NCBI GenBank assembly: GCA_041603795.1
Contig: JBFIDQ010000002.1
Coordinates: 1 to 39,208 of the forward strand
Reading direction: 5' to 3'
Length of the DNA stretch: 39,208 nucleotides
DNA from: Chlamydiales bacterium
GTDB taxonomy: Bacteria > Chlamydiota > Chlamydiia > Chlamydiales > JBFIDQ01
Shown here: piece by piece, positions 1 to 39,208 of the stretch
Layout: every line of letters begins with the position of its first letter
How positions within the stretch are numbered: the first letter of the stretch is position 1
Program-made: the position numbers and the translations under genes
Notes under the pieces: model-generated
Database searches by the model: none
What the model saw: only the letters and a program-made list of their open reading frames with translations
What the model was told of the DNA's origin: nothing

Positions 1-114
1 ATCGTGATCCGAATTGGGACGGCCGTCTCTCCGACTCTCGATGATAATATCGTGATCGCACCGAATGAGATATCCGCTTGGGACTCTTCTCGAATTACAG
101 TGACGGTGCCTTAA
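1..114 (+). CDS. 3' end of baseplate J-like gene (partial; continuation of 37828..39208 across a circular junction)
   Basis: Frame 1 is open from nt 1 to TAA 112-114 (IVIRIGTAVSPTLDDNIVIAPNEISAWDSSRITVTVP*). The window ends inside the baseplate J ORF. The first and last 7 nt are identical (ATCGTGA). The stop overlaps the next ATG (TAATG). Confidence 0.55.
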   Translation: MVIRIGTAVSPTLDDNIVIAPNEISAWDSSRITVTVP

Positions 115-791
115 TGACGGTCGAAAAAAACACACAACACGTCACGGACGCGCTTGATCGATTGATCGAGCAATATAAGGAATCTTCAAATGTCCGGAAG
201 ATGCTTCAATCACTCGTCCCTCAAGTGCAAGATCTTGAAGACGTTGTGCACGATCTCTTCACAAGCCGGACTTTGACCGCCTCCGAAGGAGCCCAATTGG
301 ACAAATTGGGAGAGCTCGTCGGACAAGATCGCGAAGGCTTTGACGATGATTTTTACAGGATTTTGATCACCGCCCGCATTGGAATCAATGTCTCGAATGG
401 TGAATACGAGAAGGTCTTGGATGTCTTTAAGCTTCTCACTCAATCCGCTCTCGTCCATTTACAAGAATGGTATCCCGCGGGATATGGCGTCACCGCCGAC
501 AATGAAGTCGATAATGACTTAATGAAATTTATTGCGAATTTAATGAAGCTCGTGGATCCCGCCGGCGTAAGGCTTGAGGGGATAATGTGCTTCAATGGAG
601 ACGAGGCTTTTGCCTTTGCCGGAGGCCCGGGGAATGCGAAGGGATTTGGGGACGACACGGATCCGCTTGAAGGGGGAGAATTTGGCTTCCTTCATGACTT
701 AAGTGTCCCTTTTGCATTTGACGGAGACGACACCGAAGCTCTCGGATTTGGGGACACTCAAGATCCGATAGCCGGTGGAGCATTTGAATAG
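114..791 (+). CDS. baseplate/tail protein, gpI / DUF2612-like
   Basis: Lies directly after baseplate J. Motif GAQLDKLGELVGQDREGFDDDFYRILITARIGINVSNGEYEKV resembles the LD.iG..vG..R...D..YR..I.aki..N.s.Gt signature. ATG 114 overlaps the upstream stop; a TTG at 78 is an alternative start. Confidence 0.5.
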   Translation: MTVEKNTQHVTDALDRLIEQYKESSNVRKMLQSLVPQVQDLEDVVHDLFTSRTLTASEGAQLDKLGELVGQDREGFDDDFYRILITARIGINVSNGEYEKVLDVFKLLTQSALVHLQEWYPAGYGVTADNEVDNDLMKFIANLMKLVDPAGVRLEGIMCFNGDEAFAFAGGPGNAKGFGDDTDPLEGGEFGFLHDLSVPFAFDGDDTEALGFGDTQDPIAGGAFE

Positions 792-815
792 TATTATCAA
801 TACAAGGAGAAAAAT

Positions 816-1415
816 ATGGCGAAGCCCTCAACACACATCGATTGGACGGACGGAGCTCCGGCGAAGGTCACGGAGCCGACGGCGGGGAAAAAATTAAGCG
901 GATGGCTCAAAGGCGAGCGACCGGCATTCCAATTCATGAATTTTTTATTCTTCCGAATTGACGAGTGGATCAAATACTTCGAAGCCGAGACGGATCTTTT
1001 GATCGGGCTCCAATCGATCTTTGATTATGTCGTCGGTGTCGGCGGGACTCATGCGGACATCAATGCTCTTATGGCCGACGGAAGTGTCGCCAATTATTCA
1101 AGAGTATTTGTGAAGGATGCGGCGACTTTGACAGTGACGCAAGTCATATCAAAAGAAGGAATGGACTTCACCTTCGGATCAAATGCTCATTATTCAAAAG
1201 GTGCGACTCTTGGAATTGCTCTTGATATCACCGCGCCAAATGTGTCGGTGAGAGGTGGACGCTTTTTGAATTGGGACGAGGCGGGAGGTCGAGGGATTCG
1301 ATTAAGTGCTCCGGCAACGGGAAGCATGATCGTTGAGAATCGCTTCAATAATTGTCCGACGGAGATTGAAGATCTTGGATCAAATAACTTAAAAGTTAAT
1401 AATATTACGGAATAG
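816..1415 (+). CDS. tail fibre / tailspike-type protein
   Basis: Strong SD (AAGGAG) before the ATG. The N-terminus (IDWTDGAP...ERPAFQFMNFLFFRIDEWIKY) looks like a fibre N-terminal attachment motif. The C-terminal part looks like a beta-helix. Position follows the baseplate genes. Confidence 0.5.
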   Translation: MAKPSTHIDWTDGAPAKVTEPTAGKKLSGWLKGERPAFQFMNFLFFRIDEWIKYFEAETDLLIGLQSIFDYVVGVGGTHADINALMADGSVANYSRVFVKDAATLTVTQVISKEGMDFTFGSNAHYSKGATLGIALDITAPNVSVRGGRFLNWDEAGGRGIRLSAPATGSMIVENRFNNCPTEIEDLGSNNLKVNNITE

Positions 1416-1424
1416 GAGATGAGA

Positions 1425-3296
1425 ATGAAAAAACTATGGCCATTTATAGCCTTGATTGTGGGGATTCCCCTTGCTTGGGCGGCACTGGAATATGATATCC
1501 CCAACAACGTCTTTAAGATGGGAGACGGTGGAGCGGTCAATGACAAGGAGCTCGTCTTCAATGTCGGAGACGGAGCCTCGAATCCAAGCATCACAATTGA
1601 TGCGACAAATAAAGACTTCACTTTAAATAAAGCTTTAAAGGTCGGGAATGCTCTTCTCCAATTGGGGACAGGATCTCCCGCCGACGTTGAGATCGAATTG
1701 GATTATGGACTCGGTGGAGCCGCAAATCCAAAGCTTATCTATAAGTCCGCGGACGATGCGTGGTTTTTTCGGAATGCAAATGGAGTCGATAAGAGAATCG
1801 GATCCGGTGGTGGAGGAGGCAAGAATGTCTTCAATCAATTGACAAATCCGGGCTTCGAGGACGGAGTGACTTCCAATTGGACAGCATCCGGACTTGTGCC
1901 GACGGAGCTCACAAATGCCGCTGATGTCGGGATCGGACTTAAGTCCGCTCGAATCGATTGCTCGGGAGCCGGTCAATATTACGAGGCCGATCTTGAGACT
2001 TTTGCGAATGTCGTTGTGGACGGATTTTCTTGTCAAGCTGACTTTAAGTATAAAGGAGGCGACGCTCTTTGGGATGTGAAAATTCTCGACGGAGCGGCGG
2101 CGGTCGTTGCGAGCGACACACTCTCCGCTTCGACGGATTGGAGAGATGCAAATTCGATTTATTTTCGATGCGATGCCCTTGGATCCGATCAAGCAAAAAT
2201 AAGATTTGAATGCACGGGCGATGCCGCCCAATTAGATCTCGATGAGGTATATCTCGGGAATATGACAGGCTTGAGTGAAGCCGCTCTCCCGGACACCTTT
2301 GGAGCCGCTTTAAATTCAAGCGGCAATGTGTTGACCGAGAGTGCCGATTTTATCGACGGAAGTTGCATCCACGCCGCGGCCGTGTACACATGCACATTTG
2401 TGAGTGGGTTATTTACCGTTGCTCCTTCATGTGTTGTCACCGCCAACGGAGGCGGTGGATCAAGCGAGAGGATTGCGACAATAAGAATATTAAGCACAAC
2501 GACACTCGAATATAGGACGGACATCGCTTCGACCGGTGTCGCTAATTCAAATCCGGCTCAAGTTATTTGCCAAAAGCAAGGAGTCGACGCAAAGCAGACT
2601 GTCCAAATTTTTCAAAACGTCCCAAAGGTCGCGGAGAATCTTAATCAATTCAGCATGAAGGGAAGCAATTCCGGAGTAGTGTCGGACGAGAATGCCGATT
2701 GGATTAATGGCAATTGCACCAACATAACACCAGGGGACTTTGCCTGCGCTTTTGTCGCCGGTACTTTTGACGCCGCTCCAAATTGTCAAGTGACGGCTCG
2801 AGTCGGTATCGACGGATATGGTGCTCATGTGACTTCCGTGTCGAATACATCGATCGGATTTACAACAACGGTCAACGGGACGACGTCTTCAAGTGTCGCT
2901 CACACTCTTAATTGCGAGAGGTCGACCGATCACAAGACCGTCGAAGTCCAGCCGATTGTCATTCGGCAAGTGGAGACGGGGTTAAAAGCCGGATTAATCA
3001 CGCATGAATGCCAAATTAATGGCACAAGCGGGACTCCATTATCCCAAACGACAACGCTTTGCGATTATTGGATCGACTCATATACCGATCTTGGGCCCGG
3101 GAATTATAGAGCAAATTTCAACGCCAATGCTTTCAAGCCCGGCGGCGAGGTCAATTGCACGTGCTCAAGCCTTGATAATGAGTCTTGTTATTTGGGAGCT
3201 CTCCCGACACCGTCTCTAGTTGAATTAGTGGCGAGAGATGCGGCGACAACACTCACAGATGCAAGGATATTTTTAACATGCACAGGAGAGAGATAA
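1425..3296 (+). CDS. receptor-binding tail fibre candidate with hydrophobic N-terminus, CBM-like segment and three Cys-rich repeats
   Basis: AGGAG lies 6 nt before ATG 1425; an ATG at 1419 is an alternative start. MKKLWPFIALIVGIPLAWAA resembles a signal peptide. NPGFEDG..W is a CBM-like box. Three modules of about 120 aa start near 2341, 2691 and 3057. Confidence 0.5.
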   Translation: MKKLWPFIALIVGIPLAWAALEYDIPNNVFKMGDGGAVNDKELVFNVGDGASNPSITIDATNKDFTLNKALKVGNALLQLGTGSPADVEIELDYGLGGAANPKLIYKSADDAWFFRNANGVDKRIGSGGGGGKNVFNQLTNPGFEDGVTSNWTASGLVPTELTNAADVGIGLKSARIDCSGAGQYYEADLETFANVVVDGFSCQADFKYKGGDALWDVKILDGAAAVVASDTLSASTDWRDANSIYFRCDALGSDQAKIRFECTGDAAQLDLDEVYLGNMTGLSEAALPDTFGAALNSSGNVLTESADFIDGSCIHAAAVYTCTFVSGLFTVAPSCVVTANGGGGSSERIATIRILSTTTLEYRTDIASTGVANSNPAQVICQKQGVDAKQTVQIFQNVPKVAENLNQFSMKGSNSGVVSDENADWINGNCTNITPGDFACAFVAGTFDAAPNCQVTARVGIDGYGAHVTSVSNTSIGFTTTVNGTTSSSVAHTLNCERSTDHKTVEVQPIVIRQVETGLKAGLITHECQINGTSGTPLSQTTTLCDYWIDSYTDLGPGNYRANFNANAFKPGGEVNCTCSSLDNESCYLGALPTPSLVELVARDAATTLTDARIFLTCTGER

Positions 3297-3868
3297 TGAA
3301 AAAATATTTGCTATTAGGATTTGCAATCTCCTTAAATTGCAGCGCGGGATATATGTCCCAATCGGATCTTGAGTCTTGTGAAAATAGCCGGACAAATTAC
3401 ACAAGAAAATCAAAGTGCGAGGCTTCGGAAGGAGCTTCTTGCTTCGAAGTCCCAAGCGGATATGAGTGTGCTTATCATCGAGTCACCGCTCAAGATGAGG
3501 ACGATCTCTCAAGTCCGATCTTCACAAAGAGTGAAGTGGAAGCTTGTGCGGATCAAGACGATTGTGATTCGATGCACGCGGCAAAATCTTGCACGGACAC
3601 CGAAGAGACGGCGATCAAGAATTATGATTCTCTCGAAGTGTATTGCTCAAAAGATTCCGGGACATTTAATCAAAAGAGCGTCACAAAAGCTCGTGAAGAT
3701 GCTTCACTTAAGAGCTCTCATAATGCTTCGGAAGCGGCAAAGACCGCCGCGGAGGATGCGAAAATGAATGCCCTTAGAGCCGTGAAGGCGAAGCTCGAAT
3801 CGAATGCTCCATTGAGTGACGTCGATCGCGACAAAGTGATCGAGCATCTTTTAAGGCAAATTGAATAA
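3296..3868 (+). CDS. Cys-rich lipoprotein (o-spanin-like or exclusion protein candidate)
   Basis: TAATG overlap with the upstream stop, with GGAGAG upstream. MKKYLLLGFAISLNC looks like a lipobox. There are many Cys residues and a C-terminal helical, charged tail. Confidence 0.55.
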   Translation: MKKYLLLGFAISLNCSAGYMSQSDLESCENSRTNYTRKSKCEASEGASCFEVPSGYECAYHRVTAQDEDDLSSPIFTKSEVEACADQDDCDSMHAAKSCTDTEETAIKNYDSLEVYCSKDSGTFNQKSVTKAREDASLKSSHNASEAAKTAAEDAKMNALRAVKAKLESNAPLSDVDRDKVIEHLLRQIE

Positions 3869-3877
3869 GGAGTGATC

Positions 3878-4228
3878 ATGTTTTTTAAGTATTGGGAGAT
3901 CATTAAGGGACTTGCTCCGATTTTAATTAAGCTCGATGCGGCGACAAGGACAGTCGCCTTTGTCGTGGTGTGCGTCTTCTTCTCTTCCAAATACTTAATC
4001 GATTATGTCGACGCGAAGCACTTGGAAGTAAATTCAAAAATCGAGAAGGAGCAAGGCGTGCTCAAAGAAAATCTTGTCGATAAAATGGACGCACAACACA
4101 AAGTGATCGTCGCACTTATGGGAGCCATGAAGGAAGATGCCCAAAGGACACGAGAAGGAGTCCAAGAGACTAGACGCAATGTCCTTCAAATTTATAAGGA
4201 TTTGAGTGCTCTTAAGAAGACAAATTGA
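3878..4228 (+). CDS. N-terminally membrane-anchored coiled-coil protein (i-spanin- or holin-like)
   Basis: AAGGAG lies 5 nt before the ATG. One TM segment (VAFVVVCVFFSS) is followed by a charged helical region. Confidence 0.4.
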   Translation: MFFKYWEIIKGLAPILIKLDAATRTVAFVVVCVFFSSKYLIDYVDAKHLEVNSKIEKEQGVLKENLVDKMDAQHKVIVALMGAMKEDAQRTREGVQETRRNVLQIYKDLSALKKTN

Positions 4229-4274
4229 GGGCCTTGATATTTAATATTTATTCATTTTAATTAAGGAGAATCAA

Positions 4275-4634
4275 ATGAGTGGACAGCATGGAGTAAAAAA
4301 TCTTTGGCCAATGGTAGCTCTCGGAGTAGAGCTTGGGAATGTCGCGGACGACTTTGGGAGATCCAAAGGCGCGGCGAGATACCTTCATTTAATGGACTTA
4401 TTCGACGAGCTTATGGGCTTGGGGAAGGTCGACTTTAAATTGGCAAAAGAAGAGCTCAAGGAGCTTGACGGTGCGGATCGTGATGAGCTTAAGTCTCTCA
4501 CAAAAGCAAAATTCGACATCGAAGATGATAAGCTTGAGCACGCAATCGAAGAAGCAATGGACATTCTCGAGATGCAATATCAGGTCGTCGACAAGTCTCT
4601 CGCTTTGGCGAAGAGTCTTAAAAAATCGGAATAA
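4275..4634 (+). CDS. hypothetical acidic protein
   Basis: AAGGAG SD before the ATG. ORF of 119 aa with no recognised motif. Confidence 0.5.
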   Translation: MSGQHGVKNLWPMVALGVELGNVADDFGRSKGAARYLHLMDLFDELMGLGKVDFKLAKEELKELDGADRDELKSLTKAKFDIEDDKLEHAIEEAMDILEMQYQVVDKSLALAKSLKKSE

Positions 4635-4637
4635 AAG

Positions 4638-5384
4638 ATGAGGAAGATCATGTCTTCCATTTGGGGAGCGAGCATTGTCTTGCTCCTCACTTCTTGCTCC
4701 GCATTTGATGTGAAGCAAGCCGTGGATCCGGACACAATTTATAAGAGAGACTTTGAGCTCAATGTGAATGGTCAAAAAGGGACGGGGATCCTCGTCGCCA
4801 AATACGCCAAAGAATATAAGATCCACATGAGATCCAAGGGGAAGCTTGATCTTCTCACGATCGAATCATGCCATCGCTCGGAGTCATTCGAGAAGGCAAG
4901 CAATATGGAAGAAGTCACCGTGAGGAGATTTTTTCGAAAAAAGAAGAAGCTTAAAAAGGACTCAAGTGCCTTTGAATATATTTATAAGCCTGTCCCTGGA
5001 ATTGAAGACGTGAGCTCTTGTCCCCTCCTTATTGGGGGATATGACGAGAAGGGAAGGCATTCATGGGCGATGATCGAATTCGAGTCACCACAATGGATCC
5101 TCGAAGGCCATTTGGGATGTAATGGGGACAAGGAGTCCGCTCTCGGAGTGTCCGCTTGTCAGTCAAAAGAAGGGCTCATTCAATTGATCTCCTTCGATGT
5201 GCCGGTCAAGATCTCCCCGGATCCTCAATGTCCTATCGAGCAATTATCCCCAAAGGAATTCCAATTGGAGATCCGGAAGGATCATTGTGCTTATGTCTTC
5301 ATGGAGAGTGAAGGCGAGAAGAGAATTCACCGACTCATTACAGTCGGATTTGAGAAGATACTTTTTAGGGAGGTGCTCCAATGA
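4638..5384 (+). CDS. lipoprotein
   Basis: MRKIMSSIWGASIVLLLTSC looks like a signal peptide plus lipobox. An ATG at 4650 is an alternative start. Confidence 0.55.
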   Translation: MRKIMSSIWGASIVLLLTSCSAFDVKQAVDPDTIYKRDFELNVNGQKGTGILVAKYAKEYKIHMRSKGKLDLLTIESCHRSESFEKASNMEEVTVRRFFRKKKKLKKDSSAFEYIYKPVPGIEDVSSCPLLIGGYDEKGRHSWAMIEFESPQWILEGHLGCNGDKESALGVSACQSKEGLIQLISFDVPVKISPDPQCPIEQLSPKEFQLEIRKDHCAYVFMESEGEKRIHRLITVGFEKILFREVLQ

Positions 5385-5581
5385 CGGCGACTATAATCAC
5401 GGCACTTTTGCCATTTGCGATCAAGATCCTCTCCCTTTATTTTGAGAGTAAGGACGTCGACAAAAAGTCAAAATTGGATTGGAAGCAATTCCTCGAGAAG
5501 GTGCAATCCAAGCCCTCGACATCGGTGAGGCTCAAGAAGTCCGTCGACGCCCAATTGGATCGATTAAGGAAGCAAGTATGA
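5381..5581 (+). CDS. small membrane protein, holin candidate
   Basis: GGAGG SD and ATGA overlap. One N-terminal TM segment (IITALLPFAIKILSLYF) precedes a basic C-terminal tail. Lies immediately upstream of the lysin and overlaps its start. Confidence 0.4.
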   Translation: MTATIITALLPFAIKILSLYFESKDVDKKSKLDWKQFLEKVQSKPSTSVRLKKSVDAQLDRLRKQV

Positions 5582-6075
5582 TGCCTTTTTGGGCCATGAA
5601 GCTTCCGTGGCATCTCATTTCATTCCAAGCGGCGATCCATTCGATCGATCCGACTCTTGTCGCTTCGGTGATAATGGTGGAGAGCTCGGGAAGACCGGCG
5701 GCGATTCGATATGAGAAAAATTTTCGGTGGACTCTCCACATCCACCATTTTGCGGACATGAATAATATCACACACGACACCGAGCTCATGCTCCAAAAGA
5801 GCTCCTTCGGACTCATGCAAGTCATGGGAGCCGTTGCGAGAGAGCTCGGATATCAAAAGAATTTGTCCAAATTAATCGAGCCAAAGACGGGGATTGAATA
5901 CGGATGCAAAAAGCTCCGACAATTATTCGACAAGCATGGCTCCAAATTGGACGACGTAATCGCTTCTTATAATGCGGGGAGCCCTCGATATAATGAAGAA
6001 GGCGAATATGTGAATGCACGATATGTGAAAAAAGTGCGAAAATATATGAGAGAGCTTAAGGGAGATCCAAATTGA
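5578..6075 (+). CDS. lytic transglycosylase (SLT-domain) endolysin
   Basis: SLT signatures are present: VMVESSGRPAA, SFGLMQVMG and ASYNAGSPRY. ATG 5578 overlaps the upstream stop (ATGA). The track ORF from 5479 is an upstream extension. Confidence 0.8.
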   Translation: MMPFWAMKLPWHLISFQAAIHSIDPTLVASVIMVESSGRPAAIRYEKNFRWTLHIHHFADMNNITHDTELMLQKSSFGLMQVMGAVARELGYQKNLSKLIEPKTGIEYGCKKLRQLFDKHGSKLDDVIASYNAGSPRYNEEGEYVNARYVKKVRKYMRELKGDPN

Positions 6076-6458
6076 GCGAGACTTTGATCCCAAAAAATAC
6101 CGGGACAAGTGCCACGCAAGTCAAGAAGACGGCGTCGGAGACTATAAGTGCGCTCAAAATGGTGACGGCGACCGATTTGAATACGGTCGAGCTCTCGGAT
6201 CCTTCGACATTCGACGGATCAAAAACAATGGGGATCTCAATCACCGCCGGGAATGTCGGCGAGAAGATTAAGGTTGTGACTTTTGGAGAAGTCAAAGATG
6301 GGACATTTTCCTTTGCTTTGAATGCTCCACTTTATTTGGGATCGGGGGGAGTGATTACGGACACACCTCCGACAAGCGATTTTAGTGTAATGATCGGACA
6401 TGCTCTTGGGAGCGGTGCGATCTTTATTGATATTCAAGAACCAATCGAATTTTGCTAG
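6072..6458 (+). CDS. hypothetical beta-rich structural-type protein (DUF2190-like pattern)
   Basis: TTG start with GGAGA 6 nt upstream and a TTGA overlap. The pattern G..G..I.V..fG....f.....PLYLG.GG.I...P......IGHALG...I.IDI resembles the next ORF and 27022..27471. Confidence 0.4.
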   Translation: MSETLIPKNTGTSATQVKKTASETISALKMVTATDLNTVELSDPSTFDGSKTMGISITAGNVGEKIKVVTFGEVKDGTFSFALNAPLYLGSGGVITDTPPTSDFSVMIGHALGSGAIFIDIQEPIEFC

Positions 6459-6467
6459 GAGGCAAAT

Positions 6468-6980
6468 ATGGCTGCAAAGAGTTTTTTAAGGTTAGTAGCG
6501 GGGAAAATAAAGGCGATTCAAGCGGTCGTCACTTCGGCGGGAGTCGCAAATGATGGGGACATCGTCGCTCTTGATGCCGCGGGAAGATTGGATCCTTCCG
6601 TGATGCCGGTCGGTGTCGGCCCGGACGTGACAAATCTCCCTTCTTTTGAAAATCTCACTTCCGGAGATTATGTAAATATTTTCGATGATTCCGGGACAGT
6701 GAAGGCAAGGAAGGCCGACAATTCAAACGGTCGAGCCGCTCATGGATATATCAAAGACACCGTTGTCGCTCCGGCGGCGGTCAATGTTTTTTACGAGGGA
6801 GCGAATGCAAATCTCGCCGGACTCACAAAAGGCGCGAGAATATATCTTGGAGTGACCGGTGGAATTATTGAGGCACCACTTGTCCCAATCACCGACGCCG
6901 GGAAGATACATCAATTCCTTGGAGTCGCAATATCTCCGACGGAAGTGAATACAGACATTGACGATTGTATTCAATTATAA
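6468..6980 (+). CDS. hypothetical beta-rich structural-type protein (paralogue-like of 6072..6458)
   Basis: AGGAGG SD. Shares the C-terminal pattern (GARIYLGVTGGIIEAPL...QFLGVAISPTEVN) with the neighbouring ORF. Confidence 0.45.
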   Translation: MAAKSFLRLVAGKIKAIQAVVTSAGVANDGDIVALDAAGRLDPSVMPVGVGPDVTNLPSFENLTSGDYVNIFDDSGTVKARKADNSNGRAAHGYIKDTVVAPAAVNVFYEGANANLAGLTKGARIYLGVTGGIIEAPLVPITDAGKIHQFLGVAISPTEVNTDIDDCIQL

Positions 6981-6989
6981 GGATCAAGA

Positions 6990-7187
6990 ATGGCTCATGA
7001 GAGGAATGTTATATCGCTTTTGACCGGGAAGAAGATCGCAAAATCAATTTGGGATATTTTTCTTTTTATCGAGAGGACATTCCCGCCCGGTGAGCTTATC
7101 GATATTCCATCCGACAAAGTGCTCCAAATGCATTCACCTCGAATCGACGGAGAGCTTCGACCGGATGGGGAGGCATATATATTATGA
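6990..7187 (+). CDS. hypothetical protein
   Basis: AAGGA before the ATG. The stop overlaps the next start (ATGA). Confidence 0.35.
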   Translation: MAHERNVISLLTGKKIAKSIWDIFLFIERTFPPGELIDIPSDKVLQMHSPRIDGELRPDGEAYIL

Positions 7188-7681
7188 GCGATGGCACGAT
7201 TAACTTCCCGGTGAGAGCAACACCTCCGGCGACGCCCGCCGCGGGAAGATTAAAATTTTGGGCGGATTCAACGACAAAAGTCCCTTTTTACACGGACGAT
7301 GCGGGGATATCAAAGTCCATCGCGCCTCCGAGCTCGCCGATAAGATTGTCTTATAACCGGAACACAAAGACGACGTCCGGGACTTACGAGATCCTTGCAT
7401 TCTTTGGATTTGATGGGACGACGGAGCTCGGTGTCCCCACTAAAATACTCGCCGTCGCTCAAATGACAGGCGCGACCGATTACAGCATAAGAGTATTTGA
7501 TGAGACGAATAGTCTCGTGATCGCGGAGCTTACCGGTCAAACGAACACCGTGCCTTCAATTGTGAATCTCGGATCTTTGACAAATCTCCCCACCGGGCCA
7601 GCAGTATTCTCTATTCAAATGCTCCGGACGGGGACAGGCTCACAATCGGCGGGCATTAATGCGATGTCGATTAAATTTTAA
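7184..7681 (+). CDS. fibre-like structural protein candidate
   Basis: The N-terminal motif PPATPAAGRLKFWADSTTKVPFYTDDAGISK resembles the P.tP..G...ly.d....l.y.d..G box seen at the N-termini of phage fibre/appendage proteins. Confidence 0.4.
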   Translation: MSDGTINFPVRATPPATPAAGRLKFWADSTTKVPFYTDDAGISKSIAPPSSPIRLSYNRNTKTTSGTYEILAFFGFDGTTELGVPTKILAVAQMTGATDYSIRVFDETNSLVIAELTGQTNTVPSIVNLGSLTNLPTGPAVFSIQMLRTGTGSQSAGINAMSIKF

Positions 7682-7689
7682 GGATACGC

Positions 7690-8316
7690 ATGAGCTATAA
7701 TTATAAAATTTTTTGTGAGGATGATCAAAAATGGGAGAGCTTCGACTCTCTTATGCCTCGCGAGGTGTGCCCAATCAATCCCACTCACACAATAAGGCAA
7801 GGGTCAATGTCTTTGATTGGGGAGTCCAATTCAGACTATAAAGTATTAAGAGAGAATTTAATGATCCAAGTCGCGACGGAGGGATTTGCAAATCTTACTC
7901 TCGAGGAGAAGGAGATCGCATCGTCTCATTTTTGCGTCTTAAAAGTGGATCGAGACACCGTCCACACAATCAAAGAGCAAATCGAGAATGGGATTATCTT
8001 CCACAAAAAATCGGTGGACTCAAGAAAATTAAGAAGGAATGCCGCCGAAGGTGAGGTCTATAATCGAATACAAGACGGGCTCGAGCAATCCGACTTAATG
8101 AATGACGTGATCACCATGCTCGACACTTATGTGAATTTTGGAATCGAAGGCACTTTGGAAGGGGACTTGATTGGGCTCTTTGATTACCTTGAATCAAGAG
8201 TCGGGACTCCATTTGAGGGAGCGGGCCTCCTTGAGAAGACTTACACGGTCGAAGGAATGACGATCGCTCAATTATCGGTCAAGTTAATGGATATTTTTAA
8301 AGGTGGAATATATTAA
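7690..8316 (+). CDS. hypothetical protein
   Basis: AAGGA SD. ORF of 208 aa with no recognised motif. Confidence 0.5.
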   Translation: MSYNYKIFCEDDQKWESFDSLMPREVCPINPTHTIRQGSMSLIGESNSDYKVLRENLMIQVATEGFANLTLEEKEIASSHFCVLKVDRDTVHTIKEQIENGIIFHKKSVDSRKLRRNAAEGEVYNRIQDGLEQSDLMNDVITMLDTYVNFGIEGTLEGDLIGLFDYLESRVGTPFEGAGLLEKTYTVEGMTIAQLSVKLMDIFKGGIY

Positions 8317-8584
8317 GACGATATATCAAATCCCATTCAATTTATTTTTGGCACTCGATCAATTGCTCAACACGCTTCTTCTTGGGCATCCGGACGAGAC
8401 ACTCTCCTCGAGACTTGGACGGACAATTGGGAGGGAGAGATATTTTTGGGTGCGATGGCTTCGAATTTTTGTCGACGCACTATTCTTCTTCGACGAGTAT
8501 CATTGCCACAATGCGATCATGCCTCTCGAGCAAGAAAATTTTCGGCGTTTTATAGATTATGAGATTTGGAGATGGAATAAATGA
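8303..8584 (+). CDS. hypothetical protein (DQLLN..LG.PDETLSSR motif)
   Basis: GTG is the only in-frame start after the stop at 8285-8287, and the SD is weak. I recall this motif from small phage proteins but cannot name the family. Confidence 0.35.
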   Translation: MEYIKTIYQIPFNLFLALDQLLNTLLLGHPDETLSSRLGRTIGRERYFWVRWLRIFVDALFFFDEYHCHNAIMPLEQENFRRFIDYEIWRWNK

Positions 8585-9066
8585 GTCACGTTGCACAAGG
8601 GAAGGAATTTGGAATCGTCGGACAATTGGAATGCCCGGAAGGTGCGACTCTATATGTGCAAGCGATTGTGAAGGATGATCAAGAGATCACTCTCGCAACG
8701 ATAGGGCTCACGGATCAAGGCGGTGGGAGATTCACCGGTGATTCGACAATGCCGGATCGACCGTGGATCCAAGCGATCCTCACGGTATATGAGGACGCCG
8801 CATTCACAATCCCTTCGGAAGATTTTTGCTCAATCACTCAAGTCTTCCACCGAGACGACGGTGGAGTCGGGACGGGATCCGGTCAAAAGGATGAGGAGAT
8901 CGCAGGCTTTGTCGCTTCTTCAATCATCAATGGCGAAGTGAATGGATCCGAAGATCTTCGGGGAAGAATTGAGATTGTGAATTTGATTGGGAGAGTGGAT
9001 ATCGCTCCCGTGCTTAAAGGGGATTTTGACTCCCAAGAATTAATCGGAATCGTTGAATGTGAATAG
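8581..9066 (+). CDS. hypothetical protein
   Basis: ATGA overlap with the upstream stop. The C-terminus has short I.G.V-type repeats. Confidence 0.5.
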   Translation: MSHVAQGKEFGIVGQLECPEGATLYVQAIVKDDQEITLATIGLTDQGGGRFTGDSTMPDRPWIQAILTVYEDAAFTIPSEDFCSITQVFHRDDGGVGTGSGQKDEEIAGFVASSIINGEVNGSEDLRGRIEIVNLIGRVDIAPVLKGDFDSQELIGIVECE

Positions 9067-9075
9067 GAGAATTAT

Positions 9076-9426
9076 ATGAGCAAGTGCAAAAGAGCGGACA
9101 AAATTAAAATCATTCAAGGGGAAGATCGAGATCTTGTCCTCAATCTTGTGGATGAGAATTCGGGAGAGAATTTTGATCTCACCGGATGGGCGGCTGACAA
9201 GGCAATTTTCAAAGCCGCGGACGGCACAAATATCGAGAAGATCGGTGGAGATGTGACGATCAATGCCCCCGCCGAGCTCGGCAAGGTGACTGTCAATCTC
9301 TCGGACACTGACACGAGTGCGATGGCGACATCCGAAGGCGCGTCTTTTGAGCTTGAGATCTCGATGGGGACGGAGACGAGGATCGTGCAATTTGTGGAAG
9401 CTCTTGAAATTATATCAAGACTTTAA
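9076..9426 (+). CDS. Ig-like / BppU_N-like small structural protein candidate
   Basis: AGGAG SD. The pattern IIQGEDRDLVLNLVDENSGENFDLTGW resembles N-terminal Ig-like phage domains. Confidence 0.4.
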   Translation: MSKCKRADKIKIIQGEDRDLVLNLVDENSGENFDLTGWAADKAIFKAADGTNIEKIGGDVTINAPAELGKVTVNLSDTDTSAMATSEGASFELEISMGTETRIVQFVEALEIISRL

Positions 9427-9432
9427 TCCGCA

Positions 9433-9461
9433 TTGACTCCTTAATGACACACTGATATTTA
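9433..9461 (+). promoter_or_regulatory. sigma70-like promoter candidate for the recombination/replication module
   Basis: TTGACT (9433-9438), then 17 nt, then TATTTA (9456-9461), located in the 65-nt gap before 9492. Confidence 0.3.
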
Positions 9462-9491
9462 ATTCGCTCCATTCAACTAAGGAGCGAAAAA

Positions 9492-10511
9492 ATGAGCAAA
9501 ATTTTCGCCGTCAATCCCGACGGCACACTTGCGCAAAAATCTTACACAATCGAAGAATTTGTCGACGCGGCAAATGGCACAACACCACTCACCGGAAGAT
9601 TCCGTGGAGTCCCAAATGAAGTATATCATCGGAGGCTCGCACACTTATCGAACACCGATCTCGGAAGACTTAATCGGTCAATCGAGCACTTCTTTGAGTC
9701 GAGAATCAATCCGTCGGAGCCGACATCCGCTCTTATATTTGGGAGCGCATTCCATGAGATCATTCTTGAGCCACATCTCTTCGATGCCAACTGGATCGAG
9801 ATGCCGGACTTTGCGGGGATCCCCGGAGTCACAAAGAAGGCGAAGGATGAGGAGTGGATCGCAAAGAATCCCGAAGCCGACAAGAAGGACATGCCCAAAT
9901 TTAAGCCGACTCCCGCCGTCACTAAAAAATCCCAAGAAGAAGCTTGGACTCTCGAGCACGCCCAAGATAAGACGATCCTTGCGATCGAGGATCTCGTCAA
10001 TCTTCGAGGGATGTCCAAGCGATGCAAAGAGCATCCGATCCTCTCCGAGATGCTTCAAGGTGGAGTCGCCGAAGATGTATTCCTTGCCGTGGATCCGGAG
10101 ACGGGAGTCCCAATCAAATGCAAGACCGACTTCCTTCACAATAATGGCGATATAAATCTCGACATGAAGAGCACCGTCGACGCTTCATTCTTCCAATTCC
10201 AAAAGTCCGTTGCAAATTTCGAGTATCATCGCCAAATGTCTTTTTATTCTCATGTGGTTACACTCGTCACCGGCAAGGCTCCAAAGCACAACGTGATCGG
10301 ATCCGTCGAGAAGAAGGCTCCTTGGAATGTCGCGGTCTATCGATTGGACGACGCTTCCCTGGAAGTCGGTGAATCCAAATGGAAGAAGGCACTCTCCACC
10401 TTTGCCGCCTATCGCAAAGAGAAGCAAGAAAATGGATCCGCTTGGGGAGGATATGCTCTCGAAGTGATCGACATGAATCTCCCGGCTTGGGCATTCAACC
10501 GGGAAGAGTAA
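9492..10511 (+). CDS. PD-(D/E)XK exonuclease (RecE / exonuclease VIII-like)
   Basis: Motifs GSAFHEIILEP, KCKTDFLHNNGDINLDMKST (a D..D.K core) and FEYHRQMSFYSH. Lies next to the annealing-protein candidate and SSB. Confidence 0.7.
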   Translation: MSKIFAVNPDGTLAQKSYTIEEFVDAANGTTPLTGRFRGVPNEVYHRRLAHLSNTDLGRLNRSIEHFFESRINPSEPTSALIFGSAFHEIILEPHLFDANWIEMPDFAGIPGVTKKAKDEEWIAKNPEADKKDMPKFKPTPAVTKKSQEEAWTLEHAQDKTILAIEDLVNLRGMSKRCKEHPILSEMLQGGVAEDVFLAVDPETGVPIKCKTDFLHNNGDINLDMKSTVDASFFQFQKSVANFEYHRQMSFYSHVVTLVTGKAPKHNVIGSVEKKAPWNVAVYRLDDASLEVGESKWKKALSTFAAYRKEKQENGSAWGGYALEVIDMNLPAWAFNREE

Positions 10512-10741
10512 TGGGTGGATGGCAAAAACTCGACATCTCAAAGCTCGAGCTCGGCAAGGAATATCAATTCAAGGGATCCGATTGGAGTCCCTTCACTTGT
10601 GTCGGGAAGATTGAGATGCCGTCCCCAAAATCCCCAAAGAAGTACCGCAATCGGAGGAATTTTCTCATCAAAAGAGAGAGTGGAGAATTTGAATCGGATC
10701 GGGACATTTTAATGGATATCGAAGAATATCGAGAATTATGA
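10511..10741 (+). CDS. hypothetical protein
   Basis: TAATG overlap with the exonuclease stop. The track ORF 10379.. is an upstream extension inside the exonuclease gene. Confidence 0.5.
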   Translation: MGGWQKLDISKLELGKEYQFKGSDWSPFTCVGKIEMPSPKSPKKYRNRRNFLIKRESGEFESDRDILMDIEEYREL

Positions 10742-10752
10742 TCAATTTTGAC

Positions 10753-10783
10753 AAAAAAAAGGGATCGTGAGATCCCCTTTTTT
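10753..10783. terminator. rho-independent terminator (A-tract / hairpin / T-tract)
   Basis: A8 tract, GGGATC stem, GTGA loop, GATCCC stem, C, then T6. Confidence 0.6.
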
Positions 10784-10816
10784 CCATTCAACAAATCTCA
10801 CAAAGGAGACTCATCA

Positions 10817-11647
10817 ATGAGCAATCAAGAAAATAATGCGAATCTTCCACAAGGTCAAGCTCTCGAGCACAATATTCCCGGACAGGATATGAGCCCGGAC
10901 GTCGCCCGAGAGGTGTCCCGAATGCAAGGGATGATCGTCTCGGCGAAGCGATTCCCAAGAGACGAGGATCTCGCACTCAAAAAAATCCTTAAGGCTTGCG
11001 AGAGGACAAAGCTCGCCGAGTCTTCGATGTATTCCTATGCCCGTGGTGGATCCGATATCACCGGGCCATCAATAAGACTCGCCGAAGCCGCGGCAAAGTA
11101 TTGGGGGAATTTGCAATATGGGATCCGTGAAATATCTCAAGAAGGTGGAGAGTCGGCAATGGAGGCTTTTTGTTGGGATCTCGAGACAAATACTCTCTCG
11201 ACAAAATCCTTTAAAATTCCACACAAGAGACACACTCGGAAGGGAGTGAAGACTCTCACGGATCCCCGCGACATTTACGAGCTCACCGCCAATTTTGGAG
11301 CTCGACGATTGCGTGCTTGCATCCTTGCCGTGATCCCTCAAGACGTCATGGAAGAAGCCACGGAGGCTTGCACAAAGACTCTCCAAAAGGGAGACGGGAC
11401 TCCATTTGCGGATCGTGTCGCCGGAATGATCGCCCATTTTGAGAAGTCCGGAATCACGCAAGAGATGATCTCCAAGCGGATCCAAAAAAATATCGAAGCA
11501 ATGTCGGAAGCGGATTTTGTCAGTCTTAAAAAGATCTTTGTCTCACTAAGGGACGGGATGTCAAAGCCCGGTGATTGGTTCGATTACGCAAAAGAGCAAA
11601 GCGAGGGATCACAAGATCTCACGGAAAAATTCAAAAAGGAAAAATAA
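10817..11647 (+). CDS. single-strand annealing recombinase candidate (RecT/Redbeta-like)
   Basis: AAGGAG lies 8 nt before ATG 10817, downstream of the terminator hairpin. Synteny with the exonuclease. Motif GPSIRLAEAAAKYWGNLQYG...AFCWDLETN. The family assignment is uncertain. Confidence 0.45.
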   Translation: MSNQENNANLPQGQALEHNIPGQDMSPDVAREVSRMQGMIVSAKRFPRDEDLALKKILKACERTKLAESSMYSYARGGSDITGPSIRLAEAAAKYWGNLQYGIREISQEGGESAMEAFCWDLETNTLSTKSFKIPHKRHTRKGVKTLTDPRDIYELTANFGARRLRACILAVIPQDVMEEATEACTKTLQKGDGTPFADRVAGMIAHFEKSGITQEMISKRIQKNIEAMSEADFVSLKKIFVSLRDGMSKPGDWFDYAKEQSEGSQDLTEKFKKEK

Positions 11648-11943
11648 TGGAATTTGAGACAAAGACAGCATTGATTGAATTCAAAGAGCTTGTGAAGAAG
11701 GCCTATCCGACCGCAAGTGAATTGCATCCAAGACAATACGCCGACTTAATGGCATTCTTCCTTGCCGGATATATTGACGGAGCTCAAGGATATCGCAAGG
11801 CAATATCAAAAATGAATATTGACGGAGCTCATTTACTTATGGGCGAGATCATTGAAGACACAATCAAGCAAGGGATGTTTATATCCCAATCGATGATAAG
11901 AGATGATTTTTCTCACGAGATTTTTAAGCAAGAATTAAATTGA
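11647..11943 (+). CDS. hypothetical protein
   Basis: TAATG overlap; 98 aa. Confidence 0.5.
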   Translation: MEFETKTALIEFKELVKKAYPTASELHPRQYADLMAFFLAGYIDGAQGYRKAISKMNIDGAHLLMGEIIEDTIKQGMFISQSMIRDDFSHEIFKQELN

Positions 11944-11960
11944 TTTAAAGCACAAAAAAA

Positions 11961-12013
11961 AGCCCTAGACTCGGGAGATTTAATTCCTTAATCTAGGGCT
12001 TCTTATTTTTTTT
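11961..12013 (+). terminator. rho-independent terminator candidate
   Basis: AGCCCTAGA (11961-11969) pairs with TCTAGGGCT (11992-12000) and is followed by TCTTATTTTTTTT. The loop is large (22 nt). Confidence 0.5.
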
Positions 12014-12089
12014 GAAGTGGCCTAAATATATTCAATCCGAATTATAAAGTCCATTAAAATAAGAGTAAAAATCTTTTTTAGGGGACGTC

Positions 12090-12812
12090 TTGAAGTGGTT
12101 TAAGCACTATTCAAATGCAACACACAATTTGGGATTATCGACAATCATCGACAAATTTGGCTTCGAAGGTTACGGGCGATATTGGAGATTTTTGGAATTC
12201 TTGTGCGAGAATTTTGACGGAGAATCGACCGATTTTAAAATAAGTAAAAGAGTGATTCGAGATATCTTACGCATTAGATCCGGGTATAAACTGGATAACT
12301 ACCTGGTAGCTATCGGCTTACTATCCGGTATTAAAATTATTAAAGAGGATAGCTCTTATAAAGTAAGTGCACCTATCTTGTTGGAATTAAAAAGTAGAGA
12401 CTTTAAAAAAGCGCGCCACGACCGCGCCACGACCGTGCCTAAGAATAAGAATAAGAATAAGAATAAGAGTAAGAAGGAGCCGACTCCCGCCGCCGCTCCC
12501 TCATCTCTTGTGACGGATGTCGTCAATTATCTCAATGAAAAAACCAGGAAGACATTCAAGCCCAATTCAAAATCCACAATTAAGAAAATTAATGCAAGGG
12601 CTCAAGAAGATTATTCTCTCGAAGACTTCAAAGCCGTGATTGACTTCAAATGCAAAGAATGGAATCACGATCCCAAATGGAGCCAATACTTGCAGCCGGA
12701 TACACTCTTCTCGACAAAATTCGAGGGATACCTTCAAGCGTCAAAAAAGAATGAAGCTCCGGATGATTTACTTAAAATCTTCGAAGATCACGGGGGATTA
12801 TCGAATGAATAA
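12090..12812 (+). CDS. replisome organiser / replication initiation protein (DUF4373-like N-terminus + Phg_2220_C-like C-terminus)
   Basis: The N-terminus KWFKHYSNATHNLGLSTIIDKFGFEGYGRYWRFLEFL and the C-terminus VVNYLNEKTRKTFKPNS..INARAQEDYSLEDFKAVIDFKCKEWNHDPKWSQYLQPDTLFSTKFEGYLQ match those family signatures. TTG start with AGGGGA upstream. Confidence 0.75.
   Translation: MKWFKHYSNATHNLGLSTIIDKFGFEGYGRYWRFLEFLCENFDGESTDFKISKRVIRDILRIRSGYKLDNYLVAIGLLSGIKIIKEDSSYKVSAPILLELKSRDFKKARHDRATTVPKNKNKNKNKSKKEPTPAAAPSSLVTDVVNYLNEKTRKTFKPNSKSTIKKINARAQEDYSLEDFKAVIDFKCKEWNHDPKWSQYLQPDTLFSTKFEGYLQASKKNEAPDDLLKIFEDHGGLSNE
12412..12435. repeat. perfect tandem duplication of an 11-mer, CGCGCCACGAC x2 (+CG)
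   Basis: Read directly: 12412-12422 is identical to 12423-12433. This is a GC-rich island at the boundary of the AT-rich N-terminal domain. Confidence 0.9.
12441..12476. repeat. hexanucleotide microsatellite (AAGAAT)4 AAGAGT AAGAAG
   Basis: Read directly. It encodes the NKNKNKNKSKK linker of the replisome organiser. Confidence 0.9.
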
Positions 12813-13623
12813 GATCCAAGACGCACACATGAGCCACAACGAGCTCAAAGATATCGCCGAAGAGAATGCGCATGAATATATCAAAAGCGGATTCGAATTC
12901 ATTCGAGCACACAATGGGCTCCGTCCTGGATGCGTGCATTTATTCCTTGGGACATCCGGATCCGGGAAGTCCACCGTCGTCCGGAAGATAATTCTCGACT
13001 CCGCGGATGAGCACACAATCCTCGTGTGGCAATCCGAAGAGACTCGAGAGGACTTTGTGACATCACTCGTCAAGAGCTACCCGAAGCCCGAAGTCGCTCG
13101 AAATATCAAGATTGTCTCGGAATTTGGATTGGGAGAGGATGTCGTCCAAAGCCCTCAAGCTGTCTTCCAAAAATATGCGGAGACGGTCAAAGCTTTAAAT
13201 CCTAGGGCCGTCTTCTTCGACAATATCACAACGAGTCGAATGTATATGGGCCTCCGTCCAAACGAGCAAGATGCAATGGCGTGGAAGATCAAAGAGCTCC
13301 ATGAGTCCACCGACATTCCCGTGCTTATAATTGCTCACACGAGAGCGGACGTGACGGATTCGGCGGCAAGACTTATCGAAGATACCGACATCCGGGGATC
13401 CAAATCGATCGCAAATCTCGCGCCATATTTATACATCTTCCAAAGATTTGAGATTGACGATCACGTCTTCCCGACGATACGAGTAAGAAAATCAAGGAAG
13501 CATCAAGTCGCGAATAAACTCTTCCGATTGATTTATTCAAAAGAGAAGAATGCCTATGTCAAAGATCTCGAGCTCCCATTCAAAGAATTCAAAGAAGCAT
13601 TTTCAAAAAGGAATCGACTATGA
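12805..13623 (+). CDS. P-loop ATPase, DnaB/RepA-like replicative helicase candidate
   Basis: Walker A LFLGTSGSGKST and Walker B-like AVFFDNIT, plus IIAHTRAD. ATG 12805 overlaps the end of the organiser gene by 8 nt. The track ORF 12640.. is an upstream extension. Confidence 0.6.
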   Translation: MNKIQDAHMSHNELKDIAEENAHEYIKSGFEFIRAHNGLRPGCVHLFLGTSGSGKSTVVRKIILDSADEHTILVWQSEETREDFVTSLVKSYPKPEVARNIKIVSEFGLGEDVVQSPQAVFQKYAETVKALNPRAVFFDNITTSRMYMGLRPNEQDAMAWKIKELHESTDIPVLIIAHTRADVTDSAARLIEDTDIRGSKSIANLAPYLYIFQRFEIDDHVFPTIRVRKSRKHQVANKLFRLIYSKEKNAYVKDLELPFKEFKEAFSKRNRL

Positions 13624-14204
13624 GCAAAATTGAGATGAGACACATCGAAGATATCAATCAAATGGATTCCGGAGCGTATTCAATTCATTTTAATAATGGA
13701 CGCGCTCCGATATGTCTTCGCGACAAAGAGAAGGTCGAAGATCTCATTTTGAAGCTTCGAGCATATCGCCGCGCCGAAGCGGATCCCCAAGATCGAATCA
13801 TCGGCGGGATTGACTCGATCAATGAGTGTGGCATTTGGGATCTCGACAAGGAGAAGGAGGCCCTCAAATCCACCATGACTTTGAGGGAGCTTAAAAAATG
13901 GCGCGATTTGGGCGAGAATGAGCTCTCATTCCTTCTCAAATTGTCCGACTTGAATGATTACTCGGACTCAATTGTCGACGGCTTAAAAGCGAAATATGAG
14001 GCTCTCGTCGAGACGATCCAATCGAGCCCGGACGTGATCAAGTCCGATCAATTCACGATTGAGGAATTGGACACTCTCAAAAACATGTTAAAAATCATCA
14101 AAGAATTGAGTGAGACGTCGCGTCGATTTGGGACGGCGACTCTCTCGATATTAAATAAATGGATTCCAGACTATTCAACAAAGGAGCAAGAAAATGAGCA
14201 TTAA
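13620..14204 (+). CDS. hypothetical acidic protein
   Basis: ATGA overlap; 194 aa; no recognised motif. Confidence 0.5.
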   Translation: MSKIEMRHIEDINQMDSGAYSIHFNNGRAPICLRDKEKVEDLILKLRAYRRAEADPQDRIIGGIDSINECGIWDLDKEKEALKSTMTLRELKKWRDLGENELSFLLKLSDLNDYSDSIVDGLKAKYEALVETIQSSPDVIKSDQFTIEELDTLKNMLKIIKELSETSRRFGTATLSILNKWIPDYSTKEQENEH

Positions 14205-14222
14205 AAAAGCAAGGAGAATGAA

Positions 14223-14630
14223 ATGAGTGGAGTGAATAAAGTGATCGTCTTGGGACGATTGGGACAAGATCCCAAATTGGATTACACCACATTGGGGACA
14301 CCTTATTGCAAGATGTCCGTCGCGGTGTCCAAGAAGACAAAAAAAGGTGAGCACACGGAATGGATCAAAATTACTTGCTGGGAGAAGACCGCCGAGCTCG
14401 CGAATCAATATCTCAAAAAAGGATCCCAAGTGTATTTTGAAGGAGAGCTCAAGACGAGCACTTATGAGAAGAATGGGGAGAAGAGATATTCCACCGAAGT
14501 GAATGCTTATGTGATGCAATTCATCGGAGGCAAAGAGCCGGGACAAGCCCAATCAAAAGGCTTCGATCACGACTCTCCCGCAAATCAAAAGCTCGACGAG
14601 TCGTTCACTGTCGATGACGTTCCGTTTTGA
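14223..14630 (+). CDS. ssb: single-stranded DNA-binding protein
   Basis: OB-fold signature MSGVNKVIVLGRLGQDPKL...W..I.CW.K.AE....YLKKGS.VYFEGEL.T and the acidic C-terminal tip DDVPF. AAGGAG SD. Confidence 0.9.
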   Translation: MSGVNKVIVLGRLGQDPKLDYTTLGTPYCKMSVAVSKKTKKGEHTEWIKITCWEKTAELANQYLKKGSQVYFEGELKTSTYEKNGEKRYSTEVNAYVMQFIGGKEPGQAQSKGFDHDSPANQKLDESFTVDDVPF

Positions 14631-15493
14631 GTCGCGTCATGGAGAAAATGAATGTGCTCGATCTTTTTTCTGGAATAGGTGGATTTTCTCTTGGGCTTGA
14701 GCGGGCCGGAATGAAGACGATCGCCTTTTGTGAAATGGATCAAAATTGCCAAAAAGTATTAAAAAAACATTGGCCGGACGTCCCAATATTTGACGATGTG
14801 AAAAAATTAAAATGGAGCGAGAGAGGGACGCCAATTGATGTCATTTGCGGTGGATTCCCTTGTCAAGACATATCAGTCGCCGGGAAAAAAGTCGGCATCA
14901 AAGGAGAGAGAAGTGGACTATGGAAGGAATTTAAAAGGCTTATTAAAGAGATTGAGCCACGATATGCCATTATTGAAAATGTGCCCAATCTCCGCAATCT
15001 CGGGCTTGCGAGAGTCCTCAAAGATTTGTGGGCGCTCGGGTATGACACGGAATGGCATATTATATCTGCTCGCTCCATTGGTGCACCACACCTCCGAGAG
15101 AGATTGTGGATTATTGCCTACCCCAAAAGCAATGGAGGTGCAAGAGACTCCGGGGATATACTTGGAGAGAAAAAAAAGGAATCCAAAATTAGGGGGCCCG
15201 AGTCTTACGGTAGCAGCACAAATGAGATCTCTTCCAACACCTACAACCTTCGATGCTGGAAGCCCTTTGCCTCCACGGAAGAAGCATCCCGGTGGTGGTC
15301 AAAAGCCGCCGCTCGTGTCGGTTATTGGGAAGAAGCTCAATCCTACATTTGTGGAGTGGATGATGGGGTATCCGGAAAATTGGACAAAATTCGTCGATCA
15401 AGAGTAAAAATGCTTGGCAATAGTGTATTGCCACAAATTCCCCAATTAATCGGGGAGGCCATTATAAATTATGAGGAAAAACTTTTGCAATAA
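14627..15493 (+). CDS. DNA (cytosine-5)-methyltransferase (see the finding on split-frame motifs)
   Basis: Motif I DLFSGIGGF, IV GGFPCQDIS, VI ENVPNL, VIII GAPHLRERLWIIA, X KMLGNSVLPQIPQLIGEAI. TTG 14627 overlaps the ssb stop (TTGA); ATGs at 14639 and 14648 are alternative starts. Confidence 0.75.
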   Translation: MSRVMEKMNVLDLFSGIGGFSLGLERAGMKTIAFCEMDQNCQKVLKKHWPDVPIFDDVKKLKWSERGTPIDVICGGFPCQDISVAGKKVGIKGERSGLWKEFKRLIKEIEPRYAIIENVPNLRNLGLARVLKDLWALGYDTEWHIISARSIGAPHLRERLWIIAYPKSNGGARDSGDILGEKKKESKIRGPESYGSSTNEISSNTYNLRCWKPFASTEEASRWWSKAAARVGYWEEAQSYICGVDDGVSGKLDKIRRSRVKMLGNSVLPQIPQLIGEAIINYEEKLLQ

Positions 15494-15517
15494 TGCAAAA
15501 CAACAAAGGAAAAATCG

Positions 15518-15877
15518 ATGAGCAAAAACAATGAAATGGAAGTAAATTTTAAGGGACTCCCGAAGCAAGATCCAATGGTGAGAGCCCTTGATCTTATTGA
15601 GAGGACTCAAGGCGATTTTAAGAATGCTTATGCCGAAGCAAAAATGCACGCGGTATCAAGAGCAAAGATTGACACGATCATGATGCGTCAAGAATTAAGA
15701 ATCAAAAATCTTCAAGACTTAATCTCGGATGCATTGGAGAGAGGCTTCTTGATTCCGGAATTAAAAGCGGCGGCGGCGGGATTCCCTCCAAAAGCAAGAG
15801 AAGTCCGTCTCGATCAAGAAGCCGATGGCCCGGTCGACCGAAGCCCGGAAGCCGATGCCGGTGGAGTGCCACATTAA
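15518..15877 (+). CDS. hypothetical protein
   Basis: AAAGGA SD; 119 aa. Confidence 0.5.
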   Translation: MSKNNEMEVNFKGLPKQDPMVRALDLIERTQGDFKNAYAEAKMHAVSRAKIDTIMMRQELRIKNLQDLISDALERGFLIPELKAAAAGFPPKAREVRLDQEADGPVDRSPEADAGGVPH

Positions 15878-16331
15878 TAATATAATTCTTGAAGGAGGGG
15901 AGATCTTAATTCGAGACTTCCCTCTCCCTCCTTCTTCAAATTCATTATATCGGAATATTAAAAATGGACGCGCCGGACAATTGGGACGAGCGAAGACGGA
16001 AAAATATAAGCTATATTGCGACGATGTCGCGATGTGGGCGATTGTCCACGGCAAGACACTCAAGCGGACGAGATCCGAAGTCAATGATTTGCTTTTGATT
16101 CACAAGACTCTCCAAATCGACGCGACATTTTGCATTGCGGAGAGTCGGTGCTATTCAAAAGACGGTAAGATCAAAAAGATCGACACCTTCAATCACATCA
16201 AAGCCCTTCATGATCAATTATCGGAAGTGCTTTGGGTGGATGATCGATTCTTTTGGGACGGCAACGTGAGAAGACAGCCATGCGACAAGAAGAGCGAGCG
16301 CGTGATTATACGCATTAAGGGGAGGCAATAA
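15855..16331 (+). CDS. rusA: RusA-like Holliday junction resolvase
   Basis: Motifs LPPSSNSLYRNIKNGR...KTEKYKLY and IDTFNHIKALHDQLSEVLWVDDRFF (the D.DN..K..D...DD pattern). The start could be 15825 or 15855. Confidence 0.65.
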   Translation: MPVECHINNIILEGGEILIRDFPLPPSSNSLYRNIKNGRAGQLGRAKTEKYKLYCDDVAMWAIVHGKTLKRTRSEVNDLLLIHKTLQIDATFCIAESRCYSKDGKIKKIDTFNHIKALHDQLSEVLWVDDRFFWDGNVRRQPCDKKSERVIIRIKGRQ

Positions 16332-16462
16332 TGGAAGACTTTTTTATTTGGTTCGACAATCTCCCGGTGTGTATATTCCCCTCATTCTTGATCGGAGTGG
16401 TGGTGGTGATATCCCTTGGGGAGATATATCAAGAGATCAAAAATTCCTCCATTGACGAGTAG
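16331..16462 (+). CDS. small membrane protein (43 aa), below the ORF-track cutoff
   Basis: TAATG overlap with the rusA stop. Sequence MEDFFIWFDNLPVCIFPSFLIGVVVVISLGEIYQEIKNSSIDE with one TM segment. Confidence 0.35.
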   Translation: MEDFFIWFDNLPVCIFPSFLIGVVVVISLGEIYQEIKNSSIDE

Positions 16463-16517
16463 ACCGGCACAACGCTCGATCCCTTGATTCATTCCGGGGA
16501 TCCGTCACAATAATAGC

Positions 16518-16736
16518 GTGGCTCACAAAAAAGACCGGAATCGAGACATCAAAAAGCCGATCCCCAATCGCGAAGAAGCGAAGTGGAGGGATTGTCTTCG
16601 ATGTGATATTCCCTTCTATTCCTTCAATTTTGAATGTCGCATGTGCGATGAGTGTCGCGGTGAAGTATATTGCGACGACAAGATCGAGCTCGACTTTGAG
16701 CTCATGCTCGACACGGCAAAAAATCCCAAGGGATGA
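16518..16736 (+). CDS. zinc-ribbon protein candidate
   Basis: GTG start. Cys pairs CLRC...CRMCDEC. Last + strand ORF before the bidirectional terminator. Confidence 0.4.
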   Translation: MAHKKDRNRDIKKPIPNREEAKWRDCLRCDIPFYSFNFECRMCDECRGEVYCDDKIELDFELMLDTAKNPKG

Positions 16737-16781
16737 AGAAAAGAGAAAATTAGGGAAAAATAGAGCAAGTCTCGGCAAGAC

Positions 16782-16822
16782 AAAAAGGGGAGCGGCATCC
16801 GTGCCAATCCCTTTTATTTTTT
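16782..16822. terminator. bidirectional rho-independent terminator between convergent modules
   Basis: AAAAAGGGGA..GGCA-TCCG-TGCC..TCCCTTTT followed by ATTTTTT. The reverse strand also ends in a T-run. Confidence 0.6.
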
Positions 16823-17032
16823 CGATTCAAAGTAAGTGCAAATTATCTTTTTTAAAATGCCTTGCTCTTCGATATATTTTTGACAAAATCCGCTCGGGTG
16901 CTCCCTGTTTTTATAGCGACACTTTCTGCAAGGAGTCACGATATAGCTTATAATGGAATGTATTAAGAGATAAAATAAATAGCAAAAAAACAAGCCAATA
17001 ATAATAAATTTTACCTTTACTTCGAGCGGCAT
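16814..17032 (-). CDS. small membrane protein with C-terminal Cys cluster
   Basis: ATG at 17032 lies 1 nt after the upstream stop; a TTG at 17047 is an alternative start. TM segment FIIIGLFFCYLFYLLIHSII followed by CRKC...C. Confidence 0.45.
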   Translation of the reverse strand: MPLEVKVKFIIIGLFFCYLFYLLIHSIISYIVTPCRKCRYKNREHPSGFCQKYIEEQGILKKIICTYFESKK

Positions 17033-17033
17033 A

Positions 17034-17264
17034 TCATTCACTTTCAAACTCCCCGACCGCTTCCATGAAGCGAATCATCATTCCCCAATCGGATATATAT
17101 CGAAGACCGTCCGGGAGCTCTCCTCGTTGAATACGATCGGCATCCAAGAGCTTCACCGTGCAAAAGTGATCCCCGTCCAAGAAGACGTCCGCAAGAGACA
17201 CGCTTATTTTTTGGAATTGGATCCGCTTCGATGCGTCGGAATGTAGCTTAATTTTCTTTGTCAT
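17034..17264 (-). CDS. hypothetical small protein (leftward operon)
   Basis: GGGAGG SD; overlaps the end of the upstream gene by 17 nt. Confidence 0.5.
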   Translation of the reverse strand: MTKKIKLHSDASKRIQFQKISVSLADVFLDGDHFCTVKLLDADRIQRGELPDGLRYISDWGMMIRFMEAVGEFESE

Positions 17265-17445
17265 TTTTCACCTCCCTAATTCCGTCCAAACATTGCTCGG
17301 CAAGCTCTAGTAGATCTCTTGCGACACCTTTTGCATGTTCGATTGAATTGGCCTCGATTTTAATCACGAGAGTCCTTCTCATATCAATGCGACCGCCATC
17401 ATTGCTACTATGCGGCGTCAATTTTAGCTCATATTTTTTTGTCAT
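17248..17445 (-). CDS. hypothetical small protein (leftward operon)
   Basis: GGAGGAG SD; ATGA overlap with the upstream gene. Confidence 0.5.
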   Translation of the reverse strand: MTKKYELKLTPHSSNDGGRIDMRRTLVIKIEANSIEHAKGVARDLLELAEQCLDGIREVKNDKEN

Positions 17446-17666
17446 TGCTCTCCTCCCGCATCAAGAACGGCTTGCTCTTTTGCTTCCTTAAGCGTGTCAA
17501 AGTAAGATCTCCACCTTGAGAAGTGGACACCATTATTCCCAATCACCCCAAGCCGAAAAATGGCACCTTTTGGAGTAGTCTCCTTTGTAATGACATAGGC
17601 TCCAAGATTTGGGGACGCCGCCCAAGTCGTCGCATTCACCTTGTGCCAATGAAAAATTAAAGTCAT
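17442..17666 (-). CDS. hypothetical small protein (leftward operon)
   Basis: AAGGAG SD. A hairpin (CCUUUU-GCUUCA-AAAAGG) in the leader partly overlaps the SD. Confidence 0.5.
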   Translation of the reverse strand: MTLIFHWHKVNATTWAASPNLGAYVITKETTPKGAIFRLGVIGNNGVHFSRWRSYFDTLKEAKEQAVLDAGGEQ

Positions 17667-17726
17667 AAGATTCTCCTTTTTGAAGCAAAAGGCTTCAATT
17701 TAGGCCATCCATGGCGGTCGCGTTGA

Positions 17727-17921
17727 TCAGGCCAATGAATTTGGCATCATTTTAATCAGTCTTATAAAGTTGTGCTGAGAGATTGATCCCTCATTGAAGT
17801 AGAATTGGAGAGTCTTGACCGCACCATCTCCGGGATAGTCTCCATTTATAAGAAAATAGATAGTGTTGAAATTAAGCTTCATTTCGATTGAGCGGCTTAT
17901 TAATTCGTTTAATTCAATCAT
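17727..17921 (-). CDS. hypothetical small protein, first gene of the leftward operon
   Basis: AAGGAG lies 7 nt before the ATG. Confidence 0.5.
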   Translation of the reverse strand: MIELNELISRSIEMKLNFNTIYFLINGDYPGDGAVKTLQFYFNEGSISQHNFIRLIKMMPNSLA

Positions 17922-17950
17922 TTAATTCTCCTTAGTTATTCAATATATAC

Positions 17951-17978
17951 ATAATAACCGAAGATCCTCGGAGTCCAA
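17951..17978 (-). promoter_or_regulatory. sigma70-like leftward promoter candidate
   Basis: On the minus strand: TTGGAC (17978-17973), then 16 nt, then TATTAT (17956-17951). The spacer contains the near-palindrome CCGAAGATCCTCGG. Confidence 0.35.
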
Positions 17979-18037
17979 AAAACAACAACTTGCGACGTGT
18001 TAACTTCCAAAAAGTCTCCAAGAAGTGCCGAGGATCT
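17962..18037. repeat. 10-bp perfect inverted repeat AGATCCTCGG / CCGAGGATCT with a 56-bp spacer
   Basis: Read directly: 17962-17971 is the reverse complement of 18028-18037. The left arm is part of the 14-bp near-palindrome 17958-17971, which is centred on GATC. Confidence 0.85.
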
Positions 18038-18099
18038 AGGGCATATCACGACGCTCCTCAAGATTGCAAATTCATGCGAAAATAAGACATGATAGGAGC

Positions 18100-18128
18100 T
18101 TGAAAATATAACGCTTCTCGAATATTAA
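18100..18128 (+). promoter_or_regulatory. sigma70-like rightward promoter candidate
   Basis: TTGAAA (18100-18105), then 17 nt, then TATTAA (18123-18128). Confidence 0.35.
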
Positions 18129-18153
18129 ATAGGATTTTATCGTGTCAAAAAAG

Positions 18154-18330
18154 ATGATCAAGCTCACCATTGCTTCAAATGGCTCCAAAGTCTTAATCGA
18201 TCCCGAATTTATAATATCAGTATTCGAGAATGAGAAAATCGACGGCTCGAATATCAATATGGAGAAGGGCCCATTTTTTAAAGTGGAAGAATCGCCGGAG
18301 CAAATTGAAGAATTGATCGGAGAAGCTTAA
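18154..18330 (+). CDS. small protein with FlbD-like sequence pattern
   Basis: MIKLTIASNGSKVLIDPEFIISVFENEKIDGSNINMEKGPFFKVEESPEQIEELI resembles the FlbD pattern MIKLTRLNG..f.lN.dlIe.ie..pDT.I.L.nG.ky.VkES.eevi. A GTG at 18142 is an alternative start. Confidence 0.4.
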   Translation: MIKLTIASNGSKVLIDPEFIISVFENEKIDGSNINMEKGPFFKVEESPEQIEELIGEA

Positions 18331-18752
18331 TGGCAAAAAAGACGTCCAAAGATATTGAGCCCAAGAAGGCGGGACGCCCAAAAGGAGCCGTGAATAAAAA
18401 GACGCTCCAAGTCTCGGAGATCCTCGCGCTCAAAGGAATGGATCTTGTCGGAGAGCTCACAAAGATTCTCTTCCCGGATGAGGATGAGCTCCAAGCAAAG
18501 CTCGAGCAATTGGAAGCATTCGCCGAGCGTGGAATAAGACCGCCCGCCGATATGTTTGGAATTGGCGAGAAGGACAAAGCGAATCTCATTCTCAAATTAA
18601 TGGAATATGTGTATCCCAAGCGGAGATCAATCGATCTCAAGGCTGACATCGATATTCACAAGATCAAAGAGCATCGAGTCACGCTTCAAGCGATATCAAA
18701 CGATCCGAAGGCATTCGAAGCCATCGAGACAATATGCGAGGTGATTAAATGA
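18330..18752 (+). CDS. terminase small subunit candidate
   Basis: TAATG overlap. The N-terminus KKAGRPKGAVNKKT and the later LMEYVYPKRRS resemble small-terminase families. Lies at the head of the packaging module. Confidence 0.4.
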   Translation: MAKKTSKDIEPKKAGRPKGAVNKKTLQVSEILALKGMDLVGELTKILFPDEDELQAKLEQLEAFAERGIRPPADMFGIGEKDKANLILKLMEYVYPKRRSIDLKADIDIHKIKEHRVTLQAISNDPKAFEAIETICEVIK

Positions 18753-19000
18753 TCCTTTATAAATACAAGGGGGAGCGATATGTCCTCCACATGAAGGCGA
18801 GAAGGAAGTGTCCGGAGACTAGGGATTGGATCCCGGTCGTGCTTTATTTTAATGTGAATAAAGCGTCCCAAATATTTGTCCGCGATGAGGTGGAATTTTT
18901 AGAGCGATTCGAGGAGATATATGTCGAAGACAAGCTCGATTGTGGAGCCGTCCAATTGGATATCGAAGGAGCCCGTGATGGGATGCTGTCCAATTTGTGA
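18749..19000 (+). CDS. DUF1653-like protein
   Basis: The pattern LYKYKGERYVL...ETRDWIPVVLY....ASQIFVRDEVEFLERFEEI matches Y+HyKG..Y.v...a...et.e..VvY......w.RP...F. Confidence 0.45.
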   Translation: MILYKYKGERYVLHMKARRKCPETRDWIPVVLYFNVNKASQIFVRDEVEFLERFEEIYVEDKLDCGAVQLDIEGARDGMLSNL

Positions 19001-19184
19001 AGCGAGCGTCAATAAGTGCCAATGCTGGAAGGATTGGGACAGGGAGCTTCAAAAATACAAGAGAGCCTATGAGGTCTTAAGAGACGGAGTGACCGGGCTC
19101 CACATGCCTCATGTGTCCGTGGATTGCAATAATTGTGCAATCGGGAGAGCTCTCAATAAAGCGGAGAAGATCATTGGCGAATAA
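18978..19184 (+). CDS. Cys-rich small protein
   Basis: GAAGGAG lies 6 nt before ATG 18978. Sequence MGCCPICEASVNKCQC...CNNC. Confidence 0.4.
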   Translation: MGCCPICEASVNKCQCWKDWDRELQKYKRAYEVLRDGVTGLHMPHVSVDCNNCAIGRALNKAEKIIGE

Positions 19185-19443
19185 TTATCAATCATTTGAG
19201 CCATGCGTGGCATGTGGCGAAGAGTATCTCGATCGATGCTTCCACCACGTCAAGAGTCGAGGATCCGGAGGCACGGAAGATCCATGGAATAGAATAAGCC
19301 TTTGCTTCCTTTGCCATGAATTGATACATCGCGGAGTGAGAAAAATGCCGAAGAAAAAATTTATAAACGTGCTCGATTGGCTTCATTCAAATGGATGGGA
19401 GCTCGTCGAGGAATTTGGAAGAGAAAAATTGAGGAGAATTTAA
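19174..19443 (+). CDS. HNH endonuclease
   Basis: HNH core CVACGEEYLDRCFHHVKSRGSGGTEDPWNRISLCFLCHELIH. The start is uncertain: TTG 19174 with GGAGA upstream, or ATG 19111. Confidence 0.7.
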   Translation: MANNYQSFEPCVACGEEYLDRCFHHVKSRGSGGTEDPWNRISLCFLCHELIHRGVRKMPKKKFINVLDWLHSNGWELVEEFGREKLRRI

Positions 19444-19577
19444 TGGAATTGATTATCCCTAAGTGGATTTTTTGGGCGATAGGACTCGGGGTAGGGGTAC
19501 CGCTTATCGTTGTAATTTTGTTTTTTGCTTACCTTGGGCTCATGTGGGCGAGGTCGGATTGGAGAATATCATGGTGA
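19443..19577 (+). CDS. small membrane protein (44 aa)
   Basis: TAATG overlap with the HNH stop. TM segment WIFWAIGLGVGVPLIVVILFFAYLGLMW. Confidence 0.4.
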   Translation: MELIIPKWIFWAIGLGVGVPLIVVILFFAYLGLMWARSDWRISW

Positions 19578-19822
19578 AGCAAGTCGAAGACTATGTGGAG
19601 CCGACTCAAGAAGATATTGATCGAGTGGCAAAGATCATCGCCGATGCCAAAGAGATCTCCGCTTATAATCCCTTTTTAAAATGGCCTCGGAATCGTCCGT
19701 GTCCATGCAATTCAGGGAAAAAATTCAAGGTGTGCTGTCTTGACACGATCCCAAAGAAGATCCCTCTCAAGAATGCGGCATTGATAATGGACGGAATGAA
19801 AAAAGCGGGGATCGTCCTTTGA
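19571..19822 (+). CDS. SEC-C motif protein
   Basis: GGAGA lies 5 nt before the ATG. CPCNSGKKFKVCC matches the SecA C-terminal metal-binding motif. Confidence 0.65.
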   Translation: MVKQVEDYVEPTQEDIDRVAKIIADAKEISAYNPFLKWPRNRPCPCNSGKKFKVCCLDTIPKKIPLKNAALIMDGMKKAGIVL

Positions 19823-19833
19823 GAGAGGTCTTG

Positions 19834-19986
19834 ATGTCTCATATTCTTAAGGCCAAATGGCTCTCATATATGGGCTATCTAATTGATGAGTGCCTCCTTG
19901 TCCGTAAGGAGATATTTGTCCCAAGCGAGATACTGGAATTAATTGATATTGAATATCAAAAGTGGAGATTTTGGAGACGTCAATGA
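19834..19986 (+). CDS. small hypothetical protein (50 aa), below the ORF-track cutoff
   Basis: ORF from ATG 19834 to TGA 19984-19986. The stop overlaps the next ATG (ATGA). Confidence 0.3.
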   Translation: MSHILKAKWLSYMGYLIDECLLVRKEIFVPSEILELIDIEYQKWRFWRRQ

Positions 19987-20222
19987 GTCTTAGAGGAAAA
20001 AAGAAGCATCATATTTCCGACTTCACATCGTGTCCGCATTGTGGACAAGAGTCTCATGGATATTATATCAAAGTGCAATATTCCGGATCTTATCAATGGA
20101 AGAAGGAATTCGACGGATCCGACAAGGATAATTCCGAAGTCTATGATCACCTTGTGGAGCATGGCGGGACAGTCGCTTATTGTGGATTGTGCGACAAGAG
20201 AATCGGGAGGAATAACTTGTGA
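19983..20222 (+). CDS. zinc-ribbon protein candidate
   Basis: Cys pairs CPHCG....CGLCDK; ATGA overlap upstream. Confidence 0.45.
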   Translation: MSLRGKKKHHISDFTSCPHCGQESHGYYIKVQYSGSYQWKKEFDGSDKDNSEVYDHLVEHGGTVAYCGLCDKRIGRNNL

Positions 20223-21625
20223 ATCTTGATCCCCGTGTCGCGGACAATCTTTGGAGGACTCTCCCTCACACTTATGCGGCCCATGCATCGGGCGGGAGAT
20301 GGCTTCCTTACAAGCATTGCGTGATCCTAGGACGAGCGATCGCGGAGTGCGTTGCGAAGCCGGACGGGAGACTTCTCGTCTTAATGCCGCCTCGACATGG
20401 TAAGTCCGAAGAGATCTCTTTTTGGACGCCGACATGGTATCTCGATTTATTCCCACAAAAGAGAGTTATGCTCGCGTCTTATGCCGCGGATCTTGCACAA
20501 GGATTCGGACGGAGAGTGAGGAATGAGATCAAAACAAATCCCCATGTGGACGTCCTTCTCGCCGAAGACTCTCAAGCCAAAGGTGAATGGCACACTCGAG
20601 ACGGTGGAGGAATGGTGTCGACCGGGCTTGATGGCTCCGTCACTGGTAAGGGAGGCGACTTAATTATCGTCGATGATATTGTGAAAAATTGGGAGCAAGC
20701 GCGATCAATGGCATATCACAAGAAGTGCCGTGATTGGTTCGACACGACTTTATATACAAGACTCGAGCCCGAAGGATCCATGATCGTCTTAATGACGCCG
20801 TGGCATGAAGCGGATCTTGCGGGATATCTTCAAGGAGAGCACGAGGACAATTGGACAGTGCTCCGTCTCCCGGCAATATGTGAGGAGCAAAAGCTCGGCG
20901 AAGAGCGGGATCCTCTCGGAAGGAAGGAAGGCGAGGCCCTTTGTCCCGATCGATATCCGGTCAAGAGATTGAAGGCCATCAAAAAAGCCGTCGGTGTCAA
21001 AGGATGGAATGGACTCTTCCAATGTCGCCCAAGTGCCTTGGAAGGGAATATTTTCAAGCGCGAAGACATTCAATATTATCGGAATTTGCCGGAGACATTA
21101 TCTCAAAAGATCACGTCTTGGGACTTCACATTCAAGAAGAGCTCCACCGCCGATTATGTCGTCGGTCAAGCATGGGGGAGAGTCGGTGCGGACAAATATC
21201 TCTTCCCATTCCAATTCCGGAAGCAATGTGGATTCCGTGATTCCAAAAAAGGAATGGTAGCACTCAAGAAGCGATATCCCGCGATCATGTCTCACCTCGT
21301 CGAAGCAAAAGCGAATGGGGATGCGATCATGGATGATTTGGGGAAGACGATCTCCGGGCTCAAGCCAATCAATCCGGGAGAGTCGAAGGAGGCGAGAGCC
21401 GAAGCGGTGAGTGATCAATGGGGATCCCTCAATATTTATTTGCCGCATCCCGATATTTGTGAAGGTGAATTGATTGACGATAAGCCGTGGATCCTCGCAT
21501 TTGTGGAAGAGCTCATGAATTTTCCCAATGCGAAGAATGACGACATGGTGGACGCAATGACTCAAGCCCTTGCTCACTTATCCGAATTTGAATTGGATTC
21601 ACTTGAGAATTTTCTCACCTTGTGA
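20219..21625 (+). CDS. terminase large subunit
   Basis: Walker A-like LMPPRHGKSE, Walker B DLIIVDDI, coupling motif LMTPWHEADL, and the C-terminal nuclease-domain end NAKNDDMVDAMTQAL. GTG start overlaps the upstream stop (GTGA). Confidence 0.85.
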   Translation: MNLDPRVADNLWRTLPHTYAAHASGGRWLPYKHCVILGRAIAECVAKPDGRLLVLMPPRHGKSEEISFWTPTWYLDLFPQKRVMLASYAADLAQGFGRRVRNEIKTNPHVDVLLAEDSQAKGEWHTRDGGGMVSTGLDGSVTGKGGDLIIVDDIVKNWEQARSMAYHKKCRDWFDTTLYTRLEPEGSMIVLMTPWHEADLAGYLQGEHEDNWTVLRLPAICEEQKLGEERDPLGRKEGEALCPDRYPVKRLKAIKKAVGVKGWNGLFQCRPSALEGNIFKREDIQYYRNLPETLSQKITSWDFTFKKSSTADYVVGQAWGRVGADKYLFPFQFRKQCGFRDSKKGMVALKKRYPAIMSHLVEAKANGDAIMDDLGKTISGLKPINPGESKEARAEAVSDQWGSLNIYLPHPDICEGELIDDKPWILAFVEELMNFPNAKNDDMVDAMTQALAHLSEFELDSLENFLTL

Positions 21626-21675
21626 CTTGACATCCCGCTTCTTGATACCATTTTAAAGTCATCAAGGAGGACAAT

Positions 21676-21924
21676 ATGTCAAAAACAAGATGCAAATTCG
21701 TGTGTCAAGAATGCAAGATCGGGAATGCGGGCGATGGCCTGATTTACACTTACAAGCTCGCGGCGGTCACAAGTGGATCCCCGGAGAATGAGGAATTTTG
21801 GAAGTGGACTCCAAATGGGGAGCTTAATTTTGATTGTGTCGCACAAAGGGACGCATTTATTCCAGGGGAGGAATATTATATCGATATCTCGCCGGTCAAA
21901 GATCTTAAGAAGATCGAGGGATAA
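21676..21924 (+). CDS. hypothetical protein
   Basis: AAGGAGG SD; 82 aa. Confidence 0.55.
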   Translation: MSKTRCKFVCQECKIGNAGDGLIYTYKLAAVTSGSPENEEFWKWTPNGELNFDCVAQRDAFIPGEEYYIDISPVKDLKKIEG

Positions 21925-22101
21925 AAGAGAATGGGGGATTCCTCATCCTTGAGTCGTCCCCCATATTTCAGGCTCCCATTCGGGAGAGACTTCAATTCCT
22001 TTTGTCGTCTCGGCATTCGCTAACACACTTCCCAATTATATCTCCTTGACGCGCATTGAAGCAATCTTGTCGAGCGGACATTTACTTGCAATAATTAAGG
22101 A

Positions 22102-22356
22102 ATGAGTACACTTATCGAAATATTCAATAATGATTCAAAGCACTATGCCTCCAAAAGCGTCTTATTTAAAGCGATGCGATTGAATGAGGGAATGACGTTC
22201 ACTCTTCCTCGTGGAGAATTGACAGGTGAGGAGGGAGATTTTCTTCTCAAAATGCCTTGTGGCGAATACACTGTCATTTGTGAAAAATCTTTTAATCTAG
22301 TATTTGCAGAATTGGAGATCGGCGATCTCCTTATCATGGAGCCAAAGAATGAGTAA
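22102..22356 (+). CDS. hypothetical protein
   Basis: ORF of 84 aa. The SD abuts the ATG, so spacing is poor. Confidence 0.4.
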   Translation: MSTLIEIFNNDSKHYASKSVLFKAMRLNEGMTFTLPRGELTGEEGDFLLKMPCGEYTVICEKSFNLVFAELEIGDLLIMEPKNE

Positions 22357-23959
22357 AAAACTTGATATCGCAACGGTAGCGAAAAAAGCAAATGACGGAT
22401 GGACGAATGTCATGTCCGGATTAAATATCAAAGGCAAGGACAAGAAAGTCTCCACGCAAATGTCTTATGTGCGATGCGGACAAATCGACGCCGAGCAAAT
22501 ATTTTCGGGCGATGATCAAGCGGAGAAAATTGTCTCCACTCTCCCCGAAGATATGATGAGAGAAGGCACCACATTCACCGGAGAAGATACTTCCGAGACA
22601 TTCAGTCTTGACATGAAGTCTTATGCGGACTCACTTGGATTCTTTGAGAAGTATCTCGAAGGGCTCATTTGGGCTCGACTATATGGTGGAGCGGGAATTG
22701 TGATGGGGATCAATGATGGTGGACGCGAGAGCGATCCCGTGAATGTCGATAGGATCCGCTCAATCGATTGGCTTGCCACATTCCACCGATATGAGCTTGA
22801 GCCCAATGGGATCCAAGCGGACGTAAGGAAGCCCGGATTCCGTCTTCCTGAATTTTATAAATTGACCGGTACAACACAATCAATTGCCGAAGCCGGAGAG
22901 AATGAATTCGCGGGATCCAAGATCCACGCTTCAAGGATTCTTAGAATCGATGGCATGATGCTCCCGACGACTCAATTCCAGGCCAATAATTATTGGGGAG
23001 ATTCGATCTTCTCAAGACTTAAAGATGATCTTCAAAATTGGAATATGTCTTATGATTCCGTGGCGACAATCATCTCGGAATACACAATCCCCATTTTTAA
23101 AATGAAGAATCTTGGACAATTGCTCGCCGAAGGGAGAGACGATCTTGTCCAAAAGAGACTTGATCTCGTCAATTCGGTGAAGTCCGTTGTGAGAGCAATC
23201 ATTCTCCAAGACGATGAGTCCTTCTCAAGAGAGACTCCAAATCTTGGGCCTCTCCCCCAATTGCTCGACAAGATGGATAATCGCCTTGCCTCATCTTCAA
23301 AGATGCCCGCGACTATTCTATTCGGTGCCGGCCCAAAGGGAGGGCTTGGAGCGACCGGGACGTCGGAGGAGAAGGATTGGAATAAGCACGTCGGAAGACA
23401 ACAAGAGAAGCAAATGAATCCCAATTATGACAAATTCTTTGGATATGCCCTTGCTTCAAGCGATGGCCCAACAAAAGGGAGCGTCCCGAATACTTGGGGA
23501 TACACTCATGATCCACTTGATGAGCAAAGCCAATCGGAAGTCCTCAAGGATCGAGAGATTCAATCAAAGATCGACGATGTTTATATGAGGAATGGTGTCC
23601 TTGATCCGGAAGAAGTCACGGCTTCAAGATTTGGGACAGGTGAATATTCTCACGAGACGACGATCGATGAGGAGAATCGCAAGGATCCCGAGATCACCGA
23701 AGATGATATCAAGAAAATGAAGAATGACTTCGATGAGAATGAGCGGACTCACATCCATGAATTCGAAGGGATTAAGACGTCTCCGGCAATATCGGACGGA
23801 CGTGGCGGTCACTTCCACCATTGGAATTCGGAAGACGGTGAGCGGTGGATAGCGTGGCATCCTTCTCAAGATGGTGAAGGGCATGAGCACTCAAATGCAA
23901 TTGGGGACGTCACGGAAAATATGAGAGTAATCACATTCGGAGAATTATTTGGAGAATAG
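22349..23959 (+). CDS. portal protein (DUF1073-type)
   Basis: The N-terminus DGWTNVMSGLNIKGKDKK...IFSGDDQAEKIVSTLPEDMMREG matches the W.N..tGlG...DK...a.kiv..p.edm.R.G signature. The position fits a portal. ATG 22349 overlaps the upstream stop by 8 nt. Confidence 0.75.
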   Translation: MSKKLDIATVAKKANDGWTNVMSGLNIKGKDKKVSTQMSYVRCGQIDAEQIFSGDDQAEKIVSTLPEDMMREGTTFTGEDTSETFSLDMKSYADSLGFFEKYLEGLIWARLYGGAGIVMGINDGGRESDPVNVDRIRSIDWLATFHRYELEPNGIQADVRKPGFRLPEFYKLTGTTQSIAEAGENEFAGSKIHASRILRIDGMMLPTTQFQANNYWGDSIFSRLKDDLQNWNMSYDSVATIISEYTIPIFKMKNLGQLLAEGRDDLVQKRLDLVNSVKSVVRAIILQDDESFSRETPNLGPLPQLLDKMDNRLASSSKMPATILFGAGPKGGLGATGTSEEKDWNKHVGRQQEKQMNPNYDKFFGYALASSDGPTKGSVPNTWGYTHDPLDEQSQSEVLKDREIQSKIDDVYMRNGVLDPEEVTASRFGTGEYSHETTIDEENRKDPEITEDDIKKMKNDFDENERTHIHEFEGIKTSPAISDGRGGHFHHWNSEDGERWIAWHPSQDGEGHEHSNAIGDVTENMRVITFGELFGE

Positions 23960-24146
23960 ATCTCCATGCTTCTTGGAGATCGGGATCCGAATCGATCCCA
24001 AATATAAGACACTCAAGGAAGGTGCTGAATTCAAAATCCAATACAAGATCGGACATGAATGGACGGATGCTCAAGCGAGGATCATCGTCCCAAAGCATCG
24101 TATTAAGGACTTTTTAAAGTATATTAAGGAAAAATATGGACATTAA
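23949..24146 (+). CDS. hypothetical small protein (start uncertain)
   Basis: It is the only ORF in the portal-to-MTase gap. TTG starts are possible at 23949 or 23973, and the SD is weak. Confidence 0.25.
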   Translation: MENRSPCFLEIGIRIDPKYKTLKEGAEFKIQYKIGHEWTDAQARIIVPKHRIKDFLKYIKEKYGH

Positions 24147-24879
24147 ATTAATGCACGGAGATTGCCTCGAATTAATGAAAACTATTCCCGATAAGTCGGT
24201 CGATATGATTTTGACCGATCCACCTTATGGCACGACGGCTTGTAAATGGGATACGATAATCGATTTTGATTTAATGTGGAAGCAGCTTAAAAGAATTACT
24301 AAAGATAATGGGGCTATTTGTTTGTTTGGCAATCAGCCATTTACTTCAAATCTTGTTATGAGTAACCCTAAAATGTATAAGTACGATTGGATATGGGTTA
24401 AAAATAGACCTTCCGGTATAGGATATGCCAAATACAGACCCATGTCATACCATGAAAATATATCTGTATTCGGTTATCCTAAAAATAATTATTACCCTCA
24501 AAGGATAGAGAGAACAGAGAGTGGAAAAGCTAGGCATAAATATCCGGTTAACCATTCCACACAAAAAGATAACGAATCTCATTCAGGATTTAATTTTTCA
24601 AAACTAGGCGTGAAACAACACCACCCTACATTAAAAAACCCTTCAACCGTTTTGAATTACAAAAAAGAAAGGGGTTTCCATCCGAACCAGAAGCCTGTTG
24701 CCCTTTTAGAATACCTAATCAAAACCTATACCCTAGAAAATGAAACCGTTTTGGATTTCACAATGGGCTCGGGCTCGACGGGTGTCGCGTGTAAAAATCT
24801 TAATCGCAACTTTATTGGAATAGAATTGGATGATAATTACTTCCAAGTCGCAAAGGATCGGATTGATGGGACTCAATAA
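24136..24879 (+). CDS. beta-class DNA methyltransferase (DPPY; N6-adenine likely, N4-cytosine not excluded)
   Basis: Motif IV LTDPPYGT lies near the N-terminus and motif I DFTMGSGSTGVACKNLNRNFIGIELD near the C-terminus, which is the beta-class order. AAGGA SD. The composition is AT-rich and GATC-poor. Confidence 0.85.
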   Translation: MDIKLMHGDCLELMKTIPDKSVDMILTDPPYGTTACKWDTIIDFDLMWKQLKRITKDNGAICLFGNQPFTSNLVMSNPKMYKYDWIWVKNRPSGIGYAKYRPMSYHENISVFGYPKNNYYPQRIERTESGKARHKYPVNHSTQKDNESHSGFNFSKLGVKQHHPTLKNPSTVLNYKKERGFHPNQKPVALLEYLIKTYTLENETVLDFTMGSGSTGVACKNLNRNFIGIELDDNYFQVAKDRIDGTQ

Positions 24880-25747
24880 AAAAGACGTCTCCCCAAATGG
24901 TGTGGATGCGGACATTCGCAATCGCATTAAGAATCGACGAGAGCGTCGCAAGAAGCAAGGCAAGTCCACGGATATTGCCGCTCCGAGGAAGAGTTATCCC
25001 AAAGGAGTCGAGCGAGCTTATCGAAAATTCCTTCGCCAATATGTCGCCCAATTGGAAGCGGCGGTGAAGAAGGTCGTGCTCCCAAGGATTCCCCAAATCA
25101 TCAATGAGCTCTCGTCCCAAAGACCGGACTCTAAGGATCTTCGGATCGATCAAATCGAATCATTCAAAGCCGCCCTGGATGCCCAAGTGCTCGAAGGCTT
25201 CTCGGATAATGAGCTCGCCACAATGGTGAAGCGGACAGGGAATCGAGTCAATGCACACTCCAAGGAAGCAATGGGAAATGCCTTCAAGCGCGTGATCGGA
25301 GTGGATCCATTATTCCAAGAGCCTTTTGTCGCCCAAGAATTGGAGCTCTTTGTGATTCAAAATGTGCGATTGATTGAGTCTATAAAGACAAAATATTATG
25401 AGGACGTGGAAGGGATCGTGATGCGCGGAGCCCAAAAAGGCGAGACGGGGAAGGCAATTGGCAAGCAAATATCCGAGAGGACGGGAGTCACTCGTCGACG
25501 TGGAGATCTCATTGCTCGCGATCAAGTCGCTTCTCTTAATGGGAATATTGACCAGCAAAGACAAAAAAATCTCGGTGTGTCCGAGTATATTTGGAGGACG
25601 GTCGGCGACGAGCGCGTCCGGGATGATCATGCGGAGAGGGAAGGTCAAAAATTTAAGTGGAGCGAGCCTCCTTTTGATGGCCATCCAGGTGAGCCCATTA
25701 ATTGTCGGTGTGTCGCCGAGCCAATCATCTCCACAATTCTTGATTAA
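24866..25747 (+). CDS. head morphogenesis protein (Mu gpF / SPP1 gp7 family)
   Basis: C-terminal signature ARDQVASLNGNIDQQRQKNLGVSEYIWRTVGDERVRDDHAEREGQKFKW..PP.....GEPINCRC. Confidence 0.8.
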   Translation: MGLNKKDVSPNGVDADIRNRIKNRRERRKKQGKSTDIAAPRKSYPKGVERAYRKFLRQYVAQLEAAVKKVVLPRIPQIINELSSQRPDSKDLRIDQIESFKAALDAQVLEGFSDNELATMVKRTGNRVNAHSKEAMGNAFKRVIGVDPLFQEPFVAQELELFVIQNVRLIESIKTKYYEDVEGIVMRGAQKGETGKAIGKQISERTGVTRRRGDLIARDQVASLNGNIDQQRQKNLGVSEYIWRTVGDERVRDDHAEREGQKFKWSEPPFDGHPGEPINCRCVAEPIISTILD

Positions 25748-25798
25748 AAAATAATAGGCAAAAGGACGTGCGCGTCTTAAGATTAAATTGAGGTACTT

Positions 25799-26986
25799 AT
25801 GATTCGAAGAGATCTTCTTGATCCGTCAAAATTTAAGAATGTGAAGGTTATGGATTCGGGCTTTGTCCGTGTCCCGGTCTTTGCTACTCGTGCCGGTGTC
25901 TTTATATATCAAAGAGCGGACGGGACGATCGTGCGGGAGCTTCGGCATCCGGACGATGTCTTCAATATGGACTCGCTTGAGACTCTTGAAGGTGTGCCTC
26001 TCACATCAAGACATCCCAAAGATCTCGTCAATACTGACAATGCAAAAGGCTTGACCGTCGGCGTTGTGTCGGACATGACTCCGAAAAAAGATGGCATTTT
26101 TGTCTCGACTCATGCGACAATCATGGATCGTGGAGCAATTGATGAGGTGATCCAAGACGGAATCGAAGAAGTGTCGTGCGGATATGAGTGCGATGTGATC
26201 GAAGAGTCTGGAATATTCGAGAGAGAAGACGGAGTCAAAGAGAAGTATGACGCTCGTCAAAAGAATATTAGATATAATCATTTGGCAATTGTCCCAAGGG
26301 GAAGAGCGGGGAGCGAAGTACGCTTCCGTCTCGATTCAAATAATGACTTAATTATCAATTACGATAAGGAGAATGTAATGAAAGTGAAAATCGGAGACAA
26401 AGAATTCGAGATGGAAGAAGATGCGGCAAAGGCCGTGAAGGATGCTCTTGCCACAAAAGACGGCGAGATCAAGACTCTTAAAGACGGTGTGAAGGACGCT
26501 TCGAAAAAAGCGGACGACACAAAAGAAGCTCTTGAGAAGTCGGAAGCAAAAGCGGACAGTCTTGAGACGGAGAAAAAATCTCTTGAGTCGGATCTTGAGA
26601 AGGCCAAAAAGGAAAATAAGGTCGACGCGAAGCAATTGAATGAGCTTGCAAAAGAGCGTCAAAATATTTGCGAAGTCGCCACAAAGATTCTTGGAGAAGA
26701 TGCAAAATTCGACGACAAGGAAAATTTTGATATCAAAAAAGAAGTCGTTGCCAAAATCTCTCCGGAGCTTAAGGTCGACGAGAAGTCCGAGACTTATATC
26801 GAAGCACGCTTTGATCATATTTCAGAGACGGCCGATCTTCACAAGGATCACCTTGCGGATGCGGTGAATAAGAAGAAGAAGGACGATGAGAAAAATGTCC
26901 CGAAGACGGATGCCGAAATTAAGGCTGACCGTGAGAAGCAAGCAAGGGAAGCTCACACGGCTCCTTTGAGCATGAGCAAAGCATAA
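25799..26986 (+). CDS. DUF2213-like prohead scaffold/protease-type protein with coiled-coil C-terminus
   Basis: Motifs VFIYQRADGTIVRELRHPDDVF...LEGVPLTSRHP....SCGYECD....YDARQKNIRYNHLAIVPRGRAGSEVR. The C-terminal half is rich in K, E and D. Confidence 0.65.
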   Translation: MIRRDLLDPSKFKNVKVMDSGFVRVPVFATRAGVFIYQRADGTIVRELRHPDDVFNMDSLETLEGVPLTSRHPKDLVNTDNAKGLTVGVVSDMTPKKDGIFVSTHATIMDRGAIDEVIQDGIEEVSCGYECDVIEESGIFEREDGVKEKYDARQKNIRYNHLAIVPRGRAGSEVRFRLDSNNDLIINYDKENVMKVKIGDKEFEMEEDAAKAVKDALATKDGEIKTLKDGVKDASKKADDTKEALEKSEAKADSLETEKKSLESDLEKAKKENKVDAKQLNELAKERQNICEVATKILGEDAKFDDKENFDIKKEVVAKISPELKVDEKSETYIEARFDHISETADLHKDHLADAVNKKKKDDEKNVPKTDAEIKADREKQAREAHTAPLSMSKA

Positions 26987-27021
26987 TTATTTTATAGGCT
27001 TATAAAGCAAAGGAGTGAGTA

Positions 27022-27471
27022 ATGAGTCAATTATCATACGACAATCAAGCGGTGGCATTCGAAGGGATGCTCGCGGACAATGCACCGAGAGACGTGAAGA
27101 GTGGACTTCTTGAAGGCGCGACACATCGATTCGGTCTTGCAGTATCTAAGGGTACAGCGGATGGGACTGTAAAATCTCCGGCTCCGGCCGAAGCAATTGC
27201 GGGTGTTTTATTTCACCAGCACGCACAAGAAGGCGATGCACTTGTAGCGGGTGACGTGGAGAATGTCCTCACAAAAGGAAGAATGCATGTGAAGGTCGAG
27301 GACGCGGTAGTAGAAGGTGGACTTGTCTACGTTCGGACAGCGGCCGGAGAGCTTGGAGCATTCCGAAGCGACGTCGACGCTGGCAACGCCGAGCTTCTTC
27401 CAGGTGCAAAATATGGATCAAGTGCGGGAGCCGGAGAATTGGCGATCCTTGACTTGAACCTTCCCGCTTAA
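27022..27471 (+). CDS. head decoration / cement-type protein (DUF2190-like)
   Basis: AAGGAG SD. Lies just upstream of the capsid gene. The sequence is rich in Gly, Ala and Val and looks beta-rich. Confidence 0.5.
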   Translation: MSQLSYDNQAVAFEGMLADNAPRDVKSGLLEGATHRFGLAVSKGTADGTVKSPAPAEAIAGVLFHQHAQEGDALVAGDVENVLTKGRMHVKVEDAVVEGGLVYVRTAAGELGAFRSDVDAGNAELLPGAKYGSSAGAGELAILDLNLPA

Positions 27472-27497
27472 TTAATTAGATCATATAGGAGGATCGA

Positions 27498-28415
27498 ATG
27501 AAAAAATATACACACCTTGACGCCGAGAGCACGATCTTCTTCGAGACACAACTCGAAGCGGTCAAGTCAAGATCTTATGACAAGAAGTACCCGGCGCTTA
27601 AGGCCCGGACATTAATTCCCGTAAGCTTCGAAGCCGGTGCCGGTGCGGAGTCAATCTCTTACGAGCAATTCGAGCAATTTGGAATGGCGAAAATCATCTC
27701 AAATTATGCGCGTGACTTGCCTCGTGCGGATGTGAAGGGGAAAAAATTTGTGAGCTCCGTTGAGTCTCTTGGAATGTCTTATGGATATTCAGTGCAAGAG
27801 ATCCGTGCCGCTCAAATGGCCGGGAAGCCATTACAGCAACGTAAGGCAAATGCCGCTCGTCGCGGTGTGATGGAGAAGGAAAACACAATCGCTCTTTTTG
27901 GCGATGCGGGGACAGGACTTAAAGGTCTTCTCAATAACGTGAATGTGCCTATCCAAGTACTTCAGGCCGATGGCCCGGGGATCCCTTGGAGTGGCAAGAG
28001 TGCCGATCTTATTATCCGCGATATGAATCTCGTGGCGAATACGGTTGTGACTCAATCAAAAGGTGTGGAGCTTCCGGATACGTTGCTTCTTCCTTTGACC
28101 GCATTCACATTCACAAGCTCGACTCCAAGATCATCGGATTCGGACACAACGATTCTTGCTTACTTCCTTGCAAATAATCCACACATCAAAAATATTGAGT
28201 GGCTTAATGAGCTTGAGACGGCGGGAGCGGGATCGACTCGAAGAATGATGGCTTACCGAAGAGATGAGGATGCCTTGACTCTTGAGATCCCTCAAGATTA
28301 CGAGGAATTTGCTCCTCAAGAGAAGGGACTTGAATTCGAGATTCCAGTTCACGAGAGAATCGGTGGAGTGATATTCTATTATCCTCTAAGTGCATGTTAC
28401 GCCGACGGATTCTAA
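27498..28415 (+). CDS. major capsid protein (DUF2184-like)
   Basis: AGGAGG SD. The N-terminal pattern FFETQLEAVKSRSYDKKYPALKARTLIPVS..AGAGAESISYEQFEQFGMAKIISNYARDLPRADV matches that family. A strong terminator follows the gene. Confidence 0.75.
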   Translation: MKKYTHLDAESTIFFETQLEAVKSRSYDKKYPALKARTLIPVSFEAGAGAESISYEQFEQFGMAKIISNYARDLPRADVKGKKFVSSVESLGMSYGYSVQEIRAAQMAGKPLQQRKANAARRGVMEKENTIALFGDAGTGLKGLLNNVNVPIQVLQADGPGIPWSGKSADLIIRDMNLVANTVVTQSKGVELPDTLLLPLTAFTFTSSTPRSSDSDTTILAYFLANNPHIKNIEWLNELETAGAGSTRRMMAYRRDEDALTLEIPQDYEEFAPQEKGLEFEIPVHERIGGVIFYYPLSACYADGF

Positions 28416-28435
28416 TACTTTAAAAGTTTTATTTG

Positions 28436-28469
28436 GCGGGGAGGGCATTGCTCATCCCCGCTTTTTTTT
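28436..28469 (+). terminator. rho-independent terminator after the capsid gene
   Basis: GCGGGGA (28436-28442), a 12-nt loop, TCCCCGC (28455-28461), then T8. Confidence 0.8.
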
Positions 28470-28510
28470 GAATACTTATTTGATCATTAAGCAGTAAGAA
28501 GGAGAATCTC

Positions 28511-28927
28511 ATGCTTGTAGAATACAACAAAGTAAATTGTCTTCACGTCCCATTATCAGTGAGTGACGGGAAGAATAATCACAAGGCGATATCGCCTGTC
28601 CAAGTGACTCTTGTGCCGGGAGTGAATTCAATTCCCGACGCCGATTGGGAGAAGTGTCAATCTCATCCGACCGTCAAAGCAATGATGGAAGATGGGGACA
28701 TCGAGCTCGTTGAGGCAAAAGGTGAAGTCACCGCCGACGACAAGAAGAATGGAGCTCCGGATCTTAAGGGATACAACGCAAAAGAAGCGGCAAAAGCGGT
28801 CAAAGCGACGGCGAATCCCGATCTTCTCGAAGAATGGCTCAAGATGGAATCAAGGTCGAGCGTGAAAAAAGCGATCGTGGATCAATTGGCCAAAATCGAA
28901 GAAGCGACGACTCCGGATCCGAAGTAA
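28511..28927 (+). CDS. hypothetical head-module protein
   Basis: AAGGAG SD; 138 aa. Confidence 0.5.
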   Translation: MLVEYNKVNCLHVPLSVSDGKNNHKAISPVQVTLVPGVNSIPDADWEKCQSHPTVKAMMEDGDIELVEAKGEVTADDKKNGAPDLKGYNAKEAAKAVKATANPDLLEEWLKMESRSSVKKAIVDQLAKIEEATTPDPK

Positions 28928-28939
28928 GGAGAATAAGGA

Positions 28940-29296
28940 ATGGCAATTCAAGTACAATATTTGACCGACCTATTCCCGGAATTCAAAAGCACGGCACCGG
29001 CTCGCTTGCAAATCTTCATTGATCTTGCTTGCGATTCGGTGAATGTAAATATTTGGGGGAGCAAAAGCGATTATGCGACGGCTCTCCTTACCGCTCACAT
29101 GCTCGCAACGGTCGGGACAGGTGACGGCAATGGAGGCAAGGGACAAATCACTTCCGAGAAGGTCGGTGATCTCGCTTGCACATATAAAGACAAAATGGGG
29201 GAGGACGATCCCGACGCATTATCCCGCACGCAATACGGTGCCGAATATTTAAGATGTCGAAGATCTCTTATAATCACTCCCCTTGTCACATGTTAG
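28940..29296 (+). CDS. head-tail connector protein (DUF4054-like)
   Basis: The pattern FPEF........I...L..A......WG.....A..LLTAHML....G...G.ITSEKVGDL...Y......L..TQYG.EYL matches that family. Confidence 0.55.
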   Translation: MAIQVQYLTDLFPEFKSTAPARLQIFIDLACDSVNVNIWGSKSDYATALLTAHMLATVGTGDGNGGKGQITSEKVGDLACTYKDKMGEDDPDALSRTQYGAEYLRCRRSLIITPLVTC

Positions 29297-29305
29297 GAGG
29301 GAATC

Positions 29306-29812
29306 TTGAGCTTCAAACTCACGTCTGACACCGAAGAGAAGGACTTGGGATTCAAGGCCTTATTGAATGAGCTCAAGGCACTCGAGAAGGCTCCCTTTGT
29401 CAAAGTCGGAATCATCGGCGAAGCAAGATATAAGCCATCAAACAAAGTGGGATCGCCTCCAAGTGATCCTCCGACAATTGTGGACATTGCAACGATCAAT
29501 GAATTTGGAGCTCCGTCCGCAAATATTCCCGAGCGTCCGGTCTTCCGGTCGACTCATGATGAGAAGAAGGGCTCTTGGGGACGACTCACGGAGAAGCTTC
29601 TTGATGGCATTATGACAGGTAAGGGCACCGTCCGTAATGCTCTCTCAATATTAGGCATCAAGATCCAATCGGATATCCGGCAAAAATATGTCGATATCGC
29701 GACACCGCCAAATAAGCCCAAGACAATTGAACGCAAAGGATCATCGAATCCATTAATCGACACCGGAAGGACGAGACAATCCGTCCAATTCGAAGTCAAT
29801 ATGGGAGGATAA
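29306..29812 (+). CDS. head-tail joining protein (HK97 gp10-like)
   Basis: AGGAGG lies 6 nt before TTG 29306. NIPERPVFR box. Position within the connector module. Confidence 0.45.
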   Translation: MSFKLTSDTEEKDLGFKALLNELKALEKAPFVKVGIIGEARYKPSNKVGSPPSDPPTIVDIATINEFGAPSANIPERPVFRSTHDEKKGSWGRLTEKLLDGIMTGKGTVRNALSILGIKIQSDIRQKYVDIATPPNKPKTIERKGSSNPLIDTGRTRQSVQFEVNMGG

Positions 29813-29814
29813 TC

Positions 29815-30180
29815 ATGAGTCTTCTCGCAAATTCAAAATTCTTAAATGACATTAAAGTCGTGCGATATTGCGAAGGCACTTATCGACACGGAGAGTATAT
29901 TCCCGGAGAGTGTGAAGAGATCGCCATGAAGGGATCATGTCAGCCATTCCGGAATCTCGAAATGCTCCAAGAGCAATTCGGACGCAAGGTGCGTAAGGCC
30001 TTAAAGATTTACACAAAGGATCCTCTCTTCACATTGAAGCTCTCTCCAAATGAGAAGGCCGATCGTGTGGTGATTGATTCCGAGACTTATGAGATCCATG
30101 AAGTCCTCGAATATAAGCAAATTCTCCCCCACTTCAAATCAATCGCGGTCTTAATGGATTCGCAAGAATTGGAGGATTGA
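29815..30180 (+). CDS. hypothetical neck/connector protein
   Basis: GGGAGG SD; position within the connector module. Confidence 0.45.
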   Translation: MSLLANSKFLNDIKVVRYCEGTYRHGEYIPGECEEIAMKGSCQPFRNLEMLQEQFGRKVRKALKIYTKDPLFTLKLSPNEKADRVVIDSETYEIHEVLEYKQILPHFKSIAVLMDSQELED

Positions 30181-30181
30181 G

Positions 30182-30727
30182 ATGCCGAATAAATTACTCG
30201 CAAAATCACAAAGGAATGCGCTCATCAAATGGGCGAAGCTATACTCTCGTCAAAAGAAGCTCCAATTCATTTGGAGTGAGCAAGACTCTCCGCGTCCCAA
30301 GCGTCCTTATGGGACATTGAGATTCCTTACCGGGCCTGTAAAAAGCGGAGCCGACGAGGAGAGAGTGTGTGACGATGGCAAGGTGCTCACTTCCGGCCCA
30401 AGACAATTCACATTATCAGTCAATATATATGGAGAAGAAGCCCTCAATCTTATGGCGACTCTTCAAGATTCATTGGATCTTCCGTCGTGTCGAGAATATT
30501 TTCGAGGACACGGACTCTCCGTCTTTGAGGAATTGGGTGTGCAAAATCTCACCTCATTGATAGAATCGGAGTATGAGGATCGATCACAAATGGATATAAT
30601 TTTTAATTATGCAAGCAACGTGGAAGACATAGTCGATCCGGGAAGCATCAAGACAGTTGAGCTTGAAGGCACACACACCGGCGGCAAGGATACTCACGTC
30701 GAAGAATGCGATGTAATCACACCTTAA
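30182..30727 (+). CDS. neck / tail terminator-type protein
   Basis: GGAGG SD. The motif SEQDSPRPKRPYGTLRF resembles w..qn.prp..pyi.l in terminator/neck families. Lies directly before the sheath gene. Confidence 0.4.
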   Translation: MPNKLLAKSQRNALIKWAKLYSRQKKLQFIWSEQDSPRPKRPYGTLRFLTGPVKSGADEERVCDDGKVLTSGPRQFTLSVNIYGEEALNLMATLQDSLDLPSCREYFRGHGLSVFEELGVQNLTSLIESEYEDRSQMDIIFNYASNVEDIVDPGSIKTVELEGTHTGGKDTHVEECDVITP

Positions 30728-30739
30728 TTGGAGGAAAAT

Positions 30740-31792
30740 ATGAGCTTAGATCAAATTATTAATATCACGATCGATCGTCAAACGACGGCGGTCACAAAGA
30801 AGGGCTTCGGCTCGGCGATGGTACTTGTCGAAGACAGTGAATGGCCGGTAGCGGACAGCACAAGGATCCAACAATTCACCGACGTTGCGGGAGTGACCGC
30901 ATTTTTCGGAGCGACGACTCTCGTTGAGGATTGGGCGAATGCTTATTTCGGACAAGAATCAAAGCCGGAGGTCTTATACACCGGACACCGTGAGACGGCC
31001 GAATCCGTTGCGGATGCTCTTGCAGCGATCGAGAATGTAAATTCCGATTGGTATGCTCTTGCGATGATATCAAAAGTCGAAGCGGACATCCTCGCCGCCG
31101 CTGCATTCATTCAAGCACGTCGAAAAATTTACGGTTATTCTTCGGAAGATGCCGACATTCTTACGACCGCCGGGACTTCAATTGGGGATCAATTGCTTGC
31201 ACTTGGATATGATAGGACTTTTGGAATTTATAACAGTGAAGCCGCCGAAGCATTGGCCGTGGATGCCGAGCATTCCGAAGCCGCTTGGATGGGACTTCTT
31301 CTTCCCGAAGATCCGGGGAGTGTATCTTGGAAGTTTAAGCAATTGGCGGGAGTGACCGTGTCGGTTCTTACAACAACCGAGAAGGCAAATGCTCACGCTC
31401 AAAATGTAAATACTTACACATCAATCGGTGGAGTAAATATCACCGAAGAAGGTGTGATGGCTTCGGGCGAATTTATTGACGTGATCCGTGGAATCGATTG
31501 GCTTCATGCAAGAATGCAAGAGAGGATTTATTCTCGTCTTGTGAATCTTCCAAAAGTGCCTTACACGACAAAAGGGATCGACACAATCGTCGGAGAAGTC
31601 ACCGCTCAATTGCAAGAAGGTGTCCGTAAGGAAGTGCTTGCCGAAGATCCGGCTCCATTTGTGACGGCTCCGGACATCCTTAATATATCCGCGAATGACA
31701 AAGCATTGAGAGTGCTTCCGGATATTGAATTCGAAGCGGTACTTGCGGGAGCGATCCATAAGATTATTATTAAAGGTGTTGTCAAAGCTTAA
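30740..31792 (+). CDS. tail sheath protein (DUF3383-like)
   Basis: GGAGG before ATG 30740. The N-terminus INITIDRQTTAVTKKGFGSAMVL fits the family, as do the size and the position upstream of the tube gene. Confidence 0.6.
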   Translation: MSLDQIINITIDRQTTAVTKKGFGSAMVLVEDSEWPVADSTRIQQFTDVAGVTAFFGATTLVEDWANAYFGQESKPEVLYTGHRETAESVADALAAIENVNSDWYALAMISKVEADILAAAAFIQARRKIYGYSSEDADILTTAGTSIGDQLLALGYDRTFGIYNSEAAEALAVDAEHSEAAWMGLLLPEDPGSVSWKFKQLAGVTVSVLTTTEKANAHAQNVNTYTSIGGVNITEEGVMASGEFIDVIRGIDWLHARMQERIYSRLVNLPKVPYTTKGIDTIVGEVTAQLQEGVRKEVLAEDPAPFVTAPDILNISANDKALRVLPDIEFEAVLAGAIHKIIIKGVVKA

Positions 31793-31817
31793 TTTGAATC
31801 AATTATAGGAGGGCTTT

Positions 31818-32246
31818 ATGGCCGGTGAATTAAAAAATTATAGTCCCAAAGATGTGAGTGTGATCGTCGGCGGGCATATTGTCTCGGGATATGCGGACGG
31901 AGCTTTTGTCTCCGTTGCAAGGAATGTGGATCTTTTTGCGGTCACGATTGGCGCGGACGGAGAAGGGACACGGACAAAGAGTGCGGATCGATCGGGAAGA
32001 TTTACAATCACACTTAAGCAAACAAGTGAATCAAATGCCGTGCTCGCCGCTCTTAATCAAGCGGATGAGCTTAATAATGGCGGTCTTGTGCCGGTGATTG
32101 TGAGAGATTCTCAAGGGAATTCTCTTCACACTTGCGAGCAAGCTTGGATCGTCAAAGCTCCCGATGCGGGATATGGCAAAGATCTCGAGAATAGGGAATG
32201 GGTACTTGAGACTCACTCTCTCACGACATTCTCGGGCGGCAATTAA
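31818..32246 (+). CDS. tail tube protein (DUF3277-like)
   Basis: The pattern YSPKDVSVIVGGHIVSGYADGAFVSVARN.D.....IGADGEGTR....DRSGRFTITLKQTSESNAVL matches that family. Confidence 0.6.
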   Translation: MAGELKNYSPKDVSVIVGGHIVSGYADGAFVSVARNVDLFAVTIGADGEGTRTKSADRSGRFTITLKQTSESNAVLAALNQADELNNGGLVPVIVRDSQGNSLHTCEQAWIVKAPDAGYGKDLENREWVLETHSLTTFSGGN

Positions 32247-32263
32247 AAGATAAAACGGCTTTG

Positions 32264-32320
32264 GGGATCGGCACGATGAGGAGAGTCACATAGGACTCAC
32301 TGTCAAAAGATCCCCTTTTA
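32264..32320 (+). terminator. structured terminator after the tube gene
   Basis: GGGGATC (32264-32270) pairs with GATCCCC (32310-32316) and is followed by TTTT. A nested hairpin pairs GAGTC (32284-32288) with GACTC (32295-32299). Confidence 0.55.
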
Positions 32321-32363
32321 ATATTTATTTTAATACTTAATTAATACTACCGCGGAGAAGATT

Positions 32364-32840
32364 ATGGCCTTAGAGCTTGTGAAAAAAAATATCAATGGAG
32401 TGACTTACGAGATCTCCCAATTCCCCCTTGAGAGATCACAAAAGACATTCCACAAATTATCGAGACTTATGTCCCCCTCAATTGGCGGGATGATTGGAGC
32501 CCTTGCGGATCTTTTTTCAAAGGAAGAGAAGCCCGGAATCGACACGGCGATCGAGGACATGAATTGGGATGCCCTCTCAAAATCGGTCGTGGCATTATTC
32601 TCATCATTAAATGAAGACGAGGCTCCCAAACTTACGAGAGAGCTTTGTGACGGAGGCCATATATTAGCCGACGGGAAAAAATTAGATTACGACACACACT
32701 TCCAAACAATGGGACTCGCTCAACTTTATAAAGTGAGCTTCGCCGTTGTGGAGGTCAATTATAAAGATTTTTTGTTCGATATCCGAGACGGTTTCGCCGC
32801 CGCCTTGGGAAGTCTTCCGGATATGATGCCGGGAGAATAA
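32364..32840 (+). CDS. tail assembly chaperone (short form)
   Basis: Lies between the tube and tape-measure genes. Contains a slippery heptamer with an open -1 frame downstream. Confidence 0.6.
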   Translation: MALELVKKNINGVTYEISQFPLERSQKTFHKLSRLMSPSIGGMIGALADLFSKEEKPGIDTAIEDMNWDALSKSVVALFSSLNEDEAPKLTRELCDGGHILADGKKLDYDTHFQTMGLAQLYKVSFAVVEVNYKDFLFDIRDGFAAALGSLPDMMPGE

Positions 32841-32995
32841 ATATTGATTGGGCGATATGGAGAGTCATTGGCGCGAAGCTTGGGACTCTCCGAGAAGTCC
32901 AAACGGAATGGAATTTGATCGATCTTCTCGATGCGAATGAATATCTCGACATCGAAGCGGACTCCGCACAATGGAGTCATGATCAAAAGGACTAG
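32364..32995 (+). CDS. tail assembly chaperone, -1 frameshift long form (join 32364..32774,32774..32995)
   Basis: The extension reads ...IDWAIWRVIGAKLGTLREVQTEWNLIDLLDANEYLDIEADSAQWSHDQKD* and ends 10 nt before the tape-measure start. This is the classical G/GT arrangement. Confidence 0.5.
32768..32774 (+). promoter_or_regulatory. -1 programmed ribosomal frameshift slippery site T_TTT_TTG
   Basis: In the chaperone frame the codons are gaT TTT TTG. The -1 frame is open from 32765 to TAG 32993-32995. Confidence 0.5.
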
Positions 32996-33004
32996 GAGGC
33001 AAGG

Positions 33005-34600
33005 ATGTCAAAAACAACGGTAAGGGAGCTCGTCACACGATGGGGATTCCAGGTGGACGACAAGCCTCTCAAGGACATGAAGAATTCCGTTGAGTCCCTC
33101 AAGAGCCAAATGAAGCTCGTTGTGGGAGCCGCCGCCGCGGTCGGTGTCTCTCTTTTTGCGATTGCCAAAAGCACGGCCAATGCGGGAGACGAGGCGGCAA
33201 AGACGGCTCGATCACTTGGGCTCACCGCCGAATCATTACAAGAATTAGAATTCGCCGCTTCAATCGGTGGAGTCGGAGCGAAGCAATTATCCACGGGTAT
33301 GCTTAAGCTCCAAAGAGCCGCGAAGGAAGCCGGAGACGGTGTTGCGACATATAAGGACACATTCGACGAGCTCGGAGTCACTGTAAAAAATCAAGATGGG
33401 ACTCTTAAGTCTTCCGAGATGCTCATGGGAGAGATCGCGGATCGCTTCGAGACGATGCCGGACGGGACAAAGAAGTCGGCACTCGCCATGGATCTCTTTG
33501 GGAGATCGGGTGGACGTCTTGTCAATGTGTTGAATGGTGGATCCAAAGGGCTCCGTGAGCTTCGAGATGAGGCTCAAAAATCCGGCTTTGTGATAAGCGA
33601 AGCGGACACGGTACTCTCCGAAGAATTCAATGACTCTCTTAATCGCCTTCAAAGCGTGGTGAAGGGACTCAAGAATCAAATTGGAGTCGGCCTTCTCCGT
33701 CCTATCAAGGGGATCATCGATCAAATGAGAGGGTGGATCCTCGCGAATCGTGCTCTATTAAAGCAAAATCTCGAAAAATTTGTGAAGACTCTTGTGAGCT
33801 TTTTAAAATCATTTGTCGTCGTCATGAAAAATATTTTCACCGTTGTGAATGGTGTCGTCCAAGCATTCGGAGGATGGGAGCGTGCTCTCAATTTTGTCCT
33901 TCAAGCAATGGTAGCAATCCTCGCTCTTAAGTTTTTGGGAGCAATTGGAGCCATCGCAAAAGGAGTCTTCACCCTTGCGAAGGCTTGGAAGTTTATGGGG
34001 AATGCCTCATTAATCGCGGCGGCAAAAGCAGCGATCATTCCGATCTTAATTGGAGCGGGTATCGCTCTCGCAATATTGGCGATTGAAGATCTTGTGGCAT
34101 TCTTCCAGGGGAAGGATTCCGTCACGGGAGTTATTGTCGAAAAATTCAGGGAAGCATTTGGATTCCTTGAGGAAAAATTCAAGGGCTTGGGGCCAATTGC
34201 GAAGACCGCAATTAATATCGTCTTAATTCCTTTGAGGAATATGATCAATCTTGTGAGGACAGCCGTCGGCGTCTTCCAGGGATTGAAGTCGGGAGGATTG
34301 TCCGGCGGGATCGATGCTTTGAAGGAAGGCTTTAAAAGACAATTTTCCGTCGGTGAAGAGAATTCCGGAATCGCGGGAGCTCTTGGGCTTGGAGGACTTG
34401 GAATTGATCCGGGGAATTCTCCGGCACAAGGAGGCGGCGGCGGTGTCGTCAATAAGGTCGATTCAAATATTGAAGTGATTGTCCCTCCCGGTACTTCACC
34501 GGAGCAAGTAGGGCCATTTGTCCAAGAAGGAATTAAGGATGCACTCGGGGGAGTTTTGCGTGAGACATCGCGAGCGACTCGTCCCCAAGTAGAATTTTAA
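33005..34600 (+). CDS. tail tape measure protein
   Basis: AGGAGG SD. N-terminal helical region, hydrophobic central block and Gly-rich C-terminus. Motif AAKTARSLGLTAESLQELEFAASIGGV. Confidence 0.85.
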   Translation: MSKTTVRELVTRWGFQVDDKPLKDMKNSVESLKSQMKLVVGAAAAVGVSLFAIAKSTANAGDEAAKTARSLGLTAESLQELEFAASIGGVGAKQLSTGMLKLQRAAKEAGDGVATYKDTFDELGVTVKNQDGTLKSSEMLMGEIADRFETMPDGTKKSALAMDLFGRSGGRLVNVLNGGSKGLRELRDEAQKSGFVISEADTVLSEEFNDSLNRLQSVVKGLKNQIGVGLLRPIKGIIDQMRGWILANRALLKQNLEKFVKTLVSFLKSFVVVMKNIFTVVNGVVQAFGGWERALNFVLQAMVAILALKFLGAIGAIAKGVFTLAKAWKFMGNASLIAAAKAAIIPILIGAGIALAILAIEDLVAFFQGKDSVTGVIVEKFREAFGFLEEKFKGLGPIAKTAINIVLIPLRNMINLVRTAVGVFQGLKSGGLSGGIDALKEGFKRQFSVGEENSGIAGALGLGGLGIDPGNSPAQGGGGGVVNKVDSNIEVIVPPGTSPEQVGPFVQEGIKDALGGVLRETSRATRPQVEF

Positions 34601-34609
34601 GGAGGAATC

Positions 34610-35284
34610 ATGTCAAGTCTTGCCGTTGTTTTTGGAAGAAGTCAAAAGGCACAAATCGACGTCCTTCAATTGGATGCTTCGGTGTCCGAGACTCATTCTC
34701 GAAAATCAAAAATAAGCACAAATGAGATCGAAGACGGATCTCAAATAAATGATCATATTACTCTCGATCCGGAGACTCTCACAATTGAGGGAGTGATCTC
34801 GGAGGCTCCATTGTCTCTTGCTCAAGCTCTTGCGAATGTCGCAACGACCGCGGCGGGTGGAGCACTTGGGGGGAAGGCGGGAGCTCTTGCCACGGCGGGG
34901 ATCGCTTCTCTCTCATCAAATCTTTTAAAGACAAGTCAAAATCCAAGCGTGGACGCTCTCTTCAAGCTCGAAGAATTATGGAATGAGAGAATCCCCTTCG
35001 TTGTTGTGACCGGGCTTAAGACTTATAAAAATATGGTGATCGAATCAATCTCGATCCCAAGATCTAAGGACATCGGGAAGTCTCTTCGATTCACCGTGTC
35101 TCTTATGCAATTGAAGATCGTGAGATCAAAGACGGTGATTGTGCCGGAAGCAAATCTCGACGAGAAGGCCGGACATTCGGCGGCATCAAAAGCAAATATT
35201 GGCAAGCAAAAGGCGGCGGCGGCATCGGCGGCAACGACTCGAGGATCTTCGGTCGCTTTTGATCTTGTGGGAGGGCTCTTTTAA
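34610..35284 (+). CDS. distal tail / baseplate protein
   Basis: AAGGAGG SD. Lies after the tape-measure gene. The pattern L.LDASVSETH......TNEIEDGS.I.DHI...P..L.IEG is seen in phage tail proteins. Confidence 0.45.
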   Translation: MSSLAVVFGRSQKAQIDVLQLDASVSETHSRKSKISTNEIEDGSQINDHITLDPETLTIEGVISEAPLSLAQALANVATTAAGGALGGKAGALATAGIASLSSNLLKTSQNPSVDALFKLEELWNERIPFVVVTGLKTYKNMVIESISIPRSKDIGKSLRFTVSLMQLKIVRSKTVIVPEANLDEKAGHSAASKANIGKQKAAAASAATTRGSSVAFDLVGGLF

Positions 35285-35607
35285 TGGCGACACTTCAAAT
35301 CCCCGTGAGGAATGATCTCCCCGCTTATCAAATGAGAATCGAGCTCGACGGAGAGCTCTTTGAATTATCCTTCCGTTATAACTTAAGAATGGCCCGATGG
35401 ATTATGGACATTCTTGATTCCGAAGAGAATCCAATCGTCGTGGGAATTCCCCTTTTGACAAATGTCGATCTCTTCAAAAGATACAAGGACGAGCGTCTCC
35501 CTCAAGGGACAATGCTTCTCTTTGAAGAGCAAGGACTTGACGACAATGCCGAGAGAGAAGATCTCGCGGAGAGTCACTTCCTTCTTTATTCGGAGGCGAC
35601 GGCGTGA
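35284..35607 (+). CDS. small baseplate-associated protein
   Basis: TAATG overlap. The pattern P.Q...I.LDG..F.L.FRYN.R...W.MDI.D....PIV.GIPL is common next to baseplate hubs. Confidence 0.45.
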   Translation: MATLQIPVRNDLPAYQMRIELDGELFELSFRYNLRMARWIMDILDSEENPIVVGIPLLTNVDLFKRYKDERLPQGTMLLFEEQGLDDNAEREDLAESHFLLYSEATA

Positions 35608-35690
35608 ATAATGCATTGAGAATCATCTCTCATATTCTCGTGATCTCATTCATGGCGGTGCTCCTCTATAAGCTCGGAGGTGGAGAATGA
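35604..35690 (+). CDS. 28-aa hydrophobic micro-ORF (MNNALRIISHILVISFMAVLLYKLGGGE)
   Basis: GGAGG lies 6 nt before GTG 35604. GTGA overlap with the upstream stop and ATGA overlap with the downstream start. It fills the gap exactly. Confidence 0.3.
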   Translation: MNNALRIISHILVISFMAVLLYKLGGGE

Positions 35691-36520
35691 GCTTCCTTTT
35701 TGATCGATATGCCTCATTGACGGTCGGTCTTCCAGGTGAAGAAGGGATCCTTTTTGATGGCTTCCGAATTGCTTGGGACGTTGAGAAGACGAGCGAGTCC
35801 AATCCAAATACTTGCAAGGTGAAGATTTGGAATCTCAATGAGACTTCAAGATCCGCGCTCGAGCAAGAAGGTGCCGTGATGATTCTCGAGGTGGGGTATA
35901 ATTCAATCCCGGAGAGTGTCGGCGGTCGTGTTATTAAGGATCCAATCACGGAGATTTTATTTTCCGGGGATATTAAAAAGGTGAGCACGGTCAAAAATGG
36001 GCCCGATAGGATCACCACGCTTGAAGGTGGAGACGGTGAAGTCGCTCTCCAAGACACAAATATCAATAAATCATTCGGAGCAAATACTCCAATCACATCT
36101 GTCTTTAATCAATTGATCGACAAGCTCGGAGTCGCCAAAGGGACAGTCAAAGGAATTAAGAATGAGAGCTTCCAAAATGGGCTTGCATTGACCGGACTTG
36201 TCAAAGATCAATTGGACACACTCACAAAAAAGCAAGGGCTCGAATGGAGCATCCAAGATAATGAAGTCCAAATCCTCCCCAAAGACACCTCGATCGATGG
36301 ACAGGCGATCCAATTGACGAGTGAGACGGGACTTGTCGGGACTCCAATCAAGAGAGAAGACGGCATCGAAGTCACGGCTCTCCTTAATCCCCAAATAAGA
36401 CCGGGAAGAAAAATTGAGATAATCTCACGCGATATCGACGGCGTCTTTGTTGTGAAAAAAGCAAAATATAAGGGCGATAATCGACAAGGTCAAAATGTCG
36501 TCCAAGTGGAGGCGAAGTAA
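35687..36520 (+). CDS. baseplate hub protein (Mu gp44 / P2 gpD-like, short)
   Basis: GGAGG SD. The pattern LTVGLPGEEG..F.GFRIAWDVEKT....PNTCKVKIWNLNETSR...........LEVGY matches hub proteins. Confidence 0.5.
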   Translation: MSFLFDRYASLTVGLPGEEGILFDGFRIAWDVEKTSESNPNTCKVKIWNLNETSRSALEQEGAVMILEVGYNSIPESVGGRVIKDPITEILFSGDIKKVSTVKNGPDRITTLEGGDGEVALQDTNINKSFGANTPITSVFNQLIDKLGVAKGTVKGIKNESFQNGLALTGLVKDQLDTLTKKQGLEWSIQDNEVQILPKDTSIDGQAIQLTSETGLVGTPIKREDGIEVTALLNPQIRPGRKIEIISRDIDGVFVVKKAKYKGDNRQGQNVVQVEAK

Positions 36521-37158
36521 TGGCGAAGGAAAAAATCGAGACACCGACGCTTGCACAAGTCCTTCGAGACGTACTCGAGTCAAGGCTTTGTGATGTCCAC
36601 ACCGCGCTTCCAGGTGAGATCGTGTCATATAGCTCGATCACAAAGCTCGCAACGGTGAAGCCTCTCCTCAAAAGAAAATACGCAACGGGGGAGCTTGTGT
36701 CCCTCCCAAATATTCAAAATGTCCCGGTGAATCATCCAAGGACAAAAGACTCGGGGATCCACCTCCCGATCAAGAAGGGAGACGGTGTCCTCATTGTGTT
36801 TATAGAGCGGTCAATCGACAAATGGATCTCACAAGGTGGAGAAGTATCTCCCGAAGATCCTCGCAAGCACTCACTCTCCGACGCGATATGCATCCCGGGA
36901 CTATTCTCCCAAGTGGATCCGATCACGGTGGACGAGCCGGACGCGCTCACAATTAAAAATAAGGATATGACGATCGAGCTTTTTGACGATGGCAAAGTAA
37001 AGCTTAAGAATAAGACCGAAGAGCTCGTGGATTTGATGTCCCAAATGGCTGACAAATTATCGACGACGACGGTCAATACTATATTCGGCCCGTTGCAATT
37101 GAATGATTTTGCATTTTTCGCAACGCTTAAGACAAAGATTGATCTCTTCAAAAAGTGA
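36520..37158 (+). CDS. baseplate central spike (Gp138_N / gpV-like)
   Basis: Motifs VHTALPGEIVSY......ATVKPLL........LP.I.NVPV..PR....GI.LPIKKGDGVLIVFIERSIDKW......PED.RKHSLSDAICIPG. Confidence 0.7.
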   Translation: MAKEKIETPTLAQVLRDVLESRLCDVHTALPGEIVSYSSITKLATVKPLLKRKYATGELVSLPNIQNVPVNHPRTKDSGIHLPIKKGDGVLIVFIERSIDKWISQGGEVSPEDPRKHSLSDAICIPGLFSQVDPITVDEPDALTIKNKDMTIELFDDGKVKLKNKTEELVDLMSQMADKLSTTTVNTIFGPLQLNDFAFFATLKTKIDLFKK

Positions 37159-37191
37159 TCGATCGAATAGAATAGAATCAAGGAGAGTCGA

Positions 37192-37464
37192 ATGGCTTTG
37201 GATAAGGATCGATGGGGACAAAATGTCGCGGACGCAATCGCCGCGCTCGGTGTCGTTGCCGGTACTCCGGTCACTCCGACTCAATTAGCTGACATGTGGA
37301 AGGCCATCAAGGGAGAGGACAAGACCGAAGTCAATGCGAATGCGGACATCGTGCTTCTCTCGGCTGACATTCCAGTGCTCCCCGGCACCTTCTCGAATGC
37401 GGGAGGCCCGGTCGTCGGAGCCGGATTAAATGGGCCGGCGACTCTTGTGAGTAAAATTAAGTGA
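37192..37464 (+). CDS. hypothetical small baseplate-module protein
   Basis: AAGGAG SD; 90 aa. Confidence 0.5.
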   Translation: MALDKDRWGQNVADAIAALGVVAGTPVTPTQLADMWKAIKGEDKTEVNANADIVLLSADIPVLPGTFSNAGGPVVGAGLNGPATLVSKIK

Positions 37465-37471
37465 GGAATAT

Positions 37472-37831
37472 ATGTCAAATGTAAAACTTGATACAACGCA
37501 CGATCTTGCAATCGAAGCGAATAATTTAGTGATTTTGGAAGACACGGTGGATCTCGTTGTGCAAAAATTAAGGCAACGACTCAAATTCTTTTTTGGAGAA
37601 TGGTTCTTGGATCGATCCGAAGGGATCCCTTACTTCCAAGAGCTTCTCGGCAAGCGACCGGATCCCGCAAGAATTGACGCAATTTTAAAGACGGAGATCC
37701 TCGACGTGCCGGGAGTGATTGAGCTTGAAGAATTTGAGACGGACTTCACGGGATCATCAAGGGAAGCATCAATTCGCTTCACCGTAAATACGGAAGATGG
37801 GCCCGTGACAATTGAGGAGACAATCCCATGA
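37472..37831 (+). CDS. baseplate wedge protein (gpW / gp25-like)
   Basis: Motif QKLRQRLKFFFGEWFLDRSEGIPYFQELLGK......I...I..EIL.VPGV. Confidence 0.65.
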   Translation: MSNVKLDTTHDLAIEANNLVILEDTVDLVVQKLRQRLKFFFGEWFLDRSEGIPYFQELLGKRPDPARIDAILKTEILDVPGVIELEEFETDFTGSSREASIRFTVNTEDGPVTIEETIP

Positions 37832-39208
37832 CTTTTGGAGTGACGACACAAGGCTTCTCCGCGAAGCGACTTGATGATATTAAGACGGAGCTCGAGGATG
37901 CCTTTAAAAGTGCTTTTGGAATATCGATTGATCTTGATCCCGATGCTCCATTTGGACAAATCATAGGCATACTTGCGGAGCGAGAGAGTGAAGTGTGGGA
38001 GATGAGCGAGGCCGTTTATAATTCCCAATATCCTCTCACCGCCGAAGGAATAAATCTCGATAATGTGGCATCGATTACAGGTGTGACAAGGAATCCGGCG
38101 ACAAAATCCACGGCCATTGTGAAGGCAATTGGGACGCTTGGGACTCTTATCCCGACCGGATCCATAATCTCAAAAGAGAATGATCCTCTCACTCGCTTTG
38201 TGACCGACTCCGATGCTTCAATCGGTGCCGGAATTGATGAGATTCAAAAGGTCGCATTCGATCTTGATCCCGATTCGGGAGACTTTAAATTCACATTCGA
38301 TGCGATTGAATCCGGAGTGATTCTTCACTCGGATAATGCGGCGGCGATCCAAGCCGTGCTCGAAGCTCATGCTTCAATTGGAGCGGGGAATGTCCTCGTC
38401 TCGGGCGCGATTGACGATGTGACCGGACTCACGATCACCTTCCAGGGGACACTTGCCGAGCAAGACGTGGATCCTCTCACGGTGACTTCAAATAATTTAT
38501 TGAATGGTGCGACGCCCGTTGTGGCGACCGTGACCGAAGACACAAAAGGATCTCTTCCCTTTGTGGATATTCCAGTATCCGGAGAAGAAGCGGGCCCATT
38601 AAGTGCTCCAAGTGGATCGCTCAATGTGATTGAGACATCGATCACCGGATGGGACAGCGTGTCCAATGCCCTCGACGCAATCGTCGGAAGGGAAGTGGAG
38701 AGCGATGCGGATCTTAAGGCCCGAAGAGAAGCTTCTCTTCAAGTCGCGGGATCCGGCACAACGGATGCGATCCGCTCACAATTATTGCAAATTGACACCG
38801 TCACGGCGGTGATTGTTTTTGAGAATACTTCAATCACTCCCGATCTTGACGGACGTCCTCCCAAATCTTTTGAGTCGGTCGTCCAAGGCGGCGACGATGT
38901 CGAGATCGCGGAGACAATACTCGCCACAAAGCCCGCGGGAATCGAGACACATGGATCCCTCACGGAGACGGTGCAAGACTCTCAAGGCTTTGACGTGGAC
39001 ATTAAATTCTCAAGACCGACGGAGATTGATATTCATTTGGAAGTCGATCTCGTTGTGGATACCGAAAAATATCCGGTCGACGGAGACGCACAAGCCGAAG
39101 CCGCTCTTTTGGCCTTCGGGAATGCTCTTGAAATTGGCGACGATGTGATCGTGTATCCAAAGCTCGTGTGTGCCTTGAATGATATTCCAGGGATCCGAGA
39201 CATCGTGA
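37828..39208 (+). CDS. baseplate J-like protein (3' partial at the window end; continues at 1..114)
   Basis: ATGA overlap with the upstream stop, and no stop before the window end. The N-terminus ...RLDDIKTELEDAFKSAFG..IDLDPDAPFGQIIGILAERESEVWE and the later SDADLKARREASL, ILATKPAGIE fit the baseplate J family. Confidence 0.8.
   Translation, partial: MTFGVTTQGFSAKRLDDIKTELEDAFKSAFGISIDLDPDAPFGQIIGILAERESEVWEMSEAVYNSQYPLTAEGINLDNVASITGVTRNPATKSTAIVKAIGTLGTLIPTGSIISKENDPLTRFVTDSDASIGAGIDEIQKVAFDLDPDSGDFKFTFDAIESGVILHSDNAAAIQAVLEAHASIGAGNVLVSGAIDDVTGLTITFQGTLAEQDVDPLTVTSNNLLNGATPVVATVTEDTKGSLPFVDIPVSGEEAGPLSAPSGSLNVIETSITGWDSVSNALDAIVGREVESDADLKARREASLQVAGSGTTDAIRSQLLQIDTVTAVIVFENTSITPDLDGRPPKSFESVVQGGDDVEIAETILATKPAGIETHGSLTETVQDSQGFDVDIKFSRPTEIDIHLEVDLVVDTEKYPVDGDAQAEAALLAFGNALEIGDDVIVYPKLVCALNDIPGIRDIV

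Follow-up and report, generated by a model that had tools for sequence, protein, structure and literature searches.

The C5-cytosine methyltransferase locus at 14627-15493 of the window (the whole stretch of 39,208 nt analysed here) probably encodes a two-polypeptide enzyme from a pair of nested genes on the same strand, a longer gene (alpha, frame A) and a shorter gene (beta, frame B). Beta would be translated as a protein of its own and would join alpha in a heterodimer. We found independent signatures of selection in both frames among ~80 diverged relatives, and this evolutionary evidence argues that both frames are functional coding sequences. Thus, genuine dual coding, one of four explanations offered in the original prediction, is the one that we retain; a broken gene or a sequence error is excluded as a reading of this locus.

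Arrangement of the two frames

Frame A runs from TTG 14627 to 15493 (288 aa) with zero stops, according to both the ORF list and its translation. Frame B is +1 relative to frame A and on the same strand, and its ORF (14835..15407) lies wholly inside frame A, while the remaining frame, frame C, has 9 stops across the overlap span in the window. The original prediction had described conserved methyltransferase motifs laid out in the order frame A, frame B, frame A; this layout and every coordinate given for it were confirmed in the sequence, and the +1 peptide reads exactly as had been quoted. The residues WIIA (frame A) and LLPTP (frame B) are encoded by the same nucleotides, 15107-15125, and a run of eight A residues (15170-15177) lies inside the two-frame segment. 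The features of the locus are given below; alpha motifs were placed by translation of frame A and, for motifs I, IV, VIII and X, by alignment with M.HhaI.

14654..15493, + strand: alpha gene, 279 aa from GTG 14654, with motifs I-VIII, tether and motif X
14660..14686, + strand: alpha motif I (DLFSGIGGF), AdoMet-binding
14849..14875, + strand: alpha motif IV (GGFPCQDIS), which holds the catalytic Cys
14901..14906, + strand: Shine-Dalgarno-like AAGGAG, 6 nt upstream of the beta GTG and inside the conserved KGERSGLW of alpha
14913..15407, + strand: beta gene, 164 aa, from a putative GTG start at 14913 to TAA 15405-15407; frame open from 14835
14975..14992, + strand: alpha motif VI (ENVPNL); constraint on frame B starts about here or slightly downstream
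15018..15125, + strand: beta conserved N-terminal core (SKICGRSGMTRNGILYLLAPLVHHTSERDCGLLPTP), over alpha motifs VII-VIII; both frames constrained
15080..15118, + strand: alpha motif VIII (GAPHLRERLWIIA)
15117..15332, + strand: beta PTP-repeat region, candidate target-recognition part, between motifs VIII and IX
15119..15406, + strand: alpha tether (the frame A middle, ~95 codons), stop-free, with essentially unconstrained residues and a low-confidence model
15333..15386, + strand: beta motif IX box (KLNPTFVEWMMGYPENWT), which aligns with M.HhaI motif IX (KLHPRECARVMGYPDSY)
15407..15463, + strand: alpha motif X (KMLGNSVLPQIPQLIGEAI); coding in frame A only resumes here

The database gene call for alpha (P0001) is 279 aa long. 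Its GTG 14654 has a Shine-Dalgarno pairing of -6.4 kcal/mol, and ATG 14639 and ATG 14648 are alternative starts within the ORF that is open from TTG 14627. The C5-methyltransferase motifs I (FxGxG), IV (PCQ), VI (ENV), VIII (RxR) and X (GN) are all on this one chain in frame A, and alpha is matched end to end by phrog_363 (E=1e-81) as well as by TIGR00675 (138.8 bits; cut-off 100.65) and PF00145 (166.5 bits; cut-off 22; E=1.3e-48). The PF00145 match covers only aa 8-170 of frame A and ends at profile position 166 of 324. The small domain that would lie between motifs VIII and X, comprising the target-recognition domain (TRD) and motif IX, is absent from the alpha chain, and the alignment with M.HhaI locates motif IX in frame B only. 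Thus, alpha alone has neither motif IX nor a folded small domain.

When homology was examined in both frames, as the original prediction had proposed, the middle of frame A gave zero matches and the middle peptide of frame B matched phage cytosine methyltransferases. Beta matches phrog_1008, annotated as "DNA methyltransferase" (E=9.7e-18), and no Pfam or NCBIfam model recognises it. A profile built from beta collected 37,203 representative clusters (50% identity); against PDB sequences, this profile and a combination of beta with motif X gave chance-level matches only. Beta has a conserved N-terminal core, for which the family consensus is FSETWPRSGMMRNGxAYxLPPLxxLT..SGLLPTP, followed by repeats (LLPTP at 15111-15125, of which PTP is 15117-15125, and LPTP at 15231-15242), and then by a box, NPxFxEW(L/M)MGxPxxWT, that is nearly invariant across beta alignments. 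The assignment of this box to motif IX, which the original prediction had made, is supported by the alignment to M.HhaI. The PTP region is a probable target-recognition part, given its position between motifs VIII and IX.

AlphaFold2 (AF2) models differ between the two products. In the alpha model, a large domain like those of M.HhaI and M.HaeIII superposes over ~160 columns at ~2 A (E~1e-13) and the motif X helix has pLDDT values of 72-93, while residues ~161-240, which form the tether, have values of 36-66. Beta modelled alone is largely unstructured (pLDDT 58), too low for a fold search, and its sole confidently modelled helix is that of motif IX (pLDDT 76-82). If beta needs a partner, a poor fold on its own is expected; the model is compatible with such a need and does not demonstrate it.

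The methylase gene sits in a phage replication module, where its neighbours are a DnaB-like helicase, an unknown ORF, SSB, an unknown ORF and a RusA-like resolvase, with SSB upstream and the RusA-like gene downstream. Inspection of these neighbouring genes revealed no endonuclease gene adjoining the methylase locus, and thus the gene is an orphan phage methylase rather than part of a Type II restriction-modification system.

Selection in each frame across relatives

We asked how unusual the two open frames are in the window itself by synonymous resampling. The probability that frame B would be open given the frame A protein was 0.015, and the probability that frame A would be open given the whole frame B protein was 0.001. 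This single-sequence statistic is usable as a detector and carries moderate significance only, since its null is somewhat liberal (4 of 64 in-window tests fell below 0.01).

The phage collection contained no close DNA relatives of the locus, yielding three short matches of 69-80% identity in the N-terminal domain. Since indels could therefore not be located by nucleotide alignment, we made a protein-guided comparison of 80 viral loci, and the counts below were taken over 70, 71 or 76 of them. These loci are only 40-50% identical in alpha. Nevertheless, alpha is uninterrupted in all 76 complete viral loci, and frame B has no stop from motif VIII to motif X in 66 of 71 loci, compared to 0 of 71 for frame C. 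Frame B carries PTP in 64 of 71 loci, in 1-4 copies with variable spacing, and in all loci it is open over a minimum of 91 codons ahead of the first PTP. The nested +1 pair is also found in metagenome loci L082, L084, L086-L089, L092 and L093, in phage Tadhana and in two plasmids.

To identify the frame under selection along the gene, we examined variability by codon phase and at fourfold degenerate sites. Codon-phase entropy is highest at the third position of frame A (A3), then at A1 (the third position of frame B) in the middle of the gene, and again at A3 at the LGN of motif X. Fourfold wobble sites of frame A are free up to motif VI (1.6-1.96 bits), drop beginning at alignment columns ~143-157, are constrained from motif VI/VII to just before motif X (0-1.2 bits), and are free again from motif X on (1.5-1.9 bits). 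In the mirror test, wobble sites of frame B show constraint across alpha motifs IV-VIII and almost none between the first PTP and motif IX (1.45-1.9 bits), where T is the rarest base at these sites, which are also the first codon positions of alpha.

We also measured the avoidance of stops in the alpha frame with the beta protein and codon usage held fixed. Across 70 loci, 180 alpha-frame stops were expected and 0 were observed, and all 70 loci were open in alpha although only 6.8 open loci were expected. In the same test, the control frame C had 377 stops, compared to 341 expected.

Thus, selection acts on frame A only over motifs I-V; both frames are constrained over motifs VI-VIII; between the first PTP and motif IX, selection acts on frame B, and frame A is merely kept stop-free; and from motif X onward selection again acts on frame A only. 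The start of frame B constraint far upstream, over motifs VI-VIII, goes beyond the original prediction. We also note that the middle of frame A itself appears "conserved" among homologues, as a shadow of frame B.

One group of relatives (the P0036, P0058 and P0081 type, loci L082 and L084) divides the motifs differently. These variants share the alpha N-terminal domain (64-74% identity) and a nested frame B with a WPRSG..G core and 3-4 PTP repeats. In contrast to the window, however, their frame B stops just before a KLNPDWVEWLMGFPxGWT box that is in frame A, with canonical spacing to motif X, and a decayed ghost of the motif IX box persists in frame B. The presence of motif IX on alpha in these variants implies that it moved either from beta to alpha there or from alpha to beta in the lineage of the window. 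Among the proteins inspected, no monomeric in-frame ancestor was found; the in-frame cases were this variant and two probable frameshifted fusions only.

A predicted two-subunit enzyme and competing readings

In the reading that we favor, alpha (14654..15493) would supply the catalytic large domain with motifs I-VIII, and its motif X helix, following the tether of ~95 codons, would pack back onto that domain. The sole role of the frame A middle would be to stay open, since by staying open it keeps motif X attached to the large domain. Beta would be translated on its own from an internal start within alpha and would contribute its conserved N-terminal core, the PTP-repeat region with its probable role in target recognition, and motif IX. 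By analogy with M.EcoHK31I, a two-polypeptide methylase described below, alpha and beta would then assemble non-covalently into a complete enzyme, which is predicted to have 5mC activity. An ancient frameshift pair is a reasonable guess as to how the arrangement arose.

The most likely start of beta is GTG 14913, judging from the sequence around it. Among all frame B starts, this codon has the best anti-Shine-Dalgarno pairing (-8.7 kcal/mol, compared to -8.5 kcal/mol for the neighbouring SSB gene), and in more than 15 relatives the called ATG start is 0-8 codons upstream of its alignment column. Across the family, we found no single conserved column for the beta start, and starts led by a Shine-Dalgarno sequence were no better in frame B than in the control frame C (70 loci, p=0.19). 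A free-standing beta gene was not found in any locus opened. P0152, P0156, P0162 and P0271 were considered as free-standing beta genes and rejected, because each is nested in an uncalled, intact alpha-frame ORF. Beta is thus never seen un-nested. A simple two-subunit enzyme would not be expected to show this, and a mechanistic coupling between the translation of alpha and that of beta is conceivable.

We considered that a double programmed ribosomal frameshift might instead join the frames, with a +1 shift near 15119-15125 (for example at CCC-A) and a -1 shift near 15390-15407, such that a single chain would carry motifs I-VIII, the TRD, IX and X. This reading is unlikely, but it is the alternative that survives best. 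The A-B-A splice gives the canonical order of motifs along the DNA, and tblastn covers ~97% of a query spliced in this way in relatives. Moreover, the end of frame B in the P0081/P0058 variant coincides exactly with the start of the in-frame-A motif IX, which has canonical motif X spacing, and both the constant nesting of beta in the loci opened and the absence of family-wide Shine-Dalgarno support for an independent beta start would fit. A double frameshift does not, however, predict that frame A should be open through the middle, as it is in 76 of 76 loci (~7 of 70 expected), or that constraint on frame B and a conserved beta core should be found upstream of motif VIII. In most loci, splicing would separate GWT from LGN by only ~4-5 residues, compared to ~11 in the in-frame variant, and the position of the frame B stop relative to motif X varies from -15 to +32 codons. 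Furthermore, we identified no conserved slippery heptamer or stimulator, and the text of a review of frameshifting lists no DNA methyltransferase case.

A single +1 shift between motifs IV and VI could also yield a trans-frame fusion of an alpha N-terminus to beta (alpha'-beta) that works with full-length alpha, and we regard this as very unlikely. Such a fusion would account for the constant nesting and for the lack of a conserved start or Shine-Dalgarno site, and in two database proteins, P0159 and P0171, an alpha N-terminus is fused in frame to beta. However, these two proteins join at different points, and one junction is lysine-rich, so by the genetic code the underlying DNA would be A-rich and prone to indels; these properties suggest that P0159 and P0171 are frameshifted copies of an ordinary kind or the result of sequencing errors. 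In the window and in close relatives, a good Shine-Dalgarno sequence and a start are present at one conserved place, the beta subunit of M.EcoHK31I is functional when expressed from a separate plasmid (PMC2836561), and wobble sites of frame A from motif IV to motif VI are unconstrained, all of which speak against a fusion.

It is highly improbable that frame B is a fossil, left by ancient compensating indels, with frame A alone translated and its TRD new or absent. In favor of a fossil, gene callers usually report frame A, which is open and has a middle that can be aligned among homologues. If frame B were a fossil, however, the middle would not vary most at the third position of frame B with free wobble at the fourfold sites of that frame, a pattern that indicates current purifying selection on frame B, and frame B would not lack stops in 66 of 71 loci whose alpha sequences share only 40-50% identity. 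Alpha would, in addition, be left without motif IX, and the frame A middle is modelled as disordered. The suggestion in the original prediction that compensating indels had produced either a new TRD or a dead enzyme is wrong for the present gene, whose frame A middle is a tether, unconstrained and modelled with low confidence. An artefact, whether from two indels introduced by assembly or sequencing or from slippage during transcription of the A8 run, both also raised there, can be dismissed as next to impossible: a homopolymer run does lie within the segment, but the same layout recurs in every independent relative examined, be it a contig, a phage genome or a plasmid, and these come from many samples and sequencing platforms; frame B is constrained from ~15018, ~150 nt upstream of the run, and the region around the run is variable and carries indels in relatives.

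Related systems and extent of the family

A published precedent, which the original prediction did not draw on, exists for the proposed alpha/beta pair. Nested, overlapping methylase genes were first shown for M.EcoHK31I of E. coli HK31, a two-polypeptide C5-methyltransferase that recognises YGGCCR and whose chains must associate for activity (PMC2836561; PMC3404938). The gene for its beta subunit lies wholly within that for alpha but in a different frame, with several possible internal starts, and alpha and beta are active when expressed from separate plasmids (PMC2836561; PMC3404938). We compared the two systems by published description; they share the nesting and the division of motifs, with I-VIII and X on alpha and IX on beta. 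They differ in that M.EcoHK31I belongs to a restriction-modification system, whereas the window gene lies in a phage replication module with no endonuclease nearby, and in that the TRD of M.EcoHK31I was assigned to alpha, whereas the candidate TRD of the window (the PTP repeats) is on beta and the variable region of alpha is a tether. A search of plasmids for an EcoHK31I-like system gave 8 matches, none in E. coli, and both of the two that were checked are nested. The window locus is most likely a further instance of this already known arrangement.

The naturally split C5-methyltransferase M.AquI (CYCGRG) also has complementing subunits (PMC3404938). Its split is linear: motifs I-VIII are on alpha with part of the variable region, the remainder of which is on beta together with motifs IX and X (PMC3404938). 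In the window, by contrast, frame A holds motif X contiguously with motifs I-VIII, and the beta gene lies out of frame inside alpha rather than downstream of it. We rejected an M.AquI-type linear split for this locus because motifs IX and X are not together and the ORFs are not consecutive. The locus likewise does not look like a programmed frameshift gene: the zero frame stays open, frame B is constrained upstream of the putative site, and no conserved slippery motif was found. [quoted passage not shown]

The nested arrangement is very common in phages, with overlaps of 150-500 codons across the family. We tentatively suggest that nested alpha and beta genes could be the standard architecture of a very large and ancient clade of phage and prophage cytosine methylases, within which motif IX hopped frames between lineages. 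The scale of this family (>37,000 beta clusters) may be under-appreciated. We found neither a family-wide description nor a report of recoding in phage Dcm genes in the literature searched, the coverage of which was incomplete and does not prove absence. If not previously described, these pairs would rank, for dsDNA phages, among the largest and oldest known cases of long overlaps between genes on the same strand. Long dual coding is also seen here in an unusually clean natural form, because the regions differ in behaviour (in one, both frames are constrained; in another, one frame does the work and the other is only held open), and the family is thus well suited to testing methods of overlapping-gene detection.

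The proposed arrangement bears on annotation as well as on function. The window should be annotated with two overlapping CDS, neither as a single Dcm nor as a pseudogene, and both products would be required to predict the specificity of the enzyme or to express it. RefSeq-style annotation of relatives often contains alpha only, as in the 246-aa "dcm" of B. thuringiensis plasmid p05. Since Pfam and NCBIfam have no beta model, the region with the most likely role in DNA sequence recognition often goes unannotated; if our reading is true, many annotations, as well as both databases, lack the recognition half of these enzymes. Heterodimeric methylases already serve as scaffolds for targeted methylation (PMC2836561), and a large natural repertoire of alpha and beta subunits could help such work.

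Independent annotation of the pair does exist, since GenBank calls a nested pair in Paenibacillus phages and PHROGs has one family for each product. In Paenibacillus larvae phages (Tadhana, TADHANA_54/55; Fernvirus), two CDS are named DNA-cytosine methyltransferase and the shorter is nested in the +1 frame, as in the window. These are distant relatives of the window's gene, with 36% identity between the window frame B peptide and the Paenibacillus larvae phage CDS over 99% of its length. The paper on the Paenibacillus phage genomes lists both genes, and the arrangement is neither discussed nor tested there (PMC6070908). In other records from the same phage group, the nested ORF is called a "hypothetical protein", or one feature only is given.

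Division of the methylase motifs between two frames

On rechecking the sequence, we found that the frames and motifs described in the original prediction were exact to the base. The annotated C5-cytosine methyltransferase frame (frame A, or alpha) carries motifs I (DLFSGIGGF), IV (GGFPCQDIS), VI (ENVPNL), VIII (GAPHLRERLWIIA) and X (KMLGNSVLPQIPQLIGEAI), and the +1 frame nested within it (frame B, or beta) reads ...GLLPTPKAMEVQ...SLPTPTTFDAGSPLPPRKK...KLNPTFVEWMMGYPENWTKFVDQE*.

Features of the methylase locus in the window
14627..15493 (+): alpha ORF from TTG, 288 aa, open throughout
14654..15493 (+): alpha as called in the database (P0001), from GTG, 279 aa
14835..15407 (+): beta ORF, open in the +1 frame
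15018-15125 (+): conserved core of beta, reading SKICGRSGMTRNGILYLLAPLVHHTSERDCGLLPTP

The Pfam match to PF00145 is confined to frame A residues 8-170 and ends at profile position 166 of 324. With tblastn, the middle peptide of frame B matched cytosine methyltransferases from Paenibacillus phages at 36% identity across 99% of its length (E=5e-4); the frame A middle peptide matched nothing. The stretch of M.HhaI from motif IX to motif X (KLHPRECARVMGYPDSY...FGNSV) aligns to KLNPTFVEWMMGYPENW in frame B and then to LGNSV in frame A. Thus, motif IX is on frame B and motif X is on frame A.

Relatives were gathered with a query spliced A-B-A, which matched thousands of PF00145 proteins. These homologues are single-frame proteins, and their middle can be aligned to that of frame A (R[LF]W.PFASE.E..WW...ICRVDDGL..GLD..R..RIKQLGN), seemingly the result that the original prediction named as refuting it. 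However, when 80 related viral loci were compared as DNA, both frames were open in every one. Among the 71 loci handled by our first parser, frame B is without stops from motif VIII to motif X in 66, compared to 0/71 for the third, control frame (frame C). In these loci, the frame B segment starts with PTP (the repeat motif of this frame) straight after motif VIII and ends with LNPTWVEWLMGFPxGWTDL; the NPTWVEWLMGFPxGWT box and the alpha sequence EPDVGRVAHGVPNRVDRLKxLGN are encoded by identical nucleotides, one base offset. Ten loci skipped by the parser, examined apart, follow the same rule: in six, the gene stays open as far as motif X and contains a nested frame B, and the remaining four reach the contig end. 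A further nine metagenome loci, two plasmids and Paenibacillus phage Tadhana show the +1 nesting as well. Since the layout recurs across these relatives, an assembly error, or any other cause specific to the window, is ruled out.

Selection in the two frames

We measured codon-phase nucleotide entropy and the variability of wobble positions in fourfold codons of frame A and of frame B in 70 distinct loci. The three tests agree, and thus define four selection regimes along the gene.

Selection regimes along the gene
Motifs I-V: alpha only
Motifs VI-VIII (about 50-60 codons): both frames
From the first PTP to motif IX: beta (alpha is only held open)
Motif X onward: alpha only

By codon-phase entropy, the third position of frame A is clearly the most variable in motifs I-V (about 1.5-1.7 bits vs 0.1-0.8), is far less free in motifs VI-VIII (0.9-1.3 bits), gives way to A1 (the third position of frame B) in the conserved middle block, and is again the most variable from LGN onward. 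Wobble in fourfold frame A codons is 1.6-1.96 bits until just upstream of motif VI, falls to 0-1.2 bits at motif VI/VII and stays there across the entire middle, and is 1.5-1.9 bits from LGNAVVP onward. In the mirror test, fourfold frame B wobble is tightly constrained across alpha motifs IV-VIII. Between the first PTP and motif IX it is nearly free (1.45-1.9 bits), and T is consistently the rarest base; T at this position is the first base of an alpha codon and the sole route to an alpha-frame stop. At alignment column 315, a beta leucine is encoded by TTG in 90% of sequences, so that the overlapping frame A codon, a Val/Ile codon within motif VIII, has its wobble base fixed. Of the four explanations offered in the original prediction, genuine dual coding is borne out by this selection in both frames; compensating indels and assembly errors are not upheld, as relatives share the same two-frame layout, and slippage at the A8 run, like artefact more generally, is contradicted by the comparative data.

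Stop codons point the same way. When synonymous codons were permuted within the beta middle of each of the 70 loci, preserving protein and codon usage, 180 alpha-frame stops were expected and 0 were observed, and 6.8 loci were expected to have open alpha frames by chance, compared to 70 observed. Control frame C showed no avoidance (341 stops expected, 377 observed). Alpha is kept open by selection. In the window alone, the probability that frame B is open given the alpha protein is 0.015, and that frame A is open given the whole beta protein is 0.001. The 198-codon +1 frame of the methylase is one of two outliers among the 32 long ORFs of the window (P=0.008, under a somewhat liberal null model). 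A second long +1 ORF, 9529..10155 (+), lies within an exonuclease VIII-like gene (9492..10511 (+); phrog_412); it encodes 208 aa if started at TTG and spans 219 open codons. Its openness is its sole support: at P~0.001 when synonymous codons were resampled, no other value in the window is as extreme, but it had no PHROG match and no tblastn match in phages.

Extent, products and variants of beta

Beta extends beyond the segment originally noticed. In every locus, frame B stays open for 91 codons or more before the first PTP, and its core over alpha motifs VII-VIII (FSETWPRSGMMRNGxAYxLPPLxxLT..SGLLPTP) is conserved. The best frame B start in the window is GTG 14913, with AAGGAG upstream at 6-nt spacing and a pairing energy of -8.7 kcal/mol (compared to -8.5 for the neighboring SSB gene and -6.4 for the alpha GTG), and more than 15 close relatives have a gene-called ATG 0-8 codons upstream of the matching column. 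Across the family, no single beta start column is conserved, and Shine-Dalgarno-led starts are no better in frame B than in control frame C (p=0.19); thus, initiation of beta at its own start appears to be supported locally, not family-wide. The beta subunit of M.EcoHK31I can start at several internal methionines (PMC2836561; PMC3404938).

PHROGs splits the products, assigning alpha to phrog_363 (E=1e-81) and beta to phrog_1008, 'DNA methyltransferase' (E=1e-17), while Pfam and NCBIfam recognized nothing in beta. In a library of 1.84 billion proteins, a beta profile matched 37,203 representative clusters with a cut-off of E<=1e-3, of which 19,783 remain at E<=1e-10; the core, PTP repeats and C-terminal box are common to the members sampled. 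The AlphaFold2 model of alpha (79-sequence alignment) has pLDDT of 85-96 in the first 160 residues, 36-66 at about 161-240, and 72-93 at 245-279, and its Foldseek matches to M.HhaI and M.HaeIII (about 160 columns, about 2 A) cover the large domain only. Beta modeled alone has pLDDT 58; a small hairpin and the motif IX helix (76-82) are its only defined elements, as would be expected if the chain folds onto a partner.

In variant proteins P0036, P0058 and P0081 (loci L082 and L084), frame B has the core and 3-4 PTP repeats and then stops, and alpha then reads WWGLEPDIPRLADG-KLNPDWVEWLMGFPIGWTEG..RKQRL.ALGN in frame. These loci (L082, 1501-2664; L084, 347-1399) have motif IX in the alpha frame as KLNPDWVEWLMGFPxGWT, with a decayed ghost of the frame B box (NPIFHASQTE) directly upstream. 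Thus, motif IX has moved between the overlapping frames and can come from either chain, whereas the PTP region belongs to beta in every case; this fits a complementation model and shows the family to be evolutionarily plastic.

Other loci carry insertions. In L092 (alpha frame 2302-4107, beta 2501-4039), beta has 512 aa with extra N-terminal PTP repeats, which overlie a roughly 130-aa, junk-like alpha insertion between motifs III and IV; thus, beta can grow upstream and alpha tolerates a shadow insertion in its catalytic domain. P0063 and P0107 have an HNH_3 domain (PF13392) in frame with the alpha tether (the frame A reading between motifs VIII and X), and L064 and L076 have a Cys/His-rich, HNH-like ORF in frame B after the first NPTWVE.LMGFP box, bounded downstream by a second box in L064 and by the segment end in L076. 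This HNH-type endonuclease module looks like a mobile insertion exploiting the tolerant tether.

A probable nested two-subunit methylase and its alternatives

Frame openness, the selection pattern, motif division and the domain models were observed directly. [quoted passage not shown] An alpha gene at 14654..15493 would contain a beta gene translated from 14913 (14913..15407), and their products would assemble into one enzyme, presumably a heterodimer with 5mC activity, in which the PTP region would be the target-recognition domain (TRD) and the alpha middle a tether holding the motif X helix to the large domain.

A double programmed frameshift (A to B to A) would instead yield a canonical single chain, an appealing idea for the variant whose frame B ends exactly where the in-frame-A motif IX begins. 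However, it predicts neither avoidance of alpha stops nor upstream constraint on beta, and would leave just 4-5 residues between GWT and LGN in most loci. The two-subunit reading accounts for the stop-protected alpha frame, for the constraint on frame B upstream of motif VIII and for a frame B stop that wanders from -15 to +32 codons from motif X, none of which frameshifting explains.

Alternatively, a trans-frame fusion of the alpha N-terminus to beta would account for beta never having been seen un-nested. The only hint of such products comes from P0159 and P0171, in which the alpha N-terminus (motifs I-III or I-IV) runs in frame into beta, but their junctions differ (that of P0159 is the lysine-rich KRKKLKKLKRK), and a frameshifted copy or a sequencing error probably accounts for each. 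Fusion is also at odds with the Shine-Dalgarno site and start present locally, as well as with experiments in which M.EcoHK31I alpha and beta from separate plasmids methylated DNA in vivo (PMC2836561; PMC3404938). That frame B is a fossil is contradicted by the codon-phase data.

A two-subunit methylase of this kind is already known from M.EcoHK31I, from some Paenibacillus phage records in which nested pairs are annotated and from the PHROGs beta family, and the window gene is a new member. M.EcoHK31I, reportedly described in 1995, has a published pattern that the window locus shares; the window gene differs in being an orphan within a phage replication module and in having a candidate TRD on beta. 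The reviews that we consulted still call two-polypeptide C5-methylases rare exceptions (PMC3404938), and in the literature we searched, coverage of which was incomplete, we found no paper on the family-wide nested pattern; its scale and regularity may be under-appreciated.

Within the window, which has no tRNA genes, the listed ORF for replication initiation (12090..12812) shares about 170 nt with that for a DnaB-like protein (12640..13623), and an unknown ORF (15518..15877) shares about 50 nt with a RusA-like ORF (15825..16331); the overlaps are probably not real and reflect ORF starts placed too far upstream. In L082 (273-1514, with a ParB_N fusion) and L088 (3902-5530), an N6/N4 methyltransferase gene adjoins the nested pair, which suggests multi-methylase anti-restriction modules. 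Annotation of the pairs is uneven: RefSeq gives alpha alone, as a 246-aa 'dcm', on B. thuringiensis HD-771 plasmid p05 (L090, 810-1550), some metagenome gene callers give beta alone with alpha uncalled (L086, L087), and Paenibacillus phage records give both products, or one and a 'hypothetical protein'.
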